Part shown: positions 1 to 64,000 of the stretch, piece after piece
Position numbering within the stretch: the stretch's first letter is position 1
Layout of the letters: each line of letters opens with the position of its first letter
DNA from: Podarcis liolepis
Taxonomy: Eukaryota
Strand: one strand, 5' to 3'
Assembly (NCBI GenBank): GCA_965112155.1
Contig: OZ218098.1
DNA: 64,000 nucleotides
Position numbers and translations under genes: made by a program
The notes under the pieces: generated by a model
Told to the model about the DNA's origin: nothing
Seen by the model: only the letters and a program-made list of their open reading frames with translations
The model's database searches: none

Positions 1-488
1 GGTGGTCCTTTACCTTTTTACCTAGCCCAATATATTAGAATTTGGGAGATTCAGTGTTTGAAGTAGCCAAGCCACATTCTTGGTGAGTTAAGGAGCCTAA
101 GCAGGGTCATTAGTATAACAAAAGGAAGTAGCTTTGTGCCAGAGGGCAAATGGGTGGGCATGGCTGGTAGGGAGAAGGACAATAGGTATAGGTATAGTTG
201 AGTTGTGTGAGCTGGGCTAGAAGTAGGCAGAAGACAGTGAGTGAGAGCCATGCTTGATTTCTGCTGAAATCCAAGGCTATGGTTATGAGGGAAGCAAGGC
301 CCTCTCGGGGTGTTAATGCTGTGAACCCCTCCATCATAGGCTCATGTTGTATATATGTGTAAATAAACCATATATCATAAAGACACCACAATCTGTTGTG
401 TCTCATTTTGATGGAAACATGAACCCTGAGTAAGTGCTTATAACCCCAGGAAGCTTACACTGCTTGGAGATTGATGTGGAAGGCAACA
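1..488 (+). mobile_element. LTR (solo, cut by the window edge), family shared with about 9500-10106 and 49606-50104
   Basis: AATAAA, ends ...ggcaACA; block gatttctgctgaaatccaaggct...aaagacaccacaatct recurs reverse-complemented at about 49690-49850. Confidence 0.7.
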
Positions 489-690
489 GTACCATCCAAT
501 AACATTTTTGGGCTAAAGCATACTTTGGACATAAATAGCCTCTGCATGCTATTTGCATCTCATAAGTTTATAAGGAGTTGTTGCAGTGGTGCCAGATTCA
601 AAACCACTTTCAAAGCCAACATGACTAACTTGGGCCTTTTAAATTTAAGGAAAGGGGAGCAGCAAATTGCACTTGGATGTTCAAATAGAG

Positions 691-819
691 CAGTGTTTCT
701 CAAACTTGGGCCTCCAGCAGTTTTTGAACTACAACTAACATCATTCCTAGCTAGCAAGGTCAGGGATGATGGGAATTGTAGTCAAAAAACATCTGGAGAC
801 CCAAGTTTGGGAAACACTG
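691..819. mobile_element. hAT-type MITE
   Basis: TIRs cagtgtttctcaaacttggg / cccaagtttgggaaacactg; degenerate 8-bp TSD aaatagag/aactaaag. Confidence 0.8.
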
Positions 820-1430
820 AACTAAAGCTTCCAACCTTACAAAGGGATTCAAACACAGAGCTGTCATCTTCCCTTTATTGATGAGATCCTCTTTGAAGTT
901 CATGTAGATCTTGAACCAGAATGACAATGTTTTGGTATTAAGATGTGGCCCTGAGAACACTTTCAGATCCATGCTTGTTTCTTCTTTGTCCTACAACCAA
1001 TCAGCTACCTACCTCTGTTTAATCATTAGCATAATTCAACTGTGGAGAGGAAATTAATTAATGCTGAAGTAGTGTTATTGACCTAATGTCAAACTCTTAT
1101 AGCCAGCCTACATTAATTTAACAAAATTAATCAATTCAACAGTAAATTAAATTTACTTGCCACACTCCATTCAGGACAAAATATGTTGTATGAATGAAGA
1201 GTGCAAAGACTCAAAGAATTAAAAGAAAAAAATTGCAGTGCCTATATCCTTTGAAAGGAAGCTCTGAGAAATTGCGCCAGCACGACACTCCCACAGTGTG
1301 TTGCAAAGTTACCATGCCATCCTCCACTCCTGCGTGGTCTCTCCACTTGGAACATTCGTGGCTTGGTGAAATGAATATAATTGATTGGCAACTGTGTTAC
1401 CACAGTAACTTATGACTAAGGCACACATTC

Positions 1431-1822
1431 AGGGCTTGGCCACACTTACCTTTGCTCTGTGCCATAGGAGTAGCCAGGATTTTTGTTGTGGGGGGGGGCC
1501 AGAACCTCAGTTTTATATTGATTTGTATTGCTTTTGATTGATTCCCCTCTGCCCCCCCCCCGGCTATGCCCATGCTCTGTGCTTTCCAGGCTCAGATCTG
1601 CGCTTTAAAGCTCCATGTCCAAGCGCTCTCTCCTTTACCCCAGAGCTTTCCCTGCAAAAACAGCAACTCAGGTTTCCCACGGAGTGCTCTGATTTAGCAG
1701 TAAAGAGCAGGTTTTCACAGAAAAAGCTCTGGAGAAAAAGAGCACACACACTTGGACATGGAGCTTTAAAGCACAGGCCATGCCTGGAAGGTGTGGAGGA
1801 AAGGTAAAGGTGGGAAAACCCT
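1431..1822. mobile_element. Palindromic MITE (PIF/Harbinger-like) interrupted by a younger insert
   Basis: Perfect 22-bp inverted repeat 1602-1623 vs 1751-1772; termini agggcttggccacac / gtgggaaaaccct. Confidence 0.6.
1463..1574. mobile_element. hAT-like MITE with 8-bp TSD
   Basis: TSD ctctgtgc at 1455-1462 and 1575-1582; TIRs cataggagtagcc / ggctatgcccatg. Confidence 0.8.
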
Positions 1823-2249
1823 CTGTCTTAATGATTAAAAAGGAGCTGAAACTATCCTGACATCTATTCACACGCATCCCTAGGAAGGGCCGCCACAGTT
1901 GTTTTTGTTTTAAGGCAAAAGTTAGAGTCCCTGTTCTCTTTTATAGCACTCCCTGCCAAATTTATATGCATAGGAAAGCAGGCAAAAGAGTGAGACTGGC
2001 CACACTGGCTTGTCAAGCTGGTTCCTGGCTCCTTTTCTTTTATGACTTATCTTCTGCAGGCAATATGTGTAGGTGGCAGGGAGTTCCTAATTGGGGAAAA
2101 GGTGTGCTGCTTATATCCCAGCAGAAGCATCTTGGAATGCCACCCATTTTTTATCACACACTGGAGGCAGCTCAAAGAGAGGGAGACAATATTATAATTA
2201 ACTCAAGATTGTACTGGCTGGTGCTGCTCCCATTCCTTCCTCATTGGAG

Positions 2250-2463
2250 GAATAACCTGTTGCATTTGCTAGGAGCTATTGCAGAAGGAAAGGCAACTGT
2301 GTGCACAGAGCAGAGACAGGTTGATGAGCAAGCTCCTGAGAGCTATGCTGCGCAGAGAAAGGTCACATTCAGAGTGGTGGGCCACCGCAGCATAAGCTTT
2401 TGGATACCTCAAGGAGGGGAGAGAGACGACTGAACCAGTTGGCTTTGGGGGAAAATTCCACGG
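2250..2463 (+). promoter_or_regulatory. Candidate ABCA12 proximal promoter/5' UTR with GRHL-like sites
   Basis: AACCTGTT 2254-2261, GACAGGTT 2315-2322, AACCAGTT 2433-2440 and an AGGTCA half-site at 2360, all just upstream of the ATG; TSS not determinable. Confidence 0.35.
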
Positions 2464-2532
2464 ATGGCTTCACTATTCCAGCACCTGCGGGTGCTGCTGT
2501 GGAAGAACTGGCTGGGCGTCAAACGGCAAAAA
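2464..2532 (+). CDS. ABCA12: ABCA12 coding exon 1 (69 nt), MASLFQHLRVLLWKNWLGVKRQK
   Basis: ATG at 2464; ABCA N-terminal LLWKNW motif; donor AAA|gtaagt; phase 0. Confidence 0.95.
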
Positions 2533-5500
2533 GTAAGTATTTAAGAAATAAGAATAAAATGAGAGAAAACCTTATATTCTTTGCAGGTTCAGACTGAGAA
2601 ATGGCTTGTGACACTGACAAAAAAAATAAAGGTGGAAGATATTTGCTGGTGGAAGAGCCCTGAGTAGGAATGTGGAGGTGTTACATTTTAGATCACGTTC
2701 AAAGGTGTGTTGCCTCAGAACAGAAGCAAAGTCTCAGTTGCCTCTATTTGGCCTGCTCAAATTGCTGTTGACTTTTTCTTCCTTAGTGGGGATACTTGAG
2801 TGGTCTGGTCTACATGTGTAGCAGAATGAGGTGGCAATGAGTTGAAGGGTTGGAAAGGGCTGCTCAACTGTAGGCTGCACGTGGCGGGTCACGCTTAGGA
2901 ATGCTCACGTTTCTTAAAAATACCCTTTGCAAAGAGAAAACTAGCAGAGCAGTCAAAGGTCTGGGCTGGAGTCTCGCTTCAGTAGACTGCTTGCCCTTTA
3001 AGAATAGTCAGAGAAGAATAGTCAGAGATTACTTGCAGTCAGAAGTGATACCGACCATTCTATCTCCTGGGAATTATACCAACACATCCCATCTCTTTCT
3101 GCTGTATGTGTGCAGAAGTCGACCGGGCTTGCCATGCTCCTTACGCATGAGCCAAATGCTTGTTGAGGCTGAAAAAGGAGCAGCGCTTACCTACAACCTC
3201 AGCTGGAGGGAAAGTTACAAAAGGAAGAAAAAAACACCCTGAGGAATCAAGGAGGTCTGCCTTTCATTGGTTCATGACTTTTTAGCTTCCACTGCACCTG
3301 TTTCATGGGTATACCTATTTAGTGCTGTACTTATTTAGGACTGTACCTGTGCATCTACTTTCTGAGCAGGTGCTGCCATGGACTGATTTTAGGAAAATTA
3401 CTTCATAGCTATACAAATTGGGCTGCCAGGATTATGCAAAACTTTCTCCGTAATTTCCCTCAAGAAACTTGGCAGTTTGTGAGCATTTGTATCATACAAT
3501 GTGATGACAACTAAGCATTAAAATCTACTTCCTGAGTGGTAGCTTAATGTAGTGAGATATGTTAAAATTTAAAACCATTTCAGCAGGTATCCGTCTGCTT
3601 TTTTATGTTGGGAGAAGGCCAGGAGACTTTCAGCTCCATATTCCCTGATTTTCATCCAATGAACACTGCCATTTTTATTTAAAATCAGGGTATCTTTCTC
3701 CCCTGTCAAATGTTGATGTGCATCACAGTCCATTCACAAAACTTTCCCCTCAGCACTCTGCCATCTGAAGGCTTAAAAAAAACCCTCTCTTCTATAATCC
3801 CCCCCCCCTGGATTGTTGCTCAACAGAGCTACTGCTTGTGATATTTGTTGGTCCTAATGTTGCCCCTTAAATATGTGGCAGTCGGTTATATCGAAGAGTC
3901 TTTCATCTGCCGTGGTTTGACTGCATCAGCTCTACCCTTTGGGGATTCTGACTCAATGGGACAGATACAATGAGCAGGCAGGTGGAGGTGTGTGCCAAGG
4001 CAGGAATTCTGAGAGCTGCCTTTTCTTTTTCCTCTTCCCCACCCCACCCCGGCTTCAGTCGGCTAGATGCCTCTGGGGAGATAAGCCAACATGAATTACA
4101 CCAAACTCCATTCAAGGGTGGGGCTGCTGGTGGCTGGCAGAGGGAAGGCAAGCCTTTAAAATAGAGTTTGAGTTACACCACCACCTTTGGGTGGGTGGGC
4201 AGGACAGCCCATCTCTCAGACATCTGACATCACAATGACATCAGGATTAACAGGTGGATTGTCCCGCCCACCTGTCAAACAGTGTTGAACTGTTGAACAG
4301 TGTTCTGGCCTGGTGGACCAAAAGGGCTCCCCACCCCTGTTCTCTATGGACCACCTTCCTCCACATCTTCCTTTCTGAATGCTCAGTCCATCACCTGAGC
4401 TCCAGATTCCTGGGCTGTCCAAGGAATAAAACTTACTATTGTCACCTTGGTAACAATACGCCATTTGGAATGATGCCCTCCTGGTTGAGATTCATGAAGA
4501 CATGATAGTTTATGGCTTGTTTAATAATATGTGTATTTCATAAAATTTATATACCACATGACTGTAGAAAGAAACCTCAAACTGGTTTATAAAAAAGGCA
4601 ACACAATAAAATTGTTACTTAAAAAGTTAAAGCTGTAATTTAAAACATACAGGAAGTTAAAACCACAATAGAATAGACGGAAACAAACTTTCTAAGCCTC
4701 TGGGTAGGTTTGCCCAAATAAGAATGTCTTCATCAGGCACCAAAAAGAATACAGTGCCTGCCTGATATCAAGAGGCAGGGGGATCCAAAGTGTTGATGCT
4801 GCCGCATGAAACCATTGAATACTTACAGATGCAGAATGGGTACTATGCCCATTGACTGAGGAGCTCGACTGGGCACATGTGGGGTAAGGCAATGTTGTAG
4901 GTAAACTGGTCCCAAGTTGTTAAGAGCTTGGCAGCAAATCAGTAACCAGTGCAGAAGGCTGTCAGCTGAAGAATTTTTACTGTTGTGATTATGTTTCCTT
5001 TGTTGTTTTTCTGCCTTCATTTGTTGCTTTGTTGGCTTTTGGTTATATGAATTGCTGCTTTTGTTGATTTTTTAAAAAATTAATGGCTGTTTCATGCATG
5101 TAATGAGTATGGGTTGCTCGTGTGTAAGTTGCCGCCTCTCCTGGCTATGTTGCCTGGTTAAACCTTTCTGTCTGGACAGCCCTTCACTTCGTGGCTGCCT
5201 CAGTCGCTAGCAGAATCCGTCAGTGGGCGTTTCTTAAACCTTTTCCAACATAAAAGTTGTTTGACGCCAAGTCTCCTCCTACTCTCCCTGCGCAGAAGTC
5301 TTCTGCACAGGGAGGGCGTGGGTAGTGGAGGACCCGTGCTCTCCCCGCTGGTGTCCGGTGAAGAGTCCTGGAGCCCTCTCGCCGATTCCCCCATCTGCCC
5401 CCCTTTGTCCCTGGTGTTGCGCTGATTTGCTTCCCCATCTGCGGAGCTGCCTCTCTCCCTGCTTGGCCCTTCTCCAGCATCATTTGAGAGCCTTCCCTCC

Positions 5501-8500
5501 GCCTCTAGCTCCGATGTCAGTTCCCTGACAATGCATTTTGTGGATTTGATTTGATTATATTTCTTTAAGCCACTTTGAACTTCTTTTGGGTAAGGGGCAT
5601 ACAAGTCTGCACACGCACAGGCCTTGTTCTGTGCCCAATAAGTGCAGGGTGCCCTTTCCTGGCTGTTGTGGCCCATAGACTGAGCAAAATACTGGGCAAG
5701 GTTTTGCCTAGTATCCTCTCTGAATGATGTCCCATGAGACCTTGAAATGCTTATATTCTGTAAGACTGCTTCCCCTGGAGCTCAGAGCTTCACTCCCATG
5801 CACCCCTGGGTTAGAGCCTTCACTGAGCAATTGCATTGCGAAGGGTCAACACAGATCCAAAAGGGGTTTGAGGGGAGGAATGACCACACCCCCCAAGTTT
5901 GGGTTGGGGTATCTGCCTGGTTGGAATCTGCACCCTGTTTGCCCAGTGAAACCTTGTTGCTTGGCTTGCACCACGGCAAGGTTCAACACTGGCCAACTCC
6001 CGTGGAACGGGTTTGGGATGGTTCAAATCTGGTGGACCCATTCCTTCAATGTGGGGCTTATGGAATGATGAACTAATCCAGGACCCCATGCCATGCCAAC
6101 CCTTACCCTGCTGCCTTCTGTCAATAAATATTTGGCCTGATTTCATCCTAGTTATTTTGCTGGTCTCATGGGTCACATAATGCGCTTGCCTGGGCAATTG
6201 GAATATTTTGGTTTTTGAATCAGAGGCTTCTTTCAATGTCTATATAAAAAGGTCCCAAGGCCCATCTGAGTCAATTTTTGAGCAATTTCAGACTTGAGAC
6301 TTGACTAGCCTTTGAGCCTTCCCACTATTTATATAAATATGTTATAATTGGTGATGGAGAAGAGAGGCATTTGTAATGGTAATGACCATTCTAGCTAGTG
6401 TAGGCTTCCGTTACAAAACCATTTGATGGGGGAGCTGCTTTAAGCCTCATGCGAAAACACTCTGTGACACAGAGGTCGAAATATAACACAGTGCAAGAAG
6501 CAGGGATTTGTGTATGTTTGGATACCATTGAGTGCCATTTTGAAACAAGATGGCAGACTGAATCTTTCAGAACTGTACTGATTTCAACCATTGATTTCAC
6601 AGCATCACTTAACTTTTTGTTTCTTAGAATTCCTTCTCCCCCCCTCCCCCCCACAAAATTATAGACACACTAACAACTAAACAGACAAACAAAAATCAAA
6701 CCTTATTAAAACTAATCTTATTAACATTGTTAAGTGACTTCCTCGTATCCCCCTGGTTGGGTTTCAATGCATATCATTTTAACGGTTTTCCAAATCAAAA
6801 TTCTTATATACTTAACTTGATCACTTAACATCATTCTTTCTTCTCAACTCAGCATTAAACATGTTAATTCATCATATTACTTATTTAAATCTTCAGTTAC
6901 TACATAAATAAGTATCCTTTTTAAGATTTATAAAATCACTCATTGCTATGCCCACTAATTCTTACTACAGTGGTACCTCGGGTTACATACGCTTCAGGTT
7001 ACATACGCTTCAGGTTACAGACTCTGTTAACCCAGAAATATTACCTCGGGTTAATAACTTTGCTTCAGGATGAGAACAGAAATTGTGCAGTGGCAGCGCA
7101 GCAGCAGCAGGAGGCCCCATTAGCTAAAGTGGTCCTTCAGGTTAAGAACAGTTTCAGGTTAAGAACGGACCTCTGGAATGAATTAAGTATGTAACCAGAG
7201 GTACCACTGTACCTGCTTTCAGATTTGATAATCATTCTAATTTGTAGCAGAAAATCATTTGCTTGGTATAGGGATGAGGAACCTGTGGCTCTCTAGATAT
7301 TGCTGAACTCTAACTCTCCTTGCTGCCATTCAGTAAGTTACTGGCTGGGGATGGTGGGAGTTGTAGAAGAGTTGCATGCCTGGGGACATTGGGTGGAATT
7401 TGTGTGCATTCCCCAGCCCCCTTCCATGTTTTAAGCCCTTGCGCCTTCAAGTGAACATCTGAACAGGGCTGCTGTGTCACATGAAACATCAGCACATGTA
7501 CTTTTATATAGCAACTTTTATTTTAACACTATGCTTCATCTTACTGTCTTCATGATCTCAGTAAGTTGGGTGGAAAAAGATTGCAGTCTATGCTCCAGCA
7601 GCTGCAGTGCCGCTGCCCAATCTAATCGTCAGCCATGCCTGCCAGCTGTTTCGCACCCCTGTTTGTTGGCCTTTGCATGCCATGTCTGCTCTGCTATCCA
7701 GTGGGGTGGGGGCTGGGGAAGTGGGCCTGTAGCAGTGTTGTTATTGATTTTATAAGGCTGCAGTTTCCTGCAAGCCACCCTGATTGCATCATCTACCCAA
7801 TCAAGCGAATCTAGAGCTGTTTCTATGATTTAAGCGATCACTGAGAGCAGAAAAATTCTCTGTATGGGTAGTCTCAGCACTACGCTGCCATTCTGCCCAC
7901 TGGCAAACCACATCCATATTGCAACTTTTATATAATTCACCACTTTCCGAATAGTTTACTGGGGCACTGAGACAAAGTCCCATATATTACTGAGGAAGTG
8001 ATTGGTCGGTTATTCATTTGTGCTGTGTGTTTCAATCAAAATGGGTCCTATGACCATAATGAAGACGTTTATTATTTTCCTTAGAATACCTGTGCCTTAA
8101 AACATTTTCCATGTTTTTTAATTTGTTGATTTCCCCTTCACTGAGCATGTATGACATGATAAACCAATAAAAGAGTAAAATGTAGAGTTGCTTGAGCATA
8201 AAGCAACATCTGAACTATGGGCAGGTTCCTCCGCAAGTGAAACAACATGCTTTCTAGCCAATGGACAAGCGGAAATGTGGACAAGTCCCTAATGGCACAT
8301 TTTGCTGCAACTGGTCAACAAAGGGCAACTGGGGTGGTCAAGGAAGTTAACAGCCCAGTTGTTTAATTTTTTTAAATTATATTTATTGAAAAAAGAATTT
8401 TTTAAAAAATTACAAAAAAATAGAAAAGATAAAATTACAAAGAAAGAAGACAAAAACAGAAAAATAAAAAAATAAAATAAAACCATCATTTTCAAATCCT

Positions 8501-11202
8501 TCAATTTCATTACCTTCTTTCCATGACCTCCTCCTCCTCCCATCTCTTGTATCTTGATTAATAATTATCACAGCAAATCCTTTCCATAATTCATAGTATT
8601 CTGTCCTTACATTACCTTACTCTATTTTCATCTTATCTTATAAAAAACCTTAAAACTTAAAACTTAAATCTTATTTTTACCAGCTTCTCATAACCATAAC
8701 CTTTTTACCTAATTCTTTAAACATTTTTACAAGAGCCAAATAATTTCATTTCAACATTTTTCCAACGTTCATAAAACATTTCTGATAATAAAAAGAAAAA
8801 AAAGAATAAAAACAATCCAATCTTCTTCCAGGGTCCCCTCTCCCCGGGATTGTCAGTCCCCTTTTTTTTAACCCATTAGTCTGGCACATTAACCTGGTGA
8901 TATTATATCCGAGGCCTTCAAATCTCTTCCATGTCCCTTGCTGAATCTTGGGCACCAGGGATGGAGGGACTTTTGGCCCAGCAGGAAAATGAGCCTTTGG
9001 ATTTGACAAATGAACTTGGAAAAAACCAGATTTGGAAAGACAAAGTTTGGATTGATTTGGAAATGGAGGGTTGGACTGACCCCCCTATGCAGGGATGTTT
9101 GGACTTTCCAAGTCTGGCAACGGGCCGCCAGAGGTTTGGAGCTGATGGGACTCCCAATCTTGGAGGGAATCTGAAACATGTTTTAAAACACCACATGGAG
9201 TCTAGTCTGGACTATGAGAAAGGGGCTGATCTGTTGAAATGGGTCAAAAACACTACCAAGCTGGAGTTCCCACGAGTGAAAGGAAAATATGAAGAAGAGC
9301 TGCCCAGTTGTTTAAGCTCCAGCCAGGGAGTCAAATTCCCTCTTCCCTCCCTTTGGCTGTCTTTCAGAACGGGCATGAAAAAAACACCCGAAAGGCTGTC
9401 ACATTTTCAGTGGAGACAAAAGGGTTCCCATAAACCTCCCTCGCACCCTGTACCAGAAAGGCTGGGGTGGACTGGGGTGGAATTCCTGAGTTAGACTGGG
9501 TTGCTATGTATAAAGTTGGGTGCCTCCCCACCCCCTGCCAAACTCTATGGGGTTCCAGGCACTCACCCAGGGTCTGTATTCCTGTGGAGAATTGAGACAC
9601 AGTGGAGACTGTCATAGCTTTAAGAAATATGGTTTATTCACCTATTTACACCTTCATTCTGCATGAAGGGAGTCCAGATCTTACAGCATGAGGAGCTTGT
9701 CCCCCACAGCAGCACAGCCATGGAGTCTGGTATTTCTCCCAGCCAGCCTTCAGCCAACCTGCCTAAGATGAATCCCAGTCTTTATTCTTCCTTCTTCTTC
9801 CCATAACACCCTTCTAAAAACTCTCTTTTTACCTCATACCCAGTTACCCTGCCAACCTCCCAAAGCCCCAGTGTCTGTTCACACCTCCGGGCAAGAGGAA
9901 GGACAGTTTTATTGCATTGGCAATGGCCCTGTAATGTTTCTTAATGGCCCTAGCTTGGCCAAGTCATTTTGCATAGAGTAACCCAGGAATTCCTCTGCAG
10001 CTTATATTTCCCCCCTTCACATACCAGCTAATCGAAATCCTATCATTTATTAATTTCTAATGGTTTTTTTTTGGGGGGGGGGGTTTCCCCTTCCAAATCT
10101 ATAACATGTTCTGTCATGTCAAAGTCTGGTAGATTCTTTGAAACAAAAGAAAACTCTTGGCTGATTTGTTGTTTTTGTAAATTAAGGCCAGATTGTACAA
10201 TATATTTCACTACTTTCTTTCCTGATGGGTGAAGTTCATTTATCTCCTAATTGGAAACTCATCTGGTATCCAAAGAAACAAAAAGTAACTTCTGGTTTGT
10301 ACAGGGTCCCAGAGATCCATGAGTTTCCAATTCGCACAATTCATTGCATGGAGAAAGCTAAAACTATCACTAGGATGATTTCCCATAATTCCCTTGGCCT
10401 TCCCTCAATATATGGCCTATGGCAGGCATAGGCAAACTTGGGCTCTCCAGATGTCTGGGACTACAATTCCCATAATCCCTAGCTAACAGGACCAGTGGTC
10501 AGGGATGATGGGAATTGTAGTCCCAAAACCTGGAGGGCCAGAGTTCGTCTACGTGGCATGCCTGGCTCAGGTTTTAACTGCTTTAGAAACAAGGATATTT
10601 TCAAGCTCCCAGTTTCCAGTTACATCTAGTTTTATAGATCCTAAAATCTTGTAAAATTTTAGAAAACCACCCGAGAAGCAAAGGATTGGAATAAAGTGCA
10701 CCCAACCAAAGGAAAGAGACAGCTATGACACCCAAAAAGACACATTTGGGAACTAATATACAAGCTGTAATTAGCTGTGATATGAGCTTGAGCTTTGAGC
10801 TGGAGACTCATGGTTTATTCCTTCAACACATAAGTGAAGCATGAGTAGTACCAGCTAGCAGCCACCTACATTTGCAATATGGGGCAGTAATAATGCTGTT
10901 CTACTTTACACGGATATTGTAAAAATAACTGAGAAAATGTGCACAAAGTTATTTTACTGTGAAGATGCACGGTTTAAATATTATTGTTGTTGCCATGATA
11001 AGTATGGAAGAAAGGGGGTGTTTTTGATCCATTGCAAGTGAATTGAAGCTGCTTCAGTGGCTGCTCCAGCTACTATTTCCAGGAGCTTCCACTTCTTTTT
11101 CTATGAATGTTGCTTAACAGTTCTATATCATTTTCAGAGACATTTTTCTGCCTATATAAAATCAGTTTGCATTGCTTGTAGGTCCCTGTGATAAAATAAA
11201 GA

Positions 11203-11239
<37 letters not shown>

Positions 11240-14200
11240 AAAAAAAAAGAGGCCCAAGAGTTGATTTGCCATGTGCTGGTGTAAATTAAATAAGAATTAC
11301 TTGCAGGCTGTGTAGCAATATAAGAAAATATGGGATTTTCACTGATCCTCTAACTGTTCAATTAGAATAATATCTCAAAAACTATTATAGAATTAGTTTA
11401 AAATTTACCAGTGCTTTCAAGGATTGAGACTCCCTGGGGAACCTTCTATGGAAGCCTGGCTTATTTGAGCCTAGAATGAACTTAGTTCACTTATTTATTT
11501 TATTATTTGATTTATATACTGCCTTTCATCACAAGCTCTTGGGGCGGTTCACAGAATAAAATACAAGGTAGTAAAGGTAAAGGTACCCCTGCCCGTACGG
11601 GCCAGTCGTGTCCAAATCTAGGGTTGTGAGCCCATCTCACTTAAGAGGCCGGGGGCCAGCGCTGTCCGGAGACACTTCCGGGTCACGTGGCCAGCGTGAC
11701 GAAGCTGCTCTGGTGAGCCAGCACCAGCACAGCACACGGAAATGCCGTTTACCTTCCCGCTATAAAGCGGTCCCTATTTATCTACTTGCACTTAGGGGTG
11801 CTTTCGAACTGCTAGGTGGGCAGGAGCTGGGACCGAAAGACAGGAGCTCACCCCGCCATGGGGATTCGAACCGCTGACCATGCGATCGGCAAGCCCTAGG
11901 CACTGAGGTTTTACCCACAGCGCCACCCGCGTCCCAAAATACAAGGTACAGTGGTGCCTCGCAAGACAAAAATAATTCGTTCTGCGAGTCTTTTCGTCTT
12001 GCGATGTTTTTCGTCTTGTGAAGCACGGTCCGTCGCAACTGCGCCTCTTCAAGCGGCTTTAAGAAAAAAGCGCAAGATGTTTTCATCTTGCAAAGCAAGC
12101 CCATAGGGAAATTCGTCTAGCGAAGCAACGCAAAACCGAAAAACCCTTTCGTCTAGCGAGTTTTTCGTCTTGCGAGGCATTCGTCTTGCGGGGCACCACT
12201 GTAAAACACAAGTAAATAGTTAAAAGAAAACCAACAAACAATAACCCCCCTCCTACAAGCACATTTAAAGGGCTGTAGAATATTAATCAGGCTGGTTGAA
12301 AAGGAACTAGGAATTTAGGAAGTTATGTTTTGCTGAGTCAGACCACCCAAGAGGCCTCAGGCAGCAGGATCCACAGGAGCAGTAGCTCCAGCCAGTGGTG
12401 GAGGAAGGGGGGCGGTGGAGGTGGTCTGCCCCGGGTGTCATCCCCGAGGGGGTTGACATCGCCACCCCCGCCCCCTGGGACTCCCACCGCTCACCATGGG
12501 TGGCATCCCCCAGGACGCTCGCCGCAGGCACTGCCCTGGCTGCTGAAGCAGCTAGCTGCTCCTCTGGCTCCAGCTGCCAAGAAATGCAGTGCCTTCTGCT
12601 GCTACTGCTGTCACTGCTGCATGCTCCTTGGAGACCCATCTGCCGCCTCCTTGGCAGCGCCTCCCCACCCTGCTTGCCACCTCTGCAGTGGCCTCTTGGC
12701 AAATAGGAGGCTCAGCTTGTCTCCCCCACTCCTATGGGGCTGCTGTCTGGGGTCTCCTGGGCTCTGCACCTGCCCAGTGTGACTCAGAACAGGCCCCTTT
12801 CAGCCCTGCAACAGCCTTTGACTCCACTTCAACCATCGGTGAAGGTTGCTTCGATTCCCCCCTTGTTCCTGATGTAGATCTTCACTCACCCCTTCTTCCC
12901 TTGTAGTGGTTTTGTGGTTCGTCTCAGGTGCCCAAATTGCTTGGGCTGGCCGTGAGACTATCGGTCCAATTGGTCTAGCCAAGTATGATCTACACTGGTG
13001 AGCAGTAGCCACTCAATGTTTCAGACAGAACTTTTTCTTTCAACCTGGAGATGCTTTCTACCTGAACCTGGGATTTCTCTCTGCAAGGCAGATTCCCCAC
13101 CACTGAAGGCTAGGACAAGTATGACCACAAACAAATAAGGTTTCTAGTGATTATTGGTGAATGCATTGGATTCTGGTAGAAAGAGAATTGGAAAGCTGAT
13201 ATTTTATATATGTGTGTGAGTTGCTTTGTTGAACAGATTTTCCTTTTATGCTACTGACATACACTTTTAACCATTTAACAAGGATTCACGCTGCCCCTGC
13301 TTCTCTCTCACAGGTTTGGTCACTCACATTAATTGCATGGCCTGTGTTTTTATTCATCCTTATGGCCATCATACGAACCAGATTTCCTCCAGAAGCCCAG
13401 CCAAACTGTGAGTAACTTGACCCCCCTTTAAAGATGGATATGGGTTTTGTATTGTTGTCGAAAAGGCTCAGGTCCTTTATGTTTAGAAGCTTTAGCTATT
13501 TGAAGATAACTATCATTTCTCCTCTCAATCTCCTCTTTTCTGGGCTAAACGTACCCTGGGAAGAAAAAGCTTTTAATAGTTTCTTAGATACCATTGTCCC
13601 AGAAGGGTGTTTTCTGTCTACTGCAACCTCTCCCCAATCTGCCTATTGTCAGCAAAGTCAGGTGCCCAATTTTGTGTGATGGGGACTTTATGCACTGATT
13701 CTAAGCATAATTTGGGAAGTGTAGAGGTGCCACACCCTCTCCTTTTGGATGACACCGGCATGTGTGTGAAATCAAAAACGCTTAAGAGATAATCTGAATT
13801 TACTATATTCAAGGTCAGGTTGGTATAACCTGTTTGCTGGAATGTTTCTTAATACTTTCTTCAGCATCTCTCTTTCAATTTACGCTCACATAGAGCAAGC
13901 TATTTATTTTGCAGGCTCACCTAGAATTGTAGGAACAAGGAACAGTGCCTGTAGCAGCATGAAACTAGTTGAACAAGATCCTTCTCCGGTTAGCTAATAG
14001 TTTCTGGTCTCTGCATCATATTAAAAAAAAGAAAAGAATTAGCAATTGTGCAATTCAATATTGAAGTAAAACACTGTACCAGAATATTTTTCTAACTAAT
14101 CCTACACTTAATCCAAACTGACATTGTAGAACTTAGTCTCAATGGTCACTGCTAGACACTTCCAGCATTAGCTGCAGTTGGGGAGTTTAACAGGGACAAA

Positions 14201-17200
14201 TAAACTGCATGGCTACAGTTCATCTTTAAGGACTCAGAACCCACGTTAGTCTGGCAATTTCCAGCTAATCACAGCCATGGCAGGTTTGACATCTTCCAGA
14301 GCAGAGGAAGATGGTTATGCAGAGTGGAAGGTATCACCAAATTTTCCCATCTCCTTATTAGAAAGAATTGGACCATGGACTTCATTTCTTTGCTTACCAG
14401 AGATGGAGGGCTGGGTAATCTTAAAATAATAAACTGGGGGTAGTATAACTGCCCCATGGCAGGTGTCTAAATTTGATGGGGCAGGGATAGGAGCTACTTA
14501 ATACTTTTACATTGGACATTTGTCTGCTAAAAACCCTACCCAGCTGCTTTGCTCCCTGGAGGAGAAAAAACCAGTGCAGACTTGGGACACTCCCAGGCAG
14601 GAGGTTATTGTGGAATCAGTGCTGCTCATGCACACAAGTTTTTTTGCAGTGACTAAATGATGTTGTCACCAAAATGCCATTCTGCACTTCTTTTTGGTAT
14701 GTTTAATTCAGATGACGCCTTACTGTGGGGAATCCAATCAGGAGAAATAGCCATTGTATATCTTTGGTAACCACTAGTGTGGAAGCTCATTAGAACATTT
14801 TTGGAAGTGGGGTGGTGGTTTGTCATGTGTCTGCTGGTGTTTCAGTTGGCGGCTTCTCATGCAGTACCCTTACTTCCATTTGCTCCTCACCTGAGCATGA
14901 TTTAGTCATTTCATCTCAGCAGCACCCAATAACACTCCTCTCCCAATTTCCACTGTTTGCTAGACCAGTGTTTCCCAACCGGTGTTCCGCGGCACACTAG
15001 TGTGCCGCCGGACGTTGCCTAGTGTGCCGTGGGAGGGAGGTGGGCGAGTCGGGCTAATCCTCCGACGAGCTCCACCTCCAGACCCATTGCTCAAATCCTT
15101 TAACCCAGGAGGGCGGGGAGGGGGGGGGGAGAAAGAGAAAAAAGAAAGGGTGGAAAAAAAGAAGGGGAAGAGAAAATATTTTTTTAAAAAAAGGAAAGAG
15201 AGGGGAAAAAGCGAGGGATGGAGGAAGGGGAATAAACAGAAGGGGAGGACAATGAAGAGGGGCGGGGCTTGGCAGGCAGCAGATAACTGGGGAGGGGGGC
15301 GCGGCTGGCAGCGGCTCAAGGCAGGAAGGGAGGAGCTGCCTCGCGGAGAGTCTTGGGCTGCAGAGATTTCCCGTTCAGGAGCGCGGGAGGCCACGCTGTG
15401 GATGGGAATCTCCTCCTCCTCTTCCTCCTCCTCCTCCAGGAGAGAGGGTGGTCCGCCCCACCGAGTCGGGCCTGCTCAAGCGTGGGAGCCTATAGTTAGA
15501 GCTCAGCTCCTTTTCTTGCCTTCCCCGCCCCCCCACGGAGCACATTTTCCTCGCCCCCCCAACCCCCGCATGTAGAATAGAAGCCCTCCAGCCTCCACGG
15601 TGCACAAACTCTCCCCTCTGCAACGAAGCGCTTTGTTGCATATCTTTGGTGAGGTTTTTAGGCAGTCTTGGTGCACCTTAAATCAGCGCTAATTGCGCCT
15701 GGACGCAGTATTTACTTCCGAGTAGGCCCCCTTCTCCCCCCCCCCCGGTAGCACCTGACGTTGCTATTCGTATCATCAGGTTTGTTTGTTGGTAATTTAA
15801 TTGTTTTAAAAGCATCATGCTAAAGAGCTCTCTCCCACCCCCAGACCCTTGGGCAAAACAGAAACACACACATACACAAACACAGAGATTGAGCCCTGCA
15901 GGTTTTATGAAATGAATGGATTCTGAATGCCTGTTTCAGTGGCTTGTCCGCCTTAGGCTGCTGGGCCAGACACCTGTTACACGGTGCAGTCCGTAAGCTG
16001 TGAGCGCTGCTACCTGCCGCCGAGACCACGTAACGACAGTCTTGAAAGACCTACATTGGCTCCCAGTACCTTTCCGAGCACAATTCAAAGTGTTGGTGCT
16101 GACCTTTAAAGCCCTAAGCGGTTTCGGTCCAGTATACCTGAAGTAGCGTCTCCGCCACCATCGTTCAGCCCAGACACTGAGATCCAGTGCCAAGGGCCTT
16201 CTGGCAATTCCCTCACTGTGAAAAGTGAGGTTACAGGGAACCAGGCAGAGGGCCTTCTCGGTAGTGGCGCCCGCCCTGTGGAATGCCCTCCCATCAGACA
16301 TCAAAGAGATAACCATTACCTTCTATGCTGTTACTATTTTTTTATTTTTTTTTTACATAAGTAAAAAGTGACCTTTCCCCATCTGGCATGGTGGTGTGCC
16401 TCGAGATTTTTTTCATGAAACAAGTGTGCCTTTGCCCAAAAAAGGTTGGGAAACACTGTGCTAGACGTTCGTATACCAACAACCCAGCTCAGCAGAGCTG
16501 GTCTCTCAAGATCTCCACACAGTAAAGTAGGGGATTACCTTGGAGACTGTAACTGCAGTATTCCTAATGTTTTTAGGCATGACCAGCCTCCCTGCCCTCC
16601 CCAAAACAAACAGAAATGGGTTGTGTTATGAAATAAGAAGGCATCTACATATTTTGGAGATCCCACACCTCTTACCTAGAGGGCCAGAGTCATTCAGGTT
16701 GTCTATGCTTACAGAAGATAGCCAGGTTACACCTGCTGTTTTTTTGCTCCAGGCAACTAAGCCTCAGCTTGGTATACCTTCCATACCATCTAAATGGAGA
16801 TTTTGGAGTCAATGGGTATTTTATATACATTCTACAAATGACAGAGTAGTGCTTCCCTTGCAACATTCACACATAAAATAGCCTTGTGCATCAACGCATC
16901 TTCCTACTAACTTGAGTTGCAGCTGTGCTTAGGACTTCCATCTCATTCTCCTAACTATACAGTGCCCTGTCAACACATTTCCACCGTATTGAACCTTGAC
17001 ATCTAGAGCTGCTTTGCACATTGTATTTTGCTCCCGACTTCTGTGGGCAAAAGCAGTAACATTCCAGTGGACAATTGTTAAAATGCATAATGCAATTCCT
17101 TAAGCTGATGCCTCTTCTTGCAATAAATAAATAATATGATCAACAATGGCATTTTAAACTGCATACCACTATTTGGTAAACTCTGCCACAACAACAGTCA

Positions 17201-20200
17201 ATAGTGCAGCACTAGCCCAGAAACGTCAAGGGCAGAAGTAAGAGATTTTAGCTATGTTAAAAATAGAAAAGAAGACATGCAGTTTTTGTCCCAGTGAAAT
17301 ATGTCACTTTGAAAATAATTTCCTCAGAACTTATACTTATGTAAAACTCAAGCTGGTGATGTAATTTCTATTTTCACTGTGGGAAAATATCATTCCAGAT
17401 ACTTTATAAGAAGGAGAGTGGCACAGAGCTGCCTCAACACTTTGCGTCTCCAGGGGCAAAGTACCCCCACCTCCATTCTCCTCTTCCTCCCCACTGTCAC
17501 CAATACTTTCCCCTCTCCTTTCTCCCTGATCTGCTGTTGTGCCAGGGCTATCCATGCCACACTGAGGAAGGGGTCCTATCAGTGTACCACCGTCATTTTG
17601 CTGCGATGGTGGCAAAGCTTGTAAAGTTAAATTTTAACAGGATTTGCCTCTGTCATGGCTAAGGGGCAATGGCACAGGTAATCTCCAGGGTCTCCTCACC
17701 TACACTGCCTGACCCCCAGGAAGGGGCACAGATCCAAAATATGTTACCCACAGGAAGGGGCTAACCCTCAGGAAGGGGCACAGATGGGGGCACAATCCAC
17801 TACCTATCCTGAACCTCTACCTGAGTTGTCCATCAAGGTTTAAGCCCTGCGGTTCCAAAGTCTAATTTATGTACGTTATTTTCAGGATATGTTCATTCAG
17901 AACTTTAAAGCACTCTGCCACTGGAATAATCAGTTCCCACCTATTATGTGCCAATCCCTGCCCTCCCCCACCCCCAACTCTGTATCGAGGAAACTCAAAT
18001 TCACTGTCAAATTTAAAATTGTCCTAGTTTATGTACTTTGTGTTGCAGAATTATTCTCAGTTTTTGAGTTTTTAGTCAACAAGTGTACTATAGTGGCGTG
18101 TAGTATGGGGTATGTCAGGACTTGCAAGGCAGCATGTGCAGGAGAACTTATGAGAGTGAGATACGAATGGTATTGGACTCTGGACAGTTTACAGTGAAAG
18201 TTAAAACCATATCATATGGAGAAAAAATACATCAGTTCAATGTATAGAACAGAATAAAACAGCAGCTGAATAAAACCAAAGTAAAACCCGAAATGGTGAA
18301 TAAAAACACCAACACGTTATTCTGGCACTTAGGGTAGAAAACCTCACAAGTACCTCACTCTGGTTATAAAATAAATAAAAGAACTATCACTTTGCTACCC
18401 TTTCATGATACCCATATAACCAGCTGCCCGAGGTGGTTGCCTCACTCTGCCTAATGATAGAGCCAGCTCTGAATGCTATGCAATGCAATACTGGGACCTT
18501 GCTCTCTACAAAGAAGTAAATCTGTGCCCAGGCTATACCAGCTTACAGATCTATAGATAGAAAACTACCATGTATTTAAAGAGATACAATAAAGAATAAA
18601 TTTCCAAGAAGGGTTAGAAATATGAACAGCAGTCAAAAACTCTACTGCAAATATATACAATTAATTGGGTGGCATAAAAAGGATATGCAGCAAAAAAAAG
18701 AAGAAAAAGAACAATGGAGAGGTGGAGCTGGAAGCCCTTTAAAAGAAATAAGAGAATGAAAATGTAAGATGTGTATACTAAGTTTGTGAACATGCATAAA
18801 TAAAAAATTAAAAAGGAAGAAGACTAGTTTTCTGTGTCCACCTGCATTCTAAAATAGTACAGCCTAGAGGGAGATTTACTGTCTCAGTGAGCGCTAGACC
18901 CTAAGCCTCATTGTGAAGATAAGGGTTTGGGAAACATGCTTAAAGATTATGATTTTCAGGACCAAGAACAGGATGTGTTTGAAGGCTCAGTTCCATTCAT
19001 TTTATTTTCAACCTCAGTTGACAGCCAGTTTTAATTTCTTAGATCCGTCATACTTTACTAGATGCTAGAAAACAGATCCTGAAATTATTAGAAGTACCAG
19101 AATGGAGGAGCGAAGGAGCGTTTTGGAGGGATTGTTTCTCTCAGCCTCTAAGCAAGAGCACCTGACTTTCTGGGGTGCATGAGAAACTTTGCGCAGGAGG
19201 AAGCCCTGGGTGTGAGGTGCAGGGGGAGGGAAATGTAGGTCTCTGCTTCTTCCACAGCATCCCAGAGATCAGTGAAGAAATTTGAGTATGACTTGGAATT
19301 GATCTGGGTGGTGTGGGCAGAAAGGCAGTTCAAGCGCTGTGGTGGCAAGGAGGGGAAGGCGTTTCTGGTGCTTGGAAAGAAAGATCTAATCAGGAACATA
19401 CTCCCTTGCTTAATGTTGGGAAGATGAAGATTCCTTTAAAAATCAAAATCAATTCTAATAATGATAAAAAACACCCTTTAAAAACAAACATTTGTGATCA
19501 ATAACTGTGAAGAAAACCATAGCTAGTGTTACCTAAGTGTGTTACCCTCCTAAAGAAGAGTTGTCCAGCCTAATGCTCTCAGGTGTTTGGATTATACTTC
19601 CCATTATTCCTGACCATTGTCCATGCTGAGCAGAGCTAATATAAATAGCCTGGAGGACACTAGCTAGAGGAAGGCTATCCCCAAACATGGCGTTTTCAGT
19701 CTTAGGCAGAACCCAGAACATATTGTCTGTTGCCATGTTTTCCATTGCTAGTGACCAAGGTGAGTTTCACCCTCACAGTACCAATGTGGGATATCTCAGC
19801 TCCGCATTTGTAAAGTAACAGGTTGTCTGAGGGATTCTGTGTCTGCTTGAATAGCGGCATAGGGGTCATTGACTCGGGTGCAAAATTGTTAGGTGCAAAA
19901 CTTCAACACTGGGTGCTGCCTTAATACAGGCGTGTGCTTCTGTCACCGGGTCCGTTGAAAACAGCTTCTCCATGAGAACCAGGAAGTGTCAGCTTCGTTC
20001 TGGAGCTGATAGAGGCTGGGAATGAGGCCAGAGAAAGAGAGAGAAGAACCCTGGCATGTGGGAAGGAGGAGGGCCAGCCTAGCCACCTGACACAGAACAG
20101 AGAGCAGGCAGCATCCCTGAGCATAGTGGACAAGGAAAGGGGCGCCAGAACAGAGATACACAAACTAACAGTTTCAGCTCAGAAACAGAGGGAGAGAGGC

Positions 20201-22655
20201 CGGAAATAGCCAGCCCCAAAACTCGAAGGCGTGAAAGGGTCAGTGAGAGGAGGGGAAAAGAGTGAAAGCGAAAGGGCTTTTTCCCCTGTTGGAGGAAGAG
20301 GAAGAGGCAGAGTTTAGACTCGGCAACTGCTAACCTGGAGTCAGACACGGAGTGAAGGAGTGATTTATGTGTTTGAGCAATAATCCTGAGATAATTCCTA
20401 CCAGTGTCTCGCTTCGCTTCTGTGGGAGAGCCAAGCCATTACAGGAAGTGACCTCCACAGACAACAGATCGACTACTCTTTTCTTATCTCTGTGGCTATG
20501 GTCTCCTGTGTGACGCGGATGCAATTGGTCAGTTGCACGTGCATGCCTATTCCATCCTTTTCCCTCCCCACCCCTGCAAGGTCCCAGACTCTGGCAACAC
20601 ATGCTATGCCACTGAATAGCTGTGCAGTTACAGAACAGCAGACGCCTAAAGCTTGCGCATCTCCAAGCACAATTCAGTGTGCTGATTTTAATCTACAAAA
20701 GCCTTTTGTGTTTGGAATTAGGGCTGGACAATGTCAGGTTTCCTACATCACAATGTATTGCTAGGCAAACATCATGATCTAGCGGTACATTGCAATGTTC
20801 AAAACCCCGCTTCCCACCACAGCGCTGAGGCATCAGGGTGAGATCGCCAAGGTGGTTTCACCCCAGCGCCTCACAGTGCCAGGGAGGAAGCAGCTTCATG
20901 CTCACCATCTAACCAACCCCATCCTTCTCCACCGTGCATGAGAGCAGGAGAAGGATTGGGGCTGTTCAGCTAGAGAGCACAAAGCCTTCCGCTCCTCACC
21001 TGAGTAGCCACAATCCTTCTCCAGCTTGCACGTGAGCAGGAGAAGCATTAGGGTTGCTCAGCTAGGGGCGTGAAGCCTTATGCTTCTCCGGCTTGTAAGC
21101 AAGCCAGAGAAGCATTGAGGCTCCTTCAGCTGGGGGAAGGGAGCACTTTAACAGAGCCCCAACCCCGCCACTGCCTCACATGAGCCAGCGGTAGGCTGGG
21201 TGTTCCGTTAACTGCTTGGCTGATGGGAGCGGCAACCGTGCGCCCCTCAATGGAGCAGTTTCATGGAGCCTGCACACCACCACCGGCTCATGTGAGCCAG
21301 TGGTGGGTCAGGGGCTCCGTGAAACTGCTTGGCTGAGGCAAGGGCAGTCGCACATTCCTCAGCCTTGCCAATGTAGCTTGTCTCTCCTTCTGCGTCAGTA
21401 TGAGGGCAGAGTGGGATGGTGGCTTCACGGTATATCACTAACTGCTGCCGCTCCTAAATCCCTCTGCTTCCAGCACCCGGCTACAGCTTGTTTCTCTTTT
21501 GGTGCACTGGGCACTGGTGGTAGAGTGTTATGTACTGAGTTGAATAGGATCCAAACTGCAGCAGTCTGATTGGTCCTAGAACAATAGGATTCAGAATGCA
21601 GCAGTCTGATTGGTCCTAGAACAATGCAGTGGTATGATTGGTTGGCAGGAACCACCCAATCATGCTCCAGATATAAGTGAATCCACAACCTGATTGGCTT
21701 ACAGTAGAATTCCAGAATTAGCCAATCATGTGCAGCCCATTGTGTAAATAATGTATATAAAGCAGATACTTGGAGGGGACTTTCATTCATTCCTCCTCGC
21801 CTCTATGAGCTGAATAAAGAGCATGAAATCACTTTGCGACTCTGAGTATATTTCATAGAGGAACTCAGGAGTGGCAGCGGTTTCACTCGCAATATACTGC
21901 TGAGTGAAGCTGCCATCGCAGTCTGCCCCTCAATCAATACATTGCCCAGGCCTACTTGGGATCAGCTAGTAGTTTTGAGTGCTGGATTGAGATTTGGGAG
22001 ACCAGATTCTCATCCCTACTCAGGCGTGATGCTTGTTATGAGGATAAAATGGAGAAAGGAAGAACCATGTGCCCCACCTTGGAGGCCTCCTTCAAATAGA
22101 GGTCTTACAGCCCTTAAGGAATCTCCTCAGTGGTCAAAATAGATAGAGATTCCTCCCTTAGACTGCAAACTTAAAACTTTCTGTGAAGTTTCAATGAACT
22201 CAGAGGGACTTCTGAATAAACATGTTTTGTGCTGTGAGAATCTGAAACTGATGTTCTATGAACTGCTATGTTCTTACTTGCTATTCTGTTCCTTTTCTTT
22301 TGATGGAACAAAATTTTGCATTTAACCTTGATTTAATTTTTATTTTTCCTGTATTTTTTGTATTTAAAGCCATTTGAGTGTTTTGTATATATTTTAATTT
22401 CCCCAGTTTTATACTCTCTCCTTGTTGTTGTTTCAGGGATTGCTTATTGGACACTCTTTGCTTTTATTTGTTGGCTACAATTATGGTTTTTCCTGTATTT
22501 TTCTTATTGTATGTATAGATTTTTCAGTCATGGGACAGAAAGATGGAGTAGAAATGCTTGCATAAACAAAACTTACTGTCCTTACATGATATAAATAGCA
22601 AACACCCATGGTGTCTGTTGCAACCACTATCAGGAAAACCTGCAAATAAACTATC

Positions 22656-22705
<50 letters not shown>

Positions 22706-25700
22706 ATCTCCAATCTCTGAACCCCTTTGTCCACGACTGATGTTCTGCCCTAAGAAGGCACTAATTAACTGCTTTGTCATTTTAATGTTATGTTACTTTA
22801 ATTACATCAGAATCCACTTCTAGAACAGGAAGGCAACTGTGCAATCATTGTTGCTTTGCTATCCAACAGTCATTAATTAATAGGTAGACTTCATTTGTAA
22901 TTTTCAACTCTAAAGCAGAGTTAACACCCCACAGTCCTCTCCTTTATTAATATCAAGGACTATGGAGGAGTAAACAAGTCGTTTCTGGCTGAATTCTCAA
23001 GGGTCATAAGAAGAATCCTGCTGGAAGAGGCCGGCATCCTGTTTTCACAGTGGCCAGCCAAATGTCCATGAGAAACATGCAAGCAGAACCTCTCCATTTG
23101 GGATTCCTGGCACCTGGCATTCAGAGGCCTAGAGCCTGGGACAGTGGAGGGAGAACGTGGTCATTGTGGCTGGTGGACATTGATAGCCTTTTGCTCCATG
23201 AATTTACCTTGTTGGCACCTGTCTGTCTTGGGAAATAAAGGAGGAGTGTGCTTTCAGGGGTGAAGCCAAACTGTTGGGGAGTTACAGCGCCTGTTGTGGC
23301 TGTAGAGAATGGTATGGGAGAGATTTATGTTGTAGCTGGGCCAAATGCTTTCAAAGCCATCTAACTGGTGGCCATTGCTTCCTTTTGTGGACTCAAATTC
23401 AACGCTTTAACTACATGCAACAAAGGTGGAGTTTTTTTGGTCTGCCGTGAACCTTCCAAGATTCAGCTTCGTTGGATGTTCAGGAGTTCTAGTATGACAA
23501 GGGAGAAAAGCTTTTCTCCACACCATGCCAACTATGCTAAACTAAATGAGCTCTTAGCAGATCTGAATATTTACACATGAGCTTTCCTCAATTGAGAGTA
23601 CGATCTAAGTGTGAACTCACCCCTTCCTTACTTTCCCCCCAGCAGGGACAGACTTTGGTAATATGGCATCCTGAGTGAAGACAAAATTTGGTAACTCTCA
23701 TAAAGATGTCTTATTTTCACAATAATTCATTTTGGTACAGTTGCTTTTTAATGGATCTTCTCAGTAGGTACCCCATATAAATATATTATTGTGTGCCTCC
23801 TCGTCTTGGTGTCCTTTGTGGGGCACTTGCACTGCCCTAAATCTGCCGTTGCTCCCAGCCAGATTCCAGTCCCAAAAGTGAGCTGGCTGAGGGTAGACTG
23901 CAGGAGAAAGAGAGGGGAATAAGAGGAGGTCGGTTCAGCACATACCTTATATGCACTTTAAACCATACCACCACACGTGTGATTGGGATTAACTCATATT
24001 TAAAATATCAACAATAAAGACATAGATTTTAATGACTTTGGATGAATACTTTTCCTGTGCACCATTTAGTCAGCTTTTACACTGGGGTGTAATAGAGTTC
24101 ATAGTGAGGGGAAACCTTGGTGCCTTGCATCCAGAAAACCAGGCAAGGATAAAGTAACCTGGGAAACAGAATGCCAAATGCTCATCAGTCCATTACACTT
24201 CTTCTTCATCATCATTGTTTATTTGTATGCTGGCTTTCCACAGTTAAACCAAGCTCTGGGCGGCTTACAACATGAAAAGATTTACATAATCACAAAAATA
24301 TAAGAAAAGTTTTAATAGCCAATAAATTACATATCAATAGGTATGCAATAAAATTAAGTGATCCCTACATAAGTCATAATAAGGGCTAACAATAATGAAT
24401 CTTAAAAATACCCAAAACAACAAAATTAAGCATCTCCAAAATTAAATTTTGACCTCAACAAAAAACCCCAAACAATACCCCACACCAAGTGTCTCTAGGT
24501 ATCCTGAGAAGCGGGTCCTGCTGACTCACAGCGAAGGTGGCCTCTGGCCTTTTCAGCAGCCAAGTGGAGTCAGTCAGGGCCTGGCCCTTCTAGGCCAGGT
24601 GCAAAGAGGCCAGCAAGGCAAGGAGCAAGTCTGGCAGGACAATGCGCAAAGAATAGTATATGATATGTTATAAAGGTTTCTAGAACGATCTGAGTGGCTA
24701 TATCCACTCTTGCCTCTTCCAGTCTTCCCTGATTTATTTTCTTCATCCTGGACCTGGGCACTTCTTCTGTATTCTGTATAAGACAGGCTCTAGATCATGC
24801 CCAGGGGGTCCTAAGCTGCAGGACCCTCTCCAGATGGAGCCTTGAATGCATGGAGAACAGGGCTGGGAAGTCTGACCCCCTTGATCTGGTTGGCCATCTG
24901 CACAAGGCTTTGTTTACTTCTGCCCTTGGAAGTGGCCGCTGGAAATAAATATCACTCTTCTTTGTACTTAGATTTGCTGTCCAAACCTTCATTTCTAATC
25001 TATGCGTGGTTCTGTTTTACTTCTCTTCATTATCAGAAACTTTTAATAATTAAAAAATGGACCGTAATTTTTCACCGATTCTCATGCATACCACCAAGCC
25101 ATACTGATTTATGCCTATTTCTTGCCTACTTTCCAGGTTATCTCGCCCCCCGGAACCTTCCCAGTGCAGGTTTCTTTCCATTTCTTCAAACTGTGCTTTG
25201 TAGTTCAGATGCCAGGTGCAAAAGCACACCATATACACCTGAAGACCTGCTACCAAAATTGAATGGTGTATCACCCATAAACAGGTAAGGGAGTAAGTCC
25301 TCTTGTTACATAAGATTCAGATTCACCATTTGTGATTTTATCTTTTACTTCTCCAAATCCTTGTGTGGGAATCATTTCCATTTCTGCATCACCGTCTGCT
25401 TCTTTCTGTTTAATTATTTATTGATCCAGTCCTGCCAACATTTCATCAATTTGGTCTGAAGCCTCTGTGTATGCCTCCTTTCCATTTCCATTTTCGACCT
25501 CATATTACTCTGGCTCATTTTTTCCCATCATTCCCTTCATCTTCATCAAACATTGATCTGATCATTTTAAATTATTCATCCATCAACTGCCGAACAATAC
25601 CAACAGTCACTGGGTCATCCAAAGGTACCACATTGGGTGCTTTTAATGTTCTAGACCTTATTAGACATTAAATCCACCTTAATGTTCCCCCTTAAAAGTC

Positions 25701-28700
25701 CTGGACTTCTACAGCTGTAACTGTGTTATTTCAAAAGCAAATTCTTGTCTGCCTCCTTTCTCATGGCTAGTTATGGCTGCTTCACTTTTGATTTCCCCGG
25801 TTCTTTAGTGGCAAGAAACAAAGTAAAAGGATTGAGGATTTCCTATCATCTGATTTAATTTTTGTTGTCTACCAGAAATCAGCCTGTCTGCTTTGCTATA
25901 ACTCTTTAACAATTAGTTTCCTTTCTGTTTTTTCAGCCACAAAAGGTAGTACTCACAGATTTTCAAATTATAAATTTTCCCAAGCAGATGGAAAGGGGAT
26001 GTGTGATTCTCATTACAGTTTCATTGTACTAAATATGTTTTAAAGGGCTTTTAAAAGAGAGGGTGAGATTCTTTTATTGGCATTGCTCCTTAGCTTGCCA
26101 GCTCTTCCTTGCTCCTGTCCAAGGTGCAAGGTGCAGACAACAGAAAAACGGCTTTGATCCAAGTGTCTTGAGGATAAATCCTAGATTACTCTGTCTCCGG
26201 AGTGAGTAATAGACCCAAACTATCTGTCTGGCTATTAACAATCCCCACAGAGCTAGCAGATAGGTCTCTGAATCGCCACAACTCTCTCAACTGTAGGAAG
26301 CTAGCCGGGCTTGATTAGCTTTTAACACTTGCTGAATCCAAGGATCAGAGGGATCTGGCACATACAAACACATAACAATAGTATCAGCTTGCAGCAAAAC
26401 TAAGTGATCAATTTTATCAAGCACATTCCTTGCTCCTCTGAGACTCTCTCTTAAGATTTGAAATATTTTGATGTAGACCACGCACAGGAAGTTTACCTTA
26501 CCCCAAGTCTGACCAGCTGGCTCTGTTGTCTGCACTGATTTGCAGTCGCTCTCCTAGGTTTCAGACAGGAGACATTCCCAGCCCTACCTAGAGAGGCTGG
26601 GGGTGGAACTTGAGGCCTTCTGCATGCAAACCAGGTGCTCTGTCACTGAGCTACATCTATTCTGCACCCAGAATCTCCTATACAATACTCAAACCCTGCA
26701 TCCCTGCCTAAGGTCACACAGAATGTGTACACCGAAGAGAGTGGCGGACCATCACATGGTTGACCCTGATTTTGTGGTGTTGGTCAATTGACTTAGATAG
26801 GATTCATGAGAAATTCTTATAAGGTCTTGAAAGAGAAAGGTGAGGAAATATGATAGGAGAGTTAATTGTGAATTAAAAATCTCCCAAACTGTCCTCTACA
26901 CACCTGGCTTTTATGAACAAATCACTCGAGGTTTTAACCCAGAAGTGGCAAAACCTTTAGAGTTGGAGAGCCGGATTCTCTCATGGCAACTTTCTAGAGC
27001 AGCCTTTCTCAACCTGTGGGTCCCCAGATGTTGTTGAACTACAACTCCCATCACCCCTAGCCAGCAAGGTCAGAGCTCAGGGATGATGGGAATTGTAGTC
27101 CAACAACAGCTGGGAACCCACAGGTTGAGAACTGCTGCCTAGAGGCTGCATGCTCATGGTGAGTCTTGGTTAGCACATTTTAGGGCTTCTGCTGATTCCT
27201 TGTGGTTGCAGGGGCTCTGTATCTTGTCATTAAGGTTGTGGTTAGACTTGCTGTTGTTCCCAGTCTTCCTTTCATCACGCTCACTTCTACCAGCATTTGT
27301 CTCAGTTAAGAGCTGCCATGTGCCATGTGCTTGAGCTGTTGCACCTGCAGCATCCTGGGTGCTTCTGCTATACTGTTGCAGCATTACCTTGTGATGGAGC
27401 TGCAGTCTTGGATCTGGCCCTGTCCTCTTTTTGCCATACCCTCTGAGAAAGACCACCAGGGGGGAAAGCAAATAGCTTGTCCGTAATGGAAATAGCATCA
27501 AGATTGGTTCCAGAATGGTTTTAAACAAAACAGCAACCCATTGCTTGAAATAAAGGCAGTGCTTTATCAAGAAATTCACATTTTGGTGGGAAGAACTTGG
27601 CCTGAGTGGTTTAATGCAAGGAGCTTCAGTGAAGGGGTATCTATAAGTGATGATGCAGGATTCTTCTCACTCCTTTTTCCTTATCAGAAAATGGAGAAGG
27701 TCAGCTAACCCGGAGAAGGACAGCCATCCATCATCCCAGAGTGCTGATGTTCCCAAAAGCAAGAATGGTTCATTGGGTAGGTTATTTGATTCTATTAAGA
27801 GTTTAGCAAACTTCCTCTCTTAGCTGCAGATAAATGTTATAACCATGGAGAAGTATTTGAACAAGGCCCAGGCGAGTTCTATTAAAACAATTGCTTTGTT
27901 TTCTATGGGTACTTGAGTGAGTAAGCAATTATTTTAAGCAGCTGAGGATATCTTAGTAACAGCAGAAGCCTATATACATGTATATGCAAAACTTCAGTGG
28001 GACTTATTCCCAGATATGTGTGCAGTCTCATGTCCTGCAAGCTCCAAAAAGCTCAGGACTTGATTCCCAGGAGGTCATAGAATCATAGAGTTGGAAGAGA
28101 CCACAAGGGCCATCGAGTCCAACCCCCTGCCAAGCAGGAAACATTGATATGATTGTGCTTTATTAGTTAAAACTATTGAGAATAGTTACAGATGTGTGCC
28201 TTTATATTAGGTTTGTCATACACCTGGAATTTCCCAGGCATTGTTGGGATTCGGTCGTTCAAAACCATGTCCAGACGTATGGCAACCCATGTCGGAAGTG
28301 TAGATTTCAGTAAATTTGCTTAGAAATAGCTCAAACAACTTTGGCCCTGCTTGCTCCTTCCATGTCTGCAGGGGGGGGGGGAGAGAGAGAGAAAGAGAGA
28401 GAGAGAGAGAAGGGGGAAGAGGCAGAAGCCTCTGCTGCTAGCGCTGCCTTAAGCAACCACTCACATTTTCTGTATTTTGATAAAGTTGTGGCCAAAATTA
28501 TGCCAAAAGCTTTAAATAAAAATTATGTGTCAATTGTGTTTTTACTGGGGTGTCTTGGGGACCTCAACTCACAAAACTAAAGTCCCCTTCCTTCTTTTCA
28601 CGTATCCTCATTGGCTGGTTAGGGAGCAAAGTGAAAGTGAAAGTGAAATTTCTCAGGACTCAGACAAAGGCAGAAAATCAGTTTCCTGAGCCATAAAAAT

Positions 28701-29764
28701 TTGTTCAGGACGACGGCAAAGTCAGGAAATTGGTTTTTTAAGCCATAAAAAATTGTGGCTCCCATAGTCCAGTTTGAAATCAGATAGATAACAGGCTTGC
28801 TTAAAATGGCATGAAGGGAGAAAGGAAGTTTTGCTGAAGAAGAAACCCCCTGAAGTGAATGGGAGCTGTTTTAGAGTCTTTGTGGGAACACCTTGGGTGG
28901 CTCGTGACATGAGGCTGTTCCCTGGGGAAAACTGCAAGTCAGGGTGTCTGCGATGGGAGGGGAAATCCTACCCTTGAAGCATTGGGAAGGAAGTGCAAGT
29001 GTGTGGCTGTTGGCTGGATCATTACCTTGATTCAGGCTTCTGAGATCAGCAAGGGATGACTGTTGAGCTAGCTAGCAATTGTATGATTGCATGGTGCAGA
29101 CAGTGGTGATCATCAGCTCCCTTATTCAAAGGCAAGAACATGATCTTCCTAAAACAAACTGGTTCCTCCTGGTTTCGCACCACAAACTGCCTTACCAGTT
29201 ATTGCTGCTTGGAGTAATGGATTATGACGGCTACATTTATCCACGCCAAACAGAGGCACTGATTACGTAGGAGGCGTCATGAGCTCATTCTTTGGCAAAT
29301 TCAGAATTTGAAATTTGTATGTTTTTTAAAATCATTGCAGGGCTAAATGATTCAACAGTCAATCTGAGCAGCATTGCTGAAAATATTTCTTCATCAGCCA
29401 GCCATGCCAGAATTAACTTGCTCAACAAGATTCTCAGTCTGGGAGAGGTAATTTCTATATTCGCTTTAATGAAATCACCTTTGGAATATCATTTTGTTAC
29501 GTAATATTAGTGCGTGGGTTTATTTTAATAAGAAAATGCAAGCATGTTTCTAGTTTCCAAAATTGCTATCTCGGTATGTTCAAATAGCAACAGATCTTAT
29601 TCTAGATTGTTCCACGGAGATCTGGTACAAATAGATGTGCAATGGAATGTGATTTGACTATGCCTGGTTCACCTTTCATATGAATCCATAGTTAAAATAT
29701 GCTCTGTTTCTCCATTGTTGCTGCTGCTGCCACCACACCAGGAAAAAACAAGCCACAGTCCATC

Positions 29765-29808
<44 letters not shown>

Positions 29809-32800
29809 TAATTTATTTGTACCCTGTCCACTTGACTGAGTTGCCCCAGCCACTCTGGGTGGCTTCCAGCATATATAAAAACATAGTGAAACACTAAACC
29901 TTCAAAAGCTTTCCTATACAGGGCTGCCTTCAGATGTCTCCTAAGGGTTACTCTTCTCCTTGACATCTGATGGGAGGTATTCCACAGGGTGGGCGCCCCT
30001 TCCAAGAAGGCCCTGGTTCCCTGTAGCCTCACTTCTCGCAGTGTGGGAACCGCCAGAAGGCCTGCAGTGCTGGATCTCAGTGTCCATTCTGAGAAGAGCC
30101 TGGGTTTGGGGCTAGTAGCAGCTTCATACTTTACATACTTCCTGGTTTCCAGATAGAACATGAAGTCTAAGAGAGATGTGTGCATCCCTGAGTGTGTGCA
30201 TGTGCAAGCAAACTATAGTCACTTCTAGGCATGGCAGCCGGACAGGCTCCATATTCCTTTACTGGGAAGTATGGGGGTGGGGTAGTGGTGCTCACAGTCC
30301 CAATTTAGATTTCTTACAAGTTCTGGTGCCCTGAGTCCTTTTGCTAGCCTCGTGGGTGTAATAATTGTGATCCTCTAACCTTTGCACTAATAATTGTAGC
30401 TGTTCAAAAAATTTGATGAAACCATTGATCATTCACACATTGAAACAACCACCTCATTTTCAGTTCTTCTTGTACGGAAATTTATTTTATAGATGCAGAT
30501 GCACAAGTCTTCTGCAGGAAACCTTAAAGCTGGTATTTGTAAAGTCATGGCGGCATCATCACAGAATCTCCTTTGGGAAGTCTTTGGAACAAACATCTAT
30601 CGAACATTTTGCTTCACCAACTTGTCCCTTGTAGAGTCCTTTTTTCAAGAATTCACAAGTCAGATTCCTAAAGTGAGTATCCAACTCATTTTTTTTGTCT
30701 GCTAAATAATAACCTCAATCAAATTGCTTAGAGGAAAAGTTCCCCCTCTTCCCTTATCAGAGGAGCTTTTCACATTGTGCCCATTCACTCACCCTGTACC
30801 CTCAGCATAACAGTTGGCAGTTTTGTGAAAGAGGCATTTCAGTTTCATGAGCTGCAATAGCTGGAAATGAATGGCAGGGAGAAGCAGGGATGGAATATAA
30901 GACTTTATCTTTGATTGTTGGAAAACAGGCAGGCTGATCTCTCCTTGGTCAAGGGCAAAGGCTGGAGATGGGAACGCTTGCAGTATTTGTTAAGCTAAAC
31001 TCAATAGCAGCAGGTGGGAGTGTTTAAACCTAGATTTTCTCAGCCATGTAAAAAGAGGGGAGTTGTGGGGACTGTTTTTAAGAGCAAAACGATTGCATGG
31101 GCAGGAAGTTCTAAACCTTCTCCTTTGTGTGACTTCCTGTAGCTTATACATAGTTTATATCATGGATATTTTAATTCTCAGATGATTAGATTACGTTTCC
31201 CTGACCATTGGCCATGCTGGATGGTGGTGAAGGGAATCAGAATCCAACAAAGACATGAGGTCCACAGGTTTAATAACTCTGTCCTAGAGGAGATGATGAG
31301 AAGTAGGTACAGGGAGAGCTCAGCTCCATCAATCCACATACCTCCGTATCTCTAAAGCTTGGATACCCACACCCACTTTTATACAATGATCGGAGCAGAT
31401 CTGAGTTTCAACAAACAAGTTTGCTGCTGCCCTTTCTAGTTTGGCCCTAGTTATACCTGACAAAGAGTTCTAAAGGGAAAATTCAACAGGAATTTGAGGG
31501 AAATTGAGAAATGAGCAAGCATTACTTACCCATAAAATTGTCTTATACTGAGTCAGATTATTGGCCCATCTAATCAGGTGTTGTCTACCCCAATTGGTAG
31601 CAGTTCTCCAATGTCTCAGGGGAAGGGTCTTCATCAGCTCTAGTTGCCAAGAACTTCTGAAGTGGAAATGTGTATTGGTTTAGTAAAAGGAAAAATAGAA
31701 TATGGTCAAATAAAATGAGAATTCACTGTGTGCCTAGATTTGGGGCAAGTTTTGGGCAAATGAGAGAGCCCAGCAGAGGTTTAAAATCACAGAGCATGCA
31801 ACAAAGTAAAGCATTGAAATATAGGCTGTTAGACCTTTGAAATATCCCCTTCTAAGTTGCTTCCAAAGTTCCCCACTTCCTTTAGCATAGCAAGAGACCA
31901 CACGTTTGGGAAGTTTAAAATGGTTTACAGTGGTACCTCGGTTATCAAACGTAATCCATTCCGGAAGACTGTTCGACTTCCGAAATGTTTGACAACCGAG
32001 GAACAAAGGGCAGTTGGCAAAGTCAATGGAGAAAATAGAAAAAAATGCAGTGGAAGCCGTTTGACTTCTGAGGTACATTTGAAAATGGAAGCAATTACTT
32101 CTGGGTTTTCGGAGTTGGGGTTCCAAAATGTTCGGCTTCCGAGACGCTTGAAAACTGAGGTACCACTGTACTTATAAACTCTTCAAAGGTCAGATTCATA
32201 TGCCTTTCCATACAGCAGCAAGAAAAGAGAGGGAGTTTCAAAATGGTAAATATTTCTAAATTATTCATATAGAAACACAAAGCTTAAGCCAGGCAGTCTA
32301 AGGTTGGAGCATCTAGATTTGACCTCCTTACTGGTAGGGTTCACATGATGGAAAGGAAAAAGAGCAAAGCGTTTGGTAACCCTTCCTTCCACAATGAGGG
32401 CATGTAACCTAGCTAAGCCTGGCAGGACAGCTTACTCTATGGTCTTAACCCCTTCATGCATTAATTAGAGTTAAGCATGTTGGTTATATGAGGCTGGTTA
32501 TATCCAAGGATCAAACCTGGCACATCATGAATTCAAAGCATGGCCTCTGCCACTTCACCATGTTACTTCTTAAAGCTATAACACCTCTTTGCCTTAGACC
32601 ATGTGTTTGTGTGGACATAGTAGCAAACTTTAAAAGGAATGAAGGCCCTGATTGAAGACAAAATTCCATGTGCACTGAATCACAGGTGATAAAAGCATCC
32701 CTTTCAGTTAATAGAATTAATGCAGACATCCCTTCTCTATAGAAAAAATACTTGTGCACCATATATGCACCAACACATGTAACACTTCTATAGGCATCTG

Positions 32801-35800
32801 TTTCACTACTTGTATATTTAATATACAAGTCATTAAGAAGCTGCAAACAATAGTGAATTCCTGCTGCAAGTGCATGCAGTGGTCAGCTATATGTTCCCAC
32901 CCTTGAACTGAGTTCAAAAGAACCTCTTATTGGAATCATCAGATTAGGTTTTTAAAATTTGATTTTCCGTAAGAGTCTGCTTTCTCCTGTTGTGCCTTCA
33001 TCATGTTTTATAAGGGCATCACCCAGCAACTCTTATTCGTTCTGATGCTCTAGGGCTAGTAAGGTACAGTGGTGCCTCGCAAGACGAAAAGAATCCGTTC
33101 TGTGATTTTCTTCGTCTAGTGGTTTTTTCGTCTTGCAAAGCAAGCCCATTGACGGATTAGCGGATTAGTGCTATTAGCGGCTTTTAGCGGCTTATCGGCT
33201 GATCGGATCAGCTGATAAGTGGCTTAGCGGCTTAGAAAAAGGGGGGGAAGGGAAAAAAACCCGCAGGAACTCGCAAGACATTGTCGTCTTGCGAAGCAAG
33301 CCCATAGGAGATTCGTTTTGCGAAGCACCTCCAAAACGGAAAACTCTTTTGTCTAGCGAGTTTTCCGTCTTGCGAGGCATTCGTCTTGCGGGGCACCACT
33401 GTACAAGCCTTTGGCATACTTCAATACTATCTGGGAGCCCAAGCCTGTACCACAGCTTCCCCTTCCTATCTGGGAGGTTTTGCAACTGGTAGGGCAAGAT
33501 CACAAGATCTCCTAGTCATGGAACAGGTTCATGCAGGTCTGTAGTTCTCGACTCACAGCAGCATCAGCAAATGAAGCAAACCTCCACACCCCGTATATAG
33601 CTGGGCTTTCTTGAGGTTTAGTATAGAAACATTTAAATTTTCAACCAGGCCAAATTAATATTTTTACTACTAGTAGTAGTATGGTTTGAAACATGTGTTT
33701 CAAAAAGTACAATACTTTTACAGAACAGTAATAAAAAAACCAAACCCAGAAAGGTGTGCCCCTGAGCTGAGGAATGTGTATTCAGTTCATCACATGTCTT
33801 TACTTTCAGTACGGGATGAGAACAAAGGGGTTAAGCCAAAAGCTACTGAGGAAAGGGTTTTGTAAAGAGTGACTTGAAGTAAGTATGGAAGTGGGTCAGC
33901 ATTACATAGGTGATCTGGGAGTAAGTTCTGGGCACGAGGAACAGCAATCAGGAATCTTCTCTCCTGCCTAGTTCTAAAAAGATATCTAGAATGACAAGCG
34001 CTGAAGTCAAAGAAGTGACTAGTAGCCAGGATGCCTGCCCAAGTATGGTATCACACACACATACTTTCCCCACAGAGCTGCAGTTTGAAGTTGTTTCCCT
34101 TCCTCCGTTGTGAGCGAGCTATGATTAAAAGAGAACTGGCGTCCTGTGAACTGCTCTATCTATCTATCTATTCCTTTTAAAAGTTTCATTTTTGTTTTAA
34201 GTTGCAGCAAGATTCTCAGTACCAGGTGGCTTTTGTCAAGGAAACAGTTTCGTTCTTATCGCTCATCTCCCAAGTGCAGAATGAAACTTCTCTGTGGCAC
34301 ATCCTCCTGATGGCCCCAGATATCACTCAAGGTGTCAGTGCTATGAAGGATATGATTGCTGCCCTTCAGAACACAAGCAGGTAAAAGAAAAGGCAAGCTA
34401 TACACCAAAAACATAATAGCTATGCCTGGTATTTCGCTGACAGTGATGAAGTAGTAGCTTCCACTGACAGTTATAAAGGGAGGTGTTATGAAAGGAGAGC
34501 ATGAGATTTCAGTGGCTCAGCAGTAGACTGGTTTATTTGAAGGTCTAGGCTGTGTACATGGACTTCATCTGTAGTGCTTGTTTGATTAAAGTGATTTTAT
34601 TGTTCTTGGTGGTACAGAAATCTTTGTAAGGAAATAAAAATAACTAGTGTTCAAATGGGGCAGTGATGATACAACAACATCTAATACAACATTGTATTAT
34701 CAATTGTTATATCAAAGGAGCTAATAGAATAACATAGTGAGAGAAATGAATGTTTATAACAGAAAATGCAAAAAATTAAAGCAAAACAAACAAACAAAGG
34801 GGCAGTGATGATTGCCACATAGAAGTGTCTTAGGGAGGGAAACCCTGACTATTCGGAATTCATAGACTTCATGGCATTCATTTTCATCCTCCCCTTTATC
34901 TCCATTTCTTACTACTTTGGGAGTAGGCCGTCTGCTTGCCATTTTGTTTTCCTAAAATGCCCTAGACATTGTGCAATTTCTTCCCTTACACTACCTAGCT
35001 ATTTACAGGAAGCAAAGCTGTTTGATGCTCTATAATATGCTCATTCTGTGTTACTATTGCTTTATTTCCCCTGTTTACAAAGAATTATTACGGCTGTGGA
35101 AAAGGATTCTCCACTAGTTGCAAGTGACAATGGACTGCAAGCCATACAGAACATGATTAGTGGTCTGCTGCATGCCTTGAACTGTTCAGAGCAAGGTGAG
35201 GCCCCTTGCTTATCTCTTTATCAGGCATCTAAGTAATATTGATGGACAAGTTTAAGCTCTTGCAAATCCATACTTGTTGCATCATACAAAAAATGTTTTT
35301 TTGCTTCAGTTTATAACAGACACTAAGATGCACAAAATAATGAAATGCTTACTGCCAACAGAAAATAGAAGCATTTTTTTCATAAGTTATTCAAGGCCTT
35401 GTTGATGTGTTTATTCTGATAAACGGAAAAGATTAATAGTCATTAGAGATACTGGGATGGTTTGTATGTAATGTTTATGGCTTAAGAGAGCCAGGAAAAG
35501 GGTCTCTTCTCATCTCCTCCTGATACATGCCATCTTTGGCACATTATTTAACCCAGAGTTCATTTTTTTCAGAAACAGGTAACTCTGGTTTCATGTCAGT
35601 TTACTAACCAGGATCTTTAAACGTGGTTTATTCTTGGATCTTGTTAAGATCCTAGTTAGTAAGCCATCATCACCCCAGTGTTCCCCATATGACACACTGT
35701 TTGAAGCAAACTGGGACAGAAGTGCTGAATATAGTTTTGGGATGGGGAGAAATTTGTTTCAGTTTTCATGTCCTAATTGATCAAATTTGCACTTTCCAAA

Positions 35801-38800
35801 ACACAGCCATACTTCAAAATTCACATTTATTGTGGATTTATCTTGTTTATTTTTATTTTGTAGATAATAGCAGCTCAGCAATGAATGACATTTGTCAGCT
35901 CTCTCTTTACTGGAAAAACAACCCAACTTTAATGACTCAAATGAAAGACATTGTGAGGTGAGAGTAATAAATTATTTATGGGGTGAAAGTTAGGTTTTTG
36001 CTAATGTGAAATTTTATTCTGGGGGGGCAGTGGGAAGGGGGCTTTGCAAAAACTGCATAGCTTTCACTGGATCATATGAACATTTAACCAGCAACTGCTG
36101 TATTGTTGAGGCAAAGCTGGTCGATTAAACTCATAACACACTGTGGATTTTAGGGGGAAATGTATCCCTGAGAGTTAGTATTTGTGTAACATTAACATAT
36201 GCATGATTCCTCAGAAGTAAGTCACCTTGGCCGAGATTTAACTAACCAGCTCCATAAATGGAAGCCTTGAACAAGGGTTTCTGTTTGTGCGCTAGGGCTT
36301 TCCTTCCTCTCCTCTTTCGGCAGGCCCTGTCCCTCAAAACTGGCTTTCGGGTGTATGTGTGAGAATTCCCAGAATAGTACACAAAGGGAGGAGAGGGGCT
36401 TGTTCCATCTAGCAAACTGAAATGCTTGTGTAGAGGGAACAATTGAAAGAGCTTGAGGTTGAATTCTACCCACAGTGTTTAGCGGGCTTACTCCCAGCTA
36501 ACGGTGTATAGGATTTCAGCCACAGTGACAGAATCCATGACACATTGGTTGTTCTCAGATGTAGCACAAAACTATGGCTTAAGGTTTATATGCACAAGTA
36601 TTGGGCACATGCACTTCCTTCCTCTCTTCCTTCAGTGCAGCCGTGAGGTGGGAATCAACCCTTCGCTTCTGCTTTTTATGAATGATGATTTGTTGTTCTA
36701 TGCAAGCCTAGAAATGCTGCACCATTCAGAAACTGATGGGCGTGGACTTCATTCTTCAAGCAGAAGCAACATATTGTTTACTGAATTTTAAAGAATTACA
36801 CATTTGCCATGGCATAAAGACTGACACGTTTATTCTGCCATGTTCTAGCTTGAGGGGGCATTATTGTCTTTTTGTTATTATGTTATGTATTTTGTGGGGG
36901 GTTTGTGTGTTTTATGTTGTAAACTGCCCTGTGATCTTCGGATGAAGGGAGATATATAAACTGGATAAATAAATCAAATCATTTGAATTTGTATTTCTGT
37001 ATTTTTGTTCTCATTTCAGAAAAATATTACCTCCAGATTTTGCTGGTGAAGACTTCAAAACGCGTAATCTCTCAAAGGATTTAGAAACCATTAAGAAGTC
37101 TCTACATCTTTTTGAAGTTTTACCAGAGAAATTTAGCATTGCTGAACTGAACAACCTGTTCAAGCAATATGAGAATAACAGTGGAGTGAACTTGACTGAT
37201 ATCCTTCAGTGGCAAATGGAGGCTGGCAGAGACAGTAAATTAAGAGGTGCACTTAATAGGAGAGAAATCAACCAAATCAACAACTTCACATCTCTCCTGC
37301 TTCAAAATGATTTTAATAGGCTGCACTTGCTTGATATAATGGCTCACTTGAAAGAAAGTAAAAGTGTTCCCAAGTTTAGAAACATTTGGAATCAAACATT
37401 TTTAAATAAGACTAATATTATGGTCACAAAGATATGGCAAACCATTAAAACGATAAATTCTCACAAATTATCTTATATGCCTGAAAACCTTAGAAGGTAC
37501 TTAGCATCAGTCCAAGATGTGCCATCATTGTTTTCAGATTTTCTGTTTAAACCTACGACTATTTACAACTTTCCTGAGAAGTTCTTGACACTCCAGAAAA
37601 TCTTAAATATTGTAGCAAATGTTCAGAAAAGTCATAATTACTTATTGCTATCCTTCATTATTGACAAGATGCAGGACATTCAAAATTTCATTGGTGAATC
37701 TCATTGGAATGAATTCAATCATTATTGGCGTATTACAGAAAAACTGAGGTCTGCAAAATGGAGTGATACAGATATCGTTGCCTATGGGCAGGTTTTGGAC
37801 ATATTGCACAACAATCTTCATGTTCACCACAATGGCTCTGGCCTTCCTTTGAAAAAGGAGCTTGGGCAGCTGACCAAATTTGTGAACCATTTAATGAAAG
37901 AATACAGTGAGGAGAACATCAGTGGGGCAAATGTCTCAATGTTTTTAGATGCTACTCTGAAAACTCTAGATGTACTAGAAGACTTGGAGGAAAGGTACAT
38001 CCATGAATTAATTCCTGTTAATCCACTAAAGGATGCCAGCAATGAAACTGTCCAGAGATTGTTCCAAATATTCAAGGAAGGGGTAGATATACTTTCTGAT
38101 CCTAGGCTGACAGAATCATCTAGTATTAAAAAATTGGATACCCTCTTCAGTTTTTCACGCATGTTACTTTTGCAGAAGTTGTATAGGACTTCAGCACAGC
38201 ATGATTCTTCAGGAGAAGCAAAAGTACAGGATCTTTTGTATTTAACATTGACCCCTTTTCTAAGGGAAGACAATCGGGTTAATGAAAGACTGCAGAACTG
38301 TACTGTCAAGGATGTTCATCACATTGTTCTTGAAGTGCTGTTGAATAATGCCACCCTACTGGACACCTTAAGAGGAAGCAGCTGCCATTTCCTCTTTACC
38401 GCCACAGACTTGGAAAACCAAACAGCCCACCATCATACATTTACTGAGCGGTTTCAGCTTGTGATAAGAAATTTAAAATTGATGCCAACTTTTCAAAATC
38501 TCCACAAAGACAAATGGAAATACTTTTCAGATGAATTTCAGTGCTTCATCAACTCATTACAAGTTTCGTCAGAGTTTCTCTCCAAACTGAACTATTTCCA
38601 TAGCTACAAGAATCCCTGGATACAAAAGATGCATAGACGTCTAACAGCCATCTCTAATGAATTCCACCAAAGTAATCTGACCTGCCAAGCACCATGGCTT
38701 GGGCTTATGGACATTATAAATGGACCTTCTGCTCTGCACATTTTAAGCCCTTTTATTGTGAATGAAACAGAACCTCGTGCACAAAATTTATCTGGCAGTG

Positions 38801-41800
38801 TACCACAAGCCCTTGCATCTTTTATTTTGTTACAAAATGAGCCCTATAAGAATGCCGCTGTATCAAAGATATTAAAAGTGAGCAAAAATGATGCAAGTCA
38901 ATCAAAATGGAAGAACTTATCAAAGGTATTGAGTGAAGTTGCAAATATGTTGAGCTCCAATCAGAATGTGACAAATGCAAACCAGTATGTTCGACTCTTG
39001 GACATGACCAGGAAAGCTCTACTTCTCGTTGGCGCAGGACTGGCGCCTAATAAAACAGAAGCTCATCTGCCCCTTGAGACCTTAAGTTGGCAGATGAAAG
39101 TTTCCTATTTAGAAGACATGCTTGCTTCATTAAAATTATTCCTAAGTGAAACCTCTGACATAGATTTCAAAGCTCATTTAGAAATACTTTTTAATAATTT
39201 GTCTACACCTGTTGATGTTCTTGCTCAAAGCCTTTTTTATATGAACCCTCACTGGAAAGAAACCAAGAAGGCATCAAACTTAAGTAGAATGACTTGGAAT
39301 CTGCTGATTTTAAATGAGACTAATTTTAAATTAGCAACAATATGGGAAGATATCAAAAAGGTGATCTCTATGGCAAATCCGCTCTTTCCTGAGGACGTGA
39401 AGCAGGACTTTGATGCAACACAGGAAGCCCCATTGCAGTTTTCAGATCTTCTGCTTAGATCTAAAAGCAGAAAAAACATTTTGGAGTACTTCTTAGCACT
39501 TTTGAATAAGTATCGTTTTACAGCAAGCATGAGCGTGAGCCACAATGCCCCCTTAATGGCGTACCTTTCAGGAATAATGCAAAAAATCCAAAACACCACA
39601 AATTTATACACACAGGATAATGGTTCTGATACTCTTTTCAGTGCAGAACTGGAGGAACTGACTAGACACTTATCCCACATTACACAGAAGTTTACTGAGG
39701 AAGACTCACAAAGCAGCAACATCTCAGAAGTAATCGATGTGGTCCTCAGGAATCTGTTGTTACAGAAAACTTTTGAACACCAATTTAACACCAGCCAATT
39801 AGAAGCAACCCCTCAGTTGGTCTATGATAGCAATAAAGCCCTCCAAAGGGTATATGACATACTGAGGCAAGGGAGAATAATGCTTTCTGACAGCAGGCTG
39901 GAAGAAGAAACTGCTAAAGAAAAAATTGCTGCACTGTATGGTTTCTCACACTTTATCTTTCAAAAAGAATTTAATGAGTCTTTGTTAGGGCTTAGTACTT
40001 TAGCGGAAGCAAAGATAATAGATGTCTTGCATTTATCTCTGAGTCTTTTCTTAGATATTGGGAACCATGGAGCTGGAAGGCCACATAACTGCAGTGTCCA
40101 AGATGTAATTCACGTAATACTTCAGATGTTGTTTAAGAATGCCACTATCCCTGAGTTCTTGAAACAAAGTCATTGCGAACTACCTTTTACTTCCAGGGAC
40201 TTTGAAAACAGAACAATGCCCAATCAAACATTTACTGAATTGTTCCAGGACTCAATAAGCAACTTAAAGCAGACTCCAGAATTAGCAAGACTTTACAAAA
40301 ACAATAGTGAATTTTTGTCAAGTGCATTGCTATGCATCATCAAATCACTACAGTTTTCTTCAAGCCTGCTTTCAAAAATGGACGCCCTCTTCCATTTTAA
40401 ACATCCATGGATAAGGGACATTCATAAAACCCTAGCAATAATCTCTAACAAGCTGCCCCCAAATGATTCAACTTGCCCAATCCCTGTTCTTAGTGATACA
40501 AATAATACAGTCAACTATGATCCTTTGAATCTTGTCCCGCTTTTCTTTGCCAGTGAAGCAGAATTTTATTCACAAAATCTCACAGACAGCTTAGCTGATG
40601 GGAATAATTTGTCAGTGTTTTTCAAGCTATTGCAGGATAGCCTTCCTTCAAATGCTGCCATAAATGAAGTGCTTCAGATTGCCAGAGAAGCTGTCCACAG
40701 CCAATCTGGATGGAAGACTTTTTCTCATATCTGGAACGTGTTTCTCAAGTGGAACATTACAGAAGTTGAGTATGTGAAGCCTGGCTTGAAACTAGTGGAA
40801 AGAGTTCTAGTCGACAATGAAGTACCTGATGCCAGTGTTTTTAAAAATGTTACATTTTTGAATTTACTGAAGGAGCTAAAAGCAGATGTGAATCTACATT
40901 TTCTTCAAGACAGAACCAATCTGGAATATCAGCTTGACCATGTTGCACCCCCTTCTGTCATGACCACTGAAATGCTTCTAAACAGAATACTGCTTCAGAA
41001 TGAACTGGTGCAAACACTGCCTCCAAGCAGTTTGATTGGACGGTAAGTGGTCAGTTTCATAATTGTAACAATCTGTTGTTGAACTCAGCAGTTCAAAGAT
41101 TATTCAGCCTTGTTCTCAAATAGAGTTGGGTGGCCCCTAAATATCAGAGAGCTGCCAAATAGGGAGCTCGCTCTTCCACTCAGGCCCTGCTTGCGAGCTC
41201 CCCATAGGCATCCAACTGGCCACTTTGAGAACAGAATGTTGGTCTAGGTCAGCCATAGGCAAACTCGGCCCTCCAGATGTTTTGGGACTACAACTCCCAT
41301 CATCCCTAGCTAACAGGACAGGTGGTCAGGGATGATGGGAATTGTAGTCGCAAAACATCTGGAGGGCCGAGTTTGCCTATGCCTGGTCTAGGTGGGCCTC
41401 GGATTTCTCTTATGCCATTTTAGGTGAAGGCTGGCCCACCCATGAGGCAAGGTCAGGTGGCAAATCTGAGCCCAAGTTGCACACCACTTGCCACCATTGC
41501 ACCATCACTGACTCCTCCTGTGTGGGGGTGCACCACTGCTGCTGCAAGCATGCCCTGCTGCCTCATCTGCCATGGGTGGCACCCATGGAGGTGGTCGTGA
41601 CAAAGGTGACAGGTTTTGCCTCAAGCAGCAAAAGATCCTGGCCCGGACCAGATACATGCTTTAGTATTTAAGCATGGGATAAACAGTGGCGTAGCGTGGG
41701 GGGTGCAGGGGGGCCCCTCCGCACCGGGCGCAACATCTGGGGGTTAGGGTTAGGGGGCGCAAATCCACGGGTTAGGGGGCGCAAATTACTTGCCTTGCCC

Positions 41801-44800
41801 CGGGTGCTGACAACCCACGCTACGCCACTGGGGATAAAAACAATGTCTTGAATCCAAGGACCACACAACTCTCCCTTTTTGCTGAACTGCAGAAAAAATG
41901 ACTGCAAGCTTATGGGTTCCTTCAGAGCAGCCTTTCTGGAGGCCTGGGGGCAATTGCACCAGAAGGAGAAAATCGGCAACCTCCCCAGCACAAGCAGAAC
42001 TACATTTCCCTCATACTGGAGATTGAAACTGTAGTGTTTGACAAAAATAAGAGGGAGGGGCAGAGAAAGGGGGGTGCGGGCCGCCCTGGGTGTCACCACT
42101 GAGGGAGGTGACAAAATGCCGGGTGGCACTCACCGGGGGGCCTGCAGCAGACCTAAGCCTTGTGTCTCTCCTGGGAGTGACATGGCGGCTTGGGCTTACA
42201 CAGGCTTTGCACTGCCCAAACGATCTGCCCACTGCCTCCCCCCAGCTGTAGGGTGGCAGAGTGGGAGGAGGCAGGCAGACTCTGGAGCCCCGCAGTGCGC
42301 CCCACCCCATGGGTGGCTCGTCCCACCCTCGCCCTGCCCCCATGGGTGGCTCGTCCCGCCCTTGCCCTGCCCCAATGGCCGGCTTGCTTTGCCCCAGACG
42401 CCTGAGCGGCTTCCTCCTCCGCAGGACGGGGGGGGGGTAAATGAATGCACAGCATCTTTTTCTAAAAAAGAGGCTGCGAGATCCAGGATAATAGCAGTTA
42501 CCAAGACAGGAAAAATATGTAAACTAGAGGAATCTGTGTATGTGTCAGTGATTGAAATAATTGTTGCAGCCCAATCTTAAGCTTGCATATTAAGACACAA
42601 GTTTGACTGTTTTTTTTTTACTGTGGGACTTCCTTCTCAGTAAGCAAGTTCATAATTGTTGCCTGATGCCCTAATTGTGTACTTAAAGCTGCAATCCTAA
42701 ACACACTTACTAGAGGGAAAGTCCTATTGAATTGAATGAGGCTTATACATGAGCCAACTTGCTTTGGGTTGCATTTGGTTTGGATCAATGGGTTAGCTTG
42801 TCTCCTGCTCCCAGCCTCTTAGCCTAAGACTTGCACTTGGACAGGCCAGGGAGGATCATACTGAAGCTGGTGAGATTTCTTAAATCTTTGAAGTTTAGAC
42901 AGACTGTAAGTAACGTAATAAGTGAAGTGTCATACAGAGAAATCTGTTTAATTATGGCTACTATCCCAGATGGTGTATCTCTAAATTTGTTTTACTCAAG
43001 AAAGTTGAACTCTGCTGTCTCATTTGGAAACTAGGAAAGCTACTATGTGCAGTGTTGTTTAAAAAATTTACCACCCTCATGTAAAATTCAGCTGAGCTGT
43101 CTGGCTTAAGCTAATTTGGTCTCACCGAATCAAATATAAGTGGGCTACAGATACATTTTTTTAAAGGATTTCTATTTCACACCATTATGTAATGTTTGCT
43201 GCGGCATACTTAAGAAGTCGGAGCATTCCTTTCTTGTTCTGTTTTTTTGTTCTAGGTTTCTGTTTTCGGAATTTGAAAATGTCTTCTTACACATGTCCCC
43301 CAATAATGTCTTCAGATCGTACTTGATTTGTGTATTGAATGTCTCTGAAAGGCTGGAAAGTGAATTTTCAGGTAATGTATATGTTGATAGTGGCATACAA
43401 TTTACAGTGATACCTCGGGTTACATATGCTTCAGATTACATACGCTTCAGGTTACACATGCTTCAGGTTACAGACTCCGCTAACCCAGAAATATTACCTT
43501 GGGTTAAGAACTTTTATTCAGGATGAGAACAGAAATCGCACGATGGCCGCACAGCAGCAGCAGGAGTCCCCATTAGCTAAAGTGGTGCTTCAGGTTAAGA
43601 ACAGTTTCAGGTTAAGTACAGACCTCCAGAATGAATTAAGTACTTAACTTGAGGTACCACTGTACTCGTTTTTGAAACTTCCCTTTATGGATGGCTGAAC
43701 ACTTTTATGTATGAACGTGCCATGGCTGGCTGTGTACACCCCATACATTCAAAGCTGATTATCCTCTGTAAGGATTCTGGAAACTGTAGTTTACTCCTAT
43801 AGAACTAGAATTCCCAGGACCTTTAATAAGCTACAGTTTCCAGGATTCTTGGGGGGGGGAGGAATGTGCTTTAAATGTATGGTGTGTAAGCAGCCTTGGA
43901 CTAGCTGTTATCCATAAGATGAACTCAATATATGTTCATTCATGTATGCATTTATGTATATGTGCAGAGAGGGAGGGAGGGGAGTGATAGGATTTCCATT
44001 TTTGTTTTTGCAAAAGCCGCAGTCTTGATTTTGGGGGTGTCTGCTCAATATCACCCTCCCCTATCTGCATTTCTACATGCAGGGAAATGGTGGTGGTGAA
44101 GATGATGATAGTTGGATCTTCATAGTCATCTTGGTAGCCTATAGGGCAAAAAAAGTACTAAGAATGCTTGAAATAAATAGACAGACAAGTAATTGTTTGG
44201 TTTTTCTGTACAGGAAATGCTGACCTTCCTCCAGGCTTCGCACAGCTGAAAAAGGTTATTCTCACTCCCCGTGATACTGACAAGAAAGATCTATCAGTTA
44301 CAGAGATCCTGATGCGAAGAGTGAGTAGGCTTATGATGCTGGCTGATTGCGTGGTATGATTGCGTGGGCTTGTAACAACTGTTATTAAGGCCTAGGTCTG
44401 CCCAACGTGAAAGTGTATTAAAAACCAGAAGACTACATTCCCTAGAGAAAAGCAGCTTTGGGAGGGGAAACCTAGCACAGAAATGGAGCAGGAATGCATC
44501 TCACCGTTCCTCACCTGCTGCTTCTCTTTTCCAAACCTCTCTTCCCCCCATTGCAAACATACATATAAAATGCAAATGGAGAAACTTTTCCAGCCCCCTT
44601 TATTTCTACACCCTCACACAGCCCTCTTTATCCTCCTTCCAGTCAAGCAGAAGGCATTATCTGGGTTCAAGGACATACTCAGGCAACACAACAAAAACAA
44701 AGACCACGCAAGGAGGGTGCAAAGCAGGGCTTCTGAGCCATGTTGTCTGTGGAGTGGAGGTGTAGTTGGTGAAGGGGCGTGGCATGAGGACAGTAGAGAG

Positions 44801-47800
44801 GCTGGAGGGCCACATTTGACTCCCTCCCCAGGTCTGAGGTCCCCTACTCTTAAAGCCAAACTTGGGAAGGTGGGAAGTGGTTTTGGCAGTGGCAGTTTAG
44901 AGCAACAAAGCGGCAGGTGGATAAGGGTTCATCGCTTCCCCCTTGGCTTCTCTGCTCCAGATTCCCATTCCAAAACTAGGGGAAAGCACCTATTGGACTC
45001 ACAGCTGTCCATGTGGACTCACAGCTGTCCATGGAAGCACAGGTCAAATCTGTGTCCAGGGCACCTGTTTACCAGCTCCATCTGGTACGTAGGCTGAGAC
45101 CCTATCTGCCTGCGGACTGTCTTGCCAGAGTGGTGCATGCTCTGGTTATCTCCTGCTTGGACTACTGCAATGCACTCTACGTGGGGCTACCTTTGAAGGT
45201 GACTCGGAAACTACAACTAATCCAGAATGCGGCAGCTAGACTGGTGACTGGGGGCGGCCGCCGAGACCACATAACACCGGTCTTGAAAGACCTACATTGG
45301 CTCCCAGTACGTTTCCGAGCACAATTCAAAGTGTTGGTGCTGACCTTTAAAGCCCTAAACGGCCTCGGTCCAGTATACCTGAAGGAGCGTCTCCACCCCC
45401 ATCATTCTACCCGGACGCTGAGGTCCAGCGCCGAGGGCCTTCTGGCGGTTCCCTCATTGCGAGAAGCAAAGCTACAGGGAACCAGGCAGAGGGCCTTCTC
45501 GGTAGTGGCACCCGCCCTGTGGAACGCCCTTCCAGCAGATGTCAAAGCGATAAACAACTACCTGACATTCAGAAGACATCTTAAGGTAGCCCTGTTCAGG
45601 GAAGTTTTTAACATGTGATATTTTACTGTATTTTTGGTTTTTATGGAAGCCGCCCAGAGTGGCTGGGGAGGCCCAGCCAGATGGGCGGGGTATAAATAAT
45701 AAATTATTATTATTATTATTGGGCCTCTGTCACATCCACTCACAAGTGCATATAACTTGCACTGCCATCATCACCTCACCAGTGAAACATTCTTTCTTCA
45801 CCAAATTGGCCGGATTTTCCTCATTGGTTTTTGTTTTTAAACCACTCATTTCTGAATAAGTTTTCTCTCTTGATTGTATTTGAAGCTAACTCACCTCCAA
45901 AACTTGACATCCCTCCTTTGTGACCCCGAGAGCACCCGGTCATTGCAGCAAACCTGCCAACTCCCTGGTGTTGGCTTTGCAGAGTTGTGTGATCAAAGTG
46001 AGCTCCACAAGAAGCTTCTTCGTGGTATAGAACTAAGTGATCGGATTGTGACCAATTTTATGAACCATAGCAGGGTGTCTAGAGAATTTCGAGACATAAT
46101 CATAGGGGATCCCGAGAAACTCCAGCAGCAAATAAACAGGTAAGGCCTTCTTCAAGGTAATTTGTAGCAGAATAATAAGCAGTGTATATTAGTTTGAAGT
46201 AACAAAGTATTTGGTGTGTTTTTTTAAGGTTACAAGAAAATGTGCCACAACTTAAATATATCCGTGATATCCCACAGTATATGGCATCTTTGGATTCTAT
46301 AATGAACATCACTCAGAATACAATACAGTCCAGGAAGCAAGGTAAGTTTTACATTCACTTGTTTGTTTCTTAGATTGAATTCCTTATTAAATTTAGTTGT
46401 CAGTATGAATCAAACCATTTTCATTGTGAAATTGTGGACAAGGCTTAGAATTTATACATATTTGTATAAAACTTAATTATATTCAACAAAGGCACAGAGA
46501 CTAGTTACAAAAGCTGTAACTGGTGATAATGTGACCTTCCTGTCTTTGCTATGCCGATTTATTGTCTTTAGTGGGATAAGAAGCTTGGTCTCTGTTCAGT
46601 CCTGAACAAACAGAATCAAACTTACTCATAAATTTCCTCCTGGAGTCTGGCTTCTGGGATGATGGTGACATTCAGATCAGCAACAGAGCATCCTGGAGAA
46701 TTCAGTGCTCCCTCACTAGTTTCTGAAAGGTGCAGATTTTATATCAAATTTGTATCCATTTAGTCCCTGTTTGTCCTTTGTAGACAACAGAAGGGCATTC
46801 ATGGCACGTGATGGATATATGATCATGTTGGAGGATGGATAGGTGAATGAGCCCCTGATGACACAGCTAATTTTATTCATTTCTGTAATAGTGTTGCCTG
46901 AGTGGCTATCCTATACTATTATGGACTAATAACATCAGCCATACCTTTAGGGTCTCATTTACTTGCTCGTTCTAATAATATAAGCCACACCATCCAGGGG
47001 CAAAATGAAGTAAGGAAGGAAAATATAGCATTAGTGATTAACTTATTGCTATCAGCTAGGACTGAAATAGCATTTAAATAGAAAAGTGGTGTTTCATCTA
47101 GTGAGGATTGGTAAAGAAGCAAATGGAATACATTGCTGATGGTAAAATAAACTCATTTGGTATGATTCAGAGAAGGAAGTGAAATTAGAAACACATTTAT
47201 GGGCAATTGGGGTTTATTGTTAGGCTTTTGAAATACAAGATTTGGCCAAAATGTAGCAGGTGAGATTACTGTATTGATTTTTATCAGGGGCTATGCTTTA
47301 TTAAGACAGTGTTATTTTAGGTTTATTATTTCAATGTGTATGGAAAATGTTTAAATACATAAAAGAGAAAAGAGGAGCTATTTGAATACTGAATGGCCTT
47401 GAAATCATACAGCCTCAGATCTCTCTGGGCACAGGAATACAAAATAGTAGAAAATAGGAATGATACCTTTGCATTTAAACGTACCACATGGTGACACTCT
47501 TGAGGCATGTTCCCTACATCTCCCTGAAGCTACTTTCAGTGCTCTGCATAAGCAATGTTTCCTGAAGACTGAAATATTTCATTTCGTTTTGTTTTCTGAT
47601 GTTTTAAAGACATGCTAATAGACCTTTTCAGAAACGTTGACCTCCTCAAAAATGATCTCAGAAATATGGTAGGAATGTCGGCAGAAAGTATCAATTCTTT
47701 GATGGAAATGCCTCTTCCAGAAAACAGAACACAGGCAAGTTTATTATGAATGATGCTGTCTACTTACCTGGCTTTCCACATGCGGGGGATAAGTGGTAAC

Positions 47801-50800
47801 ACAGGCGTGCAGCTCGTGTATACTTATGCATTATGGGATGTGGTTACATGATCCACATCAGCCAGTAGCTCATGTTTCTTTCTGATCTGTCCATTCATAA
47901 TGTATGTTCCGTCATAATTCTTTGTCAACAGTTTAGCTTATAGTGCATCTTGTTACAGATTCTGGGTGGACTTAATAGTGTGACAGCCTCTCCAGCGGGA
48001 GAAAATATGATGCTGAGACATATATAAAAAGTTCTTCATATGCTAGCTGCTACTAATTTAGAGGTGGTTGCTGAGGGAAAGGCTTATTAAGAGCATGACA
48101 GAACATGTGCATTATTCACAGCTGCCAGTAGAAAGCAAGGTGGCCCCCTCCTGTTTCTCCATATAACCTAAGTTAATAAAAGCCTATCCTATCCGTTAGG
48201 AGTTTGGGCAACAAAAACCGCTCGTGGCGTATATACAACTGCTCTCTTTTGCCTCTGTTAATCAGGTTGGGCAGCTTTTTGAGTTGTTGAAAATGTGTAA
48301 ACCTGTTTGACATTGGGGCAAAATAAATATGTAAGTACACCCCAGGAAACAAAACCTCTCCCAAAACACTTTCAAGTCAAAAACTAATATTTGTCTCCAG
48401 CCCTGAGCACTGCTGGACAGAGAGTTGTGATGGATTCAGTCACATCGGCTAGAGTCATAGACTCATACACCTGTAGAGTTGGAAAGGACCCCGGGGTCAT
48501 CTAGTCCAACCCCCTGCAATGCAGGAATCAATGCAGGAGTCCTTCAGCAACACTTTCGTGGGCTTAAGATGCAAAACAAGTCATGAATCTTAATAGTCCA
48601 AAGATCCTGAATCTTTTAACTTGTATTCTTGCATTCAGGAGGTTAAGGAAACTCCCAATTTGTTGTGTGAAGAATTGTATGTTGCTCCATCCTCTACTGG
48701 TGAGGGCCGAAAAAAGAGAGATGCTTAATTCATCCTCATTAGAAAGAGCTCACTATTTACAAACTTGCTTTTCCTCTGTGCCAATACAGCTGATTTTCTG
48801 GATACTCCAGCTGGAGTCCTGTGATACTAATGCAGCTGGTGCTGAGCTGGGAGTCGTAGCAAAGCAGTTCTGCAACCTGCCACTCACAGAAAGGGTCCAC
48901 AAGTCTTACGTTTTAGGGGTCACACTACTGCATTACCTGGATGTCTACAGTTTCATGTACAAGGTTTGTGTTGCGTTTGAATCTTAAAAATACCTCCCTA
49001 AATTTTCCAAGCTTGTTTGTATCAGTACAAGTCTTCTGCTTCTTTTGTTGCTTTGAACATAATAGGAAGGAAGTTCAGGAAATCAAGCAACCTGGTTTGT
49101 GTGCCCATGTGCAGCAATGGTGTCATGTCTGTGAGCAATGGATATTCATAGGTTGCTGTGCTCATCTCACTTTACAGGCTGAGGGAGCCGGCATTTGTCC
49201 ACTTCCACAGACAGTTTTCCTGGGTCATGGTGTGCTGCTGACAGCTGACTCCAAGCTTAATTCCCTCTCATTAATGATCGTTTCAGGAATGACGTGAGCC
49301 TGGGCTCTCCCACCATTATAAAAATAATCATGGTTGTAGCTGTGATGAGGTTCAGGGCAAGCTTTTCCTGAGCCTAGTTCACCTACCAGTGAAAATATCT
49401 AGCAGTGCAAAGGGTAAAGGAAGACAAATACAACCAAGCCATTGTCCCATCTTCCTTCTGCATGCAGTTCTTTATGGGGTCCCACCCGTGCACAATAACC
49501 TCAAACAATACCCTAAAGGAACCTATCTTCTAATTTTGCATTGCTCAAATCTTTCATATTGCTATTGCGAATACTAATCTGTTGCTGTGCTCCCATGTCG
49601 TATATTGTCACAGTCCACCCCAATCTCTGGGCAGTGCGAGGTTCCACGCGCTTAGGCAGGGTTCGGGTTCCCTTTTGAAAAAGAGGCACAGTGGAGATTG
49701 TGGTGTCTTTAGGATATATAGTTTCTTTACAGATATATACAACCTGAGCCTATGATAGAGGGCTTCACAGTCTTAGCACCCCAAAAGGGTCTTGTTCCTC
49801 CCATAGCCGCAGCCTTGGATTCAAGCAGAAATCAGCCATGGCTTTCTCCTTGCCTGTTCAGTTGCAGATTTGTCCTCTAGGTCACATCATAGCAAATTCT
49901 GCCCTCAAAACTCCACCCTCAAAGAAAGGGTGGAGGAGCTCCACGCATTTGCTATCTAGCATAGAATCCTTTTTCCTTTTGTTCTCTTAATGGCCCATCA
50001 CCCAGGCTGGCCTGGCTATTCTAGCAATTGAATCCAAGTATTAGAAGGGTCTCCATACTTCCTCCCACCCCAGCCCCTTGCAAACTGGTCTAGCACTCAT
50101 AACAATGTATTTTAAAATGTAGCCCATTGAAGAATATTTTTTTAACAGATGATTTTGTAGAATTTAATAAAGCAATGATTAACCTGAGTCCAACTCCAAA
50201 TTGCATTGAAGCACTCAAGAGTTATTACCTACTTGAAAACGTAATTGCTAAACTATGTTTAGCAATTGTATAATATTCCCTCTTCCCCTCTTCCTTGGCC
50301 CAATAAACCACTCTTTCCTTTGCTCTCTGCTTCCCTAGTCAGACCTGCAAAATCTCAGGCCTATCAAAAATTCCATATCCATTTTGTTCCACATGTATAT
50401 TGACTGCACTCCAAAAGGGACATTTTTATATGCCAATAAGAGCTCCGAACCAGAAGCCAAAGCCAGTTTTTCTCTATCACTGCAATAATGTGATGAGAGG
50501 TTACCAGGTTGCCAAAGGCTCACATCCTGGGATCTAATGGCGGGTGAGGAGAGAGATCTTAGTTTTGCCTGGTGGGGACAGAAGATGGCACCTGATGTCT
50601 CAGAGCCTTGCTGTGCTGGTAACCACAAGATGTACGTAGGGTGCAGGGCTACACCAATGCAAACACCCACAGTTTCTTTTTCAAGTTATACCAGTGGTTT
50701 ATTTTGGAGTAGCAAAGAGACAGCATTTAGGATGACGGGGAGAAGATCAGGTTTCTGGCAAGAGGCTCCTGTTATTTTGACTCTCCCCCTATTGTGCATG

Positions 50801-53800
50801 CTATTATATTCTGCAGAAAAGTGCAAATGGTCATCTTGCAAGACTTGAATGGCCTTGAAATTATTAATAGGATCAATAAGTCGCAGTTGGGGTAGGTTAA
50901 AATCCACAGCAGCCTACAGCAAATATGGCTTTGAAAAATGTATTTTGCTGTCCAAAGCTCTTAGCATGCAGCAACTTTTCCCTTCTCTCTTGTTTTACAA
51001 AAACACATTTAAACAATACATCTTCAAAATTGCACTGCCTCGCTTAAACCTAAAAAAAAAAATCTGATTTTTAAAAAACTTCTTTTCAACTGGGATAATA
51101 AAAAAGGCCACTCCCTGTTTTTTGTCTTAAGTTGCCTAAAAGCCATTCTAGGCAAAATCTAAATGATAAAACAGCCATGTTCAGTCATTTGCCTGAACTT
51201 GCAGTAAGTGGAAGCAGGGGCCCCACTTCCCACGCCCCACTTCCCATGTCCCCAGATGTGCAGGCTGCTCTTCAGATCTTTCTGTTAAGCGCTGAAGAGG
51301 GTTTTGAAGAGTATTTGATGGAACCTGTTTGATTGTCTTATCAGGGTTTCTCATTGCAGGAAATTTTCTATGCATGTTCAGTTTCACATACTTAACCAGC
51401 CCTCTAGATGCTTTTACTGTAATCTCACAAAGATCTGAAGAGCAGGGCTTGCCTTATTGCCCCCTTCCCCCACCCCATGACTAACAAAAAGAAATAAAGT
51501 GATTTTCAAATGCAGCGGAACAAATTGCATGCTGTATCTGGACTTTGGTGTCTTCTTCTTCTTCCTCATCTTCTCCTTGCCAGTGTTGATAATCTAGTCG
51601 GTGGTCCGTGCCTGGTGAAAAGGCACCAAGTAGGGCTGGTGTGGGTTTCCTCAAGAATGTAGCACTGTAGGAACTGTGTTTTACTTGCAGGTATATGTTG
51701 TTCAATCAATATGCTTTATCCATAAAGAATGAAAAGATGCTTGGGGCAGGATCTTGGCAAATCATGCCTGTTTTGAATACTTTCCTTCGTACTGAATTAT
51801 ACAAGTTCAACACTGAGCCAGTGTTGATTATTTTACAGACCTAGGAAATGCTAACATATTTGGGGTGGATCCACACACAGGAAAAAATAAGTCAGAAATT
51901 AAACAGTTATAACAAAAGAAAAAAACGCTATGTAAAAATCACATGGGAAAATTTATTTGTTCTCTGGCGCCATCAGGTGTTGCATGTTTATAATGCATTC
52001 AAAGCATATTTTTACTAATGAATACAATCGCAATTCAGCCAAAGTTAAGCAGTTTTAAGTCCTATTTATTTCAGCAGGAGAGGTTTAAAAGCATGTGCTC
52101 AATGCTCCCACTGGGATCATTAGGATCTAGACGTTCTCTGTTTTGATTTTGTACCTCACATGCTTAGTTTTGGTTATGATGTTCCTTTCTCTTTGCTATT
52201 CTAGGTGCTTTTCCCAATGGAACTTCAAACTTCTTTGGATAAAGTGCTGGCTCTTCTCAAGGATTTGGATCACATCAAGGAACAGGTTGCATCAGATGTC
52301 CGTCCACTCTTAGATGCAATTCATTCACTTAAAAAACTACGTCAGTCAAGAAATGTACCACTGTCCAAGGTTGGTTTTCTTTTTCAATAGGCAAAAGTCA
52401 AAAATTCATTCTAAATAACAAATACTGTTGTGAAAACTAGTTACTGGGGGAGTTTCCAGGAATGTTAGCAAACATAACTAAAGATCAACAAAACATATAT
52501 TATGTGTATAAATAGCAAATCATATGTTTTCCAGAAAGGGAAACCATGTTAGTTTGCTGCAGCCGAAACAATAGCCTTGTGGCACCTTAAAGACATAAGG
52601 ATTTATAACAGCATAAGGTTTGATTTCTGCTACAGCATACTTCTTTAGATGCATAACAGTGTTTTACCCTGAATACATTTTATGCATCTGATGCAGTTAC
52701 TGTAGTCCACAAAAGCTTATGCCATAATAAATTTACTGGTCTTTAAGGTGCCACAAAACTCTTTTTGTTGTTTTATGGTCTATTTTGGGGAAAGAATTCC
52801 AGGTAGGACTGTAGGAGCCATAATGAAGGTGTACAGTTGTATATCAGGTCTTTCTGGACTGTATTTAGCACTAAGGTATGTGCAAGATTTTACTGTTGTT
52901 GTTATTTTATTCATTATATTGATTTGTTTAGGTAGTTATTTAAAATAGATTTACCCCGCTCCCCAGCAATAATATTTTTTTGGAACTGGCTTTAACATGA
53001 ATTAAATAAAAATACATAACCATTTATGTATTTAAATACATAACCATTCTGCCACCAGAATGTGGCAGCTAGACTGGTGACTGGGAGTGGCCACTGAGAC
53101 CATATAACACTGGTCTTGAAAGACCTACATTGGCTCCCAGTACGTTTCCGAGCACAATCGAAGTGTTGGTGCTGACCTTTAAAGCCCTAAACAGCCTCAG
53201 CCCAGTATACCTGAAGGAGCATCTCCACCCCCATCGTTCTGCCCAGACACTGAGGTCCAGCACCGAGGGCCTTCTGGCGGTTCCCTCACTGCAAGAAGTG
53301 AGGTTACAGGGAACCAGACAGAGGGCCTTCTCAGTGGTGGTGCCCGCCATGTGGAATGCCCTCCCACCAGATGTCAAGGAAATAGACAACTACCTGACTT
53401 TTAGAAGACATCTGAAGGCAGTACTGATATCCATCTTGTTGTGACGGGGCAGGGGGGCTTTTCTGTTGTGACTCCATCTCCCCTGCGATATAGAGCAGGC
53501 GCCAACTGTGCTTTGCTTTCAGGGCTGGTCAAAACTTAGCTATTTTGCCAGGCTTTCACTGGCTATTTCCACCAACTTAACATGGTTTCCACTGATTTGC
53601 ACTATATTTTGATACATTCTAAATGATGTTTTATTGTGAGCCACCTTGAGATTTTTCTTAGTGAAAGGTGGTATAGAAAGTAGAAATTTATTTTTCTATA
53701 AAATTCTGAGATTTTTCTTTTTCCTGCCCATCCCCAAAGGAAGGTCATTTTAAAAAATTGTGACTGCCATTTCACTGTCACAATGTCCTGGAATGATGTC

Positions 53801-56800
53801 ATGTCCAGGGCACTGTGGTAGATACAGAATGGTGGACAGCTGCCATCACAGCAGCTGCCTGCTTCCTGCAGCAAATTACAACTACTGTAGGAAAAAAGAA
53901 AGAGATGCAGTCCCAAGAAATGTGGTGGACAATTTCTCCTGTCCACTCACTCCTTGTTCCCTGGTGGGGTAGCGGGACATGGGTGCCAACAAGTCTTGGG
54001 CCGGCTCTGCGTAACATCCAGACACAACACTAACCATCCTAGTCCCATTTTGGCTGCCAATGTTATATGTTGCCACATAAATGTTATGCCATATATAAAT
54101 TTGAATGTTACCATTATCTCATTTGCCAAAATTTATTCTGTCCATCAACATGCCTTCTGTTTGCTTCCACAGGCATTGTCTCAGGCGAGCAACTTAACAA
54201 TGAACAGAGGGACATTTAAAATCATTTCAAAAGCTCTCTGCAATGAGGAAATCACTCCTTTGTTCTTTGAGTCTCTGCTTCCAGATTTTGAAGAGCAGAA
54301 TGTTCACCATTCTTCTGTACAAGATGAGCGAATACAACATATTATGAATAAATATGGCATCCCACAGAACACCAGTGAGTTGTTAATACTATTGGTATCT
54401 GAAGCCTCTTGTAAAACCTACAGGGTACAACCCAACAAAATTATTGGGTGGGAGCAAGTTGTAACAAGTCTTAATTGGGAATTAAGATTTCAACTCATTG
54501 CTTTCAGGAGAACATAAGCACAATTAGGAATGTGCAAAACTGCATTTGTTTATTTCTTTAGAATTGTCCAATATGTTTTTTAAAAGTCCACAAATAGCCT
54601 GCTTATCAAAATCCCACGAACCTCTGCAAGATCATGGTCATGTTTATGTGCATATTTATGCCATTTACATTTCTTGATATGAGAAAACAGGCAAATAAAG
54701 ATGTCCTAAATATTTTAGACATTTCCCCTTTCGCTCTTTCAACCACTGATCAACCTTATTCCCTTATAAATTAGTTAGAGGTCAATGAAATCTAAACACA
54801 CACACAATCATAATCCAATAAGATACTCTCTGTGAACACTATTGAAGTTGCATAGGAACTGGTCCAAGAATAGCTTTCTTTTGTCCTCCCACCTGTCTCA
54901 CCAGGTAGAATAGAAATCTGGGACCTTAAAGATCAGCTTTCATTCTAACTTCATGGCTTATTAGTAAGGGTAATTAAAAGTCATATTTCTAGAGTTAGAA
55001 AAGCACTTATATGAGCAGGATTCTGTGCTTTTATATCAACTGAGTAGGAAGATGACTACAAGAGGGGAGGGCGTATACAGGGTGTATTTTGCATATGAAC
55101 CAGATTCAATCCAGTTATAAAGGATTTCAGGTGGCAGGAAAGACCTAATCTTGAGACCTGGTGCCAGTCAGACCATTGGTCCAATGACAATACGAGTCAG
55201 AATGGACTCAGTATGGCAGCACCATATGTTCATAAGGGCGCTCCGGTCTCAATGAGATCAAATTCTGCAATACATGTTTGTATGTAGTTATGGTGACCTA
55301 TTTCAAAAATGGAAAAACTGACTTTGCTGCTGGAATTGCTGAGCTTTCAGCAGACACTTTACAAAGAAATGCAAGGTTTGCATTTTCTTGGTGCAAGAAA
55401 AGTTTCTATCTGAAAAGTGAAGCAATGCAGACAGCAGTTGAAGTGGCTTTAATACATTGCCAAATCTAAAGTCCCCAATGAGTTTGGCTTTAGTATTCAG
55501 AAAGGTCACTGCTTTTATTTTGAGGAGTTGTTTTTCCATCTGTACTGACACTCGCTCCTCTGAGCTCCAAAAGCTCCATTTAACCTTAAACAGAAGAGGT
55601 TTTTGCTAGAACAATAAGAACCTTGTTAGCTGAGTTCAGCTATGGGAGATCTTTGGGGAGGATTAGCTTTGTCAAAAGGCATCACATCAGGATGTGAAGA
55701 CAGGGCTTTCAAGGGATTCTTCAAGCATCTGCTCTCATCTGGCAAGCATCAATATCTGCATCCAGACTGTGCATCTGTGTTATGTGTGCTAATTCTCACA
55801 CCGACTCTGTCTTTTTCTAGCATCGTTCTGCACATCAATCTTTTTGGACTTGGTGAAAACACCTACAGGGGCTTTAATTTGGTCTTTCTTAAAGCCCATG
55901 CTGTTTGGGAGGATTCTGTATACACCAGACACCCCTGAAACAAGAGCAATCATGGAGAAGGTAACACCACGCTCAATAAAATCAATAGTTCTCGGTGATT
56001 AGAAAACACTTGGTACTTGCAGTAGACGCCAATTAGGAGGTTGCTTCTCCAGTGACTTGGGAACATATGGAATTCCTAATGTTAATTTGCCTTCAGAATA
56101 TGTGGCTTAGTTGGGAAGAAGTTTTGTAAAAATAGCGAGAAATTACTATTAACCAGTGTGAGACTGCTCTCATAATCAGGGAGCAAACCAAGGCATCAAA
56201 GCACTGTAATTCACTTGATTGACTAGATATGCATTTTTCTTTGCCCATATATTTTTTGTTCTCTTAGTCTAATGCAACATTGAAACTGATGGCTGAATTA
56301 ACACAAAAATCCCAGGAGTGGCTGGACAATTCACCATTGCTGATGAGCTCACTGAATATGTTAAAGGAAACTATTCCAATAGCAAAGGTATGAAACGTTC
56401 ACTCCCTATCTCCTTAACTGATGGAGTGTTGATTTTGTCTTGTTATGGTTTTTGTGCTAGTTGATTTGTACGTCTGGATTAATAATTATGCTTAACATCT
56501 CATAGCATAGGATTCCAGCAAAGTTGACCTTACCTCGGAGCTCCCTGATTCATAAAATAAGGTCCCCTCTGCTGCTGCTTACTTTAAAATGTGTGTGGAA
56601 GATGAGAAGTGTTTCCTTCCCTCATAGAAAGGGGAGCATTGCCTACATGCCCAGGCCTGAAAAACTTTCATGTGTCAGTCTTCTGTCCATGATGAATGAT
56701 GCATCAGCCTTGCTGTCTGCATTGCAACCATTTTCACACGTATCATGAATGGGGAAAGGGCCTTGCAGCAAGTGAATGAGTGGGTGTGTGTAAGGTTTTA

Positions 56801-59800
56801 ATCAGAAGCAAGAAACCGGAGACATCATAATGATTTCACAATGGAGTCTCCATCTCCTGTCATCCGGCTATCTCAAGTTCTCTCCCCCAAATCCAGGCTT
56901 TATGGGCCAACCACTGCTAATTTCTCAACAAAACGCCAAAGGTATTTTGGCTCAGCTATAGTTGCATACTTCCTATTAACTGTCTCCTCTCACATGTACC
57001 TTCTTGCAATTTGGGGGTAGGGAGAGCTTGCTCTCTCTCTGCTTGGGGGTGGGAGTTGGTGGAGCTTTCTCTGCAGTGGTGCTGAGGCTGCAGTACTGCA
57101 GTACTTTTGACCATCTGGCCCATCACATGGGGTTTTCGGATGAGGAAGGTAGGCATAGCTTTGGGGCCTTTTGCAAGGGAAGGTTAAACTGGTCAAACGG
57201 CTGACAGAGCTAGTTCCCTGTCTAATTTTTAAGTGCAAATTCACCTGTCTGTACCTTTATGGTATTTTAATTAAGCTGCTTAATTTTTTAAAAAAGTTAT
57301 ATCATTGTTACAATGTGTGATTGTTTTGAGGTCTTGTATGCCCCCTTGGAACAACATTGTTTTATGGAAGGGTATGCGGTCTGAAAAGTTTAAAATACTT
57401 TTTTCATGATTAAATTAATATCTTTGAGCCTTTCCCTAAATTGTAGAGATACCTGTGTGCTGACAGGCTGGTACCTGCTCTATTATCTAAGAAAACCTGT
57501 TTGAGTCAGGAGGATCAAAAAGGCTCCGTAGCGTAATGAGTTGAAATATTTGAATTCAAGCTACAAAATTCAGACCTTCTTCATAAATCAGTGTTAAAAC
57601 TCCCCTCTGGCGCTGAGTCCTATGGCAACAATCATTTTCTTTTTACTATGAAGTTGCAGCTGTCTTCTGTCAAATGATGTCTTTATTAACTCATGGTAGC
57701 ATGTGAAATTCAAGACAATGTATCTGACAGAGATAGCTATAACACAGGAACTTATTAACTCATGTAAGCAGTCAAATTCAGTATAACACAGTCAGTATAG
57801 CAAGGCTTGAGGGAAACCTTAGGAGTATTTTATTTTTTGTAACATGGAAATAAAATCTGGATGCTAGAAAAATTCATGCATCTCATGATGTCTTAATGGT
57901 GGCTTGTTTTTCTCTCAAGCCCATTTGAAAGCTTCATATGAAACATGCATATCAAGGCTATAAATAGGGATAAACAAAATTAGTAACGCTCATAAAGTGC
58001 TATAAAGTGAGCTGGTTTTGTCTTGCTGCCCTTCCACTTATGCCTGATGCAGTACTGTCTGCTCCACTGTGTGCTGTGGTTTTGTTTTCAATCTGTCATG
58101 ATCTATGCTGCTGTGCTTTGCTCTATTTACTAATCCATTGTCTCTCCTGCATGTTCCCTTTCAAAGTTTGATAAACAACAAATATCCTTGTGCCACCTTA
58201 AAGTCGGTGTTAATGAACTGGCCATTACAAAACCATCTATGAATGCAAACCTAACCATGCCTACTTAGAAGATAGTCATACTGAATTTAGTGGGGCATAC
58301 CTTCTGGTAAGTGAGGTTAAGATTGTAGCCTCTCTCACTGCCTAGATTTCACAACTCAGTATAAACTTGCCATCTTATATTGCTTCCCTCACTCAGTACC
58401 AGAGGTAGGCAGTTGAGTTACAAGTCAAGAAAATTTCAAGGGGGAAAAAGTAAAGGAACTATAATTTAAATTTCCTTTTTTCCAAATTACTTTTATTAAT
58501 TTTCCAAATGATTACAAATCAAACCAAATTAATTTAATACAATTTCTTAAAGCCAGGTCTTCCACTCCTGTTCCAAACATATGATCATGATCATTATTTC
58601 CTCACATTGCCACATCATTTCTTATTTTGAGTCCAGTTGACATCCTTCACTTGCCGTTTAACCATTCTTCCAGCTGGCCGCTTTTTTCACCTTACAACCA
58701 GCACCTCCGTTACGTCTTGTAAATAAGTAATCCATTTCACATGTGTAATCCTTCATATACATTGTTGTTCCAGACCTGGTGTGCTGGGAGAGTTAATTAC
58801 TATCTTCCATTGTTCAGTTCTTTGCAGTGTTTATCTGGATGGTACTAGGTCATATTTCATTTTCCCGCTGTTTACCAACTAGCGTATGAGCTGCAGCCAT
58901 AAATAATTCACAGAATACATATCCAAACTCTGCCATTAAAATTCTGCTCTGGAGTTCTTCCTCGGCACACAGTTAAAAACAAGATCTTTTCTCAAATTCA
59001 ATCTCTTTGCCAGATCTGTTCAGCAGCATTTCATTCTCCCCCTACTGCATTCCTCCAACAGCAGTTCAGGAATAATTTTAAATAAAGTCCATTCAGCCCC
59101 AGTCGAGGGGGGAGGGCTTAGTAAACACTTGTTAAATTCCTTGTTGACAATAAATCAAAAGCCTCCCCCCTCTTTTCTGAAGTAACAAACAGAATAACAT
59201 AGCAGTAGCTACACACATCCTTTTCATTATGCGGGGGGGGGGGGAGGCAGGAAAAATGAGATCATTTGAAAACCACAAGAAAGCACAAAGCACCTTGTCC
59301 CCCCCCCTTCCTTTCCTGGCTGTTATCAGGATTCTTGAGCTTCAAAGAAAACATCCAGACACCTTCAAAGAGCCAAGCACAGTCCTTTCAGCAGCTGACT
59401 GATTGCAGCCCATTAGCATATGTTGGCCCAGGAGCGCCTCTTGATTAATGCCAATTAACCGAATTGTGGAGGAACCAACTACAAATCATGCCGGAGATGG
59501 AGGCTTGTCCATGGCAGAGACACACTCCCAGGTCTCACCCGCTCTGCCTTTCAAGTTGGCAGACATGGGCTTGAGCGACACAGCAGGGAGCCCCGTAGAC
59601 TCCACTGGAGAGCATTGCTGAGATTTTTGCCTCAAAAATCCTGACTATCCCCTGCCTGAACCTCCCCTTTGCCTGTGAAGGGCAGCGATGAGCTACTGCT
59701 ATTGAGTTCGTGATGTAGCCAGAAACCTAACTGAAGTTTACTTTTAAGGGCATTTTTATAGTGGTCAAAAATCCAGATGGTTCTCCCCACTTTGACAAAG

Positions 59801-62611
59801 AGGCTAGGACTTTAACAGAGGAAGAAATATAAAATCCACAGGTAATAAGAGAGATCACTTATTTACATATGGAAAAAAAGCAATTTTGCATTCCATTGGC
59901 TTCTAAAATTCACAATATGAAGAGAAGCAGATCAAGGCTGAATCCCTAACTCTATTTACCTGAGAGTAAGCCTCACTGAATTCAATGGGATTTACTTCTC
60001 AGGTTTGCAGTCTTAGTGCACATGGGCTGCCTTGGGCCACAAACAACACTTCAGAAATAAAAAAATAAAAGCAACACCTGTGTACATCGGTGACTTTCTT
60101 ACACCTTGGCAGTGCCTCCATCAGCCCCACTTTCCTGTTAATTCTCTTTCAAAGTAAATAAAGCAGGTAATGGCCCATGAATTAGCCATCTCCCCACAGG
60201 GTTCTAAACATTTATTGAGCTTCATGATAACAGCATTGTGGAACATCAGGTGAAGTGACATGTAAAAAAAAATTACATTAATTATGTCAAACCTGCATAC
60301 TGAAAAAGATAAAATAGATGCCAATGTGAATGTGGGTTGCATTCACTTCAAGGAATTCCATTCCTGAATATTGGGAACAAGAACTTTCCATATCTGCACC
60401 TGCCTATAGCAAAACTCTCCGACATCCCTAGCTATTAATAAAACTGCTCTCTTGCAGAGGGATAATTTTTGCCATTACTCTGAGGCCAAATTTGCTTAGT
60501 ACTCAAACCTAGTTTAGATTTACAGTTTTAAAAAAAGAAGATTAAAAAAGAGGGGATTGAGTGTTACATATTTCTTCCACTGTGCCTCTTTTCTCCCATA
60601 TGGATTACCCCACCCTCCTCTATATTGTTTTGAATGAAACTAGGAAGACTGATAAGCTCACTTGGAGAACTTTGATTAACAAAAACATTCAGACAATGTG
60701 AGGTGCATAAGTTCAGAAGTATTCCTCCCTTCCTTTAAACTGAGTTAGCAACAGTTGCATGACATACAGAAACTGGATGCATAGTTTTGGGATGGGCAGA
60801 TTAATATGAGCGAAGGGAAGGGCATGCCAGAAATGTAGATATAGGGAGTTTGGGGTTTGACATTCATCTTTGGATATTGGGGGACAGTTTGCTAAAATCC
60901 ACTACATTCTCAGCCTTGGTATATAATTATCATGGCAAAATTGTGCTAATCCTGGTGTGTTCCATGGCTTGGTCCCAGTCCAGCCCTTTTCCTTCTACAA
61001 ATGGAAAGCTTGAGGTTCAGTTCCTGGGCCTGGCCTACATGATACAAGAAGCCAGCCACTGAAAGAGGAAAAGCTTGTGTCTTCTCTAAGGAACTGACCA
61101 TACCTTCTTCGCAGGGGACTCGTTTCCTCCTTCTGACAACTGTGGTTCTAATTTTGAAAAGTGGTTGAATATACTTTGTTTAAGCAAGCTCTCATTCCAT
61201 TATTTTGTAGAATGCACTGCAGAATCCCTTTGTGCAAGTGTTCATCAAACTCATGGTGAAACTAGATGCTGATGACCTTCTAAACCAAATTGATGAGCTG
61301 GGTAAGTTGTTGCACACAGCCATGCATGCTAACAGTACTAGAGATGTTCCTGGTTATACACCTTTACTTGTCTCACATAAGTGGGTGGTTGCCGCTGGTT
61401 TCTAGAGGAAAATATAAGTCCATATTACTTGCAGTACCCTGTGGAGACACCTATTTTTTGGACTGCATACTAGTTGACAGAGTACCCACTGAAAGGGACT
61501 ACATTTTGTGGGGTGGACATAACACCCCACGCTTCCCTGTTGCTTCCCAAACTGCAAAACATCAGGTTCTTGTGTGACAGAGCCCTGTAACCCACTTTAA
61601 TCATACAAATCTAAAGTTCTGGTTTGCACTTAAATCCCTTCACTTCCACGCAATATTAACTGTCTGGAGACACCCAAAATGGGAAGAACCCCAATGTGTG
61701 GTTTTATTTGTGAAGGGATTTGCTTTTTGTATGGAAGAGTATTTGGTCATTCAGCCCTCATCTATAGTCTAAAGTGGTCTAGGCCAGATACAAGTTTACC
61801 CCTTTCAGAGAGAACTAGGCAATCATTAGATCTTTTTCAGCTTTATGAATCTGTGAACAGAAACTACTAAAAGTAACTTCTGCTAATTTTAAGGTTTTCT
61901 TGTGTCTTCCACAGGAGAGTGTCACATTAAAATTAATAGATTATGGCAGAGGTGGTTCTAGGTTGGTGCAACTGGCAGGCCCAGACAGAGGGGGGGGGCA
62001 TGTGAGCCACTTGGCCCGGGCCTCCAATTCCAAAGGGGGCCTCGGTCAACACATTTATCTATATTTTCAGTTTTGTCTTTATATGCAGATACGGTTCAAG
62101 CCTTGAAATAAAATTATTTGTCGGCATAACTTTTGTGAAAATCATTTATATACTTACTTATTTATAAGACTTCAGTTATCCCCAGGGTAAAAAAAGGGGG
62201 GCACATTATCTACCTGGCCGGGTCCTCTGCCTGGCTCTGCAAGGCCCTGGCAACTGGTGTGGTCATCCTGGGTGCCATCCTGCAGGGTTTGCCAAAACAA
62301 TGCTGTAGAATACATTGTGAGAGGCGGTGGGGGGGGATTTTTGTCTCGCACAGGGCGCTGCTGAAATTTGAGAGCCCAAAGTCCACCACTGATTATGGTT
62401 CTCTTGCTTCTCCCCCCCCCCCCACCCCCAGATGATATACGTTGGGAACTACAGAATAATGCTGACATCATGAACCAGCTCAGCGTCTTAGCAGGACTTT
62501 CAGTAAATATCTCCTCATGTGTGTTGTTTGATCGTATTCGTCCATTCAAGACTGTAGAGGAGCTGGAAATGGTGGCAAAAGATTTCTTTTTGAAGAATGA
62601 ACTTCTTGCAA
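2464..62611 (+). CDS. ABCA12: ABCA12, 5' part; 22 coding exons, 3'-incomplete
   Basis: Spliced translation starts MASLFQHLRVLLWKNWLGVKRQK and contains CYLAPRNLPSAGFFPFLQT, IWSFLKPMLFGRILY, NPFVQVF and VNISSCVLFDRI, all resembling human ABCA12 as recalled. Splice phases are consistent across all junctions. Confidence 0.93.
4530..4960 (-). mobile_element. Old LINE (L2-like) 3' fragment
   Basis: Reverse-strand L2-type 3' end signature followed by decayed sequence; boundaries approximate. Confidence 0.5.
5123..5530 (-). mobile_element. Probable solo LTR (GC-rich)
   Basis: TG...CA ends (minus strand starts TGTCAGGGAAC); no clear TSD. Confidence 0.5.
6630..6940 (-). mobile_element. L1/Tx1-like LINE 3' tail fragment
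   Basis: A/T-rich tail resembling the element at 8365-8830 (shared gacttcctc-like block). Confidence 0.4.
6968..7209. mobile_element. Tc1-mariner/Tigger-like MITE family A, copy 1
   Basis: TA|CAGTGGTACCTC...GAGGTACCACTG|TA; near-identical copy at 43405-43662. Confidence 0.9.
8365..8830 (-). mobile_element. L1/Tx1-like LINE 3' end
   Basis: Starts with poly-T and tttattga (poly-A and AATAAA on the minus strand), long low-complexity 3' UTR. Confidence 0.5.
9500..10106 (-). mobile_element. LTR, diverged member of the family at 1-488
   Basis: Reverse complement contains gaataaaccatatttcttaaag...gtgtctcaatt...gaccctgggtgagtg; ends ATAACA (TGTTAT on minus). Confidence 0.55.
10423..10564. mobile_element. 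hAT-type MITE, same family as 41250-41385
   Basis: caggcataggcaaact...gcatgcctg with internal hairpin ggactacaattccc / gggaattgtagtcc. Confidence 0.8.
11203..11238. repeat. (ATCT)n microsatellite
   Basis: Read directly. Confidence 0.95.
11571..11935 (-). mobile_element. Sauria SINE, full length
   Basis: Minus strand starts GGGACGCGGGTGGCGCTGTGGG, has tRNA-like B box GGTTCGAATCC and (ACCTTT)n tail; 13-bp TSD aaaatacaaggta at 11558-11570 and 11936-11948. Confidence 0.92.
11949..12201. mobile_element. Tc1-mariner/Tigger-like MITE family B, copy 1
   Basis: TA|CAGTGGTGCCTCGCAAGAC...GTCTTGCGGGGCACCACTG|TA; related copy at 33067-33401. Confidence 0.9.
12393..12740. mobile_element. GC-rich non-autonomous DNA element fragment, related to 42056-42440
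   Basis: Shared 5' block ggaagggggg...gccccgggtgtca...gagggggttgac; right end uncertain. Confidence 0.5.
13314..13407 (+). CDS. ABCA12: ABCA12 exon 2 (94 nt), TM1: VWSLTLIAWPVFLFILMAIIRTRFPPEAQPN
   Basis: ctctctcacag| acceptor; T|gtgagt donor; hydrophobic TM1 with WP motif. Confidence 0.95.
14966..16458. mobile_element. 1493-bp non-autonomous hAT (Charlie-like) element with internal cargo
   Basis: TIRs CAGTGTTTCCCAACC / GGTTGGGAAACACTG; perfect 8-bp TSD tgctagac at 14958-14965 and 16459-16466. Confidence 0.92.
16015..16320 (+). mobile_element. L2 LINE ORF2 3' fragment inside the hAT element
   Basis: Near-identical to about 45255-45560 (gtcttgaaagacctacattggctcccagtac...). Confidence 0.9.
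19941..20443 (+). mobile_element. Probable solo LTR
   Basis: TGTCAC...TTACA termini, purine-rich body; no TSD found. Confidence 0.45.
20719..21954. mobile_element. Non-autonomous hAT-like element hosting a solo LTR
   Basis: TIRs tagggctggacaat / attgcccaggccta; degenerate TSD tttggaat/cttgggat; repeated internal cttctcc...ggagaag hairpins. Confidence 0.65.
21526..21855 (+). mobile_element. Solo LTR (330 bp)
   Basis: TGTTAT...TTTCA; perfect 5-bp TSD tagag; several CCAAT/ATTGG boxes, TATATAAA and AATAAA. Confidence 0.9.
22657..22705. repeat. (ATCT)n microsatellite
   Basis: Read directly. Confidence 0.95.
25137..25284 (+). CDS. ABCA12: ABCA12 exon 3 (148 nt), (C)YLAPRNLPSAGFFPFLQTVLCSSDARCK...PIN(R)
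   Basis: tttccag| acceptor; AG|gtaagg donor; conserved ABCA motif. Confidence 0.96.
26505..26655 (-). mobile_element. tRNA-derived SINE remnant; related pieces at about 12945-13110, 31545-31670 and 55120-55230
   Basis: Minus strand reads GTAGCTCAGTGACAGAGCACCTGGTTTGCATGCAGAAGG (tRNA-like head). Confidence 0.65.
27000..27137. mobile_element. hAT-type MITE
   Basis: cagcctttctcaacctgtggg / cccacaggttgagaactgctg; flanks share ctagag. Confidence 0.8.
27688..27776 (+). CDS. ABCA12: ABCA12 exon 4 (89 nt), KWRRSANPEKDSHPSSQSADVPKSKNGSL
   Basis: Polypyrimidine tract plus ttatcag|; G|gtaggt; phases 2/1 fit neighbours; resembles human RKSSNLDKDSSLSFQSTQVP. Confidence 0.85.
28076..28143 (-). mobile_element. 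CR1 LINE 3' end; second remnant at about 48452-48530
   Basis: tcatagaatcatagagttggaagagacc...ccaaccccctgc, i.e. (ATTCTATG)n tail on the minus strand. Confidence 0.8.
28628..28648 (+). promoter_or_regulatory. Triple AAGTGAAA array (IRF-E/ISRE or PRDM1-type motif)
   Basis: AAAGTGAAAGTGAAAGTGAAA read directly. Confidence 0.4.
29341..29447 (+). CDS. ABCA12: ABCA12 exon 5 (107 nt), (G)LNDSTVNLSS...LLNKILSLGE
   Basis: attgcag|; GAG|gtaatt; phases 1/0; end resembles human VLARILGLEK. Confidence 0.8.
29765..30088 (-). mobile_element. L2 LINE 3' fragment with (TTA)n tail
   Basis: Reverse complement of the 45415-45720 segment; minus ORF reads LRSSTAGLLAVPTLREVRLQGTR. Confidence 0.9.
30493..30672 (+). 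CDS. ABCA12: ABCA12 exon 6 (180 nt), MQMHKSSAGNLKAGICK...FCFTNLSLVESFFQEFTSQIPK
   Basis: ttttatag|; AAA|gtgagt; resembles human FCLSNMTLLESSLQEL; an in-frame alternative acceptor 6 nt downstream is possible. Confidence 0.88.
31928..32168. mobile_element. Tc1-mariner/Tigger-like MITE family C
   Basis: TA|CAGTGGTACCTC...GAGGTACCACTG|TA; interior differs from family A. Confidence 0.88.
33067..33401. mobile_element. Tc1-mariner/Tigger-like MITE family B, copy 2
   Basis: Same TIRs and TA TSD as 11949-12201; extra internal ttagcgg repeats. Confidence 0.9.
34202..34380 (+). CDS. ABCA12: ABCA12 exon 7 (179 nt), LQQDSQYQVAFVKETVSFLSLISQVQNETSLWHIL...
   Basis: ttttaag|; AG|gtaaaa; resembles human LSFFSQVQEQKAVWQLL. 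Confidence 0.9.
35083..35195 (+). CDS. ABCA12: ABCA12 exon 8 (113 nt), IITAVEKDSPLVASDNGLQAIQ...LNCSEQ
   Basis: tttacaaag|; G|gtgagg; phases 2/1. Confidence 0.87.
35864..35957 (+). CDS. ABCA12: ABCA12 exon 9 (94 nt), (D)NSSSAMNDICQLSLYWKNNPTLMTQMKDIV(R)
   Basis: ttttgtag|; AG|gtgaga; phases 1/2 bridge exon 8 to the next exon; little similarity to human exon 9. Confidence 0.72.
36805..36975 (+). mobile_element. L2-like 3' tail just upstream of the giant exon acceptor
   Basis: tgtaaactgccctgtgatcttcggatgaaggg...tatataaa...ataaataaat. Confidence 0.6.
37020..41042 (+). CDS. ABCA12: ABCA12 giant exon 10 (4023 nt, 1341 codons), no counterpart in recalled human ABCA12
   Basis: Acceptor tttttgttctcatttcag|A; stop-free frame including ORF 37186-41046; donor CG|gtaagt; phase 2 at both ends matches the flanking exons. 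Confidence 0.88.
41250..41385. mobile_element. hAT-type MITE
   Basis: TIRs cagccataggcaaactcggccctccagatg / catctggagggccgagtttgcctatgcctg; perfect TSD gtctaggt. Confidence 0.92.
41684..41830. mobile_element. hAT-like MITE containing GGGTTA repeats
   Basis: 17-bp perfect TIR cagtggcgtagcgtggg; perfect TSD gggataaa. Confidence 0.92.
42056..42440. mobile_element. GC-rich non-autonomous DNA element with an internal ~32-bp tandem repeat
   Basis: Related to the 12393 element; ccccatgggtggctcgtccc.ccct.gccctg repeated at about 42305-42375. Confidence 0.55.
43256..43371 (+). CDS. ABCA12: ABCA12 exon 11 (116 nt; human exon 10 equivalent), FLFSEFENVFLHMSPNNVFRSYLICVLNVSERLESEFS
   Basis: ttgttctag|; G|gtaatg; resembles human ENFEDALLNISANSPYIPYLACVRNVT. 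Confidence 0.9.
43405..43662. mobile_element. Tc1-mariner/Tigger-like MITE family A, copy 2
   Basis: Near-identical to 6968-7209; TA TSD; starts 34 bp after the end of exon 11. Confidence 0.9.
43727..43895. mobile_element. Palindromic MITE (Harbinger-like)
   Basis: ggctgtgtacaccccatacatt...ctggaaactgtag / ctacagtttccag...aatgtatggtgtgtaagcagcc. Confidence 0.65.
44214..44320 (+). CDS. ABCA12: ABCA12 exon 12 (107 nt), (G)NADLPPGFAQLKKVIL...VTEILMRR
   Basis: ctgtacag|; AGA|gtgagt; phases 1/0. Confidence 0.85.
44994..45720 (+). mobile_element. 5'-truncated young L2 LINE: ORF2 C-terminus, 3' UTR and (TTA)n tail
   Basis: Uninterrupted 201-codon frame with LVISCLDYCNALYVGLP...HITPVLKDLHWLPV...RAFSVVAPALWNALP, typical of the L2 ORF2 end. 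Confidence 0.93.
45886..46139 (+). CDS. ABCA12: ABCA12 exon 13 (254 nt), LTHLQNLTSLLCDPE...GDPEKLQQQIN(R)
   Basis: tttgaag|; AG|gtaagg; resembles human LRNLTELLCESE...GDPSKI. Confidence 0.92.
46229..46341 (+). CDS. ABCA12: ABCA12 exon 14 (113 nt), LQENVPQLKYIRDIPQYMASLDSIMNITQNTIQSRKQ
   Basis: Follows an 89-nt intron; tttttaag|; G|gtaagt; phases 2/1. Confidence 0.88.
47610..47734 (+). CDS. ABCA12: ABCA12 exon 15 (125 nt), (D)MLIDLFRNVDLLKNDLRNMVGMSAESINSLMEMPLPENRTQ; GC donor
   Basis: ttttaaag|; CAG|gcaagt; resembles human MFKNVEELKEDLRRTTGMS...PIPDNRAE. Confidence 0.88.
48790..48963 (+). CDS. ABCA12: ABCA12 exon 16 (174 nt), LIFWILQLESCDTN...SYVLGVTLLHYLDVYSFMYK
   Basis: atacag|; AAG|gtttgt; strong resemblance to human SYLIGLTLLHYLNIYNFTYK. 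Confidence 0.94.
49606..50104 (-). mobile_element. Solo LTR (about 499 bp), family of 1-488
   Basis: TGTTATGAG...GTGACA on the minus strand; near-TSD atat/atgt; strong similarity to 240-415. Confidence 0.8.
52205..52369 (+). CDS. ABCA12: ABCA12 exon 17 (165 nt), VLFPMELQTSLDKVL...RNVPLSK
   Basis: attctag|; AAG|gttggt; phases 0/0. Confidence 0.92.
52538..52775. mobile_element. Penelope-like element inverted pseudo-LTR remnant
   Basis: Perfect 18-bp inverted repeat ttgtggcaccttaaagac (52577-52594) / gtctttaaggtgccacaa (52739-52756); decayed hammerhead-like core. Confidence 0.7.
53055..53425 (+). mobile_element. L2 LINE ORF2 3' fragment
   Basis: Highly similar to 45222-45595. Confidence 0.9.
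54173..54374 (+). CDS. ABCA12: ABCA12 exon 18 (202 nt), ALSQASNLTMNRGTFKIISKALCNEE...KYGIPQNT
   Basis: ttccacag|; A|gtgagt; resembles human ISQALCSQG...KYGIPINST. Confidence 0.93.
55821..55960 (+). CDS. ABCA12: ABCA12 exon 19 (140 nt), SFCTSIFLDLVKTPTGALIWSFLKPMLFGRILYTPDTPETRAIMEK
   Basis: ttttctag|; AAG|gtaaca; conserved ABCA ECD1 motif IW..LKP.L.G.ILY.P. Confidence 0.96.
56268..56387 (+). CDS. ABCA12: ABCA12 exon 20 (120 nt), SNATLKLMAELTQKSQEWLDNSPLLMSSLNMLKETIPIAK
   Basis: ctcttag|; AAG|gtatga; resembles human SNVTLRQLAELREKSQEWMDKSP. Confidence 0.95.
58470..59730 (-). mobile_element. Decayed L1/Tx1-like element (3' end plus probable upstream remnant)
   Basis: Poly-T and ttttattaa start; minus frame near 58850-58910 reads ELFMAAAHTLVGKQRENEI*P, resembling an L1 ORF2 C-terminus; right boundary uncertain. 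Confidence 0.45.
61211..61301 (+). CDS. ABCA12: ABCA12 exon 21 (91 nt), NALQNPFVQVFIKLMVKLDADDLLNQIDEL
   Basis: ttttgtag|; G|gtaagt; resembles human NTLRNPFVQVFVK. Confidence 0.95.
62432..62611 (+). CDS. ABCA12: ABCA12 exon 22 (180 nt), (D)DIRWELQNNADIMNQL...VNISSCVLFDRIRPFKT...NELLA
   Basis: Poly-C tract then cag|; A|gtgagt; resembles human VNISSCVLYDRI. Confidence 0.95.
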
Positions 62612-64000
62612 GTGAGTATTGTCATCTGAATTTGGATTTCTTTACTGAAATGAAATAGTTTTCAACCAAAATTCAAGATGAGGTGTTAAAAGGTGGATCT
62701 TTGGGCTGAGGTGAATCATTCTGGTCTGTTACATTGGTGGTTTGAAACACATTACTTGACAAATCAAAGCTGATCCCCAGTGGCATGTGTTCCAGCATCA
62801 TTCGGGAATAACTTTTAAAACAAACAAGCTGCCTAGGAAGAAAGTGCATAATGCACTGAGGTTATCTGTAAGCAAGGTCTGTTGCGAGAATCAGCAGGGA
62901 TTGCAGTGGCCAGGTGTGAATCGGATGTATAGCTCACTTCAATTTTTAGTTTATTTCTCTTCCCACCTTTTCCCTCCAATGGGCAGCAGTGCCATATCAA
63001 TTCTCAATTCAGCTGTCCCCAAATCTGATGATATACCTGTGTTTTTATTGTATACTAACTTAACATCCTTAAGATTCTCTGCTTTGCAAATTGAGAATCA
63101 TAGCAATAGACATTATATTAATGCCTGTTCATTTTATTAAAGCATGCTTGAGATCACAAGCAATTGTACTCAACCTGTTTTTGGCAGATGCACAGACTTC
63201 TTTTGAGCATCAAACCCTGTTCTGCCAATTCACCCACCTTTCCCTAGACTAGAGCATTTTTAAAAGTTTGCAGTAACTGCTTTTTATTTCTTAGCTATTT
63301 ATTCTTTGATAATTTTGTAATGTTACAAGTTAAACAAAGCAAAACAGTTGAAGTTGAACGCACAAAACAAAAGAAGTTTGCATTGTCAATTAAGAACTAC
63401 AGAATCAATATAGCATCTGATACATTAGTGGCATTTACCAGATGAAAAGAGATAGAATATCAGTATTACATACTGATAAGATCATGCCAGAACAATTTAT
63501 GTTGTGTTGAATAATGTTGTGTTGAGTACTGAGAGATCATTATTACCATAAGAAATGAAATGAAACTATTGAGCTACAAGAATTACTTATGACTACACAA
63601 ATCTGTTGCATCAATTCTTTCATTAAATATAATCTTCACATTCCATTATCAATTTTCTATATGACAAAACATTTTCTCTCTCTTCAGTTGAAGTTCTTTC
63701 TTTTGACTTGTAGCACATATAGAAACAAGGTGATAAGGAACTGAGAAACATATTTAACAGGATTGGTTTGGTTTTAATGGCTGACAGATTAGTTTATTTA
63801 TTTCCAGAATGTCCGTATGGTGATGCATGTGATAAAGGGACCCTGAGAAATTTTGTGGATGTTTCCCTATTAAAATGAAGCAATGCATGAGTTCGATTCC
63901 AAATTACTGGGTTTTCTTCTTTAGTGGTTACTGAACAAATGTTTAATTAAGGAACTTGCAAGATATCTGAAAAACAACATAAAAGGTGACCAATTTGTCT

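Follow-up and report, generated by a model that had tools for sequence, protein, structure and literature searches.

The open frame at positions 37020–41042 of the window, a 64,000-nucleotide stretch of Podarcis liolepis DNA (contig OZ218098.1 of assembly GCA_965112155.1), is a genuine and transcribed coding exon of lizard ABCA12. ABCA12 is a glucosylceramide transporter and the harlequin ichthyosis gene in humans. Our overall reading, to which we assign a probability of about 0.88, is that this giant exon belongs to ABCA12, encodes a luminal region built of two modules and was probably inherited from an early ancestor, with a short form of the protein derived in mammals. The exon itself is already known from the RefSeq models of the nearest relatives, and the gene-structure finding adds nothing to them.

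A giant exon of ABCA12 and its transcripts

Twenty-one tblastn segments of the window are colinear with residues 1–2264 of Podarcis raffonei ABCA12, most of them at 85–100% identity, and the exon order of the gecko and cobra ABCA12 models is colinear with the window too. In these comparisons the exons of the window were taken individually or by way of full-length public proteins. These matches to annotated ABCA12 proteins uphold the gene assignment made in a preliminary description of this DNA. The window contains the first transmembrane helix (TM1) and extracellular domain 1 and stops at residue ~2264, before the cassettes and R1; the near-identical public Podarcis protein contains ABC_tran, ABC2_membrane_3 and R1_ABCA1. 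The parts of the gene that concern us here are the following.

2464..2529, plus strand: ABCA12 coding exon 1, MASLFQHLRVLLWKNWLGVKRQ (translation; 91% identity to gecko ABCA12 residues 1–22)
13314..13409, plus strand: coding exon 2 with the first transmembrane helix, VWSLTLIAWPVFLFILMAII (translation; gecko residues 24–55)
34199..34381, plus strand: small exon, start of a partial, intron-split module (module 0; Podarcis residues 201–261)
35081..35194, plus strand: small exon, middle of module 0 (Podarcis residues 261–298, 97% identity; within the module HMM match)
35864..35957, plus strand: exon adjoining the giant exon upstream, donor GAG/gtgag (sequence; RNA joint 35957/37020)
35958..37019, plus strand: GT..AG intron, spliced out in transcripts (RNA joint; zero RNA depth at 36100–36899)
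37020..41042, plus strand: giant exon of ABCA12 (4023 nt, phase 1-1, 1341 codons, stop-free)
43256..43371, plus strand: next downstream exon, in phase with the giant exon (sequence; Podarcis residues from ~1665)

The Podarcis raffonei model opens at another first exon (window 19687–19779) rather than at the canonical exons that carry TM1 (2464 and 13314).

From 37021 on the plus strand, 1340 codons run without a stop, and both other frames are stop-rich; position 37020 is the last base of a codon opened in the preceding exon, and 41041–41042 start the next codon. A stop-free run this long would arise by chance with a probability of ~8e-41, computed from the base composition of the giant exon. 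With the splice boundary written as a slash, the acceptor is tttttgttctcatttcag/A and the donor CG/gtaagt, and the exon is symmetric (4023 nt = 3 × 1341). The upstream exon ends ...GTGAG/gtgag at 35957, and the downstream exon begins ...ttctag/G at 43256; both ends fit the phase of the giant exon. The sequence thus bears out what had been described before, namely a stop-free frame of 4023 nt with an acceptor and a donor, in phase with both neighbours.

Transcript contigs and stranded RNA-seq reads from a near-identical lizard were aligned to positions 35900–41899. Two transcript contigs (4845 and 7149 nt) run through 37018–41044 without interruption, and the GT..AG joint 35957/37020, which skips 1062 nucleotides, is seen in the 4845-nt contig and in two raw RNA-seq reads. 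The upstream junction proposed in the preliminary description is therefore found exactly. Past 41044, both contigs continue into sequence other than the intron, and the transcripts also end the exon at the 41042 donor. Stranded RNA-seq depth is 1–13 over the giant exon and 0 over the upstream intron (36100–36899). With a length divisible by three and equal phase at both ends, the giant exon might be a regulated cassette, whose tissue-specific skipping would yield a mammal-like short ABCA12 beside the long form, and shorter public isoforms do exist, such as Pseudonaja X2, which is missing 689 residues inside the region. However, both contigs and all RNA-seq coverage within 35900–41899 include the giant exon (the skip junction, 35957/43256, lies beyond this stretch), four RNA runs contain no internal joints within 37020–41042, and the shorter public models miss one module period within the exon rather than the whole exon. 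We regard regulated skipping as very unlikely, and a real coding exon of ABCA12 remains our reading.

The product of the giant exon shares 95.4% amino-acid identity with residues 331–1667 of Podarcis raffonei ABCA12. It sits between TM1 and the part of extracellular domain 1 that can be aligned with ABCA1, which is alignable only from Podarcis residue 2084 on (ABCA7 from residue 2013). This position agrees with the earlier proposal that 1341 amino acids are added to extracellular domain 1, and the predicted protein length of ~3900 aa is close to that of the nearest public model (3915 aa, Podarcis raffonei). The giant exon comes after TM1 and before the part alignable with ABCA1, ABCA4 and ABCA7, which makes its 1341 residues luminal, in lamellar-body-type vesicles, or extracellular; the window sequence downstream of coding exon 2 as a whole belongs to this side of the membrane.

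Distribution among vertebrates and ancestry

Sauropsid ABCA12 proteins in RefSeq have the same position and two-module layout as the window and show no difference of substance (Podarcis raffonei, 3915 aa; Zootoca vivipara, 3940 aa; Anolis carolinensis, 3897 aa; Calypte anna, 3984 aa; Crocodylus porosus, 3963 aa). The giant exon product is present in these models, with identities of 95% in Podarcis, 89% in Zootoca, ~50% in other squamates and 33% in the hummingbird. ABCA12 proteins of ~3,800–4,000 aa occur in 18 or more squamates and the hummingbird and, among the matches listed, also in many bird orders, turtles and Crocodylus; the models listed reach 2989–7546 aa in amphibians and 4774–5834 aa in fishes. 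Altogether, long public models exist for more than 100 reptiles, birds, amphibians and fishes. The preliminary description was right to caution that longer models might exist, since the nearest relatives and more than 100 other non-mammalian vertebrates have them in RefSeq, but its term 'extra' does not suit an exon that is the norm outside mammals.

The layout of a partial module followed by two full ones is found at the same position in squamates, birds, turtles and Crocodylus porosus, and between the lizard and a bird, turtle or crocodile ~1300 residues align with few gaps at 36–44% identity. Salamanders and frogs have related modules. In fish ABCA12 the insertions at this position are longer still; those of teleosts and gar gave no match to the tetrapod module profile, and only sturgeon and paddlefish matched it, over no more than its first third (iE 1.7e-10 and 9e-8). 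If the giant exon were instead a gain specific to squamates or lizards, perhaps linked to reptile skin lipids, one might point to the strong single-sequence matches, which come from squamate proteins only, and to identities that are 33% to birds and 24% to axolotl. Against this stand the identical layout and position in birds, turtles and Crocodylus porosus, the amphibian modules and the significant matches in sturgeon and paddlefish, and we rejected a squamate-specific gain, which we consider extremely improbable, on the strength of the layout common to birds, turtles and Crocodylus and the modules in amphibians.

Because the region is shared by birds, turtles and the crocodile and related modules are found in salamanders and frogs, these comparisons indicate that the giant-exon region is ancestral to tetrapods, either disappeared from mammals or never expanded there, and is not a reptile gain. 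The choice left by the preliminary description between an ancestral domain and a lineage gain thus falls to the former. The link to reptile epidermal lipids proposed there is not supported, as the region is found equally in birds and is larger in amphibians and fishes.

Human ABCA12 has 2595 aa (PMC3209647). It is an orthologue with the same transporter core, but it is ~1,320 aa shorter than the 3915-aa Podarcis model, a difference that matches the size of the giant exon and suggests that this exon is the piece absent from the human protein. The 2595-aa mammalian protein accordingly appears, from these sequence comparisons, to be a derived short form and the oddity with respect to the lizard form. 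Zebrafish Abca12, predicted at 3634 aa, is ~1,000 aa longer than human ABCA12 (Li et al. 2011, PMC3209647) and in this respect resembles the lizard protein. Our literature search found no description of a long sauropsid or amphibian ABCA12 beyond this note on zebrafish length. If our reading is correct, the textbook ABCA12 of 2595 aa would be the mammalian short form of a transporter that outside mammals has an additional 1,300 to 5,000 luminal residues in the form of a fast-evolving, cysteine-marked and putatively glycosylated module with no recognised fold. This would be relevant to skin-barrier and ABC-transporter research, to lamellar-body biology and to the question of what mammals replaced or gave up.

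Module architecture, constraint and fold searches

Two full tandem modules of ~600 aa each, preceded by the tail of a partial one, make up the product of the giant exon. The module HMM also matches Podarcis residues 197–435 / 211–432, which correspond to the partial module 0.

37024..37335, plus strand: tail of partial module 0, exon residues 2–105 (module HMM positions ~187–285; hmmsearch iE 1e-12)
37345..39246, plus strand: module 1, exon residues 109–742 (self-alignment at 31% identity, E 4e-74; HMM score 986)
39250..41037, plus strand: module 2, exon residues 744–1339 (self-alignment and module HMM)

Module 2 has a deletion of ~40 aa compared to module 1. Each module contains four conserved cysteines: those at exon residues 427, 455, 508 and 555 of module 1 are kept in 30/30, 30/30, 30/30 and 26/30 aligned sequences, and all four in module 2 (residues 1024, 1052, 1105 and 1152) are kept in 26/26 sequences. 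Seven of the eight cysteines are thus invariant, the eighth being retained in 26 of 30 sequences, and the four in each module probably form two disulfides. The exon also encodes 38 N-glycosylation sequons, 2.6 times more than the 14.7 ± 3.3 in shuffles; the same excess is seen in gecko, anole, bird, turtle and crocodile, and 15 of 34 sequons are retained in at least 70% of the aligned rows. Together with the upstream TM1, the sequon enrichment and the eight conserved cysteines are features of a secretory-pathway glycoprotein, and we infer that the giant exon product is N-glycosylated.

No other part of the protein evolves as fast as the giant exon, which changes ~5–6 times faster than the transporter core; the core is 78–98% identical between Podarcis and other sauropsids. 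In a codon comparison of the window with the near-identical lizard transcripts (40 differences, of which 29 are non-synonymous and 11 synonymous), pN/pS was 0.68, which is not significantly below 1 (one-sided binomial p = 0.18). The preliminary description had named a dN/dS near 1 between orthologs as evidence against the exon; purifying selection on the exon is evident from long-term conservation alone, not from the codon test.

The same ratio, the fast evolution and the lack of a Pfam domain could also be expected of an exonised transposon or viral ORF, or of a neutrally drifting, spliced pseudo-exon with no role at the protein level. A HMMER scan of 1.84 billion representative proteins, however, returned 10 matches with no transposon or viral protein among them; those with names are ABCA12 models, ABCA12-like fragments and uncharacterised bird fragments, and the rest are unnamed Logan ORFs. 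The frame is open in squamates, birds, turtles and the crocodile, as are the related modules in amphibians, independent transcript-derived ORFs of 1266–1348 aa are unbroken, and the invariant cysteines, the sequon enrichment and the length are conserved. We rejected a transposon origin in view of the missing transposon or viral match and the conservation of the frame across sauropsids, and we judge this family of explanations very unlikely in comparison with a real coding exon. As far as Pfam and HMMER reach, the exon is free of transposons, as first described, and the repeats reported in the downstream intron are evident as high-copy sequence, with depths of thousands to tens of thousands at 41100–41900.

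The modules are predicted to be all-helical. AlphaFold2 models of module 1 had a mean pLDDT of 39 with 10 sequences and of 51 with 33 sequences (low confidence; pTM 0.36), and only residues ~290–445, the cysteine-bearing part, attain pLDDT values of 60–85. Foldseek against the PDB (best E 0.13) and VIA-align wide (best Z 6.4, helical hairpins) gave non-specific hits for the module 1 model, and no fold was assigned from either. A Pfam scan of the giant exon found nothing significant (best sub-threshold match, a methyltransferase at E 0.17), a look-alike search of the ESM Atlas with module 1 found no usable match, and the module alignment, run as a profile against PDB sequences, had 0 matches at E <= 1.

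Possible role and the parallel with ABCA13

We propose that these modules extend extracellular domain 1 into the lumen as a glycosylated arm, which would tune how the transporter is sorted, how stable it is or how lipid is handed over inside secretory granules. The extension would lie outside the ATP-driven transport core, given that glucosylceramide transport in mammals proceeds in its absence and that it changes 5–6 times faster than the core.

ABCA13 is a paralogue of ABCA12 whose N-terminal region is an orphan of 3,000 residues with no recognised domain. As in lizard ABCA12, part of its first extracellular region is encoded by an exon of several kilobases: human ABCA13 has 5058 aa, and the exon measures 4.8 kb (Prades et al. 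2002, cited in PMC7948424). ABCA13 is absent from the 10 single-sequence HMMER matches and from 120 homologue rows among the matches listed. We tentatively suggest, as a possibility we hold to be doubtful, that the ~600-residue, four-cysteine, N-glycan-rich helical module is an undescribed family, the variable luminal arm of non-mammalian ABCA12 and maybe a building block of the ABCA13 N terminus. Were the module shared, the ancestor of ABCA12 and ABCA13 would have carried it, and mammals would have deleted it from ABCA12 only. The N-terminal region of mouse ABCA13 is required for localization to intracellular vesicles and for cholesterol internalization (PMC7948424), and under the same assumption lizard or bird ABCA12 would offer a tractable system in which to study the role of the ABCA13 N terminus, for example in vesicle targeting.

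A giant in-frame exon of lizard ABCA12

The extra 4-kb exon proposed in the preliminary description of the Podarcis liolepis ABCA12 gene is confirmed by translation of the window, which gives 1,340 stop-free codons from 37021, with many stops in the remaining two frames. The chance of an equally long stop-free run, computed from the base composition of the exon, is ~8e-41. Because position 37020 ends a codon opened in the upstream exon and 41041-41042 start a codon closed at 43256, this giant exon is 4,023 nt long, symmetric and in phase with both neighbors. Its splice sites are those originally described, namely a polypyrimidine tract followed by cag/A at the acceptor and CG/gtaagt at the donor.

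2464-2529, exon of the canonical N-terminus, start of the gene in the window
13314-13409, exon of the first transmembrane helix (TM1)
37020-41042 (+), giant exon

The exons in the window are colinear with Podarcis raffonei ABCA12 (3,915 aa), aligning in 21 tblastn segments to residue 2264, most with 85-100% identity, and they map in the same colinear manner to the gecko and cobra ABCA12 models. The 3' end of the window still lies within extracellular domain 1; the ABC cassettes, membrane domains and R1 domain follow downstream in the public protein. The giant exon corresponds to residues 331-1667 of the P. raffonei protein. Apart from one short, non-significant N-terminal stretch, the solved structures of ABCA1, ABCA4 and ABCA7 can be aligned to the lizard-type protein no earlier than residue ~2013-2084, which places the giant exon after TM1 and ahead of the conserved extracellular core, in sequence that is poorly conserved. 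The product of the exon is thus luminal or extracellular, and the preliminary description was right to assign it to extracellular domain 1. The first exon of the P. raffonei RefSeq model corresponds to window 19687-19779 (77% identity), and the model does not include the canonical first two exons (N-terminus and TM1), both of which are intact in the window; this start may represent alternative first-exon usage or a flaw in that model.

We mapped Logan contigs (two sets) and the raw reads of two stranded RNA-seq runs to window 35900-41899; the exon of the lizard that supplied all these data shares 98.3-98.5% identity with the window. Positions 37018-41044 are covered without interruption by two contigs (4,845 and 7,149 nt). 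The 4,845-nt contig contains the joint 35957/37020 (skips 1062, GT..AG, cut +2), the upstream junction for which an RNA check had been suggested, and two raw reads of one RNA-seq run also cross it. The 7,149-nt contig reaches 1,147 nt further upstream, where its sequence is non-intron, and past 41044 both contigs run into letters differing from the downstream intron. Raw-read depth is 1-13 over the giant exon, on a single strand only, and 0 at 36100-36899 in the intron, and no run shows a joint within the giant exon in the region mapped. The coverage by contigs and reads, together with the joint, shows that the giant exon is transcribed and spliced as predicted. In the intron 3' of the exon, at 41100-41500 and 41700-41899, read and contig depth rises to thousands to tens of thousands (versus ~70-90 over the exon), with numerous loose ends and back-joints; these features indicate high-copy, transcribed repeats.

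Repeated modules and their occurrence across vertebrates

The two halves of the exon product align to each other with 31% identity (E 4e-74), each being a copy of a ~600-residue module with four conserved cysteines. A profile derived from the modules of lizard, gecko and hummingbird divides the product as follows.

Exon residues 2-105, tail of a partial copy (profile positions ~187-285)
Exon residues 109-742, module 1 (profile match)
Exon residues 744-1339, module 2 (profile match, with a ~40-residue deletion)

In full-length proteins, the partial first copy reaches upstream into residues encoded by three small exons, at 34199, 35081 and 35864, so that introns interrupt this copy but neither of the other two. 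The deletion in module 2 (region of window 39600-39720, profile positions ~118-157) is common to lacertids, Rhineura and Tiliqua; module 1 contains the missing residues, as does module 2 in geckos, iguanians and snakes.

Querying 1.84 billion representative proteins with residues 1-1200 of the exon product gave ten matches: gecko ABCA12 (3,904 aa), a cobra protein (3,797 aa), axolotl ABCA12 (5,222/5,436 aa), a frog ABCA12-like protein, a monitor-lizard fragment, passerine fragments and unbroken transcript-derived open reading frames. With the gecko protein as query, a region-restricted search found ABCA12 models of ~3,800-3,980 aa in at least 18 squamates and a hummingbird. Identity to the exon product is 95.4% in P. 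raffonei ABCA12, 89% in Zootoca, 69% in Rhineura, ~50% in other squamates, 33% in hummingbird and 24% in axolotl. We also searched vertebrates with the conserved C-terminal part of ABCA12, considering proteins longer than ~2,990 aa only.

ABCA12 lengths (among the matches listed)
Birds of many orders, including ratites: ~3,980-3,990 aa
Turtles: 3,884-3,950 aa
Crocodylus porosus: 3,963 aa
Amphibians: 2,989-7,546 aa (length-restricted)
Sturgeon, paddlefish, gar and teleosts: 4,774-5,834 aa

The longer fish and bird models that the preliminary description foresaw therefore exist. The partial-plus-two layout recurs in birds, turtles and the crocodile; amphibians have one to three detectable modules with other sequence between them, in sturgeon and paddlefish the match is confined to the first third of the module, and no match to the module profile was obtained for gar or teleosts. 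These findings show that the exon region is ancestral to tetrapods at least. Of the two origins first considered, an ancestral domain or a lineage gain, the shared layout in birds, turtles and the crocodile speaks against a gain, and the question is settled in favor of an ancestral region absent in mammals, as judged by protein length (human ABCA12, 2,595 aa). A quick maximum-likelihood tree resolves the squamate modules into two clades with good support, one for module 1 and one for module 2. The modules of the hummingbird Calypte anna (residues 472-1105 and 1106-1742) instead pair with each other (support 100), which implies that in birds the module was duplicated independently or underwent gene conversion. 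A literature search did not find a description of the long sauropsid or amphibian ABCA12 form; a 2011 paper (PMC3209647) does give a predicted length of 3,634 aa for zebrafish Abca12, versus 2,595 aa in human. Since public annotation already contains the exon, the only novelty lies in characterizing an unnamed module.

Public models also vary in length. Shorter ones (~3,170-3,350 aa), compared in a Pseudonaja pair, chicken versus quail and zebra finch versus Anomalospiza, miss one internal block of 632-689 residues, equivalent to one module period that begins midway through module 1 and ends midway through module 2. For Pyrgilauda, the absent block is found in an 'uncharacterized protein' encoded by an unplaced contig of 1.9 kb, which suggests that such blocks are assembly gaps; the short Pseudonaja form is annotated as an isoform from the same assembly. 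Much longer models (Bombina, 7,546 aa; Pelobates, 6,891/6,762 aa; Rana, 6,662 aa; gar, 5,834 aa) belong to amphibians and fishes, which have 2,500-5,000 additional residues at the corresponding site of extracellular domain 1; these match the tetrapod module in part only, the remainder being unexplained sequence. Single-module models of ~3,000 aa also occur in some anurans.

Constraint, predicted fold and proposed role

The giant exon is the fastest-evolving part of the ABCA12 protein: identity between Podarcis and Zootoca is 90.4% in the exon, 93.7% elsewhere in extracellular domain 1 and 98.3% in the core. The transcripts show 40 listed differences from the window, of which 29 alter an amino acid and 11 are silent; the resulting pN/pS of 0.68 is not significantly below 1 (p = 0.18). 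A ratio near 1, which the preliminary description would have counted against the exon, is thus compatible with this narrow test alone, but long-term conservation is clear. The open frame is kept in every lineage examined, and the lizard product can be aligned with bird, turtle and crocodile across ~1,300 residues with few gaps. Seven of the eight cysteines are invariant across all 26-30 aligned sequences, the eighth being substituted in four frogs only. The product contains 38 N-X-S/T sequons, compared with 14.7 +/- 3.3 in shuffles, and the gecko, anole, hummingbird, turtle and crocodile proteins have a 2.4-3-fold excess as well. Of the 34 module sequons, 15 are retained in at least 70% of sequences. 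The exon product is modular, with conserved architecture, cysteines and glycosylation potential. At the sequence level, this pattern is the signature of a luminal domain, predicted to be glycosylated and disulfide-stabilized, with a surface free to change.

Sequence searches of Pfam, Atlas and PDB returned no significant matches to the exon or module. AlphaFold2 predicts, with low confidence, some 30 helices and no strands for the module (mean pLDDT 51 with 33 sequences, only the cysteine-bearing stretch reaching 60-85), and fold searches with this model gave generic helical matches only, so we leave the module unassigned to any fold. We propose that the exon product extends extracellular domain 1 as a helical, glycosylated arm. 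This arm may affect how the transporter is sorted, its stability, or the transfer of lipid within secretory granules. It would act outside the transport cycle itself, since it evolves fast and mammals do without it. ABCA13 has its own long N-terminal region without a recognized domain, which in mouse is needed for vesicle localization and cholesterol internalization (PMC7948424); by analogy, this region offers a hint, and the nearest functional pointer, to what the ABCA12 exon product might do.
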